Below, one piece after another: positions 1 to 62,505 of a DNA stretch of 62,505 nt (position 1 is its first letter; each line of letters starts with the position of its first letter). Both the position numbers and the translations under genes were made by a program. The notes below the pieces were generated by a model. The model was not told the DNA's origin, did no database searches, and saw nothing but the letters and a program-made list of their open reading frames with translations. The stretch covers positions 1 through 62,505 of the forward strand of contig CAZVGL010000004.1 of NCBI GenBank assembly GCA_964626705.1, written 5' to 3'. The stretch comes from an uncultured Candidatus Saccharibacteria bacterium. Lineage in GTDB: Bacteria; Patescibacteriota; Minisyncoccia; Phycocordibacterales; UBA2163.

Positions 1-23
1 AGGTTCGAGCAAAGTCTATTAAA

Positions 24-165
24 AGAGCACCAAAATTAACTTCGTCCAAATCGTGAAAATTATTCGCTAAATCATTTGGCAAAAACGGATGGGAAAACGG
101 CGATTTCGTAGCGTAAGCAAAGGATAATTCAGACGGCGGGCACGCGCCGAAGTGGGCTGATTTGT
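24..165 (+). repeat. 142-bp inverted repeat, left copy (partner 1583..1724)
   Basis: Compared base by base: exact reverse complement of 1583..1724; begins with the tRNA 3' end AGAGCACCA. Confidence 0.95.
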
Positions 166-189
166 TAGTTTCATATCAAAAAACTATAT

Positions 190-1779
190 ATGAGTATCAA
201 ACCAAAATATTTTCTTTATGCTCGCAAGAGTACGGAGGATGATAATAAGCAGATTATGAGTATTGAAGCGCAGCTATTTGAATTGCGAGAGTTTGCTCGC
301 AAAGAAAATCTTGAAATTCTTGAGGAATTTCAAGAGTCGAAAAGCGCAAAGACACCCGGTCGCTTAGTGTTTGGTGAAATGATGGCAAAAGTTGAGGAAA
401 TGGGTAATGTTGGTATTTTAGCGTGGCATCCAGACCGTCTTGCGCGTAATAGTGTAGACGGCGGGAGAATAATCTATGCAGTGGATCAGAGAAATATTGT
501 GTCTTTACGCTTTCCGACATTTTGGTTTGAACCGACACCGCAGGGGTTATTTATGTTGCAAGTGGCGTTTGGTCAATCTAAGTATTATTCGGATAATCTC
601 GTGCAGAATATAAAGCGGGGGATGCGCCAAAAAGTTCGTCGGGGAGAGTGGCTTGGTTTTGCTCCTCCAGGGTATATTAATAATCCGCGCACTCGGAATA
701 TCGAACCTCATCCAACTCATTCGCGTATTATCAAGAGAGCTTTTGAGGAATATGCAAAAGGCAAGCACACACTTATTTCCTTGGCGAACTTTTTGGCGGA
801 ACATGGCATGAGCACAAGGGAGAACACGCCACTTGCCAAATGTTCCATCAAAATCATACTGACAAACAAGGCGTATTTAGGGTTTGTAAAATATCATGGA
901 GAATTGTTTGAAGGAACATTTGCGCCAATTATTACCCCGAAATTATTTGAAGCCGTGCAGAAAGTTCTCGCAACAAGAGGAAAACCGCGTAAATCTAAAG
1001 TGGGGCATAATTTTCCTTTCGTTGGACTTTTTTGTTGTGTAGAGTGTGGGAGTATGATTACTGCTCAATGGGCAACTAATCGTTTTGGCACAAAATATAG
1101 ATATTATCGTTGCACAAAAAAGAAAGGAAAATGCTCCCAAGGATATTTACGCGAGGATAGGCTTGTCGCTCAAATACAGGAACGGCTTCAAAAAATTTCT
1201 CTTTGCGATGAGAGTATTGATAAGATGCTCAAGCAAGTTGATAAATGGGAAAAAGAAAACAATCTCTCATCGCAAACTTGCGTTCAAAATCTTGCTGATA
1301 AAATCAAAGTGAGTGAAGATCGCTTAGAAAAGTTAGTCAGTTCATATTTAGATGGTGATATACCGAAAGAGATTTATATACAAAAGAAAGAGGGGAATAT
1401 GCGCTCCACACTCGCTTTGAAACAGAAACAGAAAGATTTGGAACGCAAGGGTAACAATTGGGTCGAACCCCTGCGGAATTGGATTTTAGATATGAAACTA
1501 GCCAATTTTTTATCCTCATCCACAGATTTTCACGAAATCAGCTCCTTCGTCAAAAAAGTTGGAACGAACCCTACGGTTCGTGACAAATCAGCCCACTTCG
1601 GCGCGTGCCCGCCGTCTGAATTATCCTTTGCTTACGCTACGAAATCGCCGTTTTCCCATCCGTTTTTGCCAAATGATTTAGCGAATAATTTTCACGATTT
1701 GGACGAAGTTAATTTTGGTGCTCTCAGTAGGAATCGAACCTACATCGCATCTTCCGCAAAGATGTATTCTATCCGTTGA
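190..1779 (+). CDS. Large serine recombinase (resolvase + recombinase + Zn-ribbon + coiled coil)
   Basis: YARKS catalytic motif, DRLARN, CxxC (CVEC), YYRC; C-terminal tail is encoded by the inverted repeat and antisense tRNA. Confidence 0.92.
   Translation: MSIKPKYFLYARKSTEDDNKQIMSIEAQLFELREFARKENLEILEEFQESKSAKTPGRLVFGEMMAKVEEMGNVGILAWHPDRLARNSVDGGRIIYAVDQRNIVSLRFPTFWFEPTPQGLFMLQVAFGQSKYYSDNLVQNIKRGMRQKVRRGEWLGFAPPGYINNPRTRNIEPHPTHSRIIKRAFEEYAKGKHTLISLANFLAEHGMSTRENTPLAKCSIKIILTNKAYLGFVKYHGELFEGTFAPIITPKLFEAVQKVLATRGKPRKSKVGHNFPFVGLFCCVECGSMITAQWATNRFGTKYRYYRCTKKKGKCSQGYLREDRLVAQIQERLQKISLCDESIDKMLKQVDKWEKENNLSSQTCVQNLADKIKVSEDRLEKLVSSYLDGDIPKEIYIQKKEGNMRSTLALKQKQKDLERKGNNWVEPLRNWILDMKLANFLSSSTDFHEISSFVKKVGTNPTVRDKSAHFGACPPSELSFAYATKSPFSHPFLPNDLANNFHDLDEVNFGALSRNRTYIASSAKMYSIR
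1583..1724 (-). repeat. 142-bp inverted repeat, right copy
   Basis: Reverse complement of 24..165; overlaps the last 9 nt of tRNA-Arg. Confidence 0.95.
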
Positions 1780-1790
1780 ACTATGAGAGC
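1716..1790 (-). tRNA. tRNA-Arg(GCG), CCA encoded
   Basis: Cloverleaf GCTCTCA...TGAGAGC-ACCA; anticodon arm CATCT-TTGCGGA-AGATG; T-loop TTCGATT. Confidence 0.93.
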
Positions 1791-1855
1791 GTTTCCTAAA
1801 GATACCAAGGACTGTCCTTTGTTGCAACAAATGAGTGTATGATAAAATAAAGAGT

Positions 1856-2806
1856 ATGAGCAAGCATAAAGACATACTTTTTATTATCCCATTTATATTG
1901 ATCGTCATATTTGGCGGAGCATTAACATTTTTTTCTTTTAATGCTTCATACGAGAAGTTAAGAGCTGTAACTGTGGACGACATATCACGCAGTGTTGACG
2001 ACTTACCTCCACAGATTAATAGGGATTATTCAAAGCATGTGTCTGTCGACCTTGAAGCAGTTGCTGTGGTGGCAGAATTTGACGACGGTAAGACTTACGA
2101 GTATTGGACTTTTAATAAGCAGGTCCCAGGGCCTTTTATACGTGTGAGAGAGGGTGACACAGTGGAAATAACACTTACTCATTTGCGTAAGGTATTTATA
2201 AAACAAAACAGTTCTCATAGTCATGGGCCTAGTGATATAGAACGTATTCGCGCAATAAAGACTGATGGTGCTGAAGAGTTGGACCGTTTTGAATATTCTA
2301 TCGATTTACAGTCGGTACTTGGTCCTGCCGGAGCAGACTTGATGAAAGTTGGTCTTGGAGAAACAAAGTCATTTGAATTTAAAGCTACAAGCCCTGGTCT
2401 GTATATGTACACTGGTGGTGGCTCTAACGCATCTACCTACATCGCAAGGGGAATGTACGGATTAATACTGGTTGAGCCTATAAATGGACTCTCTCGGGCA
2501 GATAAAGAGTACTATGTTACAGAAGGTGAGATATATACAGACAAAGGTGTTGGAAAAATAGGCTTTCATAAAATAGATGAAAAAAAGCTTTCAGCGAAGA
2601 CTCCAAGCTATACTATATTTAACGGGCGTGTCGATGCATTAGAAGGGGACGGCGTACCTGTTGCTGATACGGGAGATGTTGTAAGGATATTTTTTGGAAA
2701 TAGTGGGCAAAATACTTCAAGTTTAAATATAATTGCTAATATAAACTTACAGTCAACATCTGTTCCTACTAGAGAGGCGGTTATGATCGAGATTGTGTCA
2801 CAGTAG
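1856..2806 (+). CDS. Membrane-anchored NirK-like cupredoxin lacking most copper ligands; second domain truncated (alternative GTG start 1835)
   Basis: YWTFN..VPGPFIRVREGD, PGLYMY and GMYGLILVEP match copper nitrite reductase; HNIDFH reads YSIDLQ and YHC reads YTG. Confidence 0.8.
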   Translation: MSKHKDILFIIPFILIVIFGGALTFFSFNASYEKLRAVTVDDISRSVDDLPPQINRDYSKHVSVDLEAVAVVAEFDDGKTYEYWTFNKQVPGPFIRVREGDTVEITLTHLRKVFIKQNSSHSHGPSDIERIRAIKTDGAEELDRFEYSIDLQSVLGPAGADLMKVGLGETKSFEFKATSPGLYMYTGGGSNASTYIARGMYGLILVEPINGLSRADKEYYVTEGEIYTDKGVGKIGFHKIDEKKLSAKTPSYTIFNGRVDALEGDGVPVADTGDVVRIFFGNSGQNTSSLNIIANINLQSTSVPTREAVMIEIVSQ

Positions 2807-2899
2807 GATAACTTTGTTGCTTGAGTCTATAGCAATGTGAGATAATCTGTGTAACATTGTGGTCGAGAGTTGTCGTTGTTTAATTTATTAAATTATATT

Positions 2900-3355
2900 A
2901 TGAATAATATTTCAAAATTAAGATCAATCGTACTTGCTGTCATCGTTATCGACCTGATCTTAGTATTCCCAGTGATGCTTTCTTACGAGAAAGTGGGTGT
3001 ATTCTTTAAGGTAAGTTCAAACGGAATACCAGAAGTATTTGTAACTCTGCTTGTAGAGATCATCCTTCTTGCCGTCACAGCTTTGGTGGCGTATTTGGTT
3101 GCACGTATATTTAGAGGAACTCCATTTGCTTCTGCTCTTTATTTTATAGCATGGGGAGTACTTCTTTACGGAGTTGGAGACTCGCATATCCTTATCTGGA
3201 TGTATACAGGAGTGGAGTCATTCCCTGCGTTTCTAGGGCCTGCCGGTTCGTCAATAGCTCACGCTCTTGGTGTAGGGTTAGGGTTTATCTTAGTGATCTT
3301 GGGTCTATACAAACTTGCAAAAGCTCGTAGTAAAATAGGAGGTGGGTCAATTTAA
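2900..3355 (+). CDS. Hypothetical ~4-TM membrane protein with two intramembrane His
   Basis: Hydrophobic segments; GDSH and IAHA; ATG at 2900 preferred over 2870. Confidence 0.75.
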   Translation: MNNISKLRSIVLAVIVIDLILVFPVMLSYEKVGVFFKVSSNGIPEVFVTLLVEIILLAVTALVAYLVARIFRGTPFASALYFIAWGVLLYGVGDSHILIWMYTGVESFPAFLGPAGSSIAHALGVGLGFILVILGLYKLAKARSKIGGGSI

Positions 3356-3453
3356 TCCATTTTCAATCTTGTACTATATTCAAAACACACAACGATATGT
3401 TGTGTGTTTTGTTTAATAGAAAGTTTTTTTATGTTAAGTTTAATATAAGTTTT

Positions 3454-4695
3454 ATGAAAACTGTAAAAGAAAATATTTATTTGATTATAGCAGGAGTGTT
3501 CGCATTTGGGATTATAAATGCAGCATTGTTTTATTCATACACGGATAAGTTTTCGAGTATAGCATACGTAACATTTCTTATAGCACCCCTTCTAATTGCT
3601 GTGGTTGTCGTATTTACTAAGTTTTCATTTTTATTTACATCAAGGATCTCTGAACAAGAAGACGAGAAGAAACTGTTGCGTGAACGACAGAAAGAAATAG
3701 TAGAAAACATGATAGAAGGGCTTGTGGTGCACGACAAAGTAGGTAAAATACTTTCGGTTAATAGTATGGCAGAAAAGTTCTTAGGTATCCCTATATCGGA
3801 GCTTATTTATAAGAAGAATTCAGAGATAACAAAAAGATCGTCACTTCTCGATGCTTTGTTTAAGAAGTTTAATAAAGGAGATAGTCAGGAACATTCATTT
3901 AAAGATAAGCGTGGTAAAGAATATGTGTTTAAGATAATAAGTGTAGAGCTTAATAAAAAGCGTGGAGAGGTTCTAAAAATAATAAGAGATATTTCGAGAG
4001 AAAAACATTTGGATAAGATGAAGTCTGAGTATATTACTATTATGTCTCATAAGTTTTTGACACCACTTAACGGTATTAAGTGGACAGCACCTAGCTTGTT
4101 AGATAAGGCTATAAAAGAAGATGACAAAGAAAGGTTTGTAAAAAACATAATAGAAAGCACAGATAATCTAATAAATCTGACCTCACTGCTACTTAGGGTT
4201 ACAGAGATGGAGGAAGGGAACTTCGTGTATAAATTAGGACCAGTTGATATAAAGTCAATTGTTGAGAATGCTGTTAAAGATAGAGGTGACGATGTAAAGA
4301 AGAGGAAGATATCGATGATGTTTCATAAACCAGGAGTTTTGATGCCAAATGTTATTGCAGATAGGGATAGGGTAAAAGTTGTCGTCGATAATCTTATAGA
4401 CAATGCGATAAAGTATACCTTAGATGGTGGTAATATAGAGATCTCTTTAAAAGAAGAGGGTGGTAATGTTCGGTTTAGTGTTAAAGACGATGGTATCGGT
4501 ATATCAAAGAAGGCTCAGTCAGATATATTTTCAAAATTCATCAGGGACGATAGAGCTATAGCAATGCATACAGAAGGTTCTGGACTGGGGCTTTTCATAT
4601 CAAAAAATATAATAGAAGAACTTAAAGGTAAGATTGGCTTTACTAGTTCTGAGGAAGGAGGTTCAACGTTTTTCTTCACACTACCAAGAAAATAA
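3454..4695 (+). CDS. Sensor histidine kinase (2 TM, PAS, HisKA, HATPase)
   Basis: H-box SHKFLTP, N-box NLIDNAIKYT, G boxes DDGIGI and GSGLGL. Confidence 0.93.
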   Translation: MKTVKENIYLIIAGVFAFGIINAALFYSYTDKFSSIAYVTFLIAPLLIAVVVVFTKFSFLFTSRISEQEDEKKLLRERQKEIVENMIEGLVVHDKVGKILSVNSMAEKFLGIPISELIYKKNSEITKRSSLLDALFKKFNKGDSQEHSFKDKRGKEYVFKIISVELNKKRGEVLKIIRDISREKHLDKMKSEYITIMSHKFLTPLNGIKWTAPSLLDKAIKEDDKERFVKNIIESTDNLINLTSLLLRVTEMEEGNFVYKLGPVDIKSIVENAVKDRGDDVKKRKISMMFHKPGVLMPNVIADRDRVKVVVDNLIDNAIKYTLDGGNIEISLKEEGGNVRFSVKDDGIGISKKAQSDIFSKFIRDDRAIAMHTEGSGLGLFISKNIIEELKGKIGFTSSEEGGSTFFFTLPRK

Positions 4696-4696
4696 T

Positions 4697-4734
4697 AAAA
4701 AACTTCTCAGATGATGTTATCTGGGAAGTTTTTT
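4697..4734. terminator. Bidirectional intrinsic terminator between convergent kinase and response regulator
   Basis: Hairpin AAAAAACTTCTCAGAT..ATCTGGGAAGTTTTTT. Confidence 0.7.
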
Positions 4735-4738
4735 GTTT

Positions 4739-5122
4739 TTATTCAGAGATCATTTTGTCTTTTTCTGATAAAAGTATCTTTATCTTTTGTATAATCTCTT
4801 GAGGTGTGCTTTGGGCTTTTATTATGTAGTCTTTTACTCCAAAAGACTTAGCTGTGTCTGCACTCTCTTGGTCGTATAGGTTTGATAAAACAACTATGGG
4901 TGTCATATTGTTTTCAGCTCTAAGCTCTTTTAGGAGCTCAAGTCCGTGTAGTTTGGGTAAGATAAGGTCTAGGAGTACAATGTCAAAATTCCCCTTCCTT
5001 ATCTTTTCTAGACCCGCTTCTCCGTCAGTAGCTATTTCAATATTAAAACCTTCTTGTGTGCCTGCTACAGAAAGCATTTCAAGAAGAAAATTATCATCTT
5101 CTATTATAAGTATTTTAGACAT
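4739..5122 (-). CDS. Single-domain response regulator (receiver)
   Basis: ILIIEDD, DIVLLDLILP, VLSNL, YIIK. Confidence 0.93.
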   Translation of the reverse strand: MSKILIIEDDNFLLEMLSVAGTQEGFNIEIATDGEAGLEKIRKGNFDIVLLDLILPKLHGLELLKELRAENNMTPIVVLSNLYDQESADTAKSFGVKDYIIKAQSTPQEIIQKIKILLSEKDKMISE

Positions 5123-5181
5123 AGTTTAATTGTAATTTATTTTTGATTAGATGACAATAAGAAATTGTATTTCAAATAGGG

Positions 5182-5646
5182 CTAAAATCCAAAGAACTCT
5201 ACTATTTTTTGAGCTAAAGATTCGCTGTCTTCCTCCTCATCAAGATAGTTTATAAGAAAATCATGCACATCTGAAGCTGATGTGTCACCTAGAGGTATTA
5301 CTGTGTGTGGAGCGAGTAGTTTTTTAGATTTTATTAAAAGTTTTGGTTCTATGTATTCATTGCTATCCTCTACCCAAAACGATTCGAGTGTTGTAAAAGG
5401 ATGTAGTTTTTTGTCTATTATTATTCCGCGGTTATTGATCTTAAAACTTATAACATTTGGTCTTTTGATAGAATTAATGCCAAGTGTAAATGCTCCTATT
5501 AAGATAACTATTGCAAATAACATATTGCTAAAAATAATAGAGGTTGCAGCAGCTGCTACAGCAATAATACCAAGCGCCCAAAACCAATCAGGGCTTTTGT
5601 GTACGTATTCATATTCAAGAGTTTCCCACTCAAACTGCTGTATCAT
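5182..5646 (-). CDS. Conserved CPR membrane protein (DUF5673-like)
   Basis: W..LEYEY..KSPDWFW N-terminus, 2 TM; start re-assigned to the ATG at 5646. Confidence 0.7.
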   Translation of the reverse strand: MIQQFEWETLEYEYVHKSPDWFWALGIIAVAAAATSIIFSNMLFAIVILIGAFTLGINSIKRPNVISFKINNRGIIIDKKLHPFTTLESFWVEDSNEYIEPKLLIKSKKLLAPHTVIPLGDTSASDVHDFLINYLDEEEDSESLAQKIVEFFGF

Positions 5647-5810
5647 ATGTTTATTATAAATGATTGAGTTAGTAACGCAATGATTTTTTTTGGAAGGTTG
5701 AGGATTGTTTTTGTTACGTAACATGCTACGTAACACCGCGACAATCTCAATAGGACTTGTTTATAGCAAGAATTTAGCTTAGTATAATGAAATAGTAATA
5801 ATTGAATATT

Positions 5811-5898
5811 GGAGAGGTGGCTCGAGTGGTTGAAGGCGGCTGTCTTGAAAACAGCTAAGGGGGAGACTCCTTCGAGGGTTCGAATCCCTCCCTCTCCG
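5811..5898 (+). tRNA. tRNA-Ser(TGA)
   Basis: GGAGAGG acceptor, GCTGT-CTTGAAA-ACAGC, long variable arm, GGTTCGAATCC. Confidence 0.95.
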
Positions 5899-6089
5899 CA
5901 AAGTGAAAAATCTGTGTACTGATAAGTACATGGATTTTTTACTTCTTCGCGAGACGGTAGCGGGATTCGAAAGCCGCAAAAAACATGCTGGGAGCATGTT
6001 TTTGAGGCGTGGTCGAGAACACTTAGTATTTTATAAGGTACAAAATAAAATACTTAGTGATTCGTGACCGAATCCCTCCCTCTCCGCCA
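5881..6089 (+). mobile_element. Small structured insert bounded by a direct repeat of the tRNA-Ser 3' end
   Basis: CGAATCCCTCCCTCTCCGC at 5881..5899 and 6069..6087; three hairpins in between; only the second copy ends in CCA. Confidence 0.6.
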
Positions 6090-6191
6090 ATTTGTAGTAT
6101 AATTATATTATGAAAGAAACTACACAAATAGTCGTAATGATACTTTTTGTATTATTGATTGCATTTATATTGTTCGCATTATTCTTATAAG

Positions 6192-6599
6192 ATGAATTTG
6201 GAAAGAACCTTAGGTGTTGATTTCGGCACAAAAAAGATAGGTATTGCGATCTCAGATGAGGGTGGCAACTTTGCCTTTCCTAAGGTTGTTCTAAAGAATG
6301 ACAAAGATCTAATACAAAGCTTTAAGAAGATCCTCGAAGAGGAAAATATTGCAGAGGTGGTGATAGGTGAGTCTGTAAACTATAAAGGAGAAGAGAACCC
6401 TGTCATGAAGGGTATTAGAGACTTTATAGAAAAAATAAAAGGATTTTCCAATGTATTGATAACACTTGAGCCAGAGTTCTTAACATCTTCACAGGTAAGA
6501 AACACTCAAGGTGATAGTGACCTGATAGATGCATCAGCCGCAGCACTTATACTCCAAAGTTTTTTGGATAAAAAAAGTAATCAAAACGGTTTTAAATAA
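6192..6599 (+). CDS. ruvX: YqgF/RuvX family RNase H-fold nuclease
   Basis: LGVDFGTKKIGIAISD, EFLTS, DASAAALILQSFL. Confidence 0.9.
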   Translation: MNLERTLGVDFGTKKIGIAISDEGGNFAFPKVVLKNDKDLIQSFKKILEEENIAEVVIGESVNYKGEENPVMKGIRDFIEKIKGFSNVLITLEPEFLTSSQVRNTQGDSDLIDASAAALILQSFLDKKSNQNGFK

Positions 6600-6602
6600 A
6601 AA

Positions 6603-7205
6603 ATGAAAAACTATCTAAGAAAAATAAAGATAAATATGCGTGACTGGATGGTTAAACATGCTGGAGGTATCCATGCGAGAAGATGGTTGTCTTTTTTTTC
6701 ATTTGCAGAAGCTTCTTTCTTTCCTATACCTCCTGATTTTATACTTATCGCAATCTTAGGTGCAAAGCAGCAGAAAAACTGGTTTTATTATTCAATGCTC
6801 ACAGCTCTGTGGTCTGTTTTGGGTGGAGCTCTTGGGTATGCTATAGGGTTTCTTCTTTTTGATAGTGTGGGGCAGTGGCTTGTAACAACATACAACCTCC
6901 AAGACCACATGATTACTGTAAAAGAGCTTTTTGACCAGAATGCATTTTGGGCTATCTTTATATCTGGCTTTACACCTATTCCTTATAAGATATTTACTAT
7001 TTCTGCAGGGTTTTTTAGTATTAACTTCTTTACGTTTATTGTGGCCTCAATCATTTCTCGTTTCTTACGCTTCTTTATAGTCGGTTATATAATGAAAGTC
7101 TTTGGAAAAGAGATGAGTAAGTTTGCATTTAAATATTTTAATATTCTAACTATTGTTTTTGCAGTAGGAATTATCGTTTTTGTTGTAGCAATAAAAATCT
7201 ATTGA
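6603..7205 (+). CDS. YqaA/DedA (VTT domain) membrane protein
   Basis: SFAEASFFPIPPD, GFTPIPYKIFTI. Confidence 0.88.
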   Translation: MKNYLRKIKINMRDWMVKHAGGIHARRWLSFFSFAEASFFPIPPDFILIAILGAKQQKNWFYYSMLTALWSVLGGALGYAIGFLLFDSVGQWLVTTYNLQDHMITVKELFDQNAFWAIFISGFTPIPYKIFTISAGFFSINFFTFIVASIISRFLRFFIVGYIMKVFGKEMSKFAFKYFNILTIVFAVGIIVFVVAIKIY

Positions 7206-7220
7206 GATATAATATAGTTA

Positions 7221-8321
7221 ATGAATCCTGTAGAAAATAAAAGTTTTTTTAAAAGATTTTTTCCTGTCCCTAAGATTTTATCTACACCTACTGTTGGTGT
7301 GGATATCTCTGATAACTCAATACGTTTTTTGAAATTTAATGCTACGTCTGGTAACGCTACACTAGAGAAATTTGGGGTGTATTCTATACCGGAGGGTGTT
7401 ATATCAAAAGGGGAGATAAAGAATACAAAAGCATTGTCAGATGTATTAAGGAAATTTAAAGAAGATCATAAAATAAACTTCGTTAGGGCATCTCTCCCAG
7501 AAGAAAAGGTTTATCTGTTTGAGACACAAATACCTGACGATGTGCCAGACAAAGATATTAGAAATATTGTTGAGTTTAAGCTTGAAGATCATGTTCCTAT
7601 ATCTCCTAAAAATGCAGTGTTTGACTATAGTGTGATACCTAATCATGATAGTCATAAGGGGCATACCGACATTATTGTCGCTGTATATCCTAAGCAGATC
7701 GTCGAGCAATACACCAGTGCTTTTGAGGATGCTGGGTTCACTGTTTTGTCTTTTGAAACTGAAGCTCAGGCTATTGCCCGAGCTATTATAAAAGAAAAAG
7801 ACGATGGAACATATATGGTAGTAGACTTTGGAAAAACAAAAACCGGTATTTCTATAGTAAGAAGCGGTATATTGAGTTTTACATCAACTATTGAGATTGA
7901 GCAAAAAAGTATGACAGAAGCGATGATGAAACACCTTTCTGTGTCAGAAGGAGAGGTTAGTCGTGTAAAAGATGAACAAGGACTTATAAAGACAAGAGGT
8001 AATAAAGAGCTGTTCTCAGTTCTTATGAAAGTAGCAGAGTCTTTAGAATATAATATTGATAAGCATTACAAATACTGGAAATCCAAAGTAAATGAAAAGG
8101 GGGATCGTGTAAAACCGATTGAGAAAATTATTCTGTGTGGCGGTAATTCAAATTTGGCTGGATTGCCTGAATATCTTTCATCAAGTCTTAAGATACCGGT
8201 TGAGCGAGCTGATGTGTGGATAAATGCACCTGAGTTTGGTGACAGTGTTCCTGAGATTAGTAAGACTGAGTCACTTTCTTATGCAGCATCTGTCGGACTT
8301 GCACTGCGCGACACAAATTAA
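7221..8321 (+). CDS. pilM: Type IV pilus assembly protein PilM
   Basis: Actin-like fold motifs VGVDISD, VVDFG..KT, ILCGGNSNLAGL; A.VGLALR C-terminus. Confidence 0.88.
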   Translation: MNPVENKSFFKRFFPVPKILSTPTVGVDISDNSIRFLKFNATSGNATLEKFGVYSIPEGVISKGEIKNTKALSDVLRKFKEDHKINFVRASLPEEKVYLFETQIPDDVPDKDIRNIVEFKLEDHVPISPKNAVFDYSVIPNHDSHKGHTDIIVAVYPKQIVEQYTSAFEDAGFTVLSFETEAQAIARAIIKEKDDGTYMVVDFGKTKTGISIVRSGILSFTSTIEIEQKSMTEAMMKHLSVSEGEVSRVKDEQGLIKTRGNKELFSVLMKVAESLEYNIDKHYKYWKSKVNEKGDRVKPIEKIILCGGNSNLAGLPEYLSSSLKIPVERADVWINAPEFGDSVPEISKTESLSYAASVGLALRDTN

Positions 8322-8340
8322 GTGATTTAAATAAATATAC

Positions 8341-8880
8341 ATGCGAAACATTTTATTACAAGAAAATAAAAACAGACTTTTTAAAGAGCATAAGCTTCGC
8401 GTCTTGTTGTTGGTGTTGATATTTATATTTTTTACATTAATAATCGCACTATTGTTTCTATCTCCTTCGTATCTTGCTTCTAGATATAAAGAATCCAATA
8501 CATTAGAGTATGCCAATGTGTTAAAGAGATCTGTTGAAATACAGGAAAAGAATATTTTAGGACTAACGTTAAATGATACAAAAACAAAACTACAACTCCT
8601 TTCTGGTGACAAAGATGATGTTTCTTTTGTAGATATTGTAAGGGTAATAATTAAAAACAAATCAGATGATATAAAAATAGATAGTTTCTTGTATACAAAA
8701 GACAGTAAAGATGGGGATCAGGTTCTTGTAACTGGGATAGCTTCGGACAGAAGTGTATTGCTGCAATTTCAGAAAGATTTAAAAAATGAAGTACTGTTTT
8801 CAGATATTATCCTTCCGACGTCCAACCTTGCTTCGGATAGAAATATAGAGTTTTCAATAAGAGCAATTAATAAACTTTAG
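8341..8880 (+). CDS. PilN-like protein
   Basis: N-terminal TM and ferredoxin-like C-terminus; directly after pilM. Confidence 0.65.
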   Translation: MRNILLQENKNRLFKEHKLRVLLLVLIFIFFTLIIALLFLSPSYLASRYKESNTLEYANVLKRSVEIQEKNILGLTLNDTKTKLQLLSGDKDDVSFVDIVRVIIKNKSDDIKIDSFLYTKDSKDGDQVLVTGIASDRSVLLQFQKDLKNEVLFSDIILPTSNLASDRNIEFSIRAINKL

Positions 8881-8886
8881 AAATAT

Positions 8887-9456
8887 ATGGACCAATTCAA
8901 AAAAACAAAAAACGCTATTATATTTATGACAATCTTGGTCATCGTAGCTGTGGTGGCATACGTAATGTTTTTTGTAAGTATAAAAAATAAAAATGAAAAT
9001 GTTTCTTTAATAACAAATGAGATAGATATTGCTGTGGAAAAGGAAGTGAAATTAAAATCTGTTAAGAATCTTGTAAACGATATAGAAGAAGATCGTTTAA
9101 AATTGGACACCTACTTTATTAAAGATGATGAAGTCGTGAATTTTATAGAAAGTGTAGAAGGTATGGCGGAAGACGCTGATATAAGTGCCGAAGTAACAGC
9201 TGTTGATATAGGTGATTATAAAAATAATGTAAATCAGGCAAGCGACATGGTAGAAAGGCTCCTACTCAGTCTTAAGGTTTATGGGAAATGGAATGATGTA
9301 TTTCATTTCATATCGCTTATTGAGAAAATGCCGTTTGTTGTAGATCTATCAAATATAAACATAGGAGCTGTTTATAGTAATAATAAGAAGACAAGCTATT
9401 GGCAGGGGACTTTTAAAATGAGTGCTTTAAAACTAAAAGAAGAAGATAAACAATAA
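8887..9456 (+). CDS. PilO-like protein
   Basis: TM + coiled coil + G.WNDVFHFISLIEKMP; third gene of the pilM cluster. Confidence 0.65.
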   Translation: MDQFKKTKNAIIFMTILVIVAVVAYVMFFVSIKNKNENVSLITNEIDIAVEKEVKLKSVKNLVNDIEEDRLKLDTYFIKDDEVVNFIESVEGMAEDADISAEVTAVDIGDYKNNVNQASDMVERLLLSLKVYGKWNDVFHFISLIEKMPFVVDLSNINIGAVYSNNKKTSYWQGTFKMSALKLKEEDKQ

Positions 9457-9458
9457 AC

Positions 9459-9785
9459 ATGAATATAAATATTTTTAAAAAAGGTTTAGGTAAGATGAAT
9501 ATAGGGAGTAGTGAAAATCTATCTGATAAAAGTAAGATATGGAGCAGGTTGCTTATGGTGTTTGTGCTTGTAAATGTGGTTGTTGTCGCACTTAGTCTGT
9601 ATTTATTCATACAAATAAGTAGTGGAGATATTTTTAGTATAAAACAAGAGACTGTTGTGTCCGTAGAGACTGTCGATAGAGCCACTCTTAGAGATATTAT
9701 TGTTTTCTTCGAGCAAAAGGAAGAAGAGTTCGATAGATCTAAAACAGAGGGACCTAGTGGTGACCTTGTTGACCCAGCGCTTTAG
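9459..9785 (+). CDS. Hypothetical single-TM protein of the pil cluster
   Basis: ORF 2 nt after the pilO-like gene; one TM. Confidence 0.6.
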   Translation: MNINIFKKGLGKMNIGSSENLSDKSKIWSRLLMVFVLVNVVVVALSLYLFIQISSGDIFSIKQETVVSVETVDRATLRDIIVFFEQKEEEFDRSKTEGPSGDLVDPAL

Positions 9786-9807
9786 TATTGTTACATTAGT
9801 ATTTATT

Positions 9808-9879
9808 GCCCCTGTAGTTTAACGGATAAAACAACTCCCTTCTAAGGAGTGGCTCTAGGTTCGATTCCTGGCAGGGGCA
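9808..9879 (+). tRNA. tRNA-Arg(TCT)
   Basis: GCCCCTG acceptor, ACTCC-CTTCTAA-GGAGT, GGTTCGATTCC. Confidence 0.93.
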
Positions 9880-9934
9880 CAAGTTGATAATTTATATTTT
9901 TTCTATATACTTCTCTATATAATCTATATAAAGA

Positions 9935-10007
9935 GGGCGATTAGCTCAGTTGGTAGAGCAGTTCATTTACACTGAAAAGGTCGGGGGTTCAAATCCCTCA
10001 TCGCCCA
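9935..10007 (+). tRNA. tRNA-Val(TAC)
   Basis: GGGCGAT acceptor, D-arm AGCTCAGTTGGTAGAGC, anticodon loop TTTACAC. Confidence 0.92.
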
Positions 10008-10012
10008 CACAA

Positions 10013-10057
10013 AACACTAAACCGCCCATTTCATACTGAAATGGGCGGTTTAGTGTT
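10013..10057. terminator. 21-bp-stem hairpin after the tRNA pair
   Basis: AACACTAAACCGCCCATTTCA-TAC-reverse complement. Confidence 0.65.
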
Positions 10058-10068
10058 AATATGTTGAG

Positions 10069-10776
10069 ATGAATATAAAAATACTATTTGAAAACGATGA
10101 GGTACTTGTGGTTGATAAACCTGCAGGTCTTGTGGTGCATGGCGATGGGAAGACTGACGAGCCTTCTCTGACTGACTGGGTGCTTGAGAAATATCCGGAG
10201 ATGGAGAGTGTTGGCGAACCTGCGCAATATGATGGTAAAGAAATAGCACGGCCGGGTGTTGTGCATAGACTAGACAGAGATACATCAGGAGTGATAGTGC
10301 TTGCAAAAACTCAAGAATCTTTTTTAAATCTAAAGAAACAGTTTCAAGAAAGGAAAACAAAGAAAATCTACAATGCTTTTGTATACGGTGCTGTAAAAAA
10401 TGAAGAAGATACTATAGATAGACAGATAGGAAAAAGCAAAAGCGACTTTAGAAAATGGTCAGCACAGCGCGGAGCGCGAGGAGTGCTTCGTGAAGCTGTT
10501 ACGGATTATAAAGTTTTACAGAAGAATAAAGATTTTTCATATCTAGAAGTGTCACCACAGACTGGGCGAACACATCAGATACGTGTGCACTTGAAGGCTA
10601 TAAACTATCCAGTGGTGTGCGATAAGCTGTATGCTCCAAAGCGTGAACATGCTCTTGCTTTCGAGCGTTTGGCGCTCCACGCAAGGTCTATTACATTTTC
10701 TCTCCTAAATGGCGAAAGCGTCTCGATGGAGGCAGATTTGCCAAAAGACTTTGAAAAAGCTCTAGGTTTGCTATAA
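10069..10776 (+). CDS. RluA-family pseudouridine synthase (no S4 domain)
   Basis: VDKPAGLVVH, HRLDRDTSG, GRTHQIRVH. Confidence 0.93.
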   Translation: MNIKILFENDEVLVVDKPAGLVVHGDGKTDEPSLTDWVLEKYPEMESVGEPAQYDGKEIARPGVVHRLDRDTSGVIVLAKTQESFLNLKKQFQERKTKKIYNAFVYGAVKNEEDTIDRQIGKSKSDFRKWSAQRGARGVLREAVTDYKVLQKNKDFSYLEVSPQTGRTHQIRVHLKAINYPVVCDKLYAPKREHALAFERLALHARSITFSLLNGESVSMEADLPKDFEKALGLL

Positions 10777-10828
10777 CAGTGGCTAATTATTGCTAATTTG
10801 AGCCTACTGTGTTAAAGTGTCTAGCATT

Positions 10829-11446
10829 ATGGCTACAACAGAAGCAACATCTGGAATCACGGTTTCTCCGGTAAATATGGAGAGCAGACAAGAACTCGGC
10901 ATTCGTGCTGGTGATACTGTGCGTGTGTGGCAGAAGATCCAAGAAAAAGGCAAGACAAGACTACAGGCGTTTGAAGGGCTTGTGCTTGCGCATAAGCATG
11001 GTAGTGAGGCAGGAGCTACATTTACAGTAAGAAAGGTTGCAAGTGGCGTAGGTGTAGAAAAAATATTCCCATTGTATTCTCCAGTTATAGATAAAATAGA
11101 GATCGTGAAGCGTGCAAAAGTTCGTCGAGCTAAGCTTTATCATGTTCGTGATAAAGCCGCTAAAGAAATAAGACGACAAATGAGAAATACTATGTTTGTA
11201 GATATACAGACGGTAAGTGACACAGAGGAAGCAAATAAAAAAGTAGCAGATGAAGAAGCTGCTAAAAAAGCTGAGGAAGAAAAAGTACAAGCAGAAGCAA
11301 CTGCAAAGGCAGAGGCAGAGAAAGCAGAAGAGGTGGTAGAAGAAGCTTCAAAAGATACTGCTACAGATGCACCAGCAGAAGAAAAGAAAGAGGAGGTGGT
11401 AGAAGAACCAAAAGCAGAGGAAAAGGTAGAAGAAGAAAAGAAATAA
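10829..11446 (+). CDS. rplS: 50S ribosomal protein L19 with long acidic C-terminal tail
   Basis: GDTVRV, RLQAFEG, GVGVEKIFP, VRRAKLY. Confidence 0.96.
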   Translation: MATTEATSGITVSPVNMESRQELGIRAGDTVRVWQKIQEKGKTRLQAFEGLVLAHKHGSEAGATFTVRKVASGVGVEKIFPLYSPVIDKIEIVKRAKVRRAKLYHVRDKAAKEIRRQMRNTMFVDIQTVSDTEEANKKVADEEAAKKAEEEKVQAEATAKAEAEKAEEVVEEASKDTATDAPAEEKKEEVVEEPKAEEKVEEEKK

Positions 11447-11501
11447 AAATAACGAGGTAACTCGTTATTTTTTTGTTTTTAATATATACTCTATTTATTA
11501 A

Positions 11502-11585
11502 GCCCAGGTGGCGAAACTGGTAGACGCGCTACCTTGAGGGGGTAGTGTCCGTAAGGACGTGCTGGTTCAACTCCAGTCCTGGGCA
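11502..11585 (+). tRNA. tRNA-Leu(GAG)
   Basis: GCCCAGG acceptor, CTACC-TTGAGGG-GGTAG, variable arm. Confidence 0.93.
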
Positions 11586-11610
11586 CAATTATTTCTGCTA
11601 TAATAAACAA

Positions 11611-12147
11611 ATGTTATATACAAGAGTAGGCGACGATGGTACAACCAAAATTTTTGGTTGTGACCAAAGGATATCTAAAAGTTCTGCAGTAACAGAAGCG
11701 CTTGGTGCTATGGATGAAGTTAATTCTTATCTAGGACTTTGCAAGGTTGGGTCAAAAGAGCAGGGATTTGGTTTTGAGAAAGCTATACATAGTATTCAGA
11801 AGAATCTTTTTATAGTGCAGGCAGAACTTGCCGGAGCTAGGGAATCTATAACAGATAAAAAAGTAAAAGATTTAGAAGGTGTAACTAATAGTATTGAGGA
11901 AAAGCTTCCTAAAATAAATAGTTTTTTTATATCTGGCAGTACAGAACTATCTGCATCTTTTGACTTTGCACGCACCCTTGCAAGAAGAGCTGAGAGGAGA
12001 GTTGTGGCTGTGTATGAAGATGGAGATGTAGGGGTGAGCAAATACACACTTCAATACCTAAACCGTCTTTCAAGTGTTTTATATGCATTTGCTAGACTTT
12101 CTAGTCATTTATCTGGTATAACTGAACAGTCTCCGGACTATAAATAA
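11611..12147 (+). CDS. PduO-type ATP:cob(I)alamin adenosyltransferase
   Basis: YTRVGDDGTT, DEVNSYLG, RTLARRAER, YLNRLSS; start at 11611 because the longer ORF overlaps tRNA-Leu. Confidence 0.9.
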   Translation: MLYTRVGDDGTTKIFGCDQRISKSSAVTEALGAMDEVNSYLGLCKVGSKEQGFGFEKAIHSIQKNLFIVQAELAGARESITDKKVKDLEGVTNSIEEKLPKINSFFISGSTELSASFDFARTLARRAERRVVAVYEDGDVGVSKYTLQYLNRLSSVLYAFARLSSHLSGITEQSPDYK

Positions 12148-12150
12148 TAT

Positions 12151-12223
12151 GGTGTCTATGGTGTAACGGTTAACACTGGAGTTTGTGGAACTCCCAATTC
12201 GGGTTCGATTCCCGATAGACACC
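12151..12223 (+). tRNA. tRNA-His(GTG) with encoded G-1
   Basis: G-GTGTCTA...TAGACAC-C; GGAGT-TTGTGGA-ACTCC. Confidence 0.93.
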
Positions 12224-12232
12224 CAAAGTATT

Positions 12233-12793
12233 ATGATCATCATAGGAATAACAGGAATATTGGGCGCAGGTAAGGGTACTGTCGTTGATTACCTTACAGA
12301 AGAAAAAGGGTTTAAGCATTATTCTGCTCGTGCTTTTATAACTGAAGAAATAGAAAGAAGAGGTTTGTCGGTAGATAGAGATACTATGACAGAAGTATCA
12401 AACGATTTAAGAAAGAGTAATTCTCCAGCCTATATAATAGAACAACTTTATAATATTGCAGAGTTAGAAGGACACAGTGCTGTAATAGAATCAATCCGTA
12501 CTTCTGGTGAAGTAGAATTCTTGAAAAGCAAAGGAGATTTTCATCTTTTGTCTGTAGATGCTCCTTCAAAAATTCGATACGAAAGGATCTCCACTAGAGG
12601 AAGTGAAACAGACAATGTCTCGTTTGAGAAATTTCTGGCAGATGAAGAAAGAGAGATGAAGTCGGTCGATCCTAATAAGCAAAACATAGGTTGGTGTGTT
12701 GACCATGCTGACTATAAACTAATGAATGACGGTACTGTTGAAGATTTACAAAAAGACGTAGATATTATTCTTAAAAAAATAAACCATATCTAA
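12233..12793 (+). CDS. P-loop nucleotide kinase (dephospho-CoA kinase/NMP kinase-like)
   Basis: IGITGILGAGKGT Walker A, IESIR, RYERI..RG. Confidence 0.8.
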   Translation: MIIIGITGILGAGKGTVVDYLTEEKGFKHYSARAFITEEIERRGLSVDRDTMTEVSNDLRKSNSPAYIIEQLYNIAELEGHSAVIESIRTSGEVEFLKSKGDFHLLSVDAPSKIRYERISTRGSETDNVSFEKFLADEEREMKSVDPNKQNIGWCVDHADYKLMNDGTVEDLQKDVDIILKKINHI

Positions 12794-13884
12794 TGAGATC
12801 TTTTTTTCAAAAATATAAAGAATTTTTCAAACGCAATGAGCGATATATTTCTGGTGGGGCACTTTTGCTTGGTTTTATAGTAGACAACTTTACTTTGACG
12901 AGGATCGATCTTAGTTTTGACAATATTGTACTTTTTACATATCTGACTATTGCACTCTTGGCGATAGTGGCTATAAACTTTTATGAAGAAGGGGTTTTGA
13001 AAGGGTTCTTATTTGAGAAAGTTAGGTTTATCGCACCACTTGCAATGCAATTTGCATTTGGTGGCCTTTTCAGTGGGTTCGTAATCTTCTATTCTAGAAG
13101 TGCATCGCTCATTACAAGCTGGCCATTTATTTTGATGCTTATTGCACTTTTAGTCGGTAATGAATTTTTCAAGAAAAAATATACTAGGTTTACTTTTAGG
13201 ATGAGTATATTTTTTGTAGCGCTTTTCTCTTTCTTAATCTTCTATGTTCCTGTTGTCACAAAGTCTATAAATGCTGGTATCTTTCTCTTAAGTGGAGTTA
13301 TAAGTTTGGCACTTATGGCGATTTTGGTCCATACTTTGAGAGTTTTTATTCCAGCTCGGATTAAAAAAAGTAAAAATGCTCTTAGGTTAAGTATTGTGAG
13401 CATCTTTGTTCTTATAAATATTTTTTATTTTACGAATATTATCCCACCGATACCACTTTCACTTAAAGAGGCAAGCGCACATTATTTTGTAGAGAGAACA
13501 GTTGGAGGCGACTATCTTGCGACAAGTGAAATTGAAAAATGGTACAGCTTTTTAACACTAGGTAATACTATTTATGTTTCAGTAGGTGAGCCAGTGTATG
13601 TTTTTAGTTCGGTATTTGCACCAACAAAACTCAATACGCAGATTTTCCATAAGTGGCAGTATTATGACGAGGGGAGGGATGAATGGATAGAGAGTGATAA
13701 GCTAGGGTTTGCAATATCAGGTGGACGTGACGGCGGGTATAGAGGATATACTATGAAATCAAACGTGACCGAAGGTCTCTGGCGTGTGGATGTGCTAACA
13801 AAGCGTAACCAACTTCTCGGAAGGGTGAAGTTTAAGGTAGAAGAAGTGCAAAAAACTATAGATTTAGAGATAAAGACTATTTAG
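12793..13884 (+). CDS. Polytopic membrane protein with C-terminal DUF2914-like domain
   Basis: ~7 TM then H.W, GGRDGGYRGYT, G.WRVDV. Confidence 0.8.
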   Translation: MRSFFQKYKEFFKRNERYISGGALLLGFIVDNFTLTRIDLSFDNIVLFTYLTIALLAIVAINFYEEGVLKGFLFEKVRFIAPLAMQFAFGGLFSGFVIFYSRSASLITSWPFILMLIALLVGNEFFKKKYTRFTFRMSIFFVALFSFLIFYVPVVTKSINAGIFLLSGVISLALMAILVHTLRVFIPARIKKSKNALRLSIVSIFVLINIFYFTNIIPPIPLSLKEASAHYFVERTVGGDYLATSEIEKWYSFLTLGNTIYVSVGEPVYVFSSVFAPTKLNTQIFHKWQYYDEGRDEWIESDKLGFAISGGRDGGYRGYTMKSNVTEGLWRVDVLTKRNQLLGRVKFKVEEVQKTIDLEIKTI

Positions 13885-13890
13885 TTATCC

Positions 13891-13913
13891 ACACAAAGGA
13901 CAGTCCTTTGTGT
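13891..13913. repeat. REP family A palindrome
   Basis: ACACAAAGGAC-A-GTCCTTTGTGT preceded by AGTTATCC; related imperfect copy at 1806..1821. Confidence 0.85.
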
Positions 13914-13959
13914 TTTTTTGATATTACAATATAAGTATTAGTAATTAACTTTTAATAAT

Positions 13960-14355
13960 ATGGAATCAATATTTCTTGTGCAGGTTATCGGTATCTATTT
14001 TCTAGTAGTTGGTATCTCTGCGCTTATTAAGTCAAAAGAGTGGCAACATGTCGTGAAGCATCTTATGGAACACGAGCATACAGCTCTTGCATATCTTGCG
14101 GCTATCTTCACTTTTATTATCGGACTTATCGTTGTGCTTAATCACAATGTTTGGACAGGTGGTATACCAGTTGTCATAGCGACAGTAGTAGGGTGGCTTA
14201 TCTTAGTAAAGGGAGTTACGTATTTCTTGCTTCCAAGTCATGTGTGGGTCTCATGGGTGCGAAAGATGAATGGTCTGAAATTATATAAGATATTTGGAAT
14301 TATCTATATAATAATAGGAGCATATATGGCATACAATGGATTCTTTGTAGCGTAA
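13960..14355 (+). CDS. Small 4-TM membrane protein
   Basis: Four hydrophobic segments; no family confidently assigned. Confidence 0.75.
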   Translation: MESIFLVQVIGIYFLVVGISALIKSKEWQHVVKHLMEHEHTALAYLAAIFTFIIGLIVVLNHNVWTGGIPVVIATVVGWLILVKGVTYFLLPSHVWVSWVRKMNGLKLYKIFGIIYIIIGAYMAYNGFFVA

Positions 14356-14359
14356 TATA

Positions 14360-14413
14360 AAAACAAAAACACCGCCCAGTCGCTCGCGAGCGACTGGGCG
14401 GTGTTTTTGTTTT
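14360..14413. terminator. Perfect 54-nt palindrome between convergent genes (likely bidirectional terminator)
   Basis: 27+27 nt with no spacer; A/T tails on both sides. Confidence 0.75.
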
Positions 14414-14415
14414 AT

Positions 14416-15192
14416 CTATACTTCAAACGCTAAAAGTGCAAACATTATTGCGATACCGACTACTATAGCTATGAATTGAAGGATGGAGTGTTTTTTGGAT
14501 GAGGTCTTGTGAAGTTCTGGTACTAGGTCAGAGCCTGCTATGTAGATAAACCCACCAGCTGCAAAAGCAATCAAGAATGGAATATAAGAATCAATATTTT
14601 TACCGAAGATAAAAACTATAGCAGTACCAAGTATGGCAGAAAGTGATGAAAAGAAGTTGAACAAAATAGCTTTTGTTTTTGAATAGCCGGAATGTATAAG
14701 TACTGCAAAATGTCCTATCTCTTGTGGTATTTCGTGGAGGATTATCGCAATGGTTGTAGCGATACCGACTTCAATACTTATAAAATAACTTACACCTATG
14801 ATTATTCCATCTACCATGTTGTGTAAAGCATCTGATGTGAGTATGAGAGCACCCATAGGGTGTATCTTCTTTTCTTTTGTCTCGCACTCTTCTGTGTCGC
14901 AACTATGTTCGTGTGAATGATGCCACCGTATAAACTTTTCAAGTACAAAAAAGAGCATTATACCAATAAGTATTGCGAGGGAAACTATAGAAGGGTTGCC
15001 TATCTCATTAAATGCTTCAGGTATAAGGTGTATAATAGCGTCACCAAAAAGTGCACCCACTGACAAGCTTACAAGTAGAAAAGTTATTCTCTTTAAGAAT
15101 GCCTGCTTCAAGCCAAGTGAAAATAAACCTACGAGAGATATAAGGCTTACTAGTATTACACTTCCAAATGCATATATAGTTATTGTATCCAT
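14416..15192 (-). CDS. ZIP-family divalent metal (Zn) transporter
   Basis: HHSHEH loop, DALHNMVDG, ILHEIPQEIG. Confidence 0.93.
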   Translation of the reverse strand: MDTITIYAFGSVILVSLISLVGLFSLGLKQAFLKRITFLLVSLSVGALFGDAIIHLIPEAFNEIGNPSIVSLAILIGIMLFFVLEKFIRWHHSHEHSCDTEECETKEKKIHPMGALILTSDALHNMVDGIIIGVSYFISIEVGIATTIAIILHEIPQEIGHFAVLIHSGYSKTKAILFNFFSSLSAILGTAIVFIFGKNIDSYIPFLIAFAAGGFIYIAGSDLVPELHKTSSKKHSILQFIAIVVGIAIMFALLAFEV

Positions 15193-15273
15193 ATGGGCAT
15201 AATAACATAATTGCCTTTTATTGGAGAGCGTTATATATTAAGTATATAATTATCAACTAACTAATTATTTATT

Positions 15274-16089
15274 ATGCATAATGAAACAAATAATCACGGT
15301 TACTGTGGTTTTGGAAGCGGTCGTGTAAAGAAAATGCTTGTACTTGTACTTTTAGTGCTCGCAATCTTTCTTGTGTTTAAGACATTAAATACTATTAAAG
15401 AATATCGCTTTATAGGAGGAGGAGTATCTGCTACTAATACTATTAGTGTATCTGGTGAAGGGGAAGTGTTTGCAGTAGCTGACATCGCAGAATTTTCGTT
15501 CTCTGTGGTTGAAGAAAAAGATACTGTAACAGAAGCGCAGGAAGTTGCGGCACAGAAGATCAATGTCATTTTAGGTTTTCTAAAAGATAGTGAAATAAAA
15601 GATAATGATATTAAAACAACAAATTATAATGTATATCCTCGTTATGATTTTATCCGAAAAGCATGTTCTGGAGGTTTTTGTCCTCCAGGGGAGAGGGTAC
15701 TGAAAGGGTTTGAGGTAAGTCAGAATATTTCTGTAAAAGTTCGTGATACGAAAACTGCCGGAGCTATACTTGCTGGTATAGGTGAACGAGGTGCGACAAA
15801 TATAAGTAGCCTTAACTTTACTATAGATGATGAAGAAGATCTGCAAGAGGAAGCACGTAAGAGTGCTATAGAGGACGCACGAAAAAAGGCTAAACAGCTT
15901 GCAAAAGATCTAGATGTAAAGCTTGTACGAGTAGTCAATTTCTCTGAATCTGGAGGTAGTCCAAGGTTTAAGACATTTGCAGTGGCAGAGATGGCAACTC
16001 TAGATGCTGTAGGCGGCGGAATACCTGAAATACCAGTTGGGGAGAATAAGATCACTTCTAATGTAAATATTACTTACGAGATAAGGTAG
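15274..16089 (+). CDS. SIMPL/DUF541 domain protein
   Basis: ISVSGEGEV.A.AD, AIEDARKKA..LA..L, final V.ITYEI. Confidence 0.9.
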   Translation: MHNETNNHGYCGFGSGRVKKMLVLVLLVLAIFLVFKTLNTIKEYRFIGGGVSATNTISVSGEGEVFAVADIAEFSFSVVEEKDTVTEAQEVAAQKINVILGFLKDSEIKDNDIKTTNYNVYPRYDFIRKACSGGFCPPGERVLKGFEVSQNISVKVRDTKTAGAILAGIGERGATNISSLNFTIDDEEDLQEEARKSAIEDARKKAKQLAKDLDVKLVRVVNFSESGGSPRFKTFAVAEMATLDAVGGGIPEIPVGENKITSNVNITYEIR

Positions 16090-16091
16090 TA

Positions 16092-16119
16092 TTGACTTTT
16101 TTCCTAAAACGAGTAATAT
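16092..16119 (+). promoter_or_regulatory. Putative sigma70 promoter for secE-nusG-rplK
   Basis: TTGACT-16 nt-TAATAT. Confidence 0.45.
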
Positions 16120-16160
16120 ATTAAATAACACCCGAGGGGTGTTTTTTAATAAAATTCATA

Positions 16161-16212
16161 GCTCCTCAAGGTCTCACCTCTCTCTACGAGGCGAGGAAAG
16201 ACCTTTTCCCGC
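16161..16212 (+). repeat. Bipartite REP-like repeat, family B
   Basis: GCTCCTCAAGGTCTCACCT...GAGGAAAGACCTTTTCCCGC; relatives at 27708, 58293, 59051, 59931. Confidence 0.8.
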
Positions 16213-16234
16213 AATGAATTTTTAATACAAAATC

Positions 16235-16414
16235 ATGAAATTAATCAATTATATAAAGGATACAAGGGGAGAACTAAAGCATGTTAGCTGGCCAACAAGA
16301 CAGCAGGCTATTGTGTTTACAGCACTTGTTATTATAATTTCGCTTTTTACAGCGGCATTGTTAGGGTTCTTTGATTTTATCTTTTCGTATTTACTAGAAA
16401 ATTTCGTTCTGTAA
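16235..16414 (+). CDS. secE: Preprotein translocase SecE (59 aa, absent from the ORF track)
   Basis: ELKHVSWPTR followed by one TM; directly upstream of nusG. Confidence 0.95.
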   Translation: MKLINYIKDTRGELKHVSWPTRQQAIVFTALVIIISLFTAALLGFFDFIFSYLLENFVL

Positions 16415-16424
16415 AAAACTTATC

Positions 16425-16970
16425 ATGGCAAAACAAGACACAGCACAAAATAGAAACTGGTATGCTATCCATACATATTCTGGATATGAAAATGCGGTGA
16501 AGCGTAACTTACGTCAGCGTATAGAGTCTTTGGGTATGGAAGATAAGATCTTTGATGTTATAGTTCCAACAGAAAAAAAGATAAAAATAAAAGCAGGAAA
16601 GAGGGTAGAAGAAGAAGATAAGATATATCCAGGATACATACTTGTAGACATGGTGGTAGATGACGACTCTTGGTATGTTGTTAGAAATACACCTAGAGTT
16701 ACAGGATTTGTCGGTTCTGGAGTGCACCCAGTCCCTCTTTCAAAAGGAGAGTTAGACTCACTTCTAAAGAGAATGGAATCTGATACTGCAAAACATAAAA
16801 TAGAACTTGCAGTATCAGACGCTGTGACTATAATAGATGGACCGTTTAAAGAGATGGATGGAAAGGTTGCAGAAGTGGATGATGAACGAGGTAAGGTTAA
16901 AGTGTTGGTATCAATGTTTGGACGAGAGACACCTGTAGAACTAGACTTCCTTCAAGTTAAAAAGATTTAG
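16425..16970 (+). CDS. nusG: Transcription factor NusG
   Basis: WYAIHTYSGYE, PGYILV, VTGFVG, FGRETPVELDF. Confidence 0.98.
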   Translation: MAKQDTAQNRNWYAIHTYSGYENAVKRNLRQRIESLGMEDKIFDVIVPTEKKIKIKAGKRVEEEDKIYPGYILVDMVVDDDSWYVVRNTPRVTGFVGSGVHPVPLSKGELDSLLKRMESDTAKHKIELAVSDAVTIIDGPFKEMDGKVAEVDDERGKVKVLVSMFGRETPVELDFLQVKKI

Positions 16971-16987
16971 TAAAATAAAAAATTATT

Positions 16988-17413
16988 ATGGCAAAGAAAG
17001 TAGAAAAAAAATTAAAACTTCAAATAGAAGCAGGGAAAGCAAATCCTGCTCCTCCTGTGGGGCCTGCGCTTGGTCAGGCCGGTATTAATATTGGTGAATT
17101 TGTTACAAAGTTTAACGATGCAACAAAAGAGATGATGGGGGACATTATCCCTGTTGAGATATCTGTATATGAAGACAGAAGCTTTGACTTTGTACTTAAG
17201 ACTCCTCCAGCATCAAGACTTCTCTTAAAAGCACTTGGTATAAAAAAAGGTTCAGGTAAGAACTTAACAAGTAAGGTTGGAAAGGCTACAAAAGCGCAAC
17301 TTATAGATATAGCTACAAAAAAACTTCCAGACCTAAATACAAACGACCCAGAGCAGGGTGCTAAAGTGATAGCAGGTACAGCACGAAGTATGGGTATCGA
17401 AACTGACCTATAG
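16988..17413 (+). CDS. rplK: 50S ribosomal protein L11
   Basis: [23 protein letters not shown]. Confidence 0.98.
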
Positions 17414-18070
17414 TATAAAATCTCTCAAATCTTTTGAGGAAGATAACTGAGGGCATTCTATGTCCTCTTTTTCTTTGGGTACGTTTACTAGAATTGCGTT
17501 TATGCCAAGCTCTTTTGGTGCGAAGTAGTCAGAAGATGGTCTGTCGCCAATATAGAGAAACTCTTCAGGAGACACGTCTTTGTAAAACGACATCCATAGT
17601 TTGAAAGCACCTCCGTCTGACTTAGATGCTATCTCACCTGTAATGATATTTGAAAATATTTCCTTTGGAATGTTTAAGTACTCCATCTTTTGATATGCAT
17701 TGTTTTTGTCAGACCCTGTTATTAGGTCTATATTCCCATATTTTTCTTTTACATCTTTAAGAAGTTGCAAGATCTCTCCGTCAGGAGCCAAAAACTCAGC
17801 TATATCAGCATTCTCTAATGCTTCTTGCACTATATCTCCTGCATTAGGTATCTCAAGCTTTTGAAGGGTTTTTGTGCCTGACAGCCCACTACCGTCTTTG
17901 TACAGATCTTTAAAAAGCTCTTCTGCTTCTTGTAAGCTAACTCCTTTGTGTGCAGATATCTTTTTATATATGTAGCTCTGTATAGCCTCATCAATAGTTG
18001 GAGATTTGGGATACAGTGTTTGGTCTAGGTCAAAACCAATAACTTTAATTTTATTTTTATAAATAATCAT
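17408..18070 (-). CDS. HAD-superfamily phosphatase (nucleotidase-like)
   Basis: FDLDQTLY motif I, ITGS motif [11 protein letters not shown] motif IV. Confidence 0.88.
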
Positions 18071-18071
18071 T

Positions 18072-20471
18072 TTATTTGTATGCTATGTAGAACAGTGTAA
18101 GTGTTCCAAGCTTAGATTTCAACTCTTTTGCATGTTTACTTGTAATATAGTTACACATCTCTATATCTTTTGTTTTGTTAGATAGTGGTCTATTTGCAAA
18201 TACCGCTGTCGCATGGATCTTGTCTCCAAATATATTTGCTTGGAAGAATACAAGAGCATTACTCTGTGGGTCTGACTCACCTGCAACATAGTCTGAAAGC
18301 ACAGTGTTGTTGTGCATCACACCTTTTTCTTTTAAGTATGTTATAGCTCGCGCAACAGTGTCTACACCGTTTAGGTTTTCAAGTATATCAAGTATTTTAT
18401 TTTTAGGGCGTTTTGTTATTTTCTTAAGTTGTAAATGTTCGTATGCGACACCACCTGACTTTTTAGGTGTTTTTACATTTTTACCAACTAAGTATGGCCC
18501 TATAGCTTTGTCGTTCTTATGACTTAGTGGCTTTGACGGTTCGCCAAGTATCTTTTTTGTTTTCTGCTCCTCTGTAAGAAGAAGAATATTTGCTCTGTTT
18601 GAAAGCATAAACATATCCCCACCTTTAACTTTGAGAGATTTCTTAATAGTTGTTGTGTACGCATCATAAAGTCCAAATATATTTTCTGGATATGCGTTTA
18701 CGGTGTTGTGAGCACGTGCGATATGGAATGAGTGGAGTTTATTGTTCTTTATAAAAAATATATCGTGCGTAAGGCAAGGGTCATGTGTGAACTTTGTTAT
18801 ACCGGTTTCTTTTTCGACATAAGTGCCCATGTCTTGTGTTGGGTCAAAACGTTGTACTATTGTAGCTTTGTTTTTATCTGCTTTTAAAACTTTTATCGTG
18901 TTTTTAAGTTGATCAAAACCAAAGAAAGTTCGTGTTCTTTCCCCATAGCTGTATGAGCCGTCGCTGTCAAAACGCAAAAGCTGTTTTTTATATGCGTCAC
19001 GCATCTTTTTTGTAGAGTCCTCGCCTTGTTTATAGAGTTTAGGCATTGCCTTTAAAGCGTTCTCAGTATCTCTATATATAGCTAAAACAGAGGCTGTTCT
19101 GGCAGGCCCTTTCCATACATCTCCGTGCTCTTCGGTAATACCTTTTGTATATATCTGCTGAAGAACTGATTTGTGTACATCTAAGAAATTGTCGCCGTCT
19201 GCTATAACAAAAGGCAAGTTGCTAGTGTTTATTTGGAAGATATTTGAGAAGTCTTGTATGAAAGAATAATTCTTACTTGCAGCCACATATGCTCTGCCAA
19301 GCTGTGTCCCTATGTCCATCCTGTGTAGTATGTCCATTTCATAATCTTCGAATCTATTTAATTCTGCAAGCTTCTTTATTATAGAAGGAATACTTTTTGA
19401 TTGTAGTTCAAACACTTCGTCACACACATCAAACGCCATACACATACAAGAAACTTTTTTATCTTTTGTACTGATTTTATAATAATATTTTGTATCCACT
19501 TTTAAGCTCATGCTTGGTTCTAGGTGGATCTCCTTCTTGCCTATTATATTAGTGTTCTGTACAAGAGAAGGGATAGAGATATTATTTGCTATTTCTGTAC
19601 CAACACGCCCTATTTCTGCACCAAGAAGTATCTGATCTTCTACTTCAAGTAAAGATTTATCTTTTTCTAAAAACTTCATAAGGGAATACTCTAAAAGGAA
19701 TTCGTTTTTAGCTTTTATATAATATTTTTTATTATTGATAGCTATATCGAGACGGACTAGCCCATTCTCCGCTGTAACTTTAAAAGGAACTTTCTTTTTT
19801 GTCTTACTCTCACTTAATATTATTCTAGGTGGCTGTAGGTGCTGAAAATCTTTCGCATTAAGATATGGAATATTTTTCTTTTTATGTTTTATTTTCTGAA
19901 GTTTCTCTAAAAGTTCGTTAAGAGAGTCATAATAGATTTTCTTCTTACTATTTATTTTTATAAGTGTGTCATAAACTTCCTTAGAGACCTTTGGTTTTAA
20001 TGTTTTCAGATAAGAGTCTACTATTTTTTTACTGTCTTTGTTTTTTGAAGCAAATACAGGAAGTACGACTATGCTATCTTTAAAGGCATTAAATATTTGC
20101 TCAGATATATTTGGATATTGCGCACTTGCAGCGATACCGCCTTTTATGTAGTTGCCAGAGACACTCTTCTCAAAACCCTTTTGTATTGCTTGAAGCAAGT
20201 TTGTGCTTGGGGAGAATGTTATGGATTCTTCTGAGAACAGTATAAGATATCTAACAGTAGGGTGGGCGAGAGAGTTTATTATCATCCTTTCTGTGCCATC
20301 ACGGCTAACAATAAGGGATCCAAGTACGGAAACCTGTTTTCGGTATTTATTGTCTATTTCATTTAAAACCTGTCCTGAAGCAGTGGTGTTGGTACATATA
20401 CCTATTTCGCCACCACGTCCTTCGTTTGGTGTTAAAAGCAGAGCATCTATTACTGGGAAGTTTGTTTTCAT
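18072..20471 (-). CDS. Fusion: MtrA-like domain + two DUF4346-like domains + thymidylate-synthase domain + degenerate TS-like C-terminus
   Basis: GTERMIINSLAHPTVRYLIL (MtrA-like); GAEIGR and GTQLGRA...FIQD (DUF4346-like); YSYGER, DQL, DPCL, RAHN, YPEN (TS). Confidence 0.7.
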   Translation of the reverse strand: MKTNFPVIDALLLTPNEGRGGEIGICTNTTASGQVLNEIDNKYRKQVSVLGSLIVSRDGTERMIINSLAHPTVRYLILFSEESITFSPSTNLLQAIQKGFEKSVSGNYIKGGIAASAQYPNISEQIFNAFKDSIVVLPVFASKNKDSKKIVDSYLKTLKPKVSKEVYDTLIKINSKKKIYYDSLNELLEKLQKIKHKKKNIPYLNAKDFQHLQPPRIILSESKTKKKVPFKVTAENGLVRLDIAINNKKYYIKAKNEFLLEYSLMKFLEKDKSLLEVEDQILLGAEIGRVGTEIANNISIPSLVQNTNIIGKKEIHLEPSMSLKVDTKYYYKISTKDKKVSCMCMAFDVCDEVFELQSKSIPSIIKKLAELNRFEDYEMDILHRMDIGTQLGRAYVAASKNYSFIQDFSNIFQINTSNLPFVIADGDNFLDVHKSVLQQIYTKGITEEHGDVWKGPARTASVLAIYRDTENALKAMPKLYKQGEDSTKKMRDAYKKQLLRFDSDGSYSYGERTRTFFGFDQLKNTIKVLKADKNKATIVQRFDPTQDMGTYVEKETGITKFTHDPCLTHDIFFIKNNKLHSFHIARAHNTVNAYPENIFGLYDAYTTTIKKSLKVKGGDMFMLSNRANILLLTEEQKTKKILGEPSKPLSHKNDKAIGPYLVGKNVKTPKKSGGVAYEHLQLKKITKRPKNKILDILENLNGVDTVARAITYLKEKGVMHNNTVLSDYVAGESDPQSNALVFFQANIFGDKIHATAVFANRPLSNKTKDIEMCNYITSKHAKELKSKLGTLTLFYIAYK

Positions 20472-20475
20472 ATCT

Positions 20476-21357
20476 TTACCATTTTTTACTTGTCCAAACG
20501 TCTGATAAATATTCGTTCATATCTCTCTTTTCATAAACGTCAGTATCTTTAGCAAAAAGTAATAATTCTGGATTTATATTAAACTTACTCATCATCTCTG
20601 CTAAAAATTGTCTACAAGATCCACACATATGAGCCGGTTCATCTTTATGTTTTGTTGAAACAAGTCCTATGTGTGTTATCTCAGTATCTTTTTCCATAAG
20701 TGCAGATATAACAGCTGCCATCTCTGAGTGTACATTCATTCTCTTGTCAAAGCTTGAATACTGCCCACTAAAATAAATCTTACCGCTTTTTGTCATTACT
20801 GCCGTGCCATAGCCACTTGCTGAATCATATCTTGGAAGGTTTTTTTCTACGCCAAGCATGGCATATTTTTTTAACACACCTTTTATATCTAAATCCTTTT
20901 TAAGTTGTGCTTTATTAGACTGTGTTTCTGTACTAGAATCTATCTTCTTTAAAAAAGTCCGTTCAGGTTTATAGAAAGGAAATAAAGAAGAGACGTCATC
21001 TGCGCTAAAAAGTATATTTCCTTCTATATCTATCACAGTATATTTTATTTGTTGACCAGTTCTTCGTGCAAAGTCTATAAGTATTTTTATTATTATAGGT
21101 GACGCAGTTTCTGCTTTGTCATAAGTTTCAAGCATAGTAATGACACTTTCTATTTGGAAGTCATTGTTTTGCATTGCGCCCAAAAGCGCAACCTGTTCTG
21201 AGGGCATACTTAAAAGATTGGTGTCAGATCCTATGTGTGCACCAAGATAGCTCTGCCCGCTTTTTGAATATGCAATAGACGAACTTCTTTTGTCCTCTTC
21301 TTTTTTTATGATACACAAATTTAGTGTCTCTTTGAGTTTTTCTGTATCAAAATCCAT
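20476..21357 (-). CDS. Tandem cytidine-deaminase-fold protein (N-domain degenerate, C-domain intact)
   Basis: C-domain HSE...MCGSCRQ; N-domain has PSE and no CxxC. Confidence 0.82.
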   Translation of the reverse strand: MDFDTEKLKETLNLCIIKKEEDKRSSSIAYSKSGQSYLGAHIGSDTNLLSMPSEQVALLGAMQNNDFQIESVITMLETYDKAETASPIIIKILIDFARRTGQQIKYTVIDIEGNILFSADDVSSLFPFYKPERTFLKKIDSSTETQSNKAQLKKDLDIKGVLKKYAMLGVEKNLPRYDSASGYGTAVMTKSGKIYFSGQYSSFDKRMNVHSEMAAVISALMEKDTEITHIGLVSTKHKDEPAHMCGSCRQFLAEMMSKFNINPELLLFAKDTDVYEKRDMNEYLSDVWTSKKW

Positions 21358-21363
21358 ATTAAA

Positions 21364-22260
21364 TTAGTTAATTTCGGTTTTAGTACGAAGGCTACTTACT
21401 TTGAGCCCACCTTCTGTCCAGTCGTAGTGCATTACTTTTTTTATAAAGTCGTTAAAAAGATGAATCTTATCTCTTTCGATGCGTGGGTACATTTTCTCAG
21501 AGCGCTTGCTGGATAGTCTTATTGTCGGTCTAAATGGCACAGGAAAGGCATAATACGGCATAAGAGGTTTCTTTTCTGTCTCTATGAGTAAGACTTTTAT
21601 GGGCTTATTGAGTGTTTCTATGGCGTAGTCTATTCTGTGCATGCCGTCGCATACTATGTGGAATTTATGTTTTCCATTGTACTGCAGGCCGTAGTTTATA
21701 AGCGATGCATTTGAATGAAAAATATCAAGATGATTAATCTTACTTACTTCATCTACAAAGAATGAATTAAGATATCTTTTTGAAAGGTCGTGTAAGTTTC
21801 CAGCTGCGTCTTTTACAAAACGGTTTTTAAATCTGTTGGTTAATTTTTCCAAATCAAAAAAACCTTTTTTTAGATCATACGTATGAGTCTCTATTATAGG
21901 TGGTAAAACATGGAAATCACCCCTTCCTTCCCATTCGTATTCCACAGCTTCTTCAAGTCCGTTAATAGCAAGCCCTTCTTTTTCTAAAAATTTGTGAAGA
22001 GTTTTTATAACGTCTAACTGATTTTCATAAATTGTAGGTTGTGGAGAAAATAGTGGTTCTTTTTTTCCATTTACTTTAACAACAGGTGAGCCGCCCATTT
22101 TTTCTTGAGGGTATAATGTGGCGATAGAGATCTTTGCATTTTTGTACGGATACAATGCTCCACCATTTTTATCATAGAGTCCTCTAAACTTAACTTTCCT
22201 CAATACTTCTTGTAAGTCATTAAGAGCAACTGTCTTTTTTAGAGTCAGTTTATGTTTCAT
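21364..22260 (-). CDS. Hypothetical protein with ParB/sulfiredoxin-like motif
   Basis: LPPIIE...VCDGMHR followed by PYYAFP; start at 22260 or 22275. Confidence 0.6.
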   Translation of the reverse strand: MKHKLTLKKTVALNDLQEVLRKVKFRGLYDKNGGALYPYKNAKISIATLYPQEKMGGSPVVKVNGKKEPLFSPQPTIYENQLDVIKTLHKFLEKEGLAINGLEEAVEYEWEGRGDFHVLPPIIETHTYDLKKGFFDLEKLTNRFKNRFVKDAAGNLHDLSKRYLNSFFVDEVSKINHLDIFHSNASLINYGLQYNGKHKFHIVCDGMHRIDYAIETLNKPIKVLLIETEKKPLMPYYAFPVPFRPTIRLSSKRSEKMYPRIERDKIHLFNDFIKKVMHYDWTEGGLKVSSLRTKTEIN

Positions 22261-22348
22261 AATAAAAGTATACAATGTATTTATCTATATAGTAAGTTGA
22301 CTGTATTATGCAATATCAGCTTAATTTTTCATGATATAATACACTTGT

Positions 22349-22783
22349 ATGACATTAAAATTAAAAATAAAAAGACTATCAGGTGAAGCTAAGTTGCCAA
22401 ATTATCACTATGAAGGAGACGCTGCTTTAAATTTGTATTCTGTTGAGGATGTTTTATTAAAACCAAATGAACAAGTTAGTGTTAAAACAGGTATTGCTAT
22501 GATAATCCCTGAAGGACACACAGGGCTTATCTGGGATAGAAGTGGACTTTCAATAAAGCACGGTATTAAGACGCTTGGTGGAGTGATAGATGCTGGATAT
22601 CGTGGAGAAGTAGCTGTGGGGTTTATGAATATATCTAAAAATGATTATCAGATAGAAAAAGGTGATAAAATAGCGCAGATCATCATCCAAAGATTTGAAA
22701 ATGTTTATGTGGAAGAAATAGATGAGATTGAAGATAGGGATACGCATAGGGGAGAAAAAGGCTTCGGTAGCTCTGGCAAATAA
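22349..22783 (+). CDS. dut: Trimeric dUTP diphosphatase
   Basis: RSGLS, GVIDAGYRGEV, IAQ, RGEKGFGSSG. Confidence 0.95.
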   Translation: MTLKLKIKRLSGEAKLPNYHYEGDAALNLYSVEDVLLKPNEQVSVKTGIAMIIPEGHTGLIWDRSGLSIKHGIKTLGGVIDAGYRGEVAVGFMNISKNDYQIEKGDKIAQIIIQRFENVYVEEIDEIEDRDTHRGEKGFGSSGK

Positions 22784-22836
22784 GCTAAATAAACGCCTAA
22801 ATAGCTATTTTAGGCGTTTATTTGTATACTGGATAG

Positions 22837-24522
22837 ATGGTTAGAGAAGAACTAAAGAAAGTGATAAAAGACACAGTTTTGAGTCTTGGGCTTGAAATAG
22901 AGGATGTTCACCTAGAGCATCCGGCTGATCTAGCGCATGGAGACTATTCTACAAATATCGCTATGGCGCTTGGAAAAGTAAATAATAAGAATCCAAAAGA
23001 TTTGGCACAAGAGATTGCTGAGAAGCTTTCTGAAAATAAAATAAAAGAAGTAGAAAAAGTAGAAGTCGCAGGAGCTGGGTTTATAAACTTCCACCTTTCA
23101 CAGGAATTCTTTACTGGAAGTATTGAAGAGATTTTAAGGAGTAAGGATAAGTGGGGAAGTAATGAATCTCTAAATAAGCAAAAGACGATAGTAGAGTACA
23201 CTGACCCGAATCCGTTTAAAGAGTTCCATATTGGGCATTTGATGAGCAACGCTATCGGAGAGTCTATTTCAAGACTTGTGGAGTTCTCAAGTGCAGAAAC
23301 AAAACGTGCAAATTATCAAGGTGACGTGGGTCTTCATGTTGCAAAAGCTATTTGGGGTCTTATGCAAGGTTCGACCTTGCAGGATTCTGAAGCTTTAGGG
23401 AAAGCTTATGCAGAAGGTGCTAAAGCGTATGAAGAAGGCGAGAAAGCAAAAGAAGAAATAAAAGAAATAAATAAAAAAGTTTATGAAAAGAACGATGAAG
23501 AGATAAATAAACTTTATGATGATGGTAGAAAGGTATCATTAGAACATTTTGAAGAAATTTATGAGAAACTTGGAACAAAGTTTGATAAAGATTTTTATTT
23601 TTATGAAAGTGAGACTTGGGAATTAGGTAAAAGACTTGTGAGAGAGAATGTCGGGAAAGTTTTTGAAGAGAGTGACGGTGCTGTGATATTTAAAGGTGAG
23701 GATGTAGGTTTGCACACTAGAGTATTTATAAACTCTGAAGGACTTCCAACATATGAAGCAAAAGATCTAGCTTTGGCGAAAATAAAAGCAGAAAGATATA
23801 GCTATGACAAGTCTGTTGTGGTTACAGCAAGTGAGCAGAAAGAATATTATAAAGTAGTACTTGCGGCGATGAAAGAGGTCTCTCCAGAGCTTGCAGAGAA
23901 AACAAAACACATAACACACGGCATGATGCGCTTGCCAAGCGGAAAGATGTCGTCTAGAACAGGTGACGTAATAACTGGCGAGTCTATGATAGAAGATGTT
24001 AAGAATAGGGTGTTAGAAAAAATGCAGGATTCTGAACTTGAAAACAAAGAGGAGATAGCAGAGATGGTAGCAGTAGGAGCTATAAAATATTCAGTATTAA
24101 AGCAGTCTGCAGGTAAAGATATAGTATTTGATATGGACAGGTCCCTTTCATTTGAGGGAGATTCTGGGCCATATTTGCAGTATTCTCTAGTAAGGGCAAA
24201 TGCTATATTAGAAAAGGCTGAACAAGAAAACATAAAATCAGATACAAAAAATGCAAGGTCGAACCTTGCAGTGGGAGAGCTGGAGAAGCTTTTGTATAGA
24301 TTTCCTGAAGTTGTGGAGAGGGCAAATGAAGAATATGAACCGCACTATGTGACGACGTATCTGACAGAACTTGCTGGAGCGTTTAATAGTTTCTATGCTA
24401 ATACAAAGATAGTAGAAGAAAGCGAAGAAGCTCCGTACAAAGTTGCACTGACACAAGCATTTAAAATAACAATTAAAAATGGTCTCTGGCTTCTCGGAAT
24501 AAAAACACCTAATAGAATGTAA
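22837..24522 (+). CDS. argS: Arginine--tRNA ligase
   Basis: HGDYSTN, NPFKEFHIGH, KMSSRTG, GPYLQY. Confidence 0.97.
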   Translation: MVREELKKVIKDTVLSLGLEIEDVHLEHPADLAHGDYSTNIAMALGKVNNKNPKDLAQEIAEKLSENKIKEVEKVEVAGAGFINFHLSQEFFTGSIEEILRSKDKWGSNESLNKQKTIVEYTDPNPFKEFHIGHLMSNAIGESISRLVEFSSAETKRANYQGDVGLHVAKAIWGLMQGSTLQDSEALGKAYAEGAKAYEEGEKAKEEIKEINKKVYEKNDEEINKLYDDGRKVSLEHFEEIYEKLGTKFDKDFYFYESETWELGKRLVRENVGKVFEESDGAVIFKGEDVGLHTRVFINSEGLPTYEAKDLALAKIKAERYSYDKSVVVTASEQKEYYKVVLAAMKEVSPELAEKTKHITHGMMRLPSGKMSSRTGDVITGESMIEDVKNRVLEKMQDSELENKEEIAEMVAVGAIKYSVLKQSAGKDIVFDMDRSLSFEGDSGPYLQYSLVRANAILEKAEQENIKSDTKNARSNLAVGELEKLLYRFPEVVERANEEYEPHYVTTYLTELAGAFNSFYANTKIVEESEEAPYKVALTQAFKITIKNGLWLLGIKTPNRM

Positions 24523-24524
24523 AT

Positions 24525-27500
24525 ATGGAAAATAAAAACGAACAAAAAAACGAAATAGCTAAAAATGAGATAGCTCAGAAGGAGGAGGAAGTCTTGAAGT
24601 TTTGGGGTGAGAATCAGATTTTTAAGAAGTCTGATGAAAAAGAAGCGCCAAATGGCGAGTTTATTTTTTACGAAGGGCCACCTACTGCAAACGGTAAGCC
24701 AGGAATGCACCATATGGAAGCGCGAGCTTTTAAAGATGCAATACCTCGGTATAAAACTATGCAAGGTTTTCATGTGCGCAGAAAAGCTGGTTGGGACACA
24801 CATGGACTTCCTGTGGAGATACAGGTGGAGAAAGAACTTGAGCTACATTCTAAAAAAGATATTGAAGAATACGGTATAGCGAATTTTAATAAAAAATGTA
24901 AAGAAAGTGTTTGGAAATATGTAGACCTGTGGGAGAAGTTTACGGACAGAATAGGCTTCTGGCTTGATAAAGAAAATCCGTACATAACATACGAACCAGA
25001 GTATATGGAATCTGTGTGGAATGTTGTAAAGAAAGTTGATGATCAAAAACTTCTATATAAAGACTATAGAATAGTAAACTGGTGTCCTCGTTGTGGTACA
25101 GGGCTTTCGAGTCATGAGCTTGCACAAGGGTATCAGGAAGTCCACGACATGTCTGTTTACGTAAAATTTAAGGTTAAAAATAAAGAAAATACATATCTAC
25201 TTGCGTGGACTACTACACCCTGGACGCTTCCTGGGAATGTCGCGCTTGCAGTAGGAGAGAAAATTAAATACAAAATGCTTAAAGCAGATGGCGAGAATTT
25301 AATTCTAGCGGAAGATAGAGTAGAAGATGTAATGAAAGATAAGGAGTACGAGGTTGTGGAAGATCTGAGCGGTAAAGATTTGACAAAATATGAATACGAG
25401 CCTTTATATTCATATTTAGAAGATACATTACCAGAAAGCGAAACTAAAAAACTTAAAAATGCATATAAAGTATATGAAGCTGACTTTGTAAATACAGAAG
25501 ATGGTACAGGGATCGTGCATACTGCTGTGATGTATGGTGCAGATGACTTTATACTTGGTACAGAAAATGATTTGCCTAAACACCACATAGTTAATGAAGA
25601 CGGTAGGTTTATAAGTGGTACAGACTTCTTAGAAGGTAAAAAAGTAAGAGGTTCTAATGATGAGATAATAGAAGATTTAGAAAAGAAGGAAATCCTTTTT
25701 GATAAAGAGAGGATAAAGCATACATACCCGCATTGTTGGAGGTGTAAAACTGCGCTTATATACTATGCACGGGACTCTTGGTATATACGAATGTCAGATC
25801 TACGCGACAAACTTGTAAAAGAAAACAATACTATAAACTGGGAGCCAGAACATATAAAAGAAGGACGGTTTGGTGAGTGGGTAAGAGAGGTGAAAGACTG
25901 GGCGATCTCAAGAGAGAGGTATTGGGCTACACCACTTCCAGTCTGGCAAAATGATAAAGGAGAGAATACGGTAATCGGTAGTATAGAAGAGCTTAAAAAG
26001 TATACAAAGAAGAGTGGAAATAAGTATTTTGTAATGCGTCATGCAGAGGCAGAGAACAATACGCTAAGTGTAATAAGCTCTAAGGCAGATAACCCGCATC
26101 ATGTAACAGAGAAAGGAAAAGAACAGATGGTAGATGCTATCAAACAATTAAAGAAAGAAAAAATTGATTTAATAATCGCTTCTCCGTTTGTGAGAACACG
26201 TGAGACTGCAGAAATAGCTGCGGATGGTATTGGTATTGATAAAAGTCAGATAATATATGAACAAAGAATACAAGAGCTGGATGCGGGGGATCTTGAGGGG
26301 GTGAGTGTTGAGGAATATCATGCATACTTTGATTCTACTAAAGAATGTTTTGAAAAAGGGTGTCCAGGTGGTGAAAACTATGTACAGATAAAGAGTAGAA
26401 TGGGTAATTTTATTTATGATATAGAAAATAAATATAAAGGTAAAAATATTTTGATTGTTACACATGATGCACCAGGGTGGCTTTTAATTAATGCAGCGTA
26501 TGGATATAGTGGTGAAAAAGCTGTCGCACAGAGGAAGGATGACAAAGATCATTTTATTTTTAATGCAGAAATTAAAAAACTTAATTTTGTTCCACTACCA
26601 CATAATGAAAATTATGAACTTGATCTGCATCGGCCGTACATTGATGAAGTAGAGCTTGTAGATGAGAAGGGAAATAAACTTACAAGAGTGAAAGAGGTTA
26701 TGGACGTGTGGTTCGACTCTGGAGCGATGCCGTATGCACAAGACCATTATCCGTTTGAGAATAAAGAGCTTATAGAAGGAGGCGGCTACCCAGCTGATTT
26801 TATATCAGAAGCTATTGACCAGACTCGTGGATGGTTCTATACACTGCATGCTATCGGTGCCTTGATGTGCCGTGGGAAAGCATATAAGAATGTGATCTCA
26901 CTTGGACATATCTTAGATAAAAAAGGTAAGAAGATGTCTAAATCTGTAGGTAATGTAGTAGATCCGTGGGAAATGACAGATAAATACGGAGTAGATGCAT
27001 TGCGCTTCTGGATGTATACGGTGAACCAGCCAGGGGACTCCAAAAACTTTGAAGAGAGAAGTGTTGATGAGGTGGTAAAGAAGGTGTTTAATCTTTTGAA
27101 CAATATTGTTAAGTTCTATGAGCTTTATAGTATAAAAGAGCAAGTCTTTGATGATAAACATACGAAGAGTGGAAATGTGCTTGATGTATGGATACTTGCA
27201 AAACTTAATAAGCTAAAAGAAAATACAACAAAGAGTTTAGATGAATATCATTTGTTTGAACCAGCACGCGAGGTCAGAGAGTTCATAGCAGACTTCTCAC
27301 AATGGTATGTTCGTCGTTCTCGCGATAGGTTTAAAACAACAGGAGGGGATAAAGAGTACGCGCTTGCGACTACTCGGTTTGTGCTTCTTGAGCTTTCAAA
27401 ACTTATGGCGCCGTTTACACCATTTATAGCAGAGCAGGTGTATCAGAAAGTGAGGAGTATTGATATGGCAGAGAGTGTGCACTTGGAAAGCTGGCCAGAA

Positions 27501-28049
27501 TTTGAAGTGAAAGACACAACAATACTTGACGATATGGAAAAAATAAGAAAAATAGCTTCGCTTGGGCTTGAGGCGCGAGCTAATGTAAATATAAAAGTAC
27601 GGCAACCCTTGGCTTCGCTTAAGTTAAAAACTGAAGGAGGAAAGCTGGACGATGGTTTATTGCAGTTAGTTAGGGATGAGGTGAATGTAAAAGAGATTTT
27701 GTTTGTCGCGGAAGAAGGTCTTTCCTCGGGTAGCGAAGCGGACGGAGGTGAGACCTTGGGGAGCGATATTGTTGAGCTAGATACAAACCTTACGCAAGAA
27801 CTTAAAGACGAGGGTGTCGTGCGTGAACTCACTCGTGCTATTCAAGGTGCAAGAAAAGTCGCAGAGCTTACCCCACAGGATTTTATAAACTTAGATGTCG
27901 AGACAGATAACAAAGGACAGTCCTTTGTAGAAAAGTTTGAAGAGCAAATAAAAACAGGAGCTCTTATAAAAGAAATCAGTTTCACCAAAACAGAAGGCGA
28001 CGAAATAAATGTAGATCCATATATATTCAAGTTTAAGGTAATAAAATAG
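24525..28049 (+). CDS. ileS: Isoleucine--tRNA ligase (type 2-like) with inserted histidine-phosphatase domain and in-frame repeat insertion
   Basis: GWDTHGLP, WTTTPWTLP, DWAISRERYW, KMSKS; RHA phosphatase insert at about 26019..26595. Confidence 0.96.
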   Translation: MENKNEQKNEIAKNEIAQKEEEVLKFWGENQIFKKSDEKEAPNGEFIFYEGPPTANGKPGMHHMEARAFKDAIPRYKTMQGFHVRRKAGWDTHGLPVEIQVEKELELHSKKDIEEYGIANFNKKCKESVWKYVDLWEKFTDRIGFWLDKENPYITYEPEYMESVWNVVKKVDDQKLLYKDYRIVNWCPRCGTGLSSHELAQGYQEVHDMSVYVKFKVKNKENTYLLAWTTTPWTLPGNVALAVGEKIKYKMLKADGENLILAEDRVEDVMKDKEYEVVEDLSGKDLTKYEYEPLYSYLEDTLPESETKKLKNAYKVYEADFVNTEDGTGIVHTAVMYGADDFILGTENDLPKHHIVNEDGRFISGTDFLEGKKVRGSNDEIIEDLEKKEILFDKERIKHTYPHCWRCKTALIYYARDSWYIRMSDLRDKLVKENNTINWEPEHIKEGRFGEWVREVKDWAISRERYWATPLPVWQNDKGENTVIGSIEELKKYTKKSGNKYFVMRHAEAENNTLSVISSKADNPHHVTEKGKEQMVDAIKQLKKEKIDLIIASPFVRTRETAEIAADGIGIDKSQIIYEQRIQELDAGDLEGVSVEEYHAYFDSTKECFEKGCPGGENYVQIKSRMGNFIYDIENKYKGKNILIVTHDAPGWLLINAAYGYSGEKAVAQRKDDKDHFIFNAEIKKLNFVPLPHNENYELDLHRPYIDEVELVDEKGNKLTRVKEVMDVWFDSGAMPYAQDHYPFENKELIEGGGYPADFISEAIDQTRGWFYTLHAIGALMCRGKAYKNVISLGHILDKKGKKMSKSVGNVVDPWEMTDKYGVDALRFWMYTVNQPGDSKNFEERSVDEVVKKVFNLLNNIVKFYELYSIKEQVFDDKHTKSGNVLDVWILAKLNKLKENTTKSLDEYHLFEPAREVREFIADFSQWYVRRSRDRFKTTGGDKEYALATTRFVLLELSKLMAPFTPFIAEQVYQKVRSIDMAESVHLESWPEFEVKDTTILDDMEKIRKIASLGLEARANVNIKVRQPLASLKLKTEGGKLDDGLLQLVRDEVNVKEILFVAEEGLSSGSEADGGETLGSDIVELDTNLTQELKDEGVVRELTRAIQGARKVAELTPQDFINLDVETDNKGQSFVEKFEEQIKTGALIKEISFTKTEGDEINVDPYIFKFKVIK
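27708..27764 (-). repeat. Family B repeat inserted in frame in ileS
   Basis: 57 nt; reverse complement is near-identical to 59931..59985; encodes AEEGLSSGSEADGGETLGS. Confidence 0.85.
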
Positions 28050-28050
28050 C

Positions 28051-28653
28051 ATGTCACATACTCTATACAGTACAGAATGTATAGTCCTAGGAAGTATTGA
28101 TTCTGGCGAGGCAAATAGATATATCTCTTTGTTTACAAAAGAGATGGGTTTTGTGCGTGCTGTTGCAAAGAGTGTACGAGAAGAAAGGTCAAAACTTCGA
28201 TACTCTCTACAAGCTTTCTCGTTTACAAATGCAACACTTGTTCGTGGGCGTGAAGTGTGGAGAATAACAGGTGCAGAAGAGAAGTATAGTTTGCATCATG
28301 ATTTGAAACATGACAGTAATAAATTATTTGCAATTACGCAGATATTAAATCTCTTAAACAGGCTTTTGCATGGAGAAGAGAAGAATGATTATCTTTTTAA
28401 TACTTTGTCAGATGGTTTAGAATATCTGCGTGCAAATAATATGGACGAAGAAGCTATAAAAAATTTTGAACATCTTATAGTCCTTCGTATGCTTTACTCG
28501 CTTGGGTATATTGCAAAAGAAAAAGAAAAAGACAACCTTGCCGAATTATTACAGCTAACTGTGGTGGATGAAGGATTGTTAATAAAAACACAATCTGAAC
28601 GAAAACAAGTTTTATTTGCTATAAATAGAGCGTTGAAGGAAGCGCATCTGTAG
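28051..28653 (+). CDS. recO: DNA repair protein RecO
   Basis: N-terminal OB fold: GEANRYISLFTKEMG.V.A.AK.VR..RSKL. Confidence 0.85.
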   Translation: MSHTLYSTECIVLGSIDSGEANRYISLFTKEMGFVRAVAKSVREERSKLRYSLQAFSFTNATLVRGREVWRITGAEEKYSLHHDLKHDSNKLFAITQILNLLNRLLHGEEKNDYLFNTLSDGLEYLRANNMDEEAIKNFEHLIVLRMLYSLGYIAKEKEKDNLAELLQLTVVDEGLLIKTQSERKQVLFAINRALKEAHL

Positions 28654-28668
28654 TGGTATAATAATATT

Positions 28669-30588
28669 ATGTCAAAAGATAAAAATAGGAGCAGTATAGA
28701 CGAAATGCGTAAAAGCTTATACCGACGTGGTGTTGAAAAGCTCGGCTCAAAAAAACGAAGACCCCTTCAAGCTATTGATTATGGTACAAAAACACAATGG
28801 TCTGACCAAGGTGAAAAGCCAGCTTTTAAGGAAAAGAAGAAGCGTCGCTCAACATTGTCAGTGCTTCTTGTTGCATCTCTTGTATTTTTTATCATAGCTA
28901 TTGGTATATCTGCATTTTTCATATATGGAGGTTCAAATGTTGTCTCGTCTCAAAATATCGATATTAGTATAGAAGGTCCTGTGACTATAAGTGGTGGGGA
29001 AGAACTTTCTTTGCAGATAGCTATCACAAATAAAAATAATATACCTATAAAACTAGCTGATTTACTTGTTGAATATCCAAATGGTACTCGCAGTGCGACT
29101 GATATATCAAAGGCATTACCAAGGTATCGTGAGCCAGTTGGTACTGTAAAGTCTGGAGAAACGCTACAGAGAACAGTAAAAGCAATACTGTTAGGGTCAG
29201 AAGATACTAAACAAAATGTTAAAGTTACTGTCGAATACAGAACTGATGATTCAAACGCTATTTTCTTTACAGAAGAAACTTATGAAGTGACTTTGGTTTC
29301 TTCACCACTTAGTCTTACTGTCTCAAATGTTGAAGAGGTGACGTCTGGTCAGGAGGTTGAGTTTGATGTGGTTGTTACGTCTAATTCAAATACAATTATA
29401 AAAAATGCATTGCTTGAAGTGGAATATCCTTTTGGTTTTGAATTTGTCTCAGCTACTCCAGCGCCGGCATTTACAGATAGTGTGTGGGACTTGGGAGATA
29501 TACAGCCAGAGAGTAGTAGGAAAATAAAGTTACGAGGGATTATCCTTGGAGAAAATGAAGAAGAAAGAGTGCTTAGGTTCTCAAGTGGTGTACAAGATGA
29601 AAGAGATGAAAAAGAAATAGGCGTAGCTTTTATTACATCTACAAAATCAATATTTGTTAAAAAATCTTTTATAGAAGTTGATCTTGCTCTAAATGGAAAC
29701 AAGTCTTCAGAATATGTGTCTGGGCTCGGTGATGATATACGTGCAGATATAACATGGACAAATAATATGCCAGTCAGTGTTTCAGATATTGAGATTGAGA
29801 TTAGGTTCTCTGGCTCATCCCTTGATAAACTATCAGTATCCGCAGACCGTGGTTTCTATAATTCATCTACAAATACTCTTACTTTTAGCAGAGAGACAAA
29901 CGACGACCTTGCATCACTATCTCCTGGTGAGCAGGGAAGAGCAAAGTTCTCTTTTGCATCTTTGGGACAATCTTCAGGAAGTATATTTAAGAATCCAGAA
30001 ATATTGCTTGATATAACTGTGAAAGGAAAACGTATCTCAGAAAGCCAAGTACCACAGACTATAGATTCGTCAGTAAAAAGAACAGTAAAGCTTGCTTCGG
30101 ATCTCTTGCTCGCACCACGTTCGGTTTTCTTTGTAGGGCCGTTTACAAATACAGGTCCTGTACCACCTAAAGCTGAAAACGAAACGACGTATACTATTAT
30201 CTGGACTATTACTAACTCTTCAAATATAGTAGATAACACTACTGTCACTGCGACTCTTCCTTCGTATGTACGTTGGACAGGTAATACAAGTCCGTCAAGT
30301 GAGAAAATATCTTTTAACCCTGATGGTGGTAAGATAACGTGGGACGTTGGTAGTGTGAAGCCAAAGTCAGATGTCTCAAGTACAGGGCAAAGGGAGATCG
30401 CGTTTCAGGTGGCGCTTCTGCCTAGTTTGAGCCAGATAGGTGATATGCCAATACTTGTAAATGAGCAAACGATAACAGGAACTGACCGCTTCTCTGAAAC
30501 ACAGATAAGTGCTACAAAAAGAGAATTAACAACACGCCTTTTCACAGATCCAAATTTTGCAACAGAATGGGCTCATGTAGTAGAGTAA
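28669..30588 (+). CDS. Membrane-anchored protein with tandem Ig-like (DUF11-like) domains
   Basis: Basic N-terminus, one TM, repeated beta-rich modules (YTIIWTITN, ITWDVGSV). Confidence 0.75.
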   Translation: MSKDKNRSSIDEMRKSLYRRGVEKLGSKKRRPLQAIDYGTKTQWSDQGEKPAFKEKKKRRSTLSVLLVASLVFFIIAIGISAFFIYGGSNVVSSQNIDISIEGPVTISGGEELSLQIAITNKNNIPIKLADLLVEYPNGTRSATDISKALPRYREPVGTVKSGETLQRTVKAILLGSEDTKQNVKVTVEYRTDDSNAIFFTEETYEVTLVSSPLSLTVSNVEEVTSGQEVEFDVVVTSNSNTIIKNALLEVEYPFGFEFVSATPAPAFTDSVWDLGDIQPESSRKIKLRGIILGENEEERVLRFSSGVQDERDEKEIGVAFITSTKSIFVKKSFIEVDLALNGNKSSEYVSGLGDDIRADITWTNNMPVSVSDIEIEIRFSGSSLDKLSVSADRGFYNSSTNTLTFSRETNDDLASLSPGEQGRAKFSFASLGQSSGSIFKNPEILLDITVKGKRISESQVPQTIDSSVKRTVKLASDLLLAPRSVFFVGPFTNTGPVPPKAENETTYTIIWTITNSSNIVDNTTVTATLPSYVRWTGNTSPSSEKISFNPDGGKITWDVGSVKPKSDVSSTGQREIAFQVALLPSLSQIGDMPILVNEQTITGTDRFSETQISATKRELTTRLFTDPNFATEWAHVVE

Positions 30589-30614
30589 TATACGCGGGAT
30601 AAAAAATAAAAATT

Positions 30615-31898
30615 ATGAAAAAAGAAGAAGGAAAAATGGAGAAAATAGTATCACTGGCAAAACGAAGGGGTTTTGTGTATCAAGGTTCTGAGATATGGGG
30701 AGGGCTTTCTGGTATGTGGGATTATGGACCTCTTGGTGTTGCTTTAAAAAATAATATAAAGAATTCTTGGTGGAAAAAGTTTGTGGATGATCGTGAAAAC
30801 ATGTATGGACTTGATGCAGCTATAATAATGAATTCAAAAGTCTGGGAAGCAAGTGGGCATCTTAAAAATTTTACAGAAAAACTTGTTGAATGTAGTAAAT
30901 GTAATACACAATTTCGTGCCGATCAGTTAAAAGAAAAAAAATGTTCTAAATGTGGAGGTGAATTAAAAGAAGAACAGCAGTTTAATGAAATGTTTGAAAC
31001 AAATGTGGGCGCTTCAAAAGATTCGTCGTCTGTCGCATATCTTCGTCCAGAGACTGCACAAGGTATATTTTCAAACTTTAAAAATATTATTGATTCATTT
31101 CATCCGAAACTGCCGTTTGGTATAGCGCAGATTGGTAAAGCATTTAGAAACGAAATAAATGCGCGAGAGTTTCTTTTTAGAACACGAGAGTTTGAACAAA
31201 TGGAAATAGAATTCTTTTTTAAGGGAGATGAATGGGAAAAACATTTTGAAGACTGGAGAGGGTATTCATGGGAATGGCTTAATGAACTAGGCCTTACAAA
31301 AGAGAGTGTGCATGAGCTGGATGTTGAAGATAAAGACAGAGCTCATTACTCAAAGAAAACTATTGATTTTGAATATGATTTCCCGTTTGGTAGAAGTGAG
31401 CTTTTTGGTCTTGCATACAGGACTGATTATGACCTTACAAACCATGGTGTAGATTATCTTGATGATGTGGCTGGTGAAAAGTTCGTGCCACATGTAATAG
31501 AACCATCATATGGTGTAGATAGGGTGATGTTTGCTCTACTTAATGAAGCTTATACAGAAGACGAGCTAAATGGAGAAAAAAGAGTATATCTTAAATTTAA
31601 ACCAAATATCGCACCTGTAAAGGTGGCAGTTTTTCCTCTTCTTAAGAATAAGCCAGAGCTTGTGACAAAAGCACGAGAAGTGTTTGATATGATACGAAAA
31701 GAAGTACCGCAAACAATGTTTGACGATAATGGTAATATCGGTAAAAGATATAGAAGACAAGACGAAATAGGTACACCAAACTGCATAACTATAGACTTCG
31801 ATACACTTGAAGATGACACAGTAACTCTACGTGACCGCGACACCGGCGAGCAAAAGCGTATAAAGGTAGAAGAAATCATTTCATCTATTTTTATATAG
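30615..31898 (+). CDS. glyQS: Glycine--tRNA ligase, homodimeric type
   Basis: YLRPETAQG, FRNEI, REFEQME, GKRYRRQDEIGTP. Confidence 0.97.
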   Translation: MKKEEGKMEKIVSLAKRRGFVYQGSEIWGGLSGMWDYGPLGVALKNNIKNSWWKKFVDDRENMYGLDAAIIMNSKVWEASGHLKNFTEKLVECSKCNTQFRADQLKEKKCSKCGGELKEEQQFNEMFETNVGASKDSSSVAYLRPETAQGIFSNFKNIIDSFHPKLPFGIAQIGKAFRNEINAREFLFRTREFEQMEIEFFFKGDEWEKHFEDWRGYSWEWLNELGLTKESVHELDVEDKDRAHYSKKTIDFEYDFPFGRSELFGLAYRTDYDLTNHGVDYLDDVAGEKFVPHVIEPSYGVDRVMFALLNEAYTEDELNGEKRVYLKFKPNIAPVKVAVFPLLKNKPELVTKAREVFDMIRKEVPQTMFDDNGNIGKRYRRQDEIGTPNCITIDFDTLEDDTVTLRDRDTGEQKRIKVEEIISSIFI

Positions 31899-31916
31899 TG
31901 TTATTATATTAGTAAT

Positions 31917-33005
31917 ATGGAACATTTGAAAAATATGAATATTACGATAAGTTCTGGAACTATTATAAAAAGTATTTTGTTTGTGCTTTTGGTTGCGGCA
32001 CTGTTCTTCTTAAAAGATTTGGTGCTTATTCTTGTCACAGCGATAGTTATAGCATCAGCGATCGAGCCTATTACAAGATGGTTCGTCGGATACAAAGTAC
32101 CGAGAGTTATCGCAGTGCTTATGGTATATGTGCTCATACTGCTCGCACTTTTAAGTATATTTTATTTCTTTGTTCCAACTTTACTTCAAGAAACTTCAAA
32201 CTTCCTTACATTTTTACCTACGTATACAAACTCTATTGACCTCTCTAGTACTATCGGCGGTGATTTCTTTGGTGCTCCAGAATCTATAGTAAAAACTTTC
32301 TCTATTAAAGATGCATTGCAGTCTCTTCAGGAGTCGTTTAGTAATTTGTCTCAGGGCTTTATACAATCGATCAGTGTTATCTTTGGTGGTGCGATGAGCT
32401 TTATCCTTATAATTGTGTTCTCTTTTTATTTTGCTGTGCAGGAAACAGGTATCGATGACTTTCTTCGTGTTGTAACGCCTGTAAAGCATCAGGGTTATAT
32501 ACTCGATCTTTGGCGACGCTCACAAGTGAAGATCGGCCGGTGGATGCAAGGACAGCTTATACTCGCACTTATCGTAGGTGTGTTGGTATATATGGGACTT
32601 ACTATACTTGATGTTAGGTATGCATTATTGCTCGCAGTACTTGCAGGTGTGTTTGAGCTTATACCACTTTTCGGAGCGTTTTTGGCGGCAGTTCCTGGTA
32701 TCGCCATCGCTTCTGTTGATGGAGGTATTACCCTTGGGCTTATGGTAACAGGTCTTTATTTGATAATAAGTCAGTTTGAAAATCATCTTATTTATCCGCT
32801 TGTTGTTACTAAGGTTGTAGGTGTGCCACCTCTTATGGTGATTATCGCGCTTATTGTAGGTTTTCAAACAGCTGGGTTCTTAGGTGTCATTCTCTCTGTT
32901 CCTGTTGCTGCTATCGTTCAAGAACTTATAAAAGATGTGCAAAAAGAAAAAGCGACATTCTTGAAAAAACATCCACAAAAGACTAGTATTGAGGGTAATG
33001 GATAA
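31917..33005 (+). CDS. AI-2E (PerM) family transporter
   Basis: ELIPLFG, QFENHLIYP.V, GFLGVILSVP. Confidence 0.9.
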   Translation: MEHLKNMNITISSGTIIKSILFVLLVAALFFLKDLVLILVTAIVIASAIEPITRWFVGYKVPRVIAVLMVYVLILLALLSIFYFFVPTLLQETSNFLTFLPTYTNSIDLSSTIGGDFFGAPESIVKTFSIKDALQSLQESFSNLSQGFIQSISVIFGGAMSFILIIVFSFYFAVQETGIDDFLRVVTPVKHQGYILDLWRRSQVKIGRWMQGQLILALIVGVLVYMGLTILDVRYALLLAVLAGVFELIPLFGAFLAAVPGIAIASVDGGITLGLMVTGLYLIISQFENHLIYPLVVTKVVGVPPLMVIIALIVGFQTAGFLGVILSVPVAAIVQELIKDVQKEKATFLKKHPQKTSIEGNG

Positions 33006-34416
33006 AAATTTATATCTAACAACGACACTTCCATATGTAAATGCTGACCCACACATAGGGGCGGCGTTTGAGTTTGTGACGGCTGATATTATCGCTCGAC
33101 ACCACAGACTTTCGGGTGACAATGTATTTTTTAATACTGGAGTAGATGAGCATGGACAAAAAGTTTATACAAAAGCGCTTGAAGCAAAACAAGATCCGCA
33201 AGAATATGTAAATGAGTATGCGGAGAAGTTTCATGTTTTAAAAAATACTCTTAACTTAAGTTATGATAACTTCATACGAACCACTGACGAGCATCATAAA
33301 AAAGCTGCGCAAGAGTTTTGGAAGCAGAGTCTTGCGAAAGGGGATATTTATAAAAAGCAATACAAGACAAAGTACTGTGTAAGCTGTGAGCTTGAAAGAA
33401 CAGACTCAGAGCTTGTGGACGGGTGTTGCCCAGAGCACTTGGATAAAGAGCTTGAGACAGTAGAAGAGGAAAACTATTTCTTTAAATTTTCAAAATATCA
33501 AGAACCACTCCTAGAGCTATATAAAGAAAATCCAGAACTTGTAGTACCAAGCTTTCGGTTTAATGAAATAATAAAGTTTGTAGAAAGAGGGCTGGAAGAT
33601 TTTAGTATTTCGCGTTTGAAAAGTAAGATGCCTTGGGGTGTACCTGTACCAGACGATGATGAGCATGTTATGTATGTGTGGTTCGACGCGCTTGTAAACT
33701 ATATCTCTGCTATAGGTTGGCCAGAAAATATAGAAGAGTTTGAAAAATGGTGGCCTGTGACACAGTTTGCTGGCAAAGACCAAGTAAGACAACAGGCTGC
33801 TATGTGGCAGGCTATGCTTATGTCGGTGGACCTTCCGCCTTCAAAGCAGATTGTAATACATGGGTTTATTACATTAGATGGTGAGAAGATGAGTAAGAGT
33901 ATTGGGAATGTTATAAATCCGGAAGATTTGGTAAAAGAATATGGAGTAGACGCTCTGCGGTATTACTTGGCACGACATATTAATCCGTTTGAAGACAGTG
34001 ATTTCACAAAAGATAAATTTAAAGAAGCTTATAATGCAAACTTGGCAAATGGTGTAGGAAATTTAACTGCGAGGATAATGAAGCTTGCAGAAACTCATTT
34101 AGACAAACCGGTAGAACTTCCAGACACACAGCTACCTCCGAACTTGGTAAGTCTGATAGAGAGTTTTGAAATAAGTAAAGCAATGGATCTGATATGGGAG
34201 CACGTGGGGGACTTGGATGGGTATATACAAACTGAAAAGCCTTTTAGTGTAATAAAAGAAGATAAAGAAAAAGGTATTGAACTTATACAAAATATAACTA
34301 TAAAACTTCATTCTGTAGGACAGATGCTTGAGCCAATTTTGCCTGAAACGTCAGAAAAAATAAAAAATGCAGTACTCGAAAACAAAATGCCCGAAACTTT
34401 GTTTGAAAGGAAATAA
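32998..34416 (+). CDS. metG: Methionine--tRNA ligase (short form)
   Basis: LPYVNADPHIG, YVWFDALVNY, KMSKS. Confidence 0.97.
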   Translation: MDKNLYLTTTLPYVNADPHIGAAFEFVTADIIARHHRLSGDNVFFNTGVDEHGQKVYTKALEAKQDPQEYVNEYAEKFHVLKNTLNLSYDNFIRTTDEHHKKAAQEFWKQSLAKGDIYKKQYKTKYCVSCELERTDSELVDGCCPEHLDKELETVEEENYFFKFSKYQEPLLELYKENPELVVPSFRFNEIIKFVERGLEDFSISRLKSKMPWGVPVPDDDEHVMYVWFDALVNYISAIGWPENIEEFEKWWPVTQFAGKDQVRQQAAMWQAMLMSVDLPPSKQIVIHGFITLDGEKMSKSIGNVINPEDLVKEYGVDALRYYLARHINPFEDSDFTKDKFKEAYNANLANGVGNLTARIMKLAETHLDKPVELPDTQLPPNLVSLIESFEISKAMDLIWEHVGDLDGYIQTEKPFSVIKEDKEKGIELIQNITIKLHSVGQMLEPILPETSEKIKNAVLENKMPETLFERK

Positions 34417-34425
34417 AAAACCTAA

Positions 34426-35232
34426 ATGAAACCGAAATATTTTGATATACATGGGCATATTAATTTTGATAGCTTTGGCGATGATAGAGATGAGGTTATA
34501 AAAAGGATGCGCGATGATGGCGTGTGGGGTATCTCTGTGGGGACTGATCTGACGACTTCTAAAGAGGTGGTAGAGCTTGCAGATAAAAATGAAAATATTT
34601 ATGCTACCGTTGGACTTCACCCAGACGATAACGAACATGAGGATTTTAAAAAGCAGGATTATGTAGAGCTTGTAAAAAATAAAAAAGTGGTAGCGGTGGG
34701 CGAGTGTGGTCTAGACTACTTTAGGATCAAAGATGGCGAGGAAGAGGAAACTAAAAAAAGACAAAAAGAAAACTTTATAAAACAAATAGAGTTTGCACTT
34801 GAGAATGATTTACCACTGATGCTTCACTTCAGACCATCTGGGAAAAGTATGGACGCATATGAAGATGGACTTGAAATATTAAATAAATATAAAAAAGAGC
34901 ACGGAGCAAAACTTCGGGGTAACTCACATTTTTTTGCGGGAAATCTAGATATCGCAAAGAGGTTTGTTGGGTTTGGTTTTACACTCTCTTTTACTGGAGT
35001 TATAACTTTTGCAGATAGCTATGATGAGATAATAAAAGAGATACCATTTGAAAGTATAATGGCAGAGACTGACTGTCCGTTCGTCGCGCCTGTGCCGTAT
35101 AGGGGAAGTAGATGTGAGCCAGTGCATGTAAAAGAGGTAATTAGGCGAATTGCTGAAATAAGAGGCGAAGATGAAGAAAAAGTCCGTGAGATTCTTGTAA
35201 ATAACGCTTTTAGGGTATTTTTGAACGGCTAA
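34426..35232 (+). CDS. tatD: TatD-family hydrolase
   Basis: DIHGH, GLHP, GECGLDY, ETDCP. Confidence 0.93.
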   Translation: MKPKYFDIHGHINFDSFGDDRDEVIKRMRDDGVWGISVGTDLTTSKEVVELADKNENIYATVGLHPDDNEHEDFKKQDYVELVKNKKVVAVGECGLDYFRIKDGEEEETKKRQKENFIKQIEFALENDLPLMLHFRPSGKSMDAYEDGLEILNKYKKEHGAKLRGNSHFFAGNLDIAKRFVGFGFTLSFTGVITFADSYDEIIKEIPFESIMAETDCPFVAPVPYRGSRCEPVHVKEVIRRIAEIRGEDEEKVREILVNNAFRVFLNG

Positions 35233-35323
35233 GCTTCAATAAAGTTTAGCCATTGGTAAGGTAGGGCTTTAAATAGCGCTTTCTGTTGCTTTATAAAGAA
35301 CTGTGTGCTAATATGCTCTTTAC

Positions 35324-35896
35324 ATGGCAGAAGATATTATAAAAGAAGAAATAGCTCAGGATGGAGCAGATGAGGCTGAAACTCAGGTATATGAGCTCGG
35401 TTTTCACATTGTGCCATCTGTAGAAGAGGGTGATGTTGCTTCTGAGGTAGATACTATAAAGGCTCTTGTCGAGAAAAATGGAGGAGTGTTTATATCAGAA
35501 GAATCTCCAAAACTTATCGACCTTGCATATACTATAATAAAAGCAATTGAAGGTAAGAAAGAAAGGTTTGATACAGCGTATTTTGGATGGATAAAATTTG
35601 AAATGAAAACAGACAGTATAGGGGTGGTTAAAGAAGAGATCGATCTTAATAAAAATGTTTTGCGATATTTGATTATAAAGACTGTAAAGGAATCAACTCT
35701 TACACCAAAAACTGCAGTTTTTGCAAAAGAGGATGTATCTAGAAAGCCAGCGCCGAAAACTAATACAGCAAGTTCAGAAAAGGTAGAAGAGGATGTAAAG
35801 AAAGCAGATGAGGTTGAAAAACCTGTTGTTAAAGAAAAGAAAGAACCAGTGTCAGAAGAAGATCTTGATAAAACTATTGAAGAATTAGTAGTATAA
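35324..35896 (+). CDS. rpsF: 30S ribosomal protein S6 with acidic extensions
   Basis: YELGF, LAYTI, VLRYLII; rpsF-ssb-rpsR synteny. Confidence 0.92.
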   Translation: MAEDIIKEEIAQDGADEAETQVYELGFHIVPSVEEGDVASEVDTIKALVEKNGGVFISEESPKLIDLAYTIIKAIEGKKERFDTAYFGWIKFEMKTDSIGVVKEEIDLNKNVLRYLIIKTVKESTLTPKTAVFAKEDVSRKPAPKTNTASSEKVEEDVKKADEVEKPVVKEKKEPVSEEDLDKTIEELVV

Positions 35897-35905
35897 TAAA
35901 ATTAT

Positions 35906-36358
35906 ATGTATCTAAACAAAGCATTGGTATATGGAAATTTGACAAGAGACCCAGAGCTTAAAGCTCTTCCTTCAGGATCTCAGGTTACTACTTTTTCTGT
36001 AGCGACGAATCGTGTGTGGAAAGATAAAGATGGAGCAAAGCAAGAAAGTCCTGAGTTTCATAATATCGTAGTCTTTGGAAGACAAGCAGAGACTGTTGCA
36101 CAGTATTTGAAAAAGGGGAGTTCAGCGCTTGTAGAAGGAAGAATGCAAACAAGAAGTTGGGAGAGTGACGGTGTTAAAAAGTATCGTACAGAGATAGTGG
36201 CAGATAGAGTACAGTTTGGTCCAAGAAGTGGAGGCGCTGGTGCTCCCACAGCTACAGTGTCTACGGGAGGTGCAGATGTACCACAGGCACAAGCTCCAGC
36301 ACCAGCAGATATAGAATACCCAGAAGAAGATATTAAACCAGAAGATATACCATTTTAA
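35906..36358 (+). CDS. ssb: Single-stranded DNA-binding protein
   Basis: LNKALVYGNLTRDPEL, C-terminal DIPF. Confidence 0.98.
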   Translation: MYLNKALVYGNLTRDPELKALPSGSQVTTFSVATNRVWKDKDGAKQESPEFHNIVVFGRQAETVAQYLKKGSSALVEGRMQTRSWESDGVKKYRTEIVADRVQFGPRSGGAGAPTATVSTGGADVPQAQAPAPADIEYPEEDIKPEDIPF

Positions 36359-36360
36359 TT

Positions 36361-36561
36361 ATGAATAAAGATTTTTTCTCAAAAAATAATATAAAACACA
36401 TAGACTACAAAGATGTAGAGCTTCTTAAGAATTTCCTAAAAACTCACGGAAGAATCACTCAACGTATGAATACAGGAGCAACAGCAGGTGAACAAAGAAA
36501 GCTTGCTCAAGCTATCAAGAGAGCTAGGTTTATGGCACTACTTCCTTTTACTATACAGTAG
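36361..36561 (+). CDS. rpsR: 30S ribosomal protein S18
   Basis: IDYKDVELL, QRKLAQAIKRARFMALLP. Confidence 0.97.
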   Translation: MNKDFFSKNNIKHIDYKDVELLKNFLKTHGRITQRMNTGATAGEQRKLAQAIKRARFMALLPFTIQ

Positions 36562-36623
36562 TAGATAATACCTCCACATATTCATTTGAAAAAATCCCCC
36601 AGCGGGGATTTTTTTCTTTGCTA

Positions 36624-37187
36624 TTATGATACACGCTCTGCATATTCACCTGTTTCAGTATTTACTTTTATTATATCTCCTTCATTTATAAAAATAGGTG
36701 CATTTACTACAGCTCCAGTTTCCAGAGTGACTTGTTTGTTTGCACCTTGCGCGGTGTTACCACGGACGGCAGGAGGAGCTTCTGTCACTTTAAGTTCGGC
36801 TTTTATAGGTATTTTAATACTTATAACTTCATCGTCAAAAATGAGAGCTATTATTTCAGAGTTTTCTTTTATAAACTTCATTTGGTCACCGACTATATCT
36901 TCGTTTAAGTTAAAGCGTTTACTTTTATCATCTATATCTCTAAACCAAAACTCACCTTTGTTGCTATATAAATAGACGATAGTCTTTGTTTCTATATCGG
37001 CTTCTTTGGCATTGTCTGATTGCTGGAGTGATTTCTCAGCAGTCTTTCCTGTCATAAGGTTCTTAAGTTTTACTTGGTTCACAGGTTTCCTTTGTTGTTT
37101 CCTTAGGATATTAGAAGAAAGTACTTCATATGGCGCGCCATCAAGTACTATAAACTTGCCTTTTGTTATGTCATTATAATCAAGCAT
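36624..37187 (-). CDS. efp: Elongation factor P
   Basis: PPAVRGNTA, LETG, P.FINEG, NTETGEY. Confidence 0.95.
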   Translation of the reverse strand: MLDYNDITKGKFIVLDGAPYEVLSSNILRKQQRKPVNQVKLKNLMTGKTAEKSLQQSDNAKEADIETKTIVYLYSNKGEFWFRDIDDKSKRFNLNEDIVGDQMKFIKENSEIIALIFDDEVISIKIPIKAELKVTEAPPAVRGNTAQGANKQVTLETGAVVNAPIFINEGDIIKVNTETGEYAERVS

Positions 37188-37256
37188 ATTGTTGTATTGT
37201 GACTTTTATATTTCCATATATGTTGCAAAAAGTAAATAGGTCGATATAATTGCGAG

Positions 37257-37838
37257 ATGCTTAACGAAACAGAAGAAAATCAATATATGGAAAAAAGTGA
37301 TGAGGAAATATTAGTCATGTCTCAGGCTAAACCATATCTTTTTGGTATTTTACTTGATAGGTATCAGGATGCTTTTTTGCGTAAAGCTATTTCAGTGCTT
37401 GGAAATAAAGAAGATGCAGAAGATATAGTGCAGGAAGCTTTTACTAAGATCTATAGATATGCTGATAAGTTTCAAGTGCAAGATGGTGCGTCTTTTAAGT
37501 CGTGGGGGTATAAAATACTTCTCAATACCGCTTTTACTAGGTATCAGAAGATGAAGAAGCATAAAGGTGCTGTGTTTAATCCAGACCCAGAGTGGTACGA
37601 AGTCATGGCTGACACAAAAACACAACAGTTTGAGAAAGAAGAGAATAAAGATTATATAGACTCAGTATTGTCTCGGCTCCCAGAACATTTGGGCAGGGTA
37701 CTTAAACTTCATTTTATAGAAGGTAGGCCACAAGAGGAGATAGCTAAGATGGAAGGAGTCTCAGTAGGAGCAATAAAAACAAGGGTTCATAGGGCAAAAA
37801 AAGAGTTTAAAAAGATAAATGAAACTATTGGTAATTAA
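37257..37838 (+). CDS. ECF RNA polymerase sigma factor
   Basis: DAEDIVQEAF, FKSWGYKI, EIA...SVGAIKTRVHRAK. Confidence 0.93.
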   Translation: MLNETEENQYMEKSDEEILVMSQAKPYLFGILLDRYQDAFLRKAISVLGNKEDAEDIVQEAFTKIYRYADKFQVQDGASFKSWGYKILLNTAFTRYQKMKKHKGAVFNPDPEWYEVMADTKTQQFEKEENKDYIDSVLSRLPEHLGRVLKLHFIEGRPQEEIAKMEGVSVGAIKTRVHRAKKEFKKINETIGN

Positions 37839-37962
37839 TGAGGTTATAAAAGATATAGAAAATCGTTCCGTAAAATATGTTTTTAGAAAAGTCCTCGGAC
37901 CTCCTCGGCTTGCCTCGGCCAGACTTTTAAAAACATACTTTACTTCACTTATTTTAATTAAT

Positions 37963-38307
37963 ATGAATAATTTACAGCTTAAGAAAAAAATAATGAGACG
38001 AGTATATATGTTGTATGTACTTGGTAAAGTATTAAGTAGAGCCGCATTTAAGGTGTATGCAACGCTCGCGCTTTTATACGGTATAAAAATATTCGTACAT
38101 GTAGAAGCAGTTGCAAACAATATGCCTGAGTTTAGTAATTTGTCTGCACTATTTGATTTCATGTCATATGCTGCAGTAAATACAAATCTTGCAGTGCAGT
38201 TTCTGATATTTGGTATCGTAGCACTTGTAGTGTGGGTGTTGAGAGACAGTATTAAAAATATATTTGAACATAGTGTCAGAAATAACTCAGTACAAAACGC
38301 ACACTAA
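37963..38307 (+). CDS. Hypothetical membrane protein after the ECF sigma (possible anti-sigma)
   Basis: 2-3 TM; ATG at 37963 preferred because the longer ORF crosses an intergenic repeat. Confidence 0.6.
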   Translation: MNNLQLKKKIMRRVYMLYVLGKVLSRAAFKVYATLALLYGIKIFVHVEAVANNMPEFSNLSALFDFMSYAAVNTNLAVQFLIFGIVALVVWVLRDSIKNIFEHSVRNNSVQNAH

Positions 38308-38325
38308 ATCTAATGTATTAATTTC

Positions 38326-38363
38326 AATAAAAAACTCCCTAATTAATTAGGGAGTTTTTTATT
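38326..38363. terminator. Bidirectional terminator (perfect 38-nt palindrome)
   Basis: AATAAAAAACTCCCTAATT|AATTAGGGAGTTTTTTATT between convergent genes. Confidence 0.75.
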
Positions 38364-38365
38364 TT

Positions 38366-39370
38366 TTATTCTGCTAGTTTTTTGCGGATTTCTTTTAGTA
38401 TGCTGTCGGCGATTTTTTTATTTCCTTTTAGGAAGATCCTTGTTGCATCGTAACCTCGGCCGAGCTTTTGCTCGCCGTATGAATATGATGCACCAGACTT
38501 TTGTACTATGTCATATTTCTCGCCGAGCGCTAATAGCTCTCCTTCTCTTGAGATACCTTCGTTATACATAAGGTCGAACTCACTTACTTTAAACGGTGCT
38601 GCGACTTTGTTCTTTACAACCTTTACACGCACACGCCCGCCCATTACTTCATCTGCTTTTTTAATCTGGGCGATCCTTCTTATGTCTATCCTTACTGATG
38701 TATAGAACTTAAGTGCTTTACCTCCCGGAGTAGTCTCTGGGTTGCCAAACATTACACCTATTTGCATCCTGATCTGGTTTATGAAAATAACAACTGTCTT
38801 TGACTTGGCAACTATTGCAGTAAGTTTCCTAAGAGCTTGCGACATAAGTCTTGCTTGTTTACCTACATGGTGTGCGCCCATGTCACCCTCTATTTCATCT
38901 CTTGGAGTAAGTGCTGCTACAGAGTCCACTACTATTACATCAAGTTTTCCGGAACGTACTAGTGACTCTACGATCTCAAGAGACTGTTCTCCTGTGTCGG
39001 GTTGTGAAAGTAGAAGTTCTTCTGTCTTAACGCCAAGTTTTTTTGCATATACTGGGTCCATAGCATGTTCTGCATCTATAAATGCACACACGCCGTCTTT
39101 CTTTTGTGCTTCTGCTATTACATGCAGTGCGAGAGTCGTCTTTCCAGAAGATTCGGGTCCAAATATTTCGACAATCCTTCCGCGGGGGAGTCCACCTATG
39201 CCAAGCGCCCAGTCTAATCCTATTGAGCCAGTGGGGATCGCATTTACATCTACTTTTGGTGATTCGCCAAGTTTCATTATGGATTCTTCACCAAATTTCG
39301 TTTTTATTTCTTTTATTGTATCTTCAATACTTGACCCTTTTGCTTTTGGAGCTGCTTTTGCTTTTGCCAT
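38366..39370 (-). CDS. recA: Recombinase RecA
   Basis: [25 protein letters not shown]. Confidence 0.99.
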
Positions 39371-39371
39371 T

Positions 39372-39734
39372 TTATTTATATATTAATTCTAATTTCTTCT
39401 CAATGTCTCTATTAAATCTATCTGCTACCTTTATAGTTATTATATTATACCCATAAGATAGGAGCAATTTTTCTCCGAATACACCTTTGTCGTCAGTGAA
39501 TATTTGCCTGCCGTTCATGCTAATATGAGAAATATTTTTTGCATATCCTTTTATTTCAATAAGTGAATCTTCTACAGAAATGCCGTTTTTTGGTTCAGTG
39601 ATCTCTATAACAGGACCTAAGACAATGTTTCTTGCTTGAAAAAAAGCGTAGCCAGATATAATAATTACAAAAAGTATAATTCCCGAAAATTTTATATATG
39701 AACTTAAGCTTTTGTGCAGAATTCTAATTCTCAT
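39372..39734 (-). CDS. Small membrane-anchored Ig-like domain protein
   Basis: TM + GP.IEITEP, L..G.NIITI...D; start overlaps the ftsK stop (39734 or 39740). Confidence 0.7.
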
Positions 39735-42000
39735 CTCCATCTTCTTCCTCTGCCTCTTCTTCGTATTCATCGTCCAGACCTTCAAGAACTTCTCGCGGTT
39801 TTGAACCGTCTGCAGGGCCTATTACACCTCTTTCTTCGAGTATATCCATAAGGCGTGCTGCTCGTGCATACCCTATACGTAGTTTTCTTTGTAAGTATGA
39901 AGTAGAAGCCTTTCCAGCATGAATAACTATTTCTTTTGCTTCACCGTATAGTTCGTCATCTTCTTCATCGTCTTCATCAAGTATTGATTCAAATATGGCA
40001 CTATTGTCTGTATTTTTTACACCATTTACCGAGAGGTCAATCTCAGAATGTATGTCATCGCCATAGTTTTTTACTAGATATTTAACGACCTTTTTTACCT
40101 CAGCTTCTGATACGAATGCAGCCTGTAGTCTGCGAGGTTTAGACATTTCACCTGACATATAGAGCATGTCACCTGATCCTAGAAGCTTTTCAGCTCCTGC
40201 TGCGTCTAATATAGTACGTGAGTCGATCTGAGAAGCTACCTGAAGAGCGATCCTTGAAGGTATATTTGCTTTAATAAGTCCTGTTATAACATTTACGGAA
40301 GGTCTTTGTGTAGAAAGTGTTAGGTGTATACCAACAGCACGGCTCATCTGTGCTAATCGGACTATTACAGACTCTAACTCTCGTGGATACATCTGCATAA
40401 TATCAGCAAGTTCGTCTATAACTACTGCTATATATGGCATTGCTTCCATTTCTTCGTTTTCATCTGAATCCTCGTCGTCAGTATCAGTATTGTTTTCTAC
40501 TTTTACTCCATTAAGTTCAGCTATATGTGTATGGTATGACTCTATGTCGCGTACGGAGTTTTTCTCAAGTATTCCATAGCGCCTATCCATCTCTTTTGCA
40601 GCCCATTTAAGTGCCAAGATAGCTTTTTTAGGATCTGTGATAACTGGAGTAAGTAAGTGGGGGATATTGTTATATAGAGTAAGCTCTACTCGTTTAGGGT
40701 CGATCATGATAAATCTGAGCTGTTCTGCAGAGTTTCTGAATAGTAATGATGTGATAAGTGTATGTACGGTAACTGATTTTCCAGATCCAGTAGCACCTGC
40801 AATAAGTACATGAGGCATTTTGGCAAGGTTTCCAAAGTGAGACTTGCCAGTAATGTCTTTTCCTAGAGATACAAGTAGAGGTTTCTCTGAATTTTGGAAT
40901 TCAGATGATGCAAGTAGGGTAGAGAGACCTACTGTAGTCTTTGCTGTATTGGGTACCTCTACTCCAACTAACGATCTACCAGGGATAGGTGCTTCTATCC
41001 TTACGGGGTGTGCAGCTAAAGCAAGCTCCAGGTTGTTTTGAAGCCCGAGTATTTTAGAGAGTCGAACACCCTCTGCTGGTTTTAGGGCATAACGCGTAAC
41101 AGATGGCCCGATAGATATTTCGTCTACTTGTACATCGACGCCAAAGTTTTGCAGAGTTCTTTTTATGATATTTGCATTTGCTTTTATGTCACCGACACCT
41201 GGCTTACCTTTATCTTTCTCTAATATAGAAAGTGGGGGAGGGGTGTATGAGCCAACATGTATGTGTTTCATCTGTATTACATCTTGCTCAGACTTATCTT
41301 TATTAAGACCTAATATGTTTTTTATTCCAGATTTTTTCTTTGGTTCTTCGTCTTCTTCACTTTCCTCGTCTTCATCCTCATCTTCCTCTTCTTCATCTTC
41401 TTCCTCCTCACTCTCTTCATCTTCCTCTTCTTCGTATTCGTCCTCGTCTTCATAGTCGTCATCTGAATCTTGCTTCTTAAACATGTTCGTAAAAAAAGAG
41501 AGTGGAGGTAGTTTTGCATCTAGTAGTATTAAAAGTGATGCGATAACAAGACCCCAAAGAATAAGAAGTGCGACAACGATATCAAGAAGTCCTATAAGAG
41601 GAGAAGCGATGACTCCGCCGAGAAGTCCTCCTTTGCCGTTTACGGTTGCATCGACAAGCCCGATGCCTGCAAGGAAGAAAATAAGAGCACTGGCTTTTTT
41701 TAATGCACCAAATGAACTACTAAGGTAACGAATGTATGAAGCAGACATAAGGAAAAATAAAACCGGGATTATAAAATATCCTATTCCGAACAGTGTGGAA
41801 AGTAATTTAAATATCGTATCACCAACTACACCAGCACCGTTGAAGGCTGACAGAATAAGGAAGACTCCTAAGATAAAAAAGATTATTGCATATATACCTT
41901 GCGCGGTCTCTTTCTTCATATTGTCGAACATTCTAGGTTTTTCATCTCCGCTCTTTTTGCGCTTCTTTTTTGTATCTTTTTCTTTTAAGAATTTAAACAT
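39724..42000 (-). CDS. ftsK: DNA translocase FtsK/SpoIIIE
   Basis: 4 TM, acidic linker, GATGSGKS, IDELAD, gamma domain LQRKLRIGYARAAR. Confidence 0.97.
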   Translation of the reverse strand: MFKFLKEKDTKKKRKKSGDEKPRMFDNMKKETAQGIYAIIFFILGVFLILSAFNGAGVVGDTIFKLLSTLFGIGYFIIPVLFFLMSASYIRYLSSSFGALKKASALIFFLAGIGLVDATVNGKGGLLGGVIASPLIGLLDIVVALLILWGLVIASLLILLDAKLPPLSFFTNMFKKQDSDDDYEDEDEYEEEEDEESEEEEDEEEEDEDEDEESEEDEEPKKKSGIKNILGLNKDKSEQDVIQMKHIHVGSYTPPPLSILEKDKGKPGVGDIKANANIIKRTLQNFGVDVQVDEISIGPSVTRYALKPAEGVRLSKILGLQNNLELALAAHPVRIEAPIPGRSLVGVEVPNTAKTTVGLSTLLASSEFQNSEKPLLVSLGKDITGKSHFGNLAKMPHVLIAGATGSGKSVTVHTLITSLLFRNSAEQLRFIMIDPKRVELTLYNNIPHLLTPVITDPKKAILALKWAAKEMDRRYGILEKNSVRDIESYHTHIAELNGVKVENNTDTDDEDSDENEEMEAMPYIAVVIDELADIMQMYPRELESVIVRLAQMSRAVGIHLTLSTQRPSVNVITGLIKANIPSRIALQVASQIDSRTILDAAGAEKLLGSGDMLYMSGEMSKPRRLQAAFVSEAEVKKVVKYLVKNYGDDIHSEIDLSVNGVKNTDNSAIFESILDEDDEEDDELYGEAKEIVIHAGKASTSYLQRKLRIGYARAARLMDILEERGVIGPADGSKPREVLEGLDDEYEEEAEEEDGDEN

Positions 42001-42191
42001 GATAAGAAAATAATAACATAAAAGCAGGCATTATTTGAAGAAGTAATTGATTTTATATATGTCCGTTATATAATGGACATATCGTCATATAGCCACAGAC
42101 TAGACAAAAAGCTAATTTAGGGGTATATTCCAGTAAAGGACATCATCAGGCTATATAACTACAGGAGATGTTTTATAAAAGACATAACAAT

Positions 42192-43067
42192 ATGCATGAA
42201 AAATCAATAGAAAATAATAATCCCGTAGATTTTTTTGAAGGGAATCATCTATATATATACTTATATAAAAAAGCTGAAAAACTTGCGTCAGCTTTATATG
42301 TCGTTACCAACCTTATAGGGGACGGCGAGATACTTAAAGGTTTGTTAAGAGAGAAATCAATAAGCGTTTTTTCTGATACCATGCAATTACAAAAAATGTC
42401 CTTAACAAACGCCAGTACAATAAGAAGAGATTTGTCGACGAAAACTCAAGATGTCTCTTCGGATACATTGCTCTCTGGTATTACAGAAGTAATATCGTTA
42501 CTTGAGATAGCTAACGTATCTGGATACATATCAGAAATGAATTTCTCGGTATTGAAGCGTGAATATGTTGACCTAGGTACACTTATAAAAACAAGAAGAG
42601 AAGAGATCGTCTCAGATAATGTACGACTACCGAAAGAATTTTTCGATGTCCCTAATCTATATGAGACACGTGTTCTTAAGCAGGGTATTACAAAAGAAAA
42701 AAAAGATATTTCTATAAAGGACACAAAAAAGGTATCAAATATTACAACGCCAACTACACAGAAAACATATAAGACAAATACACAAAGAGAATCTTTTATA
42801 AAGGACACCTCTAATGCAGTAAGTAATGTTGCGAGAAAACAAAAAGGAATAGAGTATTCAAAAACAGCTGATATACGGCATAACAGTAGAAGGAATACAA
42901 TACTTGAGCTATTACAAAGCAAAGCTTTCGTTACTGTAACTGATGTAACGGATGCGATAGAAGGGTGTAGTTCAAAAACATTACAAAGAGAATTACTGTC
43001 TCTGGTTAGTGAAGGTATTTTAATAAAAAAAGGAGAAAGAAGATGGAGTACTTATAGTTTGGCGTAG
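42192..43067 (+). CDS. Conserved hypothetical protein with C-terminal winged HTH (DeoR-like)
   Basis: Helical N-domain; C-terminal CSSKTLQRELLSLV..G...KKGERRWSTY. Confidence 0.75.
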   Translation: MHEKSIENNNPVDFFEGNHLYIYLYKKAEKLASALYVVTNLIGDGEILKGLLREKSISVFSDTMQLQKMSLTNASTIRRDLSTKTQDVSSDTLLSGITEVISLLEIANVSGYISEMNFSVLKREYVDLGTLIKTRREEIVSDNVRLPKEFFDVPNLYETRVLKQGITKEKKDISIKDTKKVSNITTPTTQKTYKTNTQRESFIKDTSNAVSNVARKQKGIEYSKTADIRHNSRRNTILELLQSKAFVTVTDVTDAIEGCSSKTLQRELLSLVSEGILIKKGERRWSTYSLA

Positions 43068-43115
43068 CTTTATTATAAAGGACAAATAAGATCTAATTTC
43101 TAAGGAATCTTCGTG

Positions 43116-43158
43116 AAAATACAGGCAGGTTTTGCTTTGCAAAACCTGCCTGTATTTT
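43116..43158. terminator. 20-bp-stem hairpin terminator
   Basis: AAAATACAGGCAGGTTTTGC-TTT-reverse complement, followed by a T-run. Confidence 0.75.
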
Positions 43159-43784
43159 TTATATAAACACCCCATGCTTTATGGAGTTATCCACACTTTA
43201 ACACTTGTTGTTATTGGTTATTTTAACACTTGTATTATATAATTGACTTTAGGACTTTTCTGCTTGCATTTTGGCTTGAAATCGTGCATAATGCATGTTT
43301 CAGATGGATATGGATGTAATGGGGCAAAACGGGGGAATAGAGCGGTCATTGACAATTTAATATTAGTAGAAAGCTTCAGAAACACTCTTCCTTATATATG
43401 GATGCAACCTGTTTGCCCAAGAACAAAATAAAGTGATTGGATGCAAACAGCGAGTGCCCTTTGGGTGCAACAAGGTTGAAACTCGGTCTAAACTTCATCA
43501 ACGAATCTTCTATGTTCTGCGTCGATGCATTTTAAGAACATATTAGGTGCAGTAAGATTGTTGAAATTAGTATGGTAGATAAACACAGAAGTTTTACTCC
43601 TGTGTCTATCAGAAATTATTAACACAGAGACTATTAAATTTATTTTTAATAGTCTCAAATACACAATGTATTTTTTGTCGAATATAAAAAATACATTGTG
43701 TAACAGAATTGTTCTTCATTCACAATTTAATTAATTAACAGTGAAGTAAAGGACAACTTAACTTAAATTTAAAATTATAAACTT

Positions 43785-46700
43785 ATGAGTATTATTACAA
43801 AAAGTAATATAGCTACTAAGATTGCTATAGGAGCTATTGCAGTTGCATTTGTTTTCGGACTTATGTTTTCAGCAACAGCACCAGCACAAGCAGCACTGAC
43901 AACAAGTCAGGTTGATGCGATCATTTCACTGCTACAGTCTTTCGGGGCTGACGCAGCAACGATCTCTAACGTGCAAACATCTTTAACAGGTGGAACACCT
44001 ACAACACCGTCAGGTGGTACATCAACGGCTAGCGTATGTCCATACACATGGTCAGTTAGTCTTGACTCAGGAAGCGAAGGGGCAGACGTTATGGCTCTTC
44101 AGAAATTCCTAAACTCTGATTCAGCAACAATGATTGCTTCGTCAGGAATTGGTTCAGCTGGAAACGAAACAGATTACTTCGGTGGTCTTACAAAGTCAGC
44201 TGTTGTTAAATTCCAGAACAAATATGCTTCTGAAGTTCTAACACCAGTTGGACTATCAGCAGGAACTGGATACTTTGGTTCTTCATCAAGAGCAAAAGCA
44301 AATTCACTTTGTGCTACAGCTTCAACACCAACAACACCAACTACTCCAACAACACCTACAACTCCAGCAACTGGAACAGGATTGTCAGTAGTAGGAGGAT
44401 CACAGCCAACAGCAACTCTAGCTCCTGATTCAGCAGCTAGAGTACCCTTTACAACATTTGTTGTAACAGCGGGCTCAGACGGAGATGTTGTTATGAACAG
44501 TGTTTCTGTTGAAAGAACTGGACTTGCTCCAGATGCAGTTTTCTCAGGAATAGTACTTCTTGATCAAGACGGAGTACAAAGAGGAACTTCAAAAACACTT
44601 AATTCAAACCATCAGGCAACTATTGGTGAGAAAATAACAATACCAGCAGGTACATCAAGAACATTTACAGTAGCTGGAAACATGGCATCAGATAACTCAA
44701 CTCGAGATGGTACTGTTGCAGCACTTTCAGTAGTTGGAATTAATACTTCAGCAGCTGTTTCAGGTTCACTACCAATAGTTGGTACATCACAGACAATCAA
44801 TGCATCACTTGCTATTGGTTCAGTAACTATGGGAATATCTTCATTTGATCCAAACTCTGCACAATCAAAAGAGATTGGAACAACAGGAGTACGAATCGCA
44901 GGTATTACTGTAACAGCAGGTTCAGCAGAAGAGATCCGAATCAATAACATTCGATGGAACCAAACAGGTTCAGCCGGAAGTTCAGATATTACTAATGTAG
45001 TAACTACTGTTAACGGAACAGAATACACAACAACAGTTTCTTCAGATGGTAAATTCTACACAGCGCTTCTAGGTTCAGGAGTTGTTGTCGGAAAAGGAAA
45101 TCTTGTAGATATCTACGTAAAAGCAGATATCATCGGAGGTTCAGCACGAACAGTTATCTTCGATATCGACAAGACAACAGACCTAAACATTACAGGTGAA
45201 ACATTTGGTTACGGTATTACACCACCAGCAGGATCAGGTTCTGCAGGAACTACAAGTTCAGCATTCCTATCCGGAACACCATGGTTTGACAACGCAACAC
45301 TTACAATTAGCGCAGGTTCTGTAACAGCAATTCAGAAATCATCTACAGTTGCCGCACAGAACATCGCAGTTAATGTCGCAAATCAGCCACTTGGAGGATT
45401 TGAAACAGACATCAAGGGTGAAGCGATCACTGTTTCAGGAATGGTACTTACAGTAGCTACATCATCAGGAAGTGGTGGTACAGGTACACGTCTATTGACT
45501 AACGTAACAATTGTTGACCAAAACGGTACAGTTGTTGCAGGTCCAGTTGACGCAACTGACCCAACAATTACTGATGGTATACAAACTATTACTTTCACAG
45601 ATTCAGTTACAATACCTGTAGGCAAAATGGTCTACACAGTTAAAGGTAAGGTAGCTTCAACTGAAGGTAATGCTACAACGTACGTTACATCAGTTACACC
45701 TTCAGGATGGACATCACCAGTTGGAGACACAACAGGAGATTCAATCACAATTTCAACTGGCGTATTTACACTTAACACAATGACTGTTAAATCAGCAGCT
45801 CTTGATATAAGTATTTCATCAAATCCAGTAGCACAGAACATTACAGCAGGAGCGCAAGATTTCACTTATGCAAATCTTCAGCTTGATGCATCATCTTCAG
45901 GAGAAGATGTAAGGTTCTCATCTATTCCACTTGCGATGACATTCGCAAACTTGACAGTTACTGAAGTAACAGGATGTCAATTGTTTGATGGAACAACAGC
46001 TTTGAACACAGGTTCAAACGTTGTTACAGGAGCAGGAATTAGTGACGCTGACAATACATTTACATTTGACCAAACACTTATTGTTCCAAAAGGAACAATC
46101 AAGACACTTGCTCTTAAATGTGACCTTTCAAGCGGAACAGCAGCTAATGACTCTCTTTCATGGGGAATCAACGCAGCTCCATCTATTACAGTTACTGGTG
46201 TAACTTCATCAAACTCTGTAACAGAAACTATTACAGCTTCAGCAGGTCAGACTATGACTGTTGCAGCTGTAACAGTAGTTGCTTCAAAAGACTCTTCAAG
46301 TCCTTCTTACACAATAGTGTCAGCAGGTTCAACAGGAGTAAATGCAGGAGTTATCAAATTCCGAGCAGCAAACGAAGCAGTTACTCTTCAAAGAGTAGGT
46401 CTGTCACTTACAAACACAGCTTCATCATCATCTAGTGACCTAGTACAGGTATCTCTATATGATGGATTAACTAAGGTTGGTACAGCTACATTTACAGGTA
46501 CTAACACTAAAGCAACATCAACACTTGACGTGCCTGTAACACTTCCAAAAGACACAGACAAAACATTGACAGTTAAACTTGATCTAGCAGATATTGGTAC
46601 TTCAAAAACAGGTACACAAGGTGCTAAGATCGCAGTTGACATTGACACAAACAGTACAAACACACAGGGAGTTGGACAAGAATCAGGAACAACAGTTAAT

Positions 46701-47381
46701 GCTTCAGGTTCAACAGCTTTCGATGGTGTAAGAATGTTCAAGTCTAAGCCAACATTGGCAAAACTTGCACTACCATCAACAGTTCTTGTGACTTCAACTA
46801 TGGACCTATACCGATTCAGCGTAACAGCTGACTCAAAGGGTGCTATTGGAATCTACAAGTTCACTGTTAACGTAGCTACGTCTTCAACACCTTCAGGAAC
46901 ATCATCAACATCGGTGACGAACCTAAAGATCAAGGCGTTCACAGACGCTTCATTCTCAACTGAAGTATCTGGTTACACAACATCAGGTCAATTGAATGAC
47001 ACAGTTGCTAGCTTGATTTCAAGTGGTAATACAGACATTCTTATGACAGCGTCATCACAGGGTCAGGATTACCTCCAGATTCCTGCGGGATCTACATATT
47101 ACTTCCGAGTAATTGGAGATGTAGCGCTAACAGGTGGACCAACAGGTGGATCAATCACTACGAATCTTCAAGGTGATGCGAACTACCCACTACTAGTTGC
47201 AGCAACTCAAATGGTTAATGCAGCAAGTACAACAGCGTTCACAAATGCTAACGGAAATGACTTTATCTGGTCACCTAATGCGACAACAACATCAGATGTT
47301 ACGCATCAGGACTGGACAAACGGATACTTTGTATCAGGTTTGCCATCAGATAACATGGACAGTTCTGTTATCGTAAAATAA
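43785..47381 (+). CDS. Large secreted Thr/Ser/Gly-rich surface (S-layer-like) protein with peptidoglycan-binding-like domain
   Basis: Signal peptide (AQA/A), GADVMALQKFLN...YFG..T..AV..FQ, PTT repeat linker, beta-rich repeats, strong A/T-ending codon bias. Confidence 0.75.
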   Translation: MSIITKSNIATKIAIGAIAVAFVFGLMFSATAPAQAALTTSQVDAIISLLQSFGADAATISNVQTSLTGGTPTTPSGGTSTASVCPYTWSVSLDSGSEGADVMALQKFLNSDSATMIASSGIGSAGNETDYFGGLTKSAVVKFQNKYASEVLTPVGLSAGTGYFGSSSRAKANSLCATASTPTTPTTPTTPTTPATGTGLSVVGGSQPTATLAPDSAARVPFTTFVVTAGSDGDVVMNSVSVERTGLAPDAVFSGIVLLDQDGVQRGTSKTLNSNHQATIGEKITIPAGTSRTFTVAGNMASDNSTRDGTVAALSVVGINTSAAVSGSLPIVGTSQTINASLAIGSVTMGISSFDPNSAQSKEIGTTGVRIAGITVTAGSAEEIRINNIRWNQTGSAGSSDITNVVTTVNGTEYTTTVSSDGKFYTALLGSGVVVGKGNLVDIYVKADIIGGSARTVIFDIDKTTDLNITGETFGYGITPPAGSGSAGTTSSAFLSGTPWFDNATLTISAGSVTAIQKSSTVAAQNIAVNVANQPLGGFETDIKGEAITVSGMVLTVATSSGSGGTGTRLLTNVTIVDQNGTVVAGPVDATDPTITDGIQTITFTDSVTIPVGKMVYTVKGKVASTEGNATTYVTSVTPSGWTSPVGDTTGDSITISTGVFTLNTMTVKSAALDISISSNPVAQNITAGAQDFTYANLQLDASSSGEDVRFSSIPLAMTFANLTVTEVTGCQLFDGTTALNTGSNVVTGAGISDADNTFTFDQTLIVPKGTIKTLALKCDLSSGTAANDSLSWGINAAPSITVTGVTSSNSVTETITASAGQTMTVAAVTVVASKDSSSPSYTIVSAGSTGVNAGVIKFRAANEAVTLQRVGLSLTNTASSSSSDLVQVSLYDGLTKVGTATFTGTNTKATSTLDVPVTLPKDTDKTLTVKLDLADIGTSKTGTQGAKIAVDIDTNSTNTQGVGQESGTTVNASGSTAFDGVRMFKSKPTLAKLALPSTVLVTSTMDLYRFSVTADSKGAIGIYKFTVNVATSSTPSGTSSTSVTNLKIKAFTDASFSTEVSGYTTSGQLNDTVASLISSGNTDILMTASSQGQDYLQIPAGSTYYFRVIGDVALTGGPTGGSITTNLQGDANYPLLVAATQMVNAASTTAFTNANGNDFIWSPNATTTSDVTHQDWTNGYFVSGLPSDNMDSSVIVK

Positions 47382-47442
47382 TCTAGTTACGTAAGTATTT
47401 AGATTAATCTAGCAAGAGTTTGTTGAGACAGACTCTCTAGAA

Positions 47443-47477
47443 ACAAAAACCCCTCGGCTTAGCCGAGGGGTTTTTGT
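47443..47477. terminator. Intrinsic terminator after the surface protein gene
   Basis: ACAAAAACCCCTCGGCT-T-AGCCGAGGGGTTTTTGT. Confidence 0.8.
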
Positions 47478-47516
47478 GTTGCATAAGACACTGTTTTCTA
47501 TTAAAATAGTCTTCAT

Positions 47517-48356
47517 ATGATAAACAAAAATAAAATTATACTTATAGTAGTGATAATTGTTGTAGTTATAATAATTGCTTTTTTTACATTTAGAACTGAA
47601 GAAAAAGAGCCCAATGTTATAAAAGACGGCGGTATAGGAATAGGGCTAACTGATAATAATAGTGCGGCTGATATAGAAACTATACCTATAGACAACAGCG
47701 TTATCGATGAGAGTGGTATTGTAGACATCAATCGTATTAAAGAGAAAGAATTGGAAATACCAGATCTTAATCGTAAAATAGTATTTTCTAGCTCACTTTC
47801 TAGTGATGCACGTGACATTATTTTAAGTAATATTGCAACCTTAGTAACACAATTGAGAGAAGACCTAACATCATTTCAAAATTGGCTTGGTTTAGCGGTG
47901 CAGTATAAGATTGCTGGAGATTATATTGGAGCACGTGATGTTTGGGAGTTTATCAATGAAACATCTCCAGGGAACAGTATATCGTTTAATAATCTTGGTG
48001 ATTTGTACCATTATGATCTTAAAGATCTTACTAAGTCAGAGCAGAATTTTCGCAAATCTATAGAAAATAATACAGATAATACGCAAGCTTATCTAGGACT
48101 ACATGCCCTCTATAAATACTCATACAAGCAAGATACGACGCTTGTGGTGGATGTTTTGCTTGAGGGTATAGAATCCGTAGAAAACAACATTGACCTGCTG
48201 ACAACCCTTGCAGCGTATTATAAAGAAAGAGGGAATATGGCAAAAGGAGATCCAACAAATGCTAAAAAATACTATGAACAAGCTCTAGAAGAAGCCCAAA
48301 AGATGGGGGATACTCAGCTTATAGACACATTAACTAAAGAAATCTCCAACATATAA
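47517..48356 (+). CDS. Membrane-anchored TPR protein
   Basis: N-terminal TM; TPR-like repeats FNNLGDLY...A..NF, AKKYYEQAL. Confidence 0.8.
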   Translation: MINKNKIILIVVIIVVVIIIAFFTFRTEEKEPNVIKDGGIGIGLTDNNSAADIETIPIDNSVIDESGIVDINRIKEKELEIPDLNRKIVFSSSLSSDARDIILSNIATLVTQLREDLTSFQNWLGLAVQYKIAGDYIGARDVWEFINETSPGNSISFNNLGDLYHYDLKDLTKSEQNFRKSIENNTDNTQAYLGLHALYKYSYKQDTTLVVDVLLEGIESVENNIDLLTTLAAYYKERGNMAKGDPTNAKKYYEQALEEAQKMGDTQLIDTLTKEISNI

Positions 48357-48388
48357 CACAAAGGACTGTCCTTTGTGGGGATAACTTT
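48357..48388 (-). repeat. REP family A, left flank of RAYT
   Basis: CACAAAGGACTGTCCTTTGTGGGGATAACTTT; inverted partner 49140..49171. Confidence 0.9.
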
Positions 48389-48415
48389 TATAAAAATCCC
48401 TTACTTTAAGGGTTG

Positions 48416-48456
48416 TTAACAAAAAAACAAAGGACAGTCCTTTGTTTTTTTGTTAA
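48416..48456. repeat. Extended REP family A palindrome (20+1+20)
   Basis: TTAACAAAAAAACAAAGGAC-A-GTCCTTTGTTTTTTTGTTAA. Confidence 0.9.
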
Positions 48457-48474
48457 ATAGGTTAATATTATTAT

Positions 48475-49140
48475 ATGAGAAGAAAAACTCCTTTTTTTGT
48501 TGGGCAGGTATATCATATCTATAACAGAGGTAATGATAAAAAGATAATTTTTAATGGCGACTATGATTATAAGCGATTTATGCTTTTGCTTTATCTTTGT
48601 AATAGCACGACACCTGTGGATATAAGAAGGCTATTAGAAAAAGGACTGTCTTTTGTTGAACTGTTTGATCTTGATAGAGGGGATACTTTGGTTGATATAG
48701 GTGGTTTTTGTGCAATGCCGAACCATTTTCACTTACTACTTCATGAAAAAATGGAGAATGGTATAAGTCAGTTTATGAAAAAACTACTCACTTCTTATTC
48801 CATGTATTTCAATGCAAAAAATGAAAGAAAAGGAGCTCTTTTTGAGGGGCCTTTTAGAGATAAACATATTGATACTGATTCATATCTAAATTGGGTATTT
48901 TCATATATTCATTTGAATCCTGTTAAATTAATCGATAATGATTGGAAAGAAAAGGGAATATCTGACCCTGTAATTGTTAAAAATTTTATAGATAGTTATA
49001 AGTATTCAAGTTATTATGATTATTTTTTAGGGAATAGGCCTGAAAATTCTGTTTTGAGTAAGGATGCTTTTCCGGGAGATTTTTCGCAATTAGATGATTT
49101 TGAAGATTTAATACAGGAATTTAGAAAAGATAATTACTAA
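48475..49140 (+). mobile_element. REP-associated tyrosine transposase (RAYT; Y1 HUH, IS200-like)
   Basis: YHIYNRG, MPNHFHLLL (HUH), YIHLNPVK (catalytic Tyr); flanked by REP palindromes. Confidence 0.9.
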
Positions 49141-49175
49141 AAGTTATCCCCACAAAGGACTGTCCTTTGTGGGGA
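49140..49175 (+). repeat. REP family A, right flank of RAYT
   Basis: AAAGTTA-TCCCCACAAAGGAC-T-GTCCTTTGTGGGGA. Confidence 0.9.
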
Positions 49176-49206
49176 AAAGGTATGTGAATGTTGATATAAT
49201 TTATTT

Positions 49207-49386
49207 ATGAAATTGTTTAATAAGACCTCTTTGAAGTTTTTTGGTGGATTTGCGGCGATTGTGGTGGGAAGCATTGCAATTGCCTTTATTGCCGTCTACT
49301 TCAGCCCAGAGTCACGTCAGGAGCGCGCGGCGGTAGATCAGGACGCACAGGAAGAGGAGTTAGTGTCGGGTGAAAATCAGCAGTAA
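49207..49386 (+). CDS. Small single-TM protein (59 aa, absent from the ORF track)
   Basis: MKLFNKTSLKFFGGFAAIVVGSIAIAFIAVYF + acidic tail; in line with downstream genes. Confidence 0.6.
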   Translation: MKLFNKTSLKFFGGFAAIVVGSIAIAFIAVYFSPESRQERAAVDQDAQEEELVSGENQQ

Positions 49387-49393
49387 TTTATTT

Positions 49394-49900
49394 ATGAAAA
49401 AACTATTTAGCAAAAGAAGATTAAAGATCGTGGGGATTGTATTTGGAGCTTTGGTTTTGATTTATTTTGTGCTTTTTAGTCCGCAACTTATAGACTCTTT
49501 TAAGGCAGAAAAAGCTGCAAGAAATTATGATAAATGGGAAGAGTCTATTAAAGAACAATATAGAAATGATACATATGGCGGAGATACTCCGGAGGAGACA
49601 TGGGCTATGTTTATAGAAGCTCTTGAAAATAGGAATTTTGATCTCGCGGTTAAGTATTTTGATCTAAATGAACAGGAGAAGTGGGGAAGTGGATTAACTA
49701 AGATAATAGAAGAGAGGGGTATTGAAATATTTTTGTCAGAATTAAGAACTTTTAGAAAGGGCGAAAAAGAAAGCATCGGTGAAGATAAAAGGTATTATTT
49801 TTTTAGCTACTTTGATAAAGAATTTGATCGTGTACTCTCTGCTCAGGTTGTATTCTTCTTCAATCCATACTCTAAAGTTTGGAAGATATTAGGATTATAA
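49394..49900 (+). CDS. Membrane-anchored hypothetical protein (possibly NTF2-like)
   Basis: TM then DTYGGDTPEETWAMFIEALE. Confidence 0.7.
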   Translation: MKKLFSKRRLKIVGIVFGALVLIYFVLFSPQLIDSFKAEKAARNYDKWEESIKEQYRNDTYGGDTPEETWAMFIEALENRNFDLAVKYFDLNEQEKWGSGLTKIIEERGIEIFLSELRTFRKGEKESIGEDKRYYFFSYFDKEFDRVLSAQVVFFFNPYSKVWKILGL

Positions 49901-49902
49901 AC

Positions 49903-52900
49903 ATGTCTAAAAATAATACAAAATTGAAAATAGTTATTTTAACTATTGTTTTGTTGTTTTTGTTTGTAGTTCCTGGTACATCTCTTGCGTATTCTCCAAA
50001 CAATACACATCCTGACCTTACAAAAGAGATGGCAGAGTTGTATAATTTTCTAGAAAAAGATCATACATTTACACAAAAACAGGTGGACTGGATGAAGAAG
50101 GGGGCTGAGAATGAAGACAAGCCAGCACGATGGATAAACCATTTTTATGATCCAGTGCATAAAATAGGTTGGGATGGGAGCAACTTCGGAAACTTGTCTA
50201 AAGAAGAAGGACTTGCTCAAGGAGAGGGTTTGTCTCCGAGAAAGTTACTTCCATCTATAAAGTGGGTGGTAAATCAAGAAGCTCAAGCTATGTATGGTAA
50301 TCAATACGGTAATAGAACATGGCAAAGAGCACTACACTCATATATAAATGGAGACGAGAAAGAAGCTTTTATAACACTTGGGCATGTTCTTCACTTGGTG
50401 GAAGACCTGTCTGTACCTGACCATACAAGGAATGACCCGCATTCAGGTTTGTTTGGAGATTCAAGCTCACCTTATGAAGATTACTCTAAAGAATATAGTA
50501 ATAGTAACACCCTGCTTGTGGCAGAAAAGCTATTTTTAGAAAAAGTGGACTTGATGAATTTTAATAAAGTGCAGGATGCATTTGAACATATGGCTAACTA
50601 TTCTAATAGTAGTTTCTTTTCGGAAGACACTGTCAGTAATGTGAATTATAGAGAACCAAATATTTTCAGATTAGATAAAGTTGTAAGAAGGACAAATAAA
50701 GAAGATCTTATATTTATGTACGATAAAGGTAATAACACATACTTATCGTATAAAGATTCATCTGGGGATTATTCTTTGAAAGAGGAAGAGTTGATTCTCC
50801 CATCTTACGTCGAACATCTCTTCCCGAAAGCTGTACTTGTGGGGGCGAGTGTTATAGATTTGTTTTTTAAAGAGGTTGAAAAATATAAAGAAAATCCGGA
50901 TTTACTCGAGCCTTTAGTTGCTGACTCACATGAATCGATTGTTGCGACCATTAAAAAAAGCCCGAAGATTATAGTTTTAAATACTGTTAATTTTGTGGAT
51001 GATACTGTTGTTGGTACAAAGATTGTTATACAAGATACAAAGGACAAAATAGTAAAATCTGTTTCTGGTATGGCTAGTATTGTCACTAATTTCTTTTCTG
51101 CACCATCATATGTAAATGATATTGATATAAGTAATATTGCAACGGTTGTGAAAGCTGTAGATTCTCCACAAGAATCTACAGAGGTTGTGGTAATAAAAGA
51201 GCCTGTGGTTGTGGAAACAAAGCCTAAAATAGAAGAAATAGAAATACTTGAGGAAATAGTTATTGTAGAAAATAAAAAAATTGAAGAGCAAAATATTACA
51301 GAAGTAGAGTCAGAAATTGAGACAGAAGAAGATTCTACAGATATTTACAAGCCAAAGCTAATTCCAGTAAATACTCCGTTTTTCGGAGGAGGTGGTGGTG
51401 GAAGTAACAATACTCCAGATTCTTCCACAGATGATATTGTATTAGATACAGAAGCGCCAACAGTTTCTTTGACTTCTTTAGAGTGTCAAAACACTCTCGC
51501 TGTTTCCGGATGTCTTGTTGCCACCACTACGCTAAACTTTTCTTGGAGTTCTGAGGCAGATGATCTTGGTTATTACATATTGGATCAAAATGGTGCTATT
51601 TCCACTACAACTGCAACGTCTACAGCATTAATAGTTTCAAATAATACTACTTATAATTTTTCAGTCTCTGCAAAAGACGAAACTGGAAATACATCAGCCA
51701 CATCAACACAAGAAATAGAAATCATGACAAGTCCGATAGTGATAAACGAAGTTGCATGGGCAGGAACAACAGCAGATTCTTCTGATGAATGGGTTGAGCT
51801 CTATAATATATCAACCAAAGATATTGATTTGTCGCAATGGGTTTTTATGGCAGAAGATGGTGTGCCTTACATACCGTTGTCTGGCATTGTTTCAGCGGGT
51901 GAATATTATCTTCTTGAAAGAACTGACGATGATACAGTAAGTGATATTCAGGCTGACTTAGTAGCGCCATTTAGCGGTATAGGTAATGGTTCTGGACTTA
52001 GTAATTCTGGTGAAGATTTACTTCTTTTATATGTAGATCAAAATAATGCTACAAGCACTATTGATGAAGTGCCAAGTTGTGGTGGTTGGTGCGGGGGTTT
52101 GAGTTCGCAAAAATATACGATGGAAAGATATGACCCATATGGTTCAGATTGGGCTACAGCTATAGGATACATGTGGAATGGTTCTGATGCGAGCATCAAT
52201 TCAATAATCGGCACTCCGAAAGCAAAAAATAGTATTAGTTATCAAATAGCAAACGGAACATCACTATCTACCGATAAGACTCTAACACAAGAAAATTCTC
52301 CATACCTTGTTACGAATAGCGGGTTTACTGTTAATGCAGGAATAACACTTACTTTAGAAGAGGGTGTCGTTATAAAAATCGTCAATCCAAATGAACCACA
52401 GATTGTAATTAATGGGACATTGAAGACGACTGGTATAGCGTCTAATCCTGTTGTAATAACTGCATTTGCTGATGACGAGTACGGTGGAGATATGAATAAT
52501 GATGCAACTTCTACTACACCCACAGCGGGTAGTTGGAAAAATCTTACGATAAATGATTCAAGCTTAGGATCATCATTAGATAATACTATTATTCGTTATG
52601 GTGGTAGGTGGTTTAATAATATGAGTGTTCGAGCATCTGTTATTGTAGATACTGCAGATGTTAGTTTTCAAAATGTGACAGTTGAGCATTCTAAGAAACA
52701 TGGGCTCCATCTTACATCTTCTGCTAGTACTGTATTAAATTCTATATTTAAAAATAATAATACAGACGCTGATTCAGCTGGATTGTATGTTGCTAGTGGA
52801 TCCCCAAATATTTCAGATAATACATTTCAAGATAATAAATATGGAATGTTTGTGTCTAGTTCGCCAGATATGTCTGCATCTTCTAATAATTTTATTGATA

Positions 52901-53703
52901 ATTCAATTGAGGCAGTACATGTTTCTAGTTCTATAGGATTATTTTCTGGAAATACAGGTTCAGGTAATGGGCTTAATGCTATTTTGATAGGCGACGATGG
53001 TAGTATTACCGACTCTGGAAGTGGTACTACAACACTTGGAGCTAACTCCTTGCCATATCTTGTAAGGGGTAGTACACAAATAACCGCGAGCACCACGCTC
53101 GCTTTTGAGGATGGTGTCGTGATAAAAAGTTACAACAATGTCTCAAGTTATATGGGTAAAATAATCGTAAAAGATGGAGGTAAATTATTTCACAACAGTA
53201 CAAATTCTGACAACTTAATCTTTACATCAATACATGACGATTCTGTAGGAGAAGCTGTTGATTCTACAATAACTTCTCCTTCGGCTGGAGATTGGTATGG
53301 TATCGACGTCGAAAGTGGGGGAATGTTGGATATGAGTGGGTTTACCGTTCGTTATGCTGGAGGCAAAACAGCAGCAAGTGGTAACGATAAAGGAGGGATT
53401 AAGTTTACGGGTGGGACTGCCACGAGTACGATAGCAAACGCTTTAATACAAGACAATTATCAATACGGGATACGGGCTTTTAGTGGTGTGAGTTTGTCAG
53501 TAAGTAATACTACGATAAAAAATCACACAGAAGAGAAACAGCCGCCAGCTGCTGGGATAATTTTGTTTGATTCAGATCTAGAGCTTCAGAATATGACATT
53601 CGATAATAATGACTTGGATGTATATGCTCTAGGTAGTTATTCACTCAACTGCTTAGAAAACTGTAGTACTGCCAATACAGATCCGATAGGGCTTCTACCA
53701 TAG
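49903..53703 (+). CDS. Secreted multidomain protein: phospholipase C/P1-nuclease-like + linker + FN3-like + lamin-tail domain + right-handed beta-helix
   Basis: Signal peptide; TH, ED, NHFYDP, GHVLHLVED..VPDH Zn ligands; VINEVAWAG..DEWVELYN; beta-helix repeats. Confidence 0.78.
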   Translation: MSKNNTKLKIVILTIVLLFLFVVPGTSLAYSPNNTHPDLTKEMAELYNFLEKDHTFTQKQVDWMKKGAENEDKPARWINHFYDPVHKIGWDGSNFGNLSKEEGLAQGEGLSPRKLLPSIKWVVNQEAQAMYGNQYGNRTWQRALHSYINGDEKEAFITLGHVLHLVEDLSVPDHTRNDPHSGLFGDSSSPYEDYSKEYSNSNTLLVAEKLFLEKVDLMNFNKVQDAFEHMANYSNSSFFSEDTVSNVNYREPNIFRLDKVVRRTNKEDLIFMYDKGNNTYLSYKDSSGDYSLKEEELILPSYVEHLFPKAVLVGASVIDLFFKEVEKYKENPDLLEPLVADSHESIVATIKKSPKIIVLNTVNFVDDTVVGTKIVIQDTKDKIVKSVSGMASIVTNFFSAPSYVNDIDISNIATVVKAVDSPQESTEVVVIKEPVVVETKPKIEEIEILEEIVIVENKKIEEQNITEVESEIETEEDSTDIYKPKLIPVNTPFFGGGGGGSNNTPDSSTDDIVLDTEAPTVSLTSLECQNTLAVSGCLVATTTLNFSWSSEADDLGYYILDQNGAISTTTATSTALIVSNNTTYNFSVSAKDETGNTSATSTQEIEIMTSPIVINEVAWAGTTADSSDEWVELYNISTKDIDLSQWVFMAEDGVPYIPLSGIVSAGEYYLLERTDDDTVSDIQADLVAPFSGIGNGSGLSNSGEDLLLLYVDQNNATSTIDEVPSCGGWCGGLSSQKYTMERYDPYGSDWATAIGYMWNGSDASINSIIGTPKAKNSISYQIANGTSLSTDKTLTQENSPYLVTNSGFTVNAGITLTLEEGVVIKIVNPNEPQIVINGTLKTTGIASNPVVITAFADDEYGGDMNNDATSTTPTAGSWKNLTINDSSLGSSLDNTIIRYGGRWFNNMSVRASVIVDTADVSFQNVTVEHSKKHGLHLTSSASTVLNSIFKNNNTDADSAGLYVASGSPNISDNTFQDNKYGMFVSSSPDMSASSNNFIDNSIEAVHVSSSIGLFSGNTGSGNGLNAILIGDDGSITDSGSGTTTLGANSLPYLVRGSTQITASTTLAFEDGVVIKSYNNVSSYMGKIIVKDGGKLFHNSTNSDNLIFTSIHDDSVGEAVDSTITSPSAGDWYGIDVESGGMLDMSGFTVRYAGGKTAASGNDKGGIKFTGGTATSTIANALIQDNYQYGIRAFSGVSLSVSNTTIKNHTEEKQPPAAGIILFDSDLELQNMTFDNNDLDVYALGSYSLNCLENCSTANTDPIGLLP

Positions 53704-53721
53704 AGTTATCCACAGTTTATC

Positions 53722-53746
53722 CCCACAAAGGACTGTCCTTTGTGGG
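53722..53746. repeat. REP family A palindrome
   Basis: CCCACAAAGGAC-T-GTCCTTTGTGGG right after the stop codon. Confidence 0.9.
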
Positions 53747-53834
53747 ATTGGACAAAAGATATGTGCGGATATATATTGTTGTTAGAAGTACTGAGTACTT
53801 AGTTCTATATATTGAATAAATTTAATTAATCTTC

Positions 53835-54251
53835 TTGGAAAGAGGTGTAACAGTGACGAAAGTTAAAGAGTGTTGGGAAACAAGAAATCTAGCTAAGATG
53901 TCGCTTGAAATATGCACCAATCTTTCTCCTAGATGCAGAGACCATTGTCCTGAATGTCTCATACTCCATTCTCCTAGTAAATGTAAGAAAAAAAATAGGA
54001 TTGATAGTTTTTTTGAACACAATTTGAATCCTGTGTTGTTAGTACTGTTTGGTAAAGATGAATTTTTTTATAGATTGAAAACACCATCTATATCTGAATC
54101 TTCCAAACCTCTCGTCTTTTTAATTTTTATAAAAGAGGAGGCTGCTGTAAAGAAAATATCTTTTGTAACAAGAGTTCGTATAATACGGACATTAAGGAGT
54201 TTGTGTAAGGGGAAAAAAGAAATAACAAGATATCGTATTAAATGGTCTTAG
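53835..54251 (+). CDS. Hypothetical Cys-rich protein, start uncertain
   Basis: ORF only; no family recognised. Confidence 0.4.
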   Translation: MERGVTVTKVKECWETRNLAKMSLEICTNLSPRCRDHCPECLILHSPSKCKKKNRIDSFFEHNLNPVLLVLFGKDEFFYRLKTPSISESSKPLVFLIFIKEEAAVKKISFVTRVRIIRTLRSLCKGKKEITRYRIKWS

Positions 54252-54325
54252 AAATAGGTCTTAGGTTGGTAAGATTATGTACAGAGAGTAGTTGGCGCTT
54301 ATAAGCTGACTGCTCTCTTTTTGGG

Positions 54326-54354
54326 TTGACAAAGTGGTGAATTATAGGTATACT
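54326..54354 (+). promoter_or_regulatory. Near-consensus sigma70 promoter
   Basis: TTGACA-17 nt-TATACT. Confidence 0.65.
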
Positions 54355-54489
54355 TTGGAGAGAAATTTATATTGGATTGTATAAGAGTTGGACATTAATA
54401 AAAGAAAGAGGTGGTACGAACAAAAAAGATTTGGGAAAAGGATTTTCTATTATACTTTTTGTTAAATTTTAGTAAAAGGAGGTTGCATA

Positions 54490-54966
54490 ATGCGTGTGGT
54501 TAAGAAGGATAGAAGACATCGTCCTGGGCTTGATATTCATGTCGGTACAAAAAATCAAAGATCACTTACGTTAAGCGTCATCAGTAATCTACCTAATAAT
54601 CATGCAGGCCATGAAAGGTTGATGGATTATTGTGAGGAAAGCGTTTTGCTTGTAGTAAAAGATTTTGTAATGTTTGGACTTGAAGTAACTTCAAGTGTTT
54701 ACATGCTAAAAGATGAGGATTTAAAAGAAGGTGAGAAAAAGAGAAATGTTGCATCTGTAGATATAAAAGCTATGTCTACGATAGGTAAATTTAAGGAAAT
54801 TTTGGCGGAAATAAAAAAACGTAGTGAAAAGTCTGGTCGGGGTCCTGTAAGGGTTTATAAGGTCTTTGGAGAAAAGAAAAAAGTAAGAATTAAAAAGAAG
54901 AAACTTGTCGCTGTGTCAGCCCCGAAAGACGAAACTGTTGTAAATAAAACTAACACTACCTCTTGA
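54490..54966 (+). CDS. Hypothetical basic protein
   Basis: ORF with strong SD (AAGGAGG) and an upstream promoter. Confidence 0.6.
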   Translation: MRVVKKDRRHRPGLDIHVGTKNQRSLTLSVISNLPNNHAGHERLMDYCEESVLLVVKDFVMFGLEVTSSVYMLKDEDLKEGEKKRNVASVDIKAMSTIGKFKEILAEIKKRSEKSGRGPVRVYKVFGEKKKVRIKKKKLVAVSAPKDETVVNKTNTTS

Positions 54967-54990
54967 CAAATATTGCTAATGGTGTATACT
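54963..54990 (+). promoter_or_regulatory. Near-consensus sigma70 promoter
   Basis: TTGACA-16 nt-TATACT. Confidence 0.55.
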
Positions 54991-55121
54991 ATTAGTAGTG
55001 AATTGAATTGAGCTTTCTTGTTAGAGGGCTCGTGCACCTTATAATGCTCTGTAATCTGCTAAAATACTAAAATCTAATTAGCTATAAAGTAGCAGATTGC
55101 AGAGCAAAAAGGAGGGATGTT

Positions 55122-55280
55122 ATGAAGGTTATATGTGTATATTGTAAGGCGGATTTGGGAGAAAAAGAGCCTTATGAAAATAAGGCAGAAACCCATGGCG
55201 CTTGTACTCCTTGTTTTGAAGCAGAAATGAAGGAGATTAAAAAAAAGCGTGAGGGTAGAAAGAAAACAAGTAGTGGTTAA
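55122..55280 (+). CDS. 52-aa zinc-finger-like protein (absent from the ORF track)
   Basis: CVYC...HGACTPC, basic tail, SD AAGGAGGG. Confidence 0.75.
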   Translation: MKVICVYCKADLGEKEPYENKAETHGACTPCFEAEMKEIKKKREGRKKTSSG

Positions 55281-55511
55281 GATCCATATTCAGCTAATAA
55301 GTTGGATATGGGTCTGTTTTGTTTCAAATTTGACAGAAAGCCAATATCTGGTACACTCATATTCATAGAGGACTGGAGACAGTGGGTGCTCATAAAGAGC
55401 TTAATTTCCTACTTAGGTCAGAAATACTGTATTTTGTATGGTGTTTCAGACTCCAAGCCTGTATTAACAGGTCGTTTTTATTGAAAAATAAATAGAGAAT
55501 TAGTATTACAT

Positions 55512-56000
55512 ATGGCATTAACAAAAGACAAGAAGGGTGAGATATTGAACAAATTAAAAGATATTTTTAGTGGTGCAGAGTCTGCTGTGTTCGTGAAGTT
55601 TAACGGACTTACAGTATTAGACACTGAAGAAATGAGGAATGCACTTCGTGAAGAGGGTGTCGGTTACTTTGTAGCAAAAAAGACACTTATCAAGCGTACG
55701 CTTGCTGAAGCTGGTATCGAAGGAGAACTACCAGCGCTTGACGGTGAGATCGCCGTTGCATACAGTACTGATCTTACAGCACCAGCGAGAGGAGTTTTTG
55801 AATTTGCGAAGAAGTTTAAAGATAATCTTGCTATTGCCGGAGGTATCTTTGAAGGGCGATATATGAATGAAGCAGAGATGACAGAGATAGCTTCTATTCC
55901 ACCACTTCAAACACTGTATGGTATGTTTGTAAATATTATAAACTCACCAATACAAAGATGTGCTATTGCGCTTGATCAGATCGCGCAGAGTAAAGCTTAA
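55512..56000 (+). CDS. rplJ: 50S ribosomal protein L10
   Basis: GLTV.....R..LR, VAKKTL, I..IP.L..L; upstream of rplL. Confidence 0.96.
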   Translation: MALTKDKKGEILNKLKDIFSGAESAVFVKFNGLTVLDTEEMRNALREEGVGYFVAKKTLIKRTLAEAGIEGELPALDGEIAVAYSTDLTAPARGVFEFAKKFKDNLAIAGGIFEGRYMNEAEMTEIASIPPLQTLYGMFVNIINSPIQRCAIALDQIAQSKA

Positions 56001-56024
56001 TTATTAAAATAATAAATTATTAAT

Positions 56025-56531
56025 ATGTCAGAAGAAGAAAATAAAACAGAAGAAGTAAAGGTTGAGGCTCCTGCAACAGAAGCTCCAGCTGAAGAAAAAG
56101 CTCCAGAAGCTGAAGCTCCTAAAGAAGAAGCTAAAGCAGAAGAAGCTGCTCCAGTAGAAGTTCCAGAGAAGTTCAAAAAGATCGTAGAAGAGATCGAGAA
56201 GATGTCAGTAATGGAACTTAACGAACTTGTAAAAGTTTTTGAAGCTAAGTTTGGTGTTTCTGCACAAGCTGTAGCTGCAGGTCCTGCAGCAGGAGGCGCA
56301 GCAGATGCTGGCGAAGAGCAAGATTCGTTTACAGTAGAGCTTACAGAAGCAGGAGGACAGAAAATAGCTGTTATTAAGGCAGTTAAAGGTCTTCTAGGTC
56401 TTGGTCTAAAAGAAGCTAAAGATGCAGTAGATGGTGCTCCGGGAGTACTTAAGGAAGGTGTAAAGAAAGAAGAAGCGGAAGAAATGAAGAAAATGATCGA
56501 AGAGGCAGGTGGAAAGGTAACACTTAAATAA
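56025..56531 (+). CDS. rplL: 50S ribosomal protein L7/L12 with ~45-aa acidic N-terminal extension
   Basis: [29 protein letters not shown]. Confidence 0.98.
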
Positions 56532-56539
56532 GTTATCCC

Positions 56540-56560
56540 CACAAAGGACTGTCCTTTGTG
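56540..56560. repeat. REP family A palindrome after rplL
   Basis: AGTTATCCC-CACAAAGGAC-T-GTCCTTTGTG, followed by terminator hairpin AAAAAGAGGCC..GGCCTCTTTTT. Confidence 0.9.
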
Positions 56561-56655
56561 TGAAAAAGAGGCCTAATGGCCTCTTTTTTGGTGACTATTT
56601 TTAATGCTTGTCAATTCTAGATATTTGTATGTGTAGGTGGTAGAATATCTGCATC

Positions 56656-57291
56656 ATGAAGATCTTAGGAAAACTCTTTGGAAGCCCTGCAATGGTCAAA
56701 CTCCTACGGCTTTTTATTTTTAATCCTGAACATTCGTTTACTAATAAAGAAACTGCAGATCGTGCAAAGATCACGGTGGATACTCTGCGTTTAGAGCTTT
56801 CTATTATGAAGCAAATGGGTTTTGTAAAGAAGAAATACGCATACAGGCAGACAACTACTGGAAAGGGAAAGAAAAAGAAAGTGAAAAAGAAAAAAGTGCC
56901 TGCTTGGACATTAAATGAAAAATTCCCATATATCGAATCACTAAGAAGTTTCTTATTAGAAGCTACTCCTGTAAAAAATAAAGATATACCGAAACGCTTA
57001 AGTACAGCAGGTGTTATAAAGATGATAGTAATTTCTGGTGTTTTAATACAGAACTGGGATAGTAGGATAGATATACTCATAGTAGGGAATGGTATAAGGA
57101 AATCACAGTTAGAAACAGCGATAAAGTCTATTGAGTCAGAGATAGGAAGAGAGCTTAGATACGCTGTTTTCGAGACACAGGAGTTTAGATATAGAATGGG
57201 AATATATGACAGACTTATCCGTGATGTGTTTGATTATCCTCATGAGGTGATCTTGGACAAGATTGGGATAGAACAAAATCCAACAAGCTAA
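56656..57291 (+). CDS. Conserved CPR protein: winged HTH + nucleotidyltransferase-like domain
   Basis: LFGS...VKLLRLF N-terminus; RIDILIVG, IESEIGRELRYAVF. Confidence 0.7.
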   Translation: MKILGKLFGSPAMVKLLRLFIFNPEHSFTNKETADRAKITVDTLRLELSIMKQMGFVKKKYAYRQTTTGKGKKKKVKKKKVPAWTLNEKFPYIESLRSFLLEATPVKNKDIPKRLSTAGVIKMIVISGVLIQNWDSRIDILIVGNGIRKSQLETAIKSIESEIGRELRYAVFETQEFRYRMGIYDRLIRDVFDYPHEVILDKIGIEQNPTS

Positions 57292-57518
57292 ATGAAAAAC
57301 ACCGTCACTCGAAAATGACGGTGTTTTGTTATCCACACTTAAAATAAAAATTTCATAATTAATAGTGATAGAATATATATAAGTGTATGTCTTTCATGCA
57401 CACTTTCTTAAAGGTCGCTTGTTTTGTGTAAAAAAGCGCAGAACAAAATTTTAGTAGTGTTAAATGCCTAGGCAATCCTATTTGTTCTTTCGGGAATGAG
57501 TGGGGCAAAATTAAAAGC

Positions 57519-58205
57519 ATGTTAATACAAACATGGAGCGAAGTTTTAACAGGTTCATTTCAAGATTTATGGCTTGGAGTTGTTGATTTCGTACCAAATC
57601 TTATAATAGCGCTTATAATCTTCATCATAGGATGGATAATAGGTGCAGTGCTTGGACGAGTAGTTGATCAAGTTATACGTTCTCTAAAGGTAGACAATGC
57701 CCTAAGAGGAGCAGGACTTGATGATGCTTTCGGACGAGCAGGTTTTGACATTAATTCAGGCCGATTTTTAGGAGGCTTGGTTAAATGGTTCGTTATAATA
57801 GTATTCCTTGTAGCATCTCTTGATGTTCTTGGTCTTACACAGGTTAATACATTCCTACAGGAAGTTGTATTGCTTTACCTACCACAGGTAATCGTAGCAG
57901 TACTTATCCTTCTTGTTGCAGCAGTTATTGCTGAAGTAATGCAACGACTTGTTATCGGTGGAGCAAAAGCTGCTCATATGAAGTCCTTTAACTTCCTTGG
58001 AAGTGTAACAAAATGGGCTATCTGGATTTTCGCAATCCTCGCAGCATTGTTCCAACTTGGTGTAGCAGCAGCATTCGTACAAACACTTTTCACAGGTGTT
58101 ATCGTAGCGCTTGCTCTAGCTTTCGGACTATCATTTGGTCTTGGAGGACAAGATGCAGCATCAAAGTACATCGAGAAGCTAAAGGGAGATATTACAGACA
58201 AGTAA
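57519..58205 (+). CDS. MscS-related TM-helix membrane protein (CmpX-like)
   Basis: Repeated P.LI.A..I..IGW / LPQVIVAVLIL; AFGLSFGLGG. Confidence 0.8.
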   Translation: MLIQTWSEVLTGSFQDLWLGVVDFVPNLIIALIIFIIGWIIGAVLGRVVDQVIRSLKVDNALRGAGLDDAFGRAGFDINSGRFLGGLVKWFVIIVFLVASLDVLGLTQVNTFLQEVVLLYLPQVIVAVLILLVAAVIAEVMQRLVIGGAKAAHMKSFNFLGSVTKWAIWIFAILAALFQLGVAAAFVQTLFTGVIVALALAFGLSFGLGGQDAASKYIEKLKGDITDK

Positions 58206-58236
58206 GTATTTGATCGGACGGAAATAATATACTTTA

Positions 58237-58269
58237 AAACCACCCGCAGGCTCCGCCTGCGGGTGGTTT
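58237..58269 (+). terminator. Intrinsic terminator
   Basis: AAACCACCCGCAGGC-TCC-GCCTGCGGGTGGTTT. Confidence 0.75.
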
Positions 58270-58292
58270 GTTGTTGCGAAAGAGGGTCTAAT

Positions 58293-58349
58293 GCGGGAAA
58301 AGGTCGTTCCTTGAGGAGGAGCTTTGCGACAGGAAAGGTGCGACCTTGG
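58293..58349 (-). repeat. Family B repeat
   Basis: GCGGGAAAAGGTC...AGGTGCGACCTTGG. Confidence 0.7.
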
Positions 58350-58396
58350 TATGTAAAAAAATTGCAGAGCTTTATTGACGGTGATATTATTTAATT

Positions 58397-58999
58397 ATGA
58401 ACACTATCAAAGAATGTTTCAAAATAATTTTGCATGGCAATAAGAGTGATAGTCGTATAGCTGCCCGTAGGGTAAGGAAATTATTGTACGGTTCACGAAG
58501 CACTAAAGATAGTTTCAGAGATATTAAAGATATTATTAACAGTGCGAGAAGCGAATACACCAGAATCTCTGAAGAATGGCGACAAGAAAATTTTATCTCA
58601 GCACTTTCAGTTATTTATTACTTACATGATAGAGAAGAGCAACCCGACTTTCTTTTCTCTTGGTTATTTCAATTGCTCCAGCATACTAACGGTATTATTC
58701 GTTATGCATCTGTAAAAATGCTTTCTCATGAAATCGGACCACTCACTGTTCATATTCGATGTCCAAAAGATAAACTCTTTCTCGGAGATAAGTTAAAGCC
58801 AGAACAGGCTGATCATATTTTGCGAGCTATTTATATAAATTTAAATGAACTACTACCTATTTTTTGGCATCCGAAGTTTAAAAAATATAAATATATTGAT
58901 GCTTTACCAGCAAGTCCGTATAAGTCTGTGCAGATGGTCTTGGCTGAATTAGAAGATTCTTGTGGGAAAGAGTATATAAATCGTCTTATGGGACATTAG
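58397..58999 (+). CDS. Hypothetical all-helical protein
   Basis: 200-aa ORF between two family B repeats; no family recognised. Confidence 0.65.
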   Translation: MNTIKECFKIILHGNKSDSRIAARRVRKLLYGSRSTKDSFRDIKDIINSARSEYTRISEEWRQENFISALSVIYYLHDREEQPDFLFSWLFQLLQHTNGIIRYASVKMLSHEIGPLTVHIRCPKDKLFLGDKLKPEQADHILRAIYINLNELLPIFWHPKFKKYKYIDALPASPYKSVQMVLAELEDSCGKEYINRLMGH

Positions 59000-59050
59000 A
59001 AATAAAGAGTATTTAGCCAAAACCTACCTCAATTTTGATGGAATGGTGTT

Positions 59051-59112
59051 GCGGAAGAAGGTCTGCACCTCGAAGAGCCCCGCAGGGCGGGGAGAGGTCA
59101 GTCCTTGGGGGG
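59051..59112 (-). repeat. Family B repeat
   Basis: GCGGAAGAAGGTC (identical to the end of the ileS copy)...AGGTCAGTCCTTGGGGGGC. Confidence 0.75.
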
Positions 59113-59153
59113 CAACAGTTAAATTACAGCTTAAAATAGTCACATTTTTGCTA

Positions 59154-59181
59154 TTGACAAACTACCTCAAAATGCTATACT
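59154..59181 (+). promoter_or_regulatory. sigma70 promoter with extended -10
   Basis: TTGACA-16 nt-TATACT with TGc before the -10. Confidence 0.6.
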
Positions 59182-59268
59182 GTTGGGAGTAAAAGTAGTA
59201 TATTCACAAATCTATAGTTAAATAAATTTTTGTTTTAGTTAAACTTTTTTTAAAATAAGGAGGAAGTC

Positions 59269-59532
59269 ATGCATAAAATATCGTGTCGTGATGAAAGGTG
59301 TTCTGGATGTTATGATTCTATATTGTCTGGTCCAGACAGTGGAGTAGATGCATCTGATGAGAATATTGCTCGACTAGAAGAATTAGAAGGGCGATACGAT
59401 GATCCTAGGGAGGAAGAATGGTGTAGGGATGATAATGACGATAACGATTATGATGACTGTGCTTCAGCGTGGGGTGCAATAATGTGCGAAGAGCATAAAA
59501 CATGCAAAACCTGCCCATTAGATCTCAAATAA
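59269..59532 (+). CDS. Small acidic Cys-rich protein
   Basis: SD AAGGAGG; C..C..C at the N-terminus, C.....C...CKTC at the C-terminus. Confidence 0.6.
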   Translation: MHKISCRDERCSGCYDSILSGPDSGVDASDENIARLEELEGRYDDPREEEWCRDDNDDNDYDDCASAWGAIMCEEHKTCKTCPLDLK

Positions 59533-59607
59533 AAATAGCATGTTTACAAAGCTGTAATTAAGTAAGCTTTTGTTTGTTTAAACTTTTTTTGAAAAGGGGA
59601 ATTTAAT

Positions 59608-59787
59608 ATGTTTAGTGATAAAGAAATTAATGATTATGTTGTCAACTTTAAGAGGAATGAGAATATTGAATTATCAAAAGAAGATGCAATTAGTTGTTTA
59701 GTGCAAAAAGCATCTGAAGAAAATCAGAAATGGATGGAGAAACAGTTTACTGAAGATCGAAAATATAGACCGTATCATGTTTCGTAA
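59608..59787 (+). CDS. 59-aa hypothetical protein (absent from the ORF track)
   Basis: MFSDKEINDYVVNF...; SD-like AAGGGG; leader resembles that of 59269. Confidence 0.5.
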   Translation: MFSDKEINDYVVNFKRNENIELSKEDAISCLVQKASEENQKWMEKQFTEDRKYRPYHVS

Positions 59788-59930
59788 GAACAGATCGTCT
59801 AATTTAATAGCCAGACTACAACATTATTGTTGAGGTTTGGCTTTTTTGGTGTAAATTTCTTTAGAAATGATTAACTAAGCTGTTGAGGTATTCAGGAAAA
59901 TCTAGTTTTCGGATAGTTGGTAACTTAATA

Positions 59931-59985
59931 CTCCTCAAGGACCCACCTCCGTCCGCTTCGCTCCCCGAGGAAAGACCTTTTCCCG
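59931..59985 (+). repeat. Family B repeat
   Basis: CTCCTCAAGGACCCACCTCCGTCCGCTTCGCTCCCCGAGGAAAGACCTTTTCCCG. Confidence 0.85.
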
Positions 59986-60011
59986 TATTAAGCACTTTCC
60001 CTGCTTAATAT

Positions 60012-60039
60012 TTGACTTATTTTCTATACCGAGTATACT
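60012..60039 (+). promoter_or_regulatory. Putative rRNA promoter for the stand-alone 23S gene
   Basis: TTGACT-16 nt-TATACT about 350 nt upstream of 23S; multi-hairpin leader follows. Confidence 0.6.
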
Positions 60040-60389
60040 AGTCTCTACGTGTTAAGAAAGAAAGTTAACCAAATATCAAGGCGGGGGAGGTAACCAATAT
60101 CTTTTTATTGTGTTATTTTACCGCTAAGTTGAGCGGTTTTTTTAACTTTAATACGAGACCTTTGATAATTAAATAAGTCTGCATATCTGATTAGAGAACC
60201 AGATGTGTAGACCGAGCAAGCGTCCCGTCAAATTTTTCTTTTGGAAAAATTTGACGGGACAAGACAAAACGCTCACTAATTAGTATGTTAGTGAGACGAA
60301 CACAAGAAAATACTATTTTCTGAATGTATTCTAGACAGTACATTCAGAAAGCTCCGCCTTTGGCGGAGCAAGCGGTTTTTAGATTTCCT

Positions 60390-62505
<2,116 letters not shown>

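Follow-up and report, generated by a model that had tools for sequence, protein, structure and literature searches.

The locus at positions 48,357 to 49,175 of the window, by which we mean the whole 62,505-nt stretch of DNA that was analysed, very probably holds a REPtron-like module, that is, a RAYT-type Y1 HUH gene together with its own hairpin repeat, here called REP1, which often carries a short foot. REP/RAYT is the textbook example of a domesticated transposase that maintains a repeat population, and it has been studied almost only in Proteobacteria. The system described here is of the REP/RAYT type in a variant form, with no GTAG foot, with perfect palindromes and with an in-gene copy that co-varies with the flanks, and it extends REP/RAYT from Proteobacteria to a new phylum (marine Paceibacteria, CPR, with a tiny genome). 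Its setting is one of 0.5-1 Mb genomes with almost no intergenic DNA, in which the repeats are short enough for reading as protein, several enzyme/hairpin pairs are found per cell, and the target forms part of the gene for the enzyme itself. A literature search for REP/RAYT systems in CPR returned no paper describing one. The features of the locus are listed below.

48475-49140, plus strand: RAYT-type Y1 HUH gene, 221 aa (HUH at nt 48724-48732, YIHLNP at nt 48904-48921)
48357-48388, minus strand: left REP1 copy with foot (CACAAAGGACTGTCCTTTGTG + GGGATAACTTT), partner of 49140-49171; ssDNA fold -8.4 kcal/mol, z = -5.8
48398-48412, no strand: small hairpin CCCTTACTTTAAGGG, unrelated to REP1, between the two upstream REP1 copies
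48416-48456, plus strand: 41-nt perfect palindrome made of the REP1 core and A7/T7 arms, 18 nt ahead of the start codon
48638-48656, plus strand: degenerate internal REP1 copy in frame (AAAAAGGACTGTCTTTTGT, encoding E-KGLSF-V)
49140-49175, plus strand: right REP1 copy with foot (AAAGTTATCC + CCACAAAGGACTGTCCTTTGTGGGGA), 13-14-bp stem; -14.8 kcal/mol, z = -7.4

The protein carries HFH at aa 84-86 (in the context NHFH) and YIHLNP at aa 144-149, and residues H84, H86, Y144 and H146 do not vary among 56 aligned homologues. It matches the Pfam family Y1_Tnp ('Transposase IS200 like') at 29.3 bits, above the cut-off of 23, and the NCBIfam equivalog REP_Tyr_transpos (NF047646) at 39.1 bits, below the cut-off of 80. 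Since a PDB sequence search with the family profile gave only marginal matches to ISDra2 (E about 0.5), a structure-based search was required. The AlphaFold2 model, for which the alignment of the 56 homologues served as input, has a mean pLDDT of 90.5, and its top PDB structure match is 4ER8_A, the E. coli TnpA-REP with a REP hairpin (E = 1.2e-6, TM 0.66, target-normalised), with the IS608 and ISDra2 transposases ranking below it at E about 1e-3. The earlier note had called this a RAYT transposase gene of the Y1-HUH type, and the Pfam match above cut-off, together with 4ER8 as the best solved fold, bears this out; motifs and predicted fold support the assignment of the protein to the RAYT-type Y1 HUH enzymes (TnpA-Y1 class 2), with intact HUH and Tyr motifs. 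The family has more than four thousand members (4339 matching proteins at E <= 1e-10); where a name is given it is 'transposase', from Parcubacteria or Patescibacteria. The C-terminal tail is helical in the AlphaFold2 model. Pfam gave no match to an HTH-like C-terminal domain (Bac_DnaA_C, HTH_23, HTH_28) at E <= 1 in any of 56 members, and no DnaA-like HTH at E <= 10 with either the tail alone or the whole protein. The genes neighbouring 48475-49140 encode small membrane proteins, and there is no tnpB beside it; a promoter scan of the locus gave no more matches than in shuffles, and none of the RNA runs searched contains the gene.

The left REP1 copy begins 1 nt past the stop codon of an upstream 279-aa TPR-like gene, and the right copy starts at the final base of the RAYT stop codon. 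As the earlier note had described, the gene is flanked by a 32-nt inverted pair, CACAAAGGACTGTCCTTTGTGGGGATAACTTT (48357-48388) and AAAGTTATCCCCACAAAGGACTGTCCTTTGTG (49140-49171) being reverse complements save for the central base, and by a 41-nt palindrome, which is indeed present and perfect at 48416-48456, with a 20-bp stem and a 1-nt centre (ssDNA fold -17.9 kcal/mol, z = -7.5). Its description of the copies as near-perfect palindromes with a 1-nt centre, lacking the GTAG tetranucleotide, is likewise correct. Folded as single-stranded DNA, the flanking copies reach -8 to -18 kcal/mol, with z from -5 to -7.5. The 41-nt palindrome looks like a bidirectional terminator that would shield the gene against read-through, and a search of it against Rfam gave only sub-threshold chance matches to miRNA or sRNA models. 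The internal copy has one stem mismatch and a weak fold, and at the homologous position 34 other loci have a perfect one.

The REP1 core is ACAAAGGACWGTCCTTTGT, a palindrome of 19-21 bases. With up to one mismatch allowed, AAAGGACNGTCCTTT has nine sites in the window (1806, 13895, 27912, 48360, 48429, 48640, 49154, 53727 and 56543), where 0.02 are expected from a shuffled window; the recurrence of the core that had been reported at 13891, 27910, 53722 and 56540, with degenerate copies at 1806 and 48638, is confirmed by this count. The copies away from the locus are the following.

1802-1824, plus strand: degenerate REP1 copy (CAAGGACTGTCCTTTG), 27 nt past the stop codon of ORF 190-1779
13884-13913, plus strand: dispersed REP1 copy with a perfect TTATCCACA foot, which opens at the last stop-codon base of ORF 12793-13884; T-run after the hairpin
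27908-27930, plus strand: REP1 copy in frame within ileS, encoding NKGQSFV
53705-53746, plus strand: dispersed REP1 copy after two tandem feet (GTTATCCACA, TTTATCCCCA), 2 nt past the stop codon of a 1274-aa gene
56532-56561, plus strand: dispersed REP1 copy with foot, directly 3' of an rplL-like gene and followed by a separate canonical terminator hairpin

Counted over the whole genome, as the earlier note had suggested, REP1 has 23 sites with up to one mismatch (676,216 bp, 23 contigs), of which 17 are exact and 19 lie outside the RAYT locus, while the reversed pattern used as a control has none. The intergenic copies in the window start 0 to 30 nt past stop codons, and the earlier statement that the copies lie mostly right after stop codons holds at this scale; it does not hold genome-wide, where 14 of the 23 are in frame within ORFs of at least 100 aa, some of these calls being doubtful (C4:1806, in a 101-aa antisense ORF, and two sites near N-termini), and the window copy at 27912 is itself within ileS. 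The peptides encoded by the in-ORF copies are KGQSFV, KGLSFV, TKDSPL or QRTVLC, and there are four inverted doublets with 23-nt spacing, all of them coding. The REP1 copies are thus not simply terminators, because the copy at 56543 has a separate terminator and because so many of the others lie in ORFs.

The foot, TTATCC(A/C)CA, is found beside about 12 of the 23 REP1 copies in this genome, being enriched and not universal, and it also occurs alone, without a hairpin, at about 27 sites. In the window GTTATCCMCA (the AGTTATCC foot) is present seven times against 0.15 expected, and five of the seven abut a hairpin, in agreement with the earlier remark that a sequence of this kind often precedes the palindrome. 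An earlier proposal saw in AGTTATCCCC the putative guide sequence of a CPR-type REP class. Genome-wide, REP1 is abutted by 10 of the 13 sites of TTATCCCCA and by 4 of the 32 sites of TTATCCACA, which is the DnaA-box consensus; one further site of the latter abuts the palindrome of paralogue 5. Across 65 RAYT loci, TTATCC is about 10-fold enriched at the hairpin foot and goes with unrelated stems. The repeat copies of the sister genome G005 carry a TTATCC-type foot too, and the REP1 copies of the sister genome G007 have none. The 5' GT[AG]G tetranucleotide is absent from the hairpin feet, which read TTATCC(A/C)CA or nothing. A DnaA-like HTH tail of the protein, considered as the reader of the TTATCCACA foot, is unsupported, the Pfam searches being empty; as the tail is helical in the model, it may still be a remote relative of such domains.

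The pairing of gene and palindrome is well supported. This genome holds five divergent paralogues of RAYT type, at 37-64% identity to the query, and each is accompanied by a palindrome of its own, which lies about 15-60 nt ahead of the start codon, recurs at or just past the stop codon and has an in-frame copy at +153 to +188 nt. That the palindrome is the cognate repeat of the gene, as had been proposed for the one locus, is borne out by the distinct flanking palindromes of all five:

Paralogue 1: ACAAAGGACWGTCCTTTGT
Paralogue 2: ACAAAGG(T/C)T.A(A/G)CCTTTGT
Paralogue 3: GTACAAGGGYGACCCTTGTAC
Paralogue 4: AATCCGCTAGGT...ACCTAGCGGATT
Paralogue 5: TTTAGGT...ACCTAAA

The palindromes of the other four have 0 to 5 copies each outside their loci, and the families are small throughout (2 to 23 copies). 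For a broader view we used two sets of loci. The first comprises 60 homologous loci found among 61 genomes of the order to which this genome belongs, where the number of homologues per genome runs from 0 to 13; the second, independent of it, comprises 80 loci of GTDB species that span Paceibacteria, with Yonath-, Nomura-, Taylor-, Lloyd-, Kaiser- and Adlerbacteria among them. Across Paceibacteria, the upstream and downstream flanks have a palindrome of at least 12 nt in common at 81 of the 141 loci for which both flanks are available. When RAYT kinship was set against the flanking palindromes, as the earlier note had envisaged, protein identity and hairpin-arm identity showed a weak, significant correlation (rho = 0.16, reached in 2 of 500 permutations).

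A match of at least 85% to the locus's own core is found within its ORF at 35 of the 81 loci (about 43%), whereas the cores of other loci reach this level in 44 of 6480 comparisons (0.7%), and 34 of the 35 internal copies lie at +151 to +176 nt, around codons 50-60. Where the flanks differ between deep clades, the internal copy differs with them. It is present in every deep clade of the protein tree, with a phylogenetically clustered distribution (16 state changes against 27 when shuffled, with 0 of 500 shuffles as low), and it is inessential, because it is absent or decayed in 43 of the 81 loci. It sits between helix A and the strand that runs to HUH, in a linker that tolerates differences in length, and since this linker is equally long in loci with and without the copy, the copy is not a recent insertion. 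The internal stems often exceed the shared core (14-19 bp) by means of private palindromic extensions, as in L013 and L015 (14 bp each), L021 (15 bp) and L045 (19 bp). The orthologue in G007 has a perfect internal stem of 14 bp. The codons of the copy give a conserved x-Gly, which matches the AGG apex of most hairpin families. In imperfect internal stems the mismatches are 5 G.T, 2 A.C and 12 other, counts that are small for telling an RNA from a DNA hairpin. A second internal site, at +465 to +486, is seen in a minority of loci (L052, L054).

The distribution of the repeats over related genomes follows the same pairing. The REP1 core is confined to 4 of the 61 genomes searched, all of one genus, and the other 57 have none. 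Apart from this genome (G000), G007 has 8 copies and the closest RAYT (68% identical), whose three palindrome positions all bear this core, G008 has 4 copies and a RAYT-1-like fragment at a contig end, and G002 has 3 copies. In G006 the AAGGTC family, AAGGTCNGACCTT, numbers 17 copies, among them those on both sides of RAYT L015 and within it, against 0 to 5 copies in the other genomes of the genus and 0 in this one. In these counts, which cover two motifs (REP1 and AAGGTCNGACCTT) over 10 to 61 genomes, abundance is tied to the presence of the cognate RAYT, and the outcome that the earlier note had named as refuting it, a motif abundance that bears no relation to the gene across genomes, is not what they show. 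G005 holds 4 AAGGTC-type copies, yet none of its six RAYTs has that hairpin (97%-complete assembly), so that copies can outlive the gene. Here the sixth G005 RAYT was ruled out as the cognate of the AAGGTC family, its hairpin being AATCCTAGGGATAACCCTAGGATT, and AAAGGTCNGACCTTT was ruled out as a G005 repeat family, as it is a singleton and the looser core AAGGTCNGACCTT marks the real family.

Individual sites differ between sister genomes, both in occupancy and in sequence. The RAYT unit of G007, the closest orthologue, is non-syntenic with the one studied here and sits between two genes that are adjacent in this genome (an empty site here), orthologues in general not being syntenic; one REP1 copy of G002 has an empty site as its counterpart here; and at C2:72770 a terminator position common to this genome and G007 is occupied by a different hairpin in each. 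The ileS copy (27912) replaces the D-x-G-K-E-F-(I/V)-E codons of most orthologues with the length unchanged, and at the same codons ileS of G005 carries a different perfect palindrome, AATAAAGGTCAGACCTTTATT. In the gene of a UvrD-like helicase (C6), one REP1 copy is a 7-residue insertion, and the other, consisting of foot and hairpin, has TTATCCACA + AAGGTCCGACCTT as its G005 counterpart. These same ileS and UvrD-like sites read GGAC-N-GTCC in G000 and GGTC-N-GACC in G005, and in G000 the palindromes at both addresses match the repeat of the resident RAYT. Whatever the mechanism, the observations show turnover and concerted change of the repeats. They also give annotators an explanation for these 'transposases' and for the unusual KGQSFV-like stretches of 7 or 14 residues in housekeeping proteins of CPR.

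The E. coli REPtron (TnpA-REP, RAYT, YafM; 4ER8; REP/BIME) and the RAYT/REPIN systems of Pseudomonas have in common with the present system the Y1 HUH fold, a gene bracketed by its own inverted hairpin repeat, a separate repeat family per paralogue and an abundance linked to the gene, and the four inverted doublets with their 23-nt spacing recall the Pseudomonas REPINs. In contrast to the REPs of those species, the hairpins here have no GT[AG]G foot, their stems are perfect and bulge-free with a 1-3-nt centre, and their families comprise 2 to 23 copies and not hundreds. The genes differ as well, in that five divergent paralogues with non-syntenic orthologues share 0.68 Mb, unlike a single-copy, vertically inherited RAYT, and the protein falls below the NCBIfam cut-off for the RAYT equivalog. 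Furthermore, over half of the copies are coding, and the in-frame in-gene copy co-varies with the flanks.

Among the TnpA-Y1 subclasses of Quentin et al. 2018 (PMC6006769), subclass 2.1, which corresponds to Bertels Group 1 and to the TIRYT/TIRtron of Di Nocera et al. 2013 (PMC3733652), resembles the present family in its NH[YF]H and Y[IV]HLNP motifs, a length of about 220-240 aa and a helical C-terminal tail, a likeness that is one of motif comparison only and not of tree placement, as well as in long inverted repeats that flank the gene, some of them self-complementary, and in moderately abundant families. Subclass 2.1 has been reported without REP-like hairpins, with a length of about 238 aa and with a tail that resembles HTH or DnaA_C domains (PMC6006769), whereas the flanks here are perfect hairpins and an HTH/DnaA_C domain is found in none of the 56 members; the flank reads GGGGATAA, which does not fit the GGGGWSAS motif of TIRYTs. 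No CPR members have been described for subclass 2.1/TIRYT (PMC6006769, PMC3733652). In subclass 2.4 (Cyanobacteria, Bacteroidetes) REPs are found in frame within tnpA-REP (Quentin et al. 2018, PMC6006769), and the likeness extends to a cognate REP in the transposase gene, with the frame kept, in a peripheral variable region. Those REPs are of the GTAG type and form insertions of variable length between the HuH and Tyr motifs, whereas the copy here lies upstream of HUH at a fixed position, adds no length and tracks the flanks.

The IS200/IS605 transposases (IS608, ISDra2) share the HUH/Tyr chemistry and, by analogy, may share the recognition of a subterminal ssDNA hairpin, with structure matches at E about 1e-3; their Y---Q motif, obligate dimer, identical multi-copy elements and frequent tnpB were not seen here. 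Rickettsia palindromic elements (RPEs) are insertions of 100-150 bp with no known enzyme, whereas the units here, 21 or 42 nt long, go together with a Y1 gene, and the ileS copy swaps codons without changing the length. What the present repeats share with RPEs, and with intragenic REPs (Di Nocera 2013, PMC3733652), is that in-frame palindromes are tolerated in housekeeping genes as short surface segments.

If the analogy to E. coli TnpA-REP and to IS608 TnpA holds, the enzyme would recognise the hairpin into which the palindrome folds where DNA is single-stranded, as it is at replication forks, and would cut and rejoin beside it. Such cutting and rejoining could seed new copies and re-write old ones, which would keep the copies within a genome alike, and this homogenisation would take in the three copies at the RAYT's own locus. 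The internal copy would then most simply be one more address that the enzyme keeps updating, and it may give feedback on the expression of the RAYT gene itself. We infer in this way that the enzyme is the writer of the hairpins, and the roles of the in-gene copy and of the foot are to be read in the same sense. One could also speculate, though we hold it to be unlikely as a whole, that the enzyme mainly re-writes cassettes of about 20 nt at fixed addresses (after genes, in housekeeping genes and in its own frame), all of which are updated when its specificity drifts; that the in-gene copy, at once substrate and coding sequence, serves as a self-referential control or a master template; and that the TTATCCACA foot links the repeats to replication, as a cleavage or target site or as a DnaA-binding decoy. 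The unchanged length of ileS, the differing palindromes of sister genomes at orthologous sites and the tracking of the flanks by the internal copy are consistent with re-writing. The dozens of natural enzyme/hairpin/in-gene triplets lend themselves to the study of how Y1 nucleases choose their hairpins, and the system offers a clean test of in-place DNA overwriting by such enzymes.

Since the Pfam match is itself named 'Transposase IS200 like', the arrangement of hairpin, gene and hairpin could be taken for an autonomous IS200-like insertion sequence whose solo ends or miniature derivatives make up the dispersed copies. Subterminal hairpins do typify IS200/IS605 ends, RAYT-1-like genes occupy different loci in G000 and G007, and the number of homologues varies from 0 to 13 per genome in the order. 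We nevertheless consider this improbable: the genome contains no near-identical copies of the gene, its best paralogue being 64% identical, and the dispersed hairpins outnumber gene copies by 19 to 1; the Tyr motif YIHLNP belongs to class 2 (Y---NP), whereas IS200 has Y---Q; the fold is closest to TnpA-REP and not to the IS200/IS608 dimers; and no tnpB is adjacent. To another reading, which sees in the palindromes independently evolving hairpins of the host (terminators or protein-binding sites) that lie around a Y1 gene by accident, we give hardly any credence. It would account for the window copies directly past stop codons, some of which have T-runs (13895, 48429), for the different hairpins of this genome and G007 at the one terminator position at C2:72770, and for the 217 perfect hairpins in the genome, many of them without a nearby Y1 gene, against 11 to 24 when shuffled. 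That five paralogues, and 81 of the 141 loci, have private palindromes on either side cannot, however, be incidental, nor does an accident fit an internal copy that is the locus's own in 43% of cases and another's in 0.7%, or an abundance that tracks the cognate gene; and more than half of the copies are within ORFs, where a terminator would be harmful.

A rival that touches only the internal copy is more serious, and we regard it as a real, if somewhat doubtful, possibility: the copy may be a selected control element, through which the enzyme, RNase III or the ribosome limits expression, or a master template protected by selection, and in either case hairpin homogenisation would not simply have left it behind. 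That its position is fixed at +151 to +176 in every deep clade, with protein identities of 32-69%, would be in line with selection, as would stems that often continue beyond the shared core with extensions that are palindromic too, and conserved x-Gly codons that match the AGG apex. Against this, 43 of 81 loci have lost the copy or hold a decayed one, and partial decay is seen in this window, where the catalytic motifs are intact; the few mismatches (G.T 5, A.C 2) do not favour a hairpin of sense-strand RNA; and the same palindromes occur in unrelated genes, so that no special role is required.

The locus also occurs in ten other seawater metagenome contigs. Strain polymorphism was dropped as a source of evidence on mobility, these assembled contigs (20 DNA runs) being near-identical: nine of the ten are 100% identical over 1.6 to 20.7 kb, and the shortest metagenome contig, L082, is 99.35% identical (5 mismatches and 1 gap).

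In two genomes of the same genus, a RAYT unit and a REP1 palindrome are found within longer inserted segments. A 22-nt intergenic spacer of the window's genome (C8:22877-22900) is replaced in G007 by a combined 1.5 kb, comprising a RAYT unit and about 700 nt that were inserted together with it (locus L083, 7010-7750, on G007:C17), the latter of which appears to contain an oppositely oriented gene for a small membrane protein. Relative to C1:50200-50219, G008 carries a 1.9-kb insertion (L093, G008:C11) containing a paralogue of the C1:178000/183000 genes, with a REP1 copy adjoining it within the insertion. Thirteen divergent RAYT homologues are present in G049, a 0.7-Mb genome of the same order.

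Differences between genomes are also seen at the level of individual repeats, which are listed here together with the other sites discussed below.

Window 27708-27764: repeat of about 57 nt in ileS, different from REP1, encoding EEGLSSGSEADGGETLGSD
C2:72770: hairpin, AGCAAAAGTAGGGTCTGACCCTACTTTTGCT in the window's genome and AAAAAATAAAGGACTGTCCTTTATTTTTT in G007
L052 +465 and L054 +481, counted from the RAYT start: second-site cognate palindrome, 18-bp stem
C1:2696, C3:6365, C5:35792, C9:12519 and others: palindrome families with no Y1 gene nearby
Window 43186-43195 and 57328-57337, and about 27 more genome-wide: solitary GTTATCCACA, no hairpin

The ileS repeat is a true insertion, common only to the window's genome and G005 and missing from the seven other orthologues compared in the genus. 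At C2:72770 and its counterpart L085 (G007:C9), the flanks are alignable and different perfect hairpins occupy the same position after the stop codon.

In one clade of RAYT homologues, the cognate palindrome is not at +150 to +176; instead it occupies a second in-frame site, 3' of the Tyr motif. The genome holds 217 perfect hairpins (stem of at least 9), compared with 11-24 in shuffles. Further perfect-palindrome families occur away from any Y1 gene, for example TGGGGAGAGGATTCCTTCCTCTCCCCA (four copies), GCCAAACGGGACAAAT...ATTTGTCCCGTTTGGC and ...TACAGTTAACTGTA... (three each), and AGTAGGGTCWGACCCTACT (three to four).

The solitary, intergenic GTTATCCACA sites match the DnaA-box consensus perfectly. 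They may be genuine DnaA boxes, target sites that are still empty, or halves of repeats that have decayed. The genome-wide count of TTATCCACA is 32, against about 8 by a rough composition estimate.
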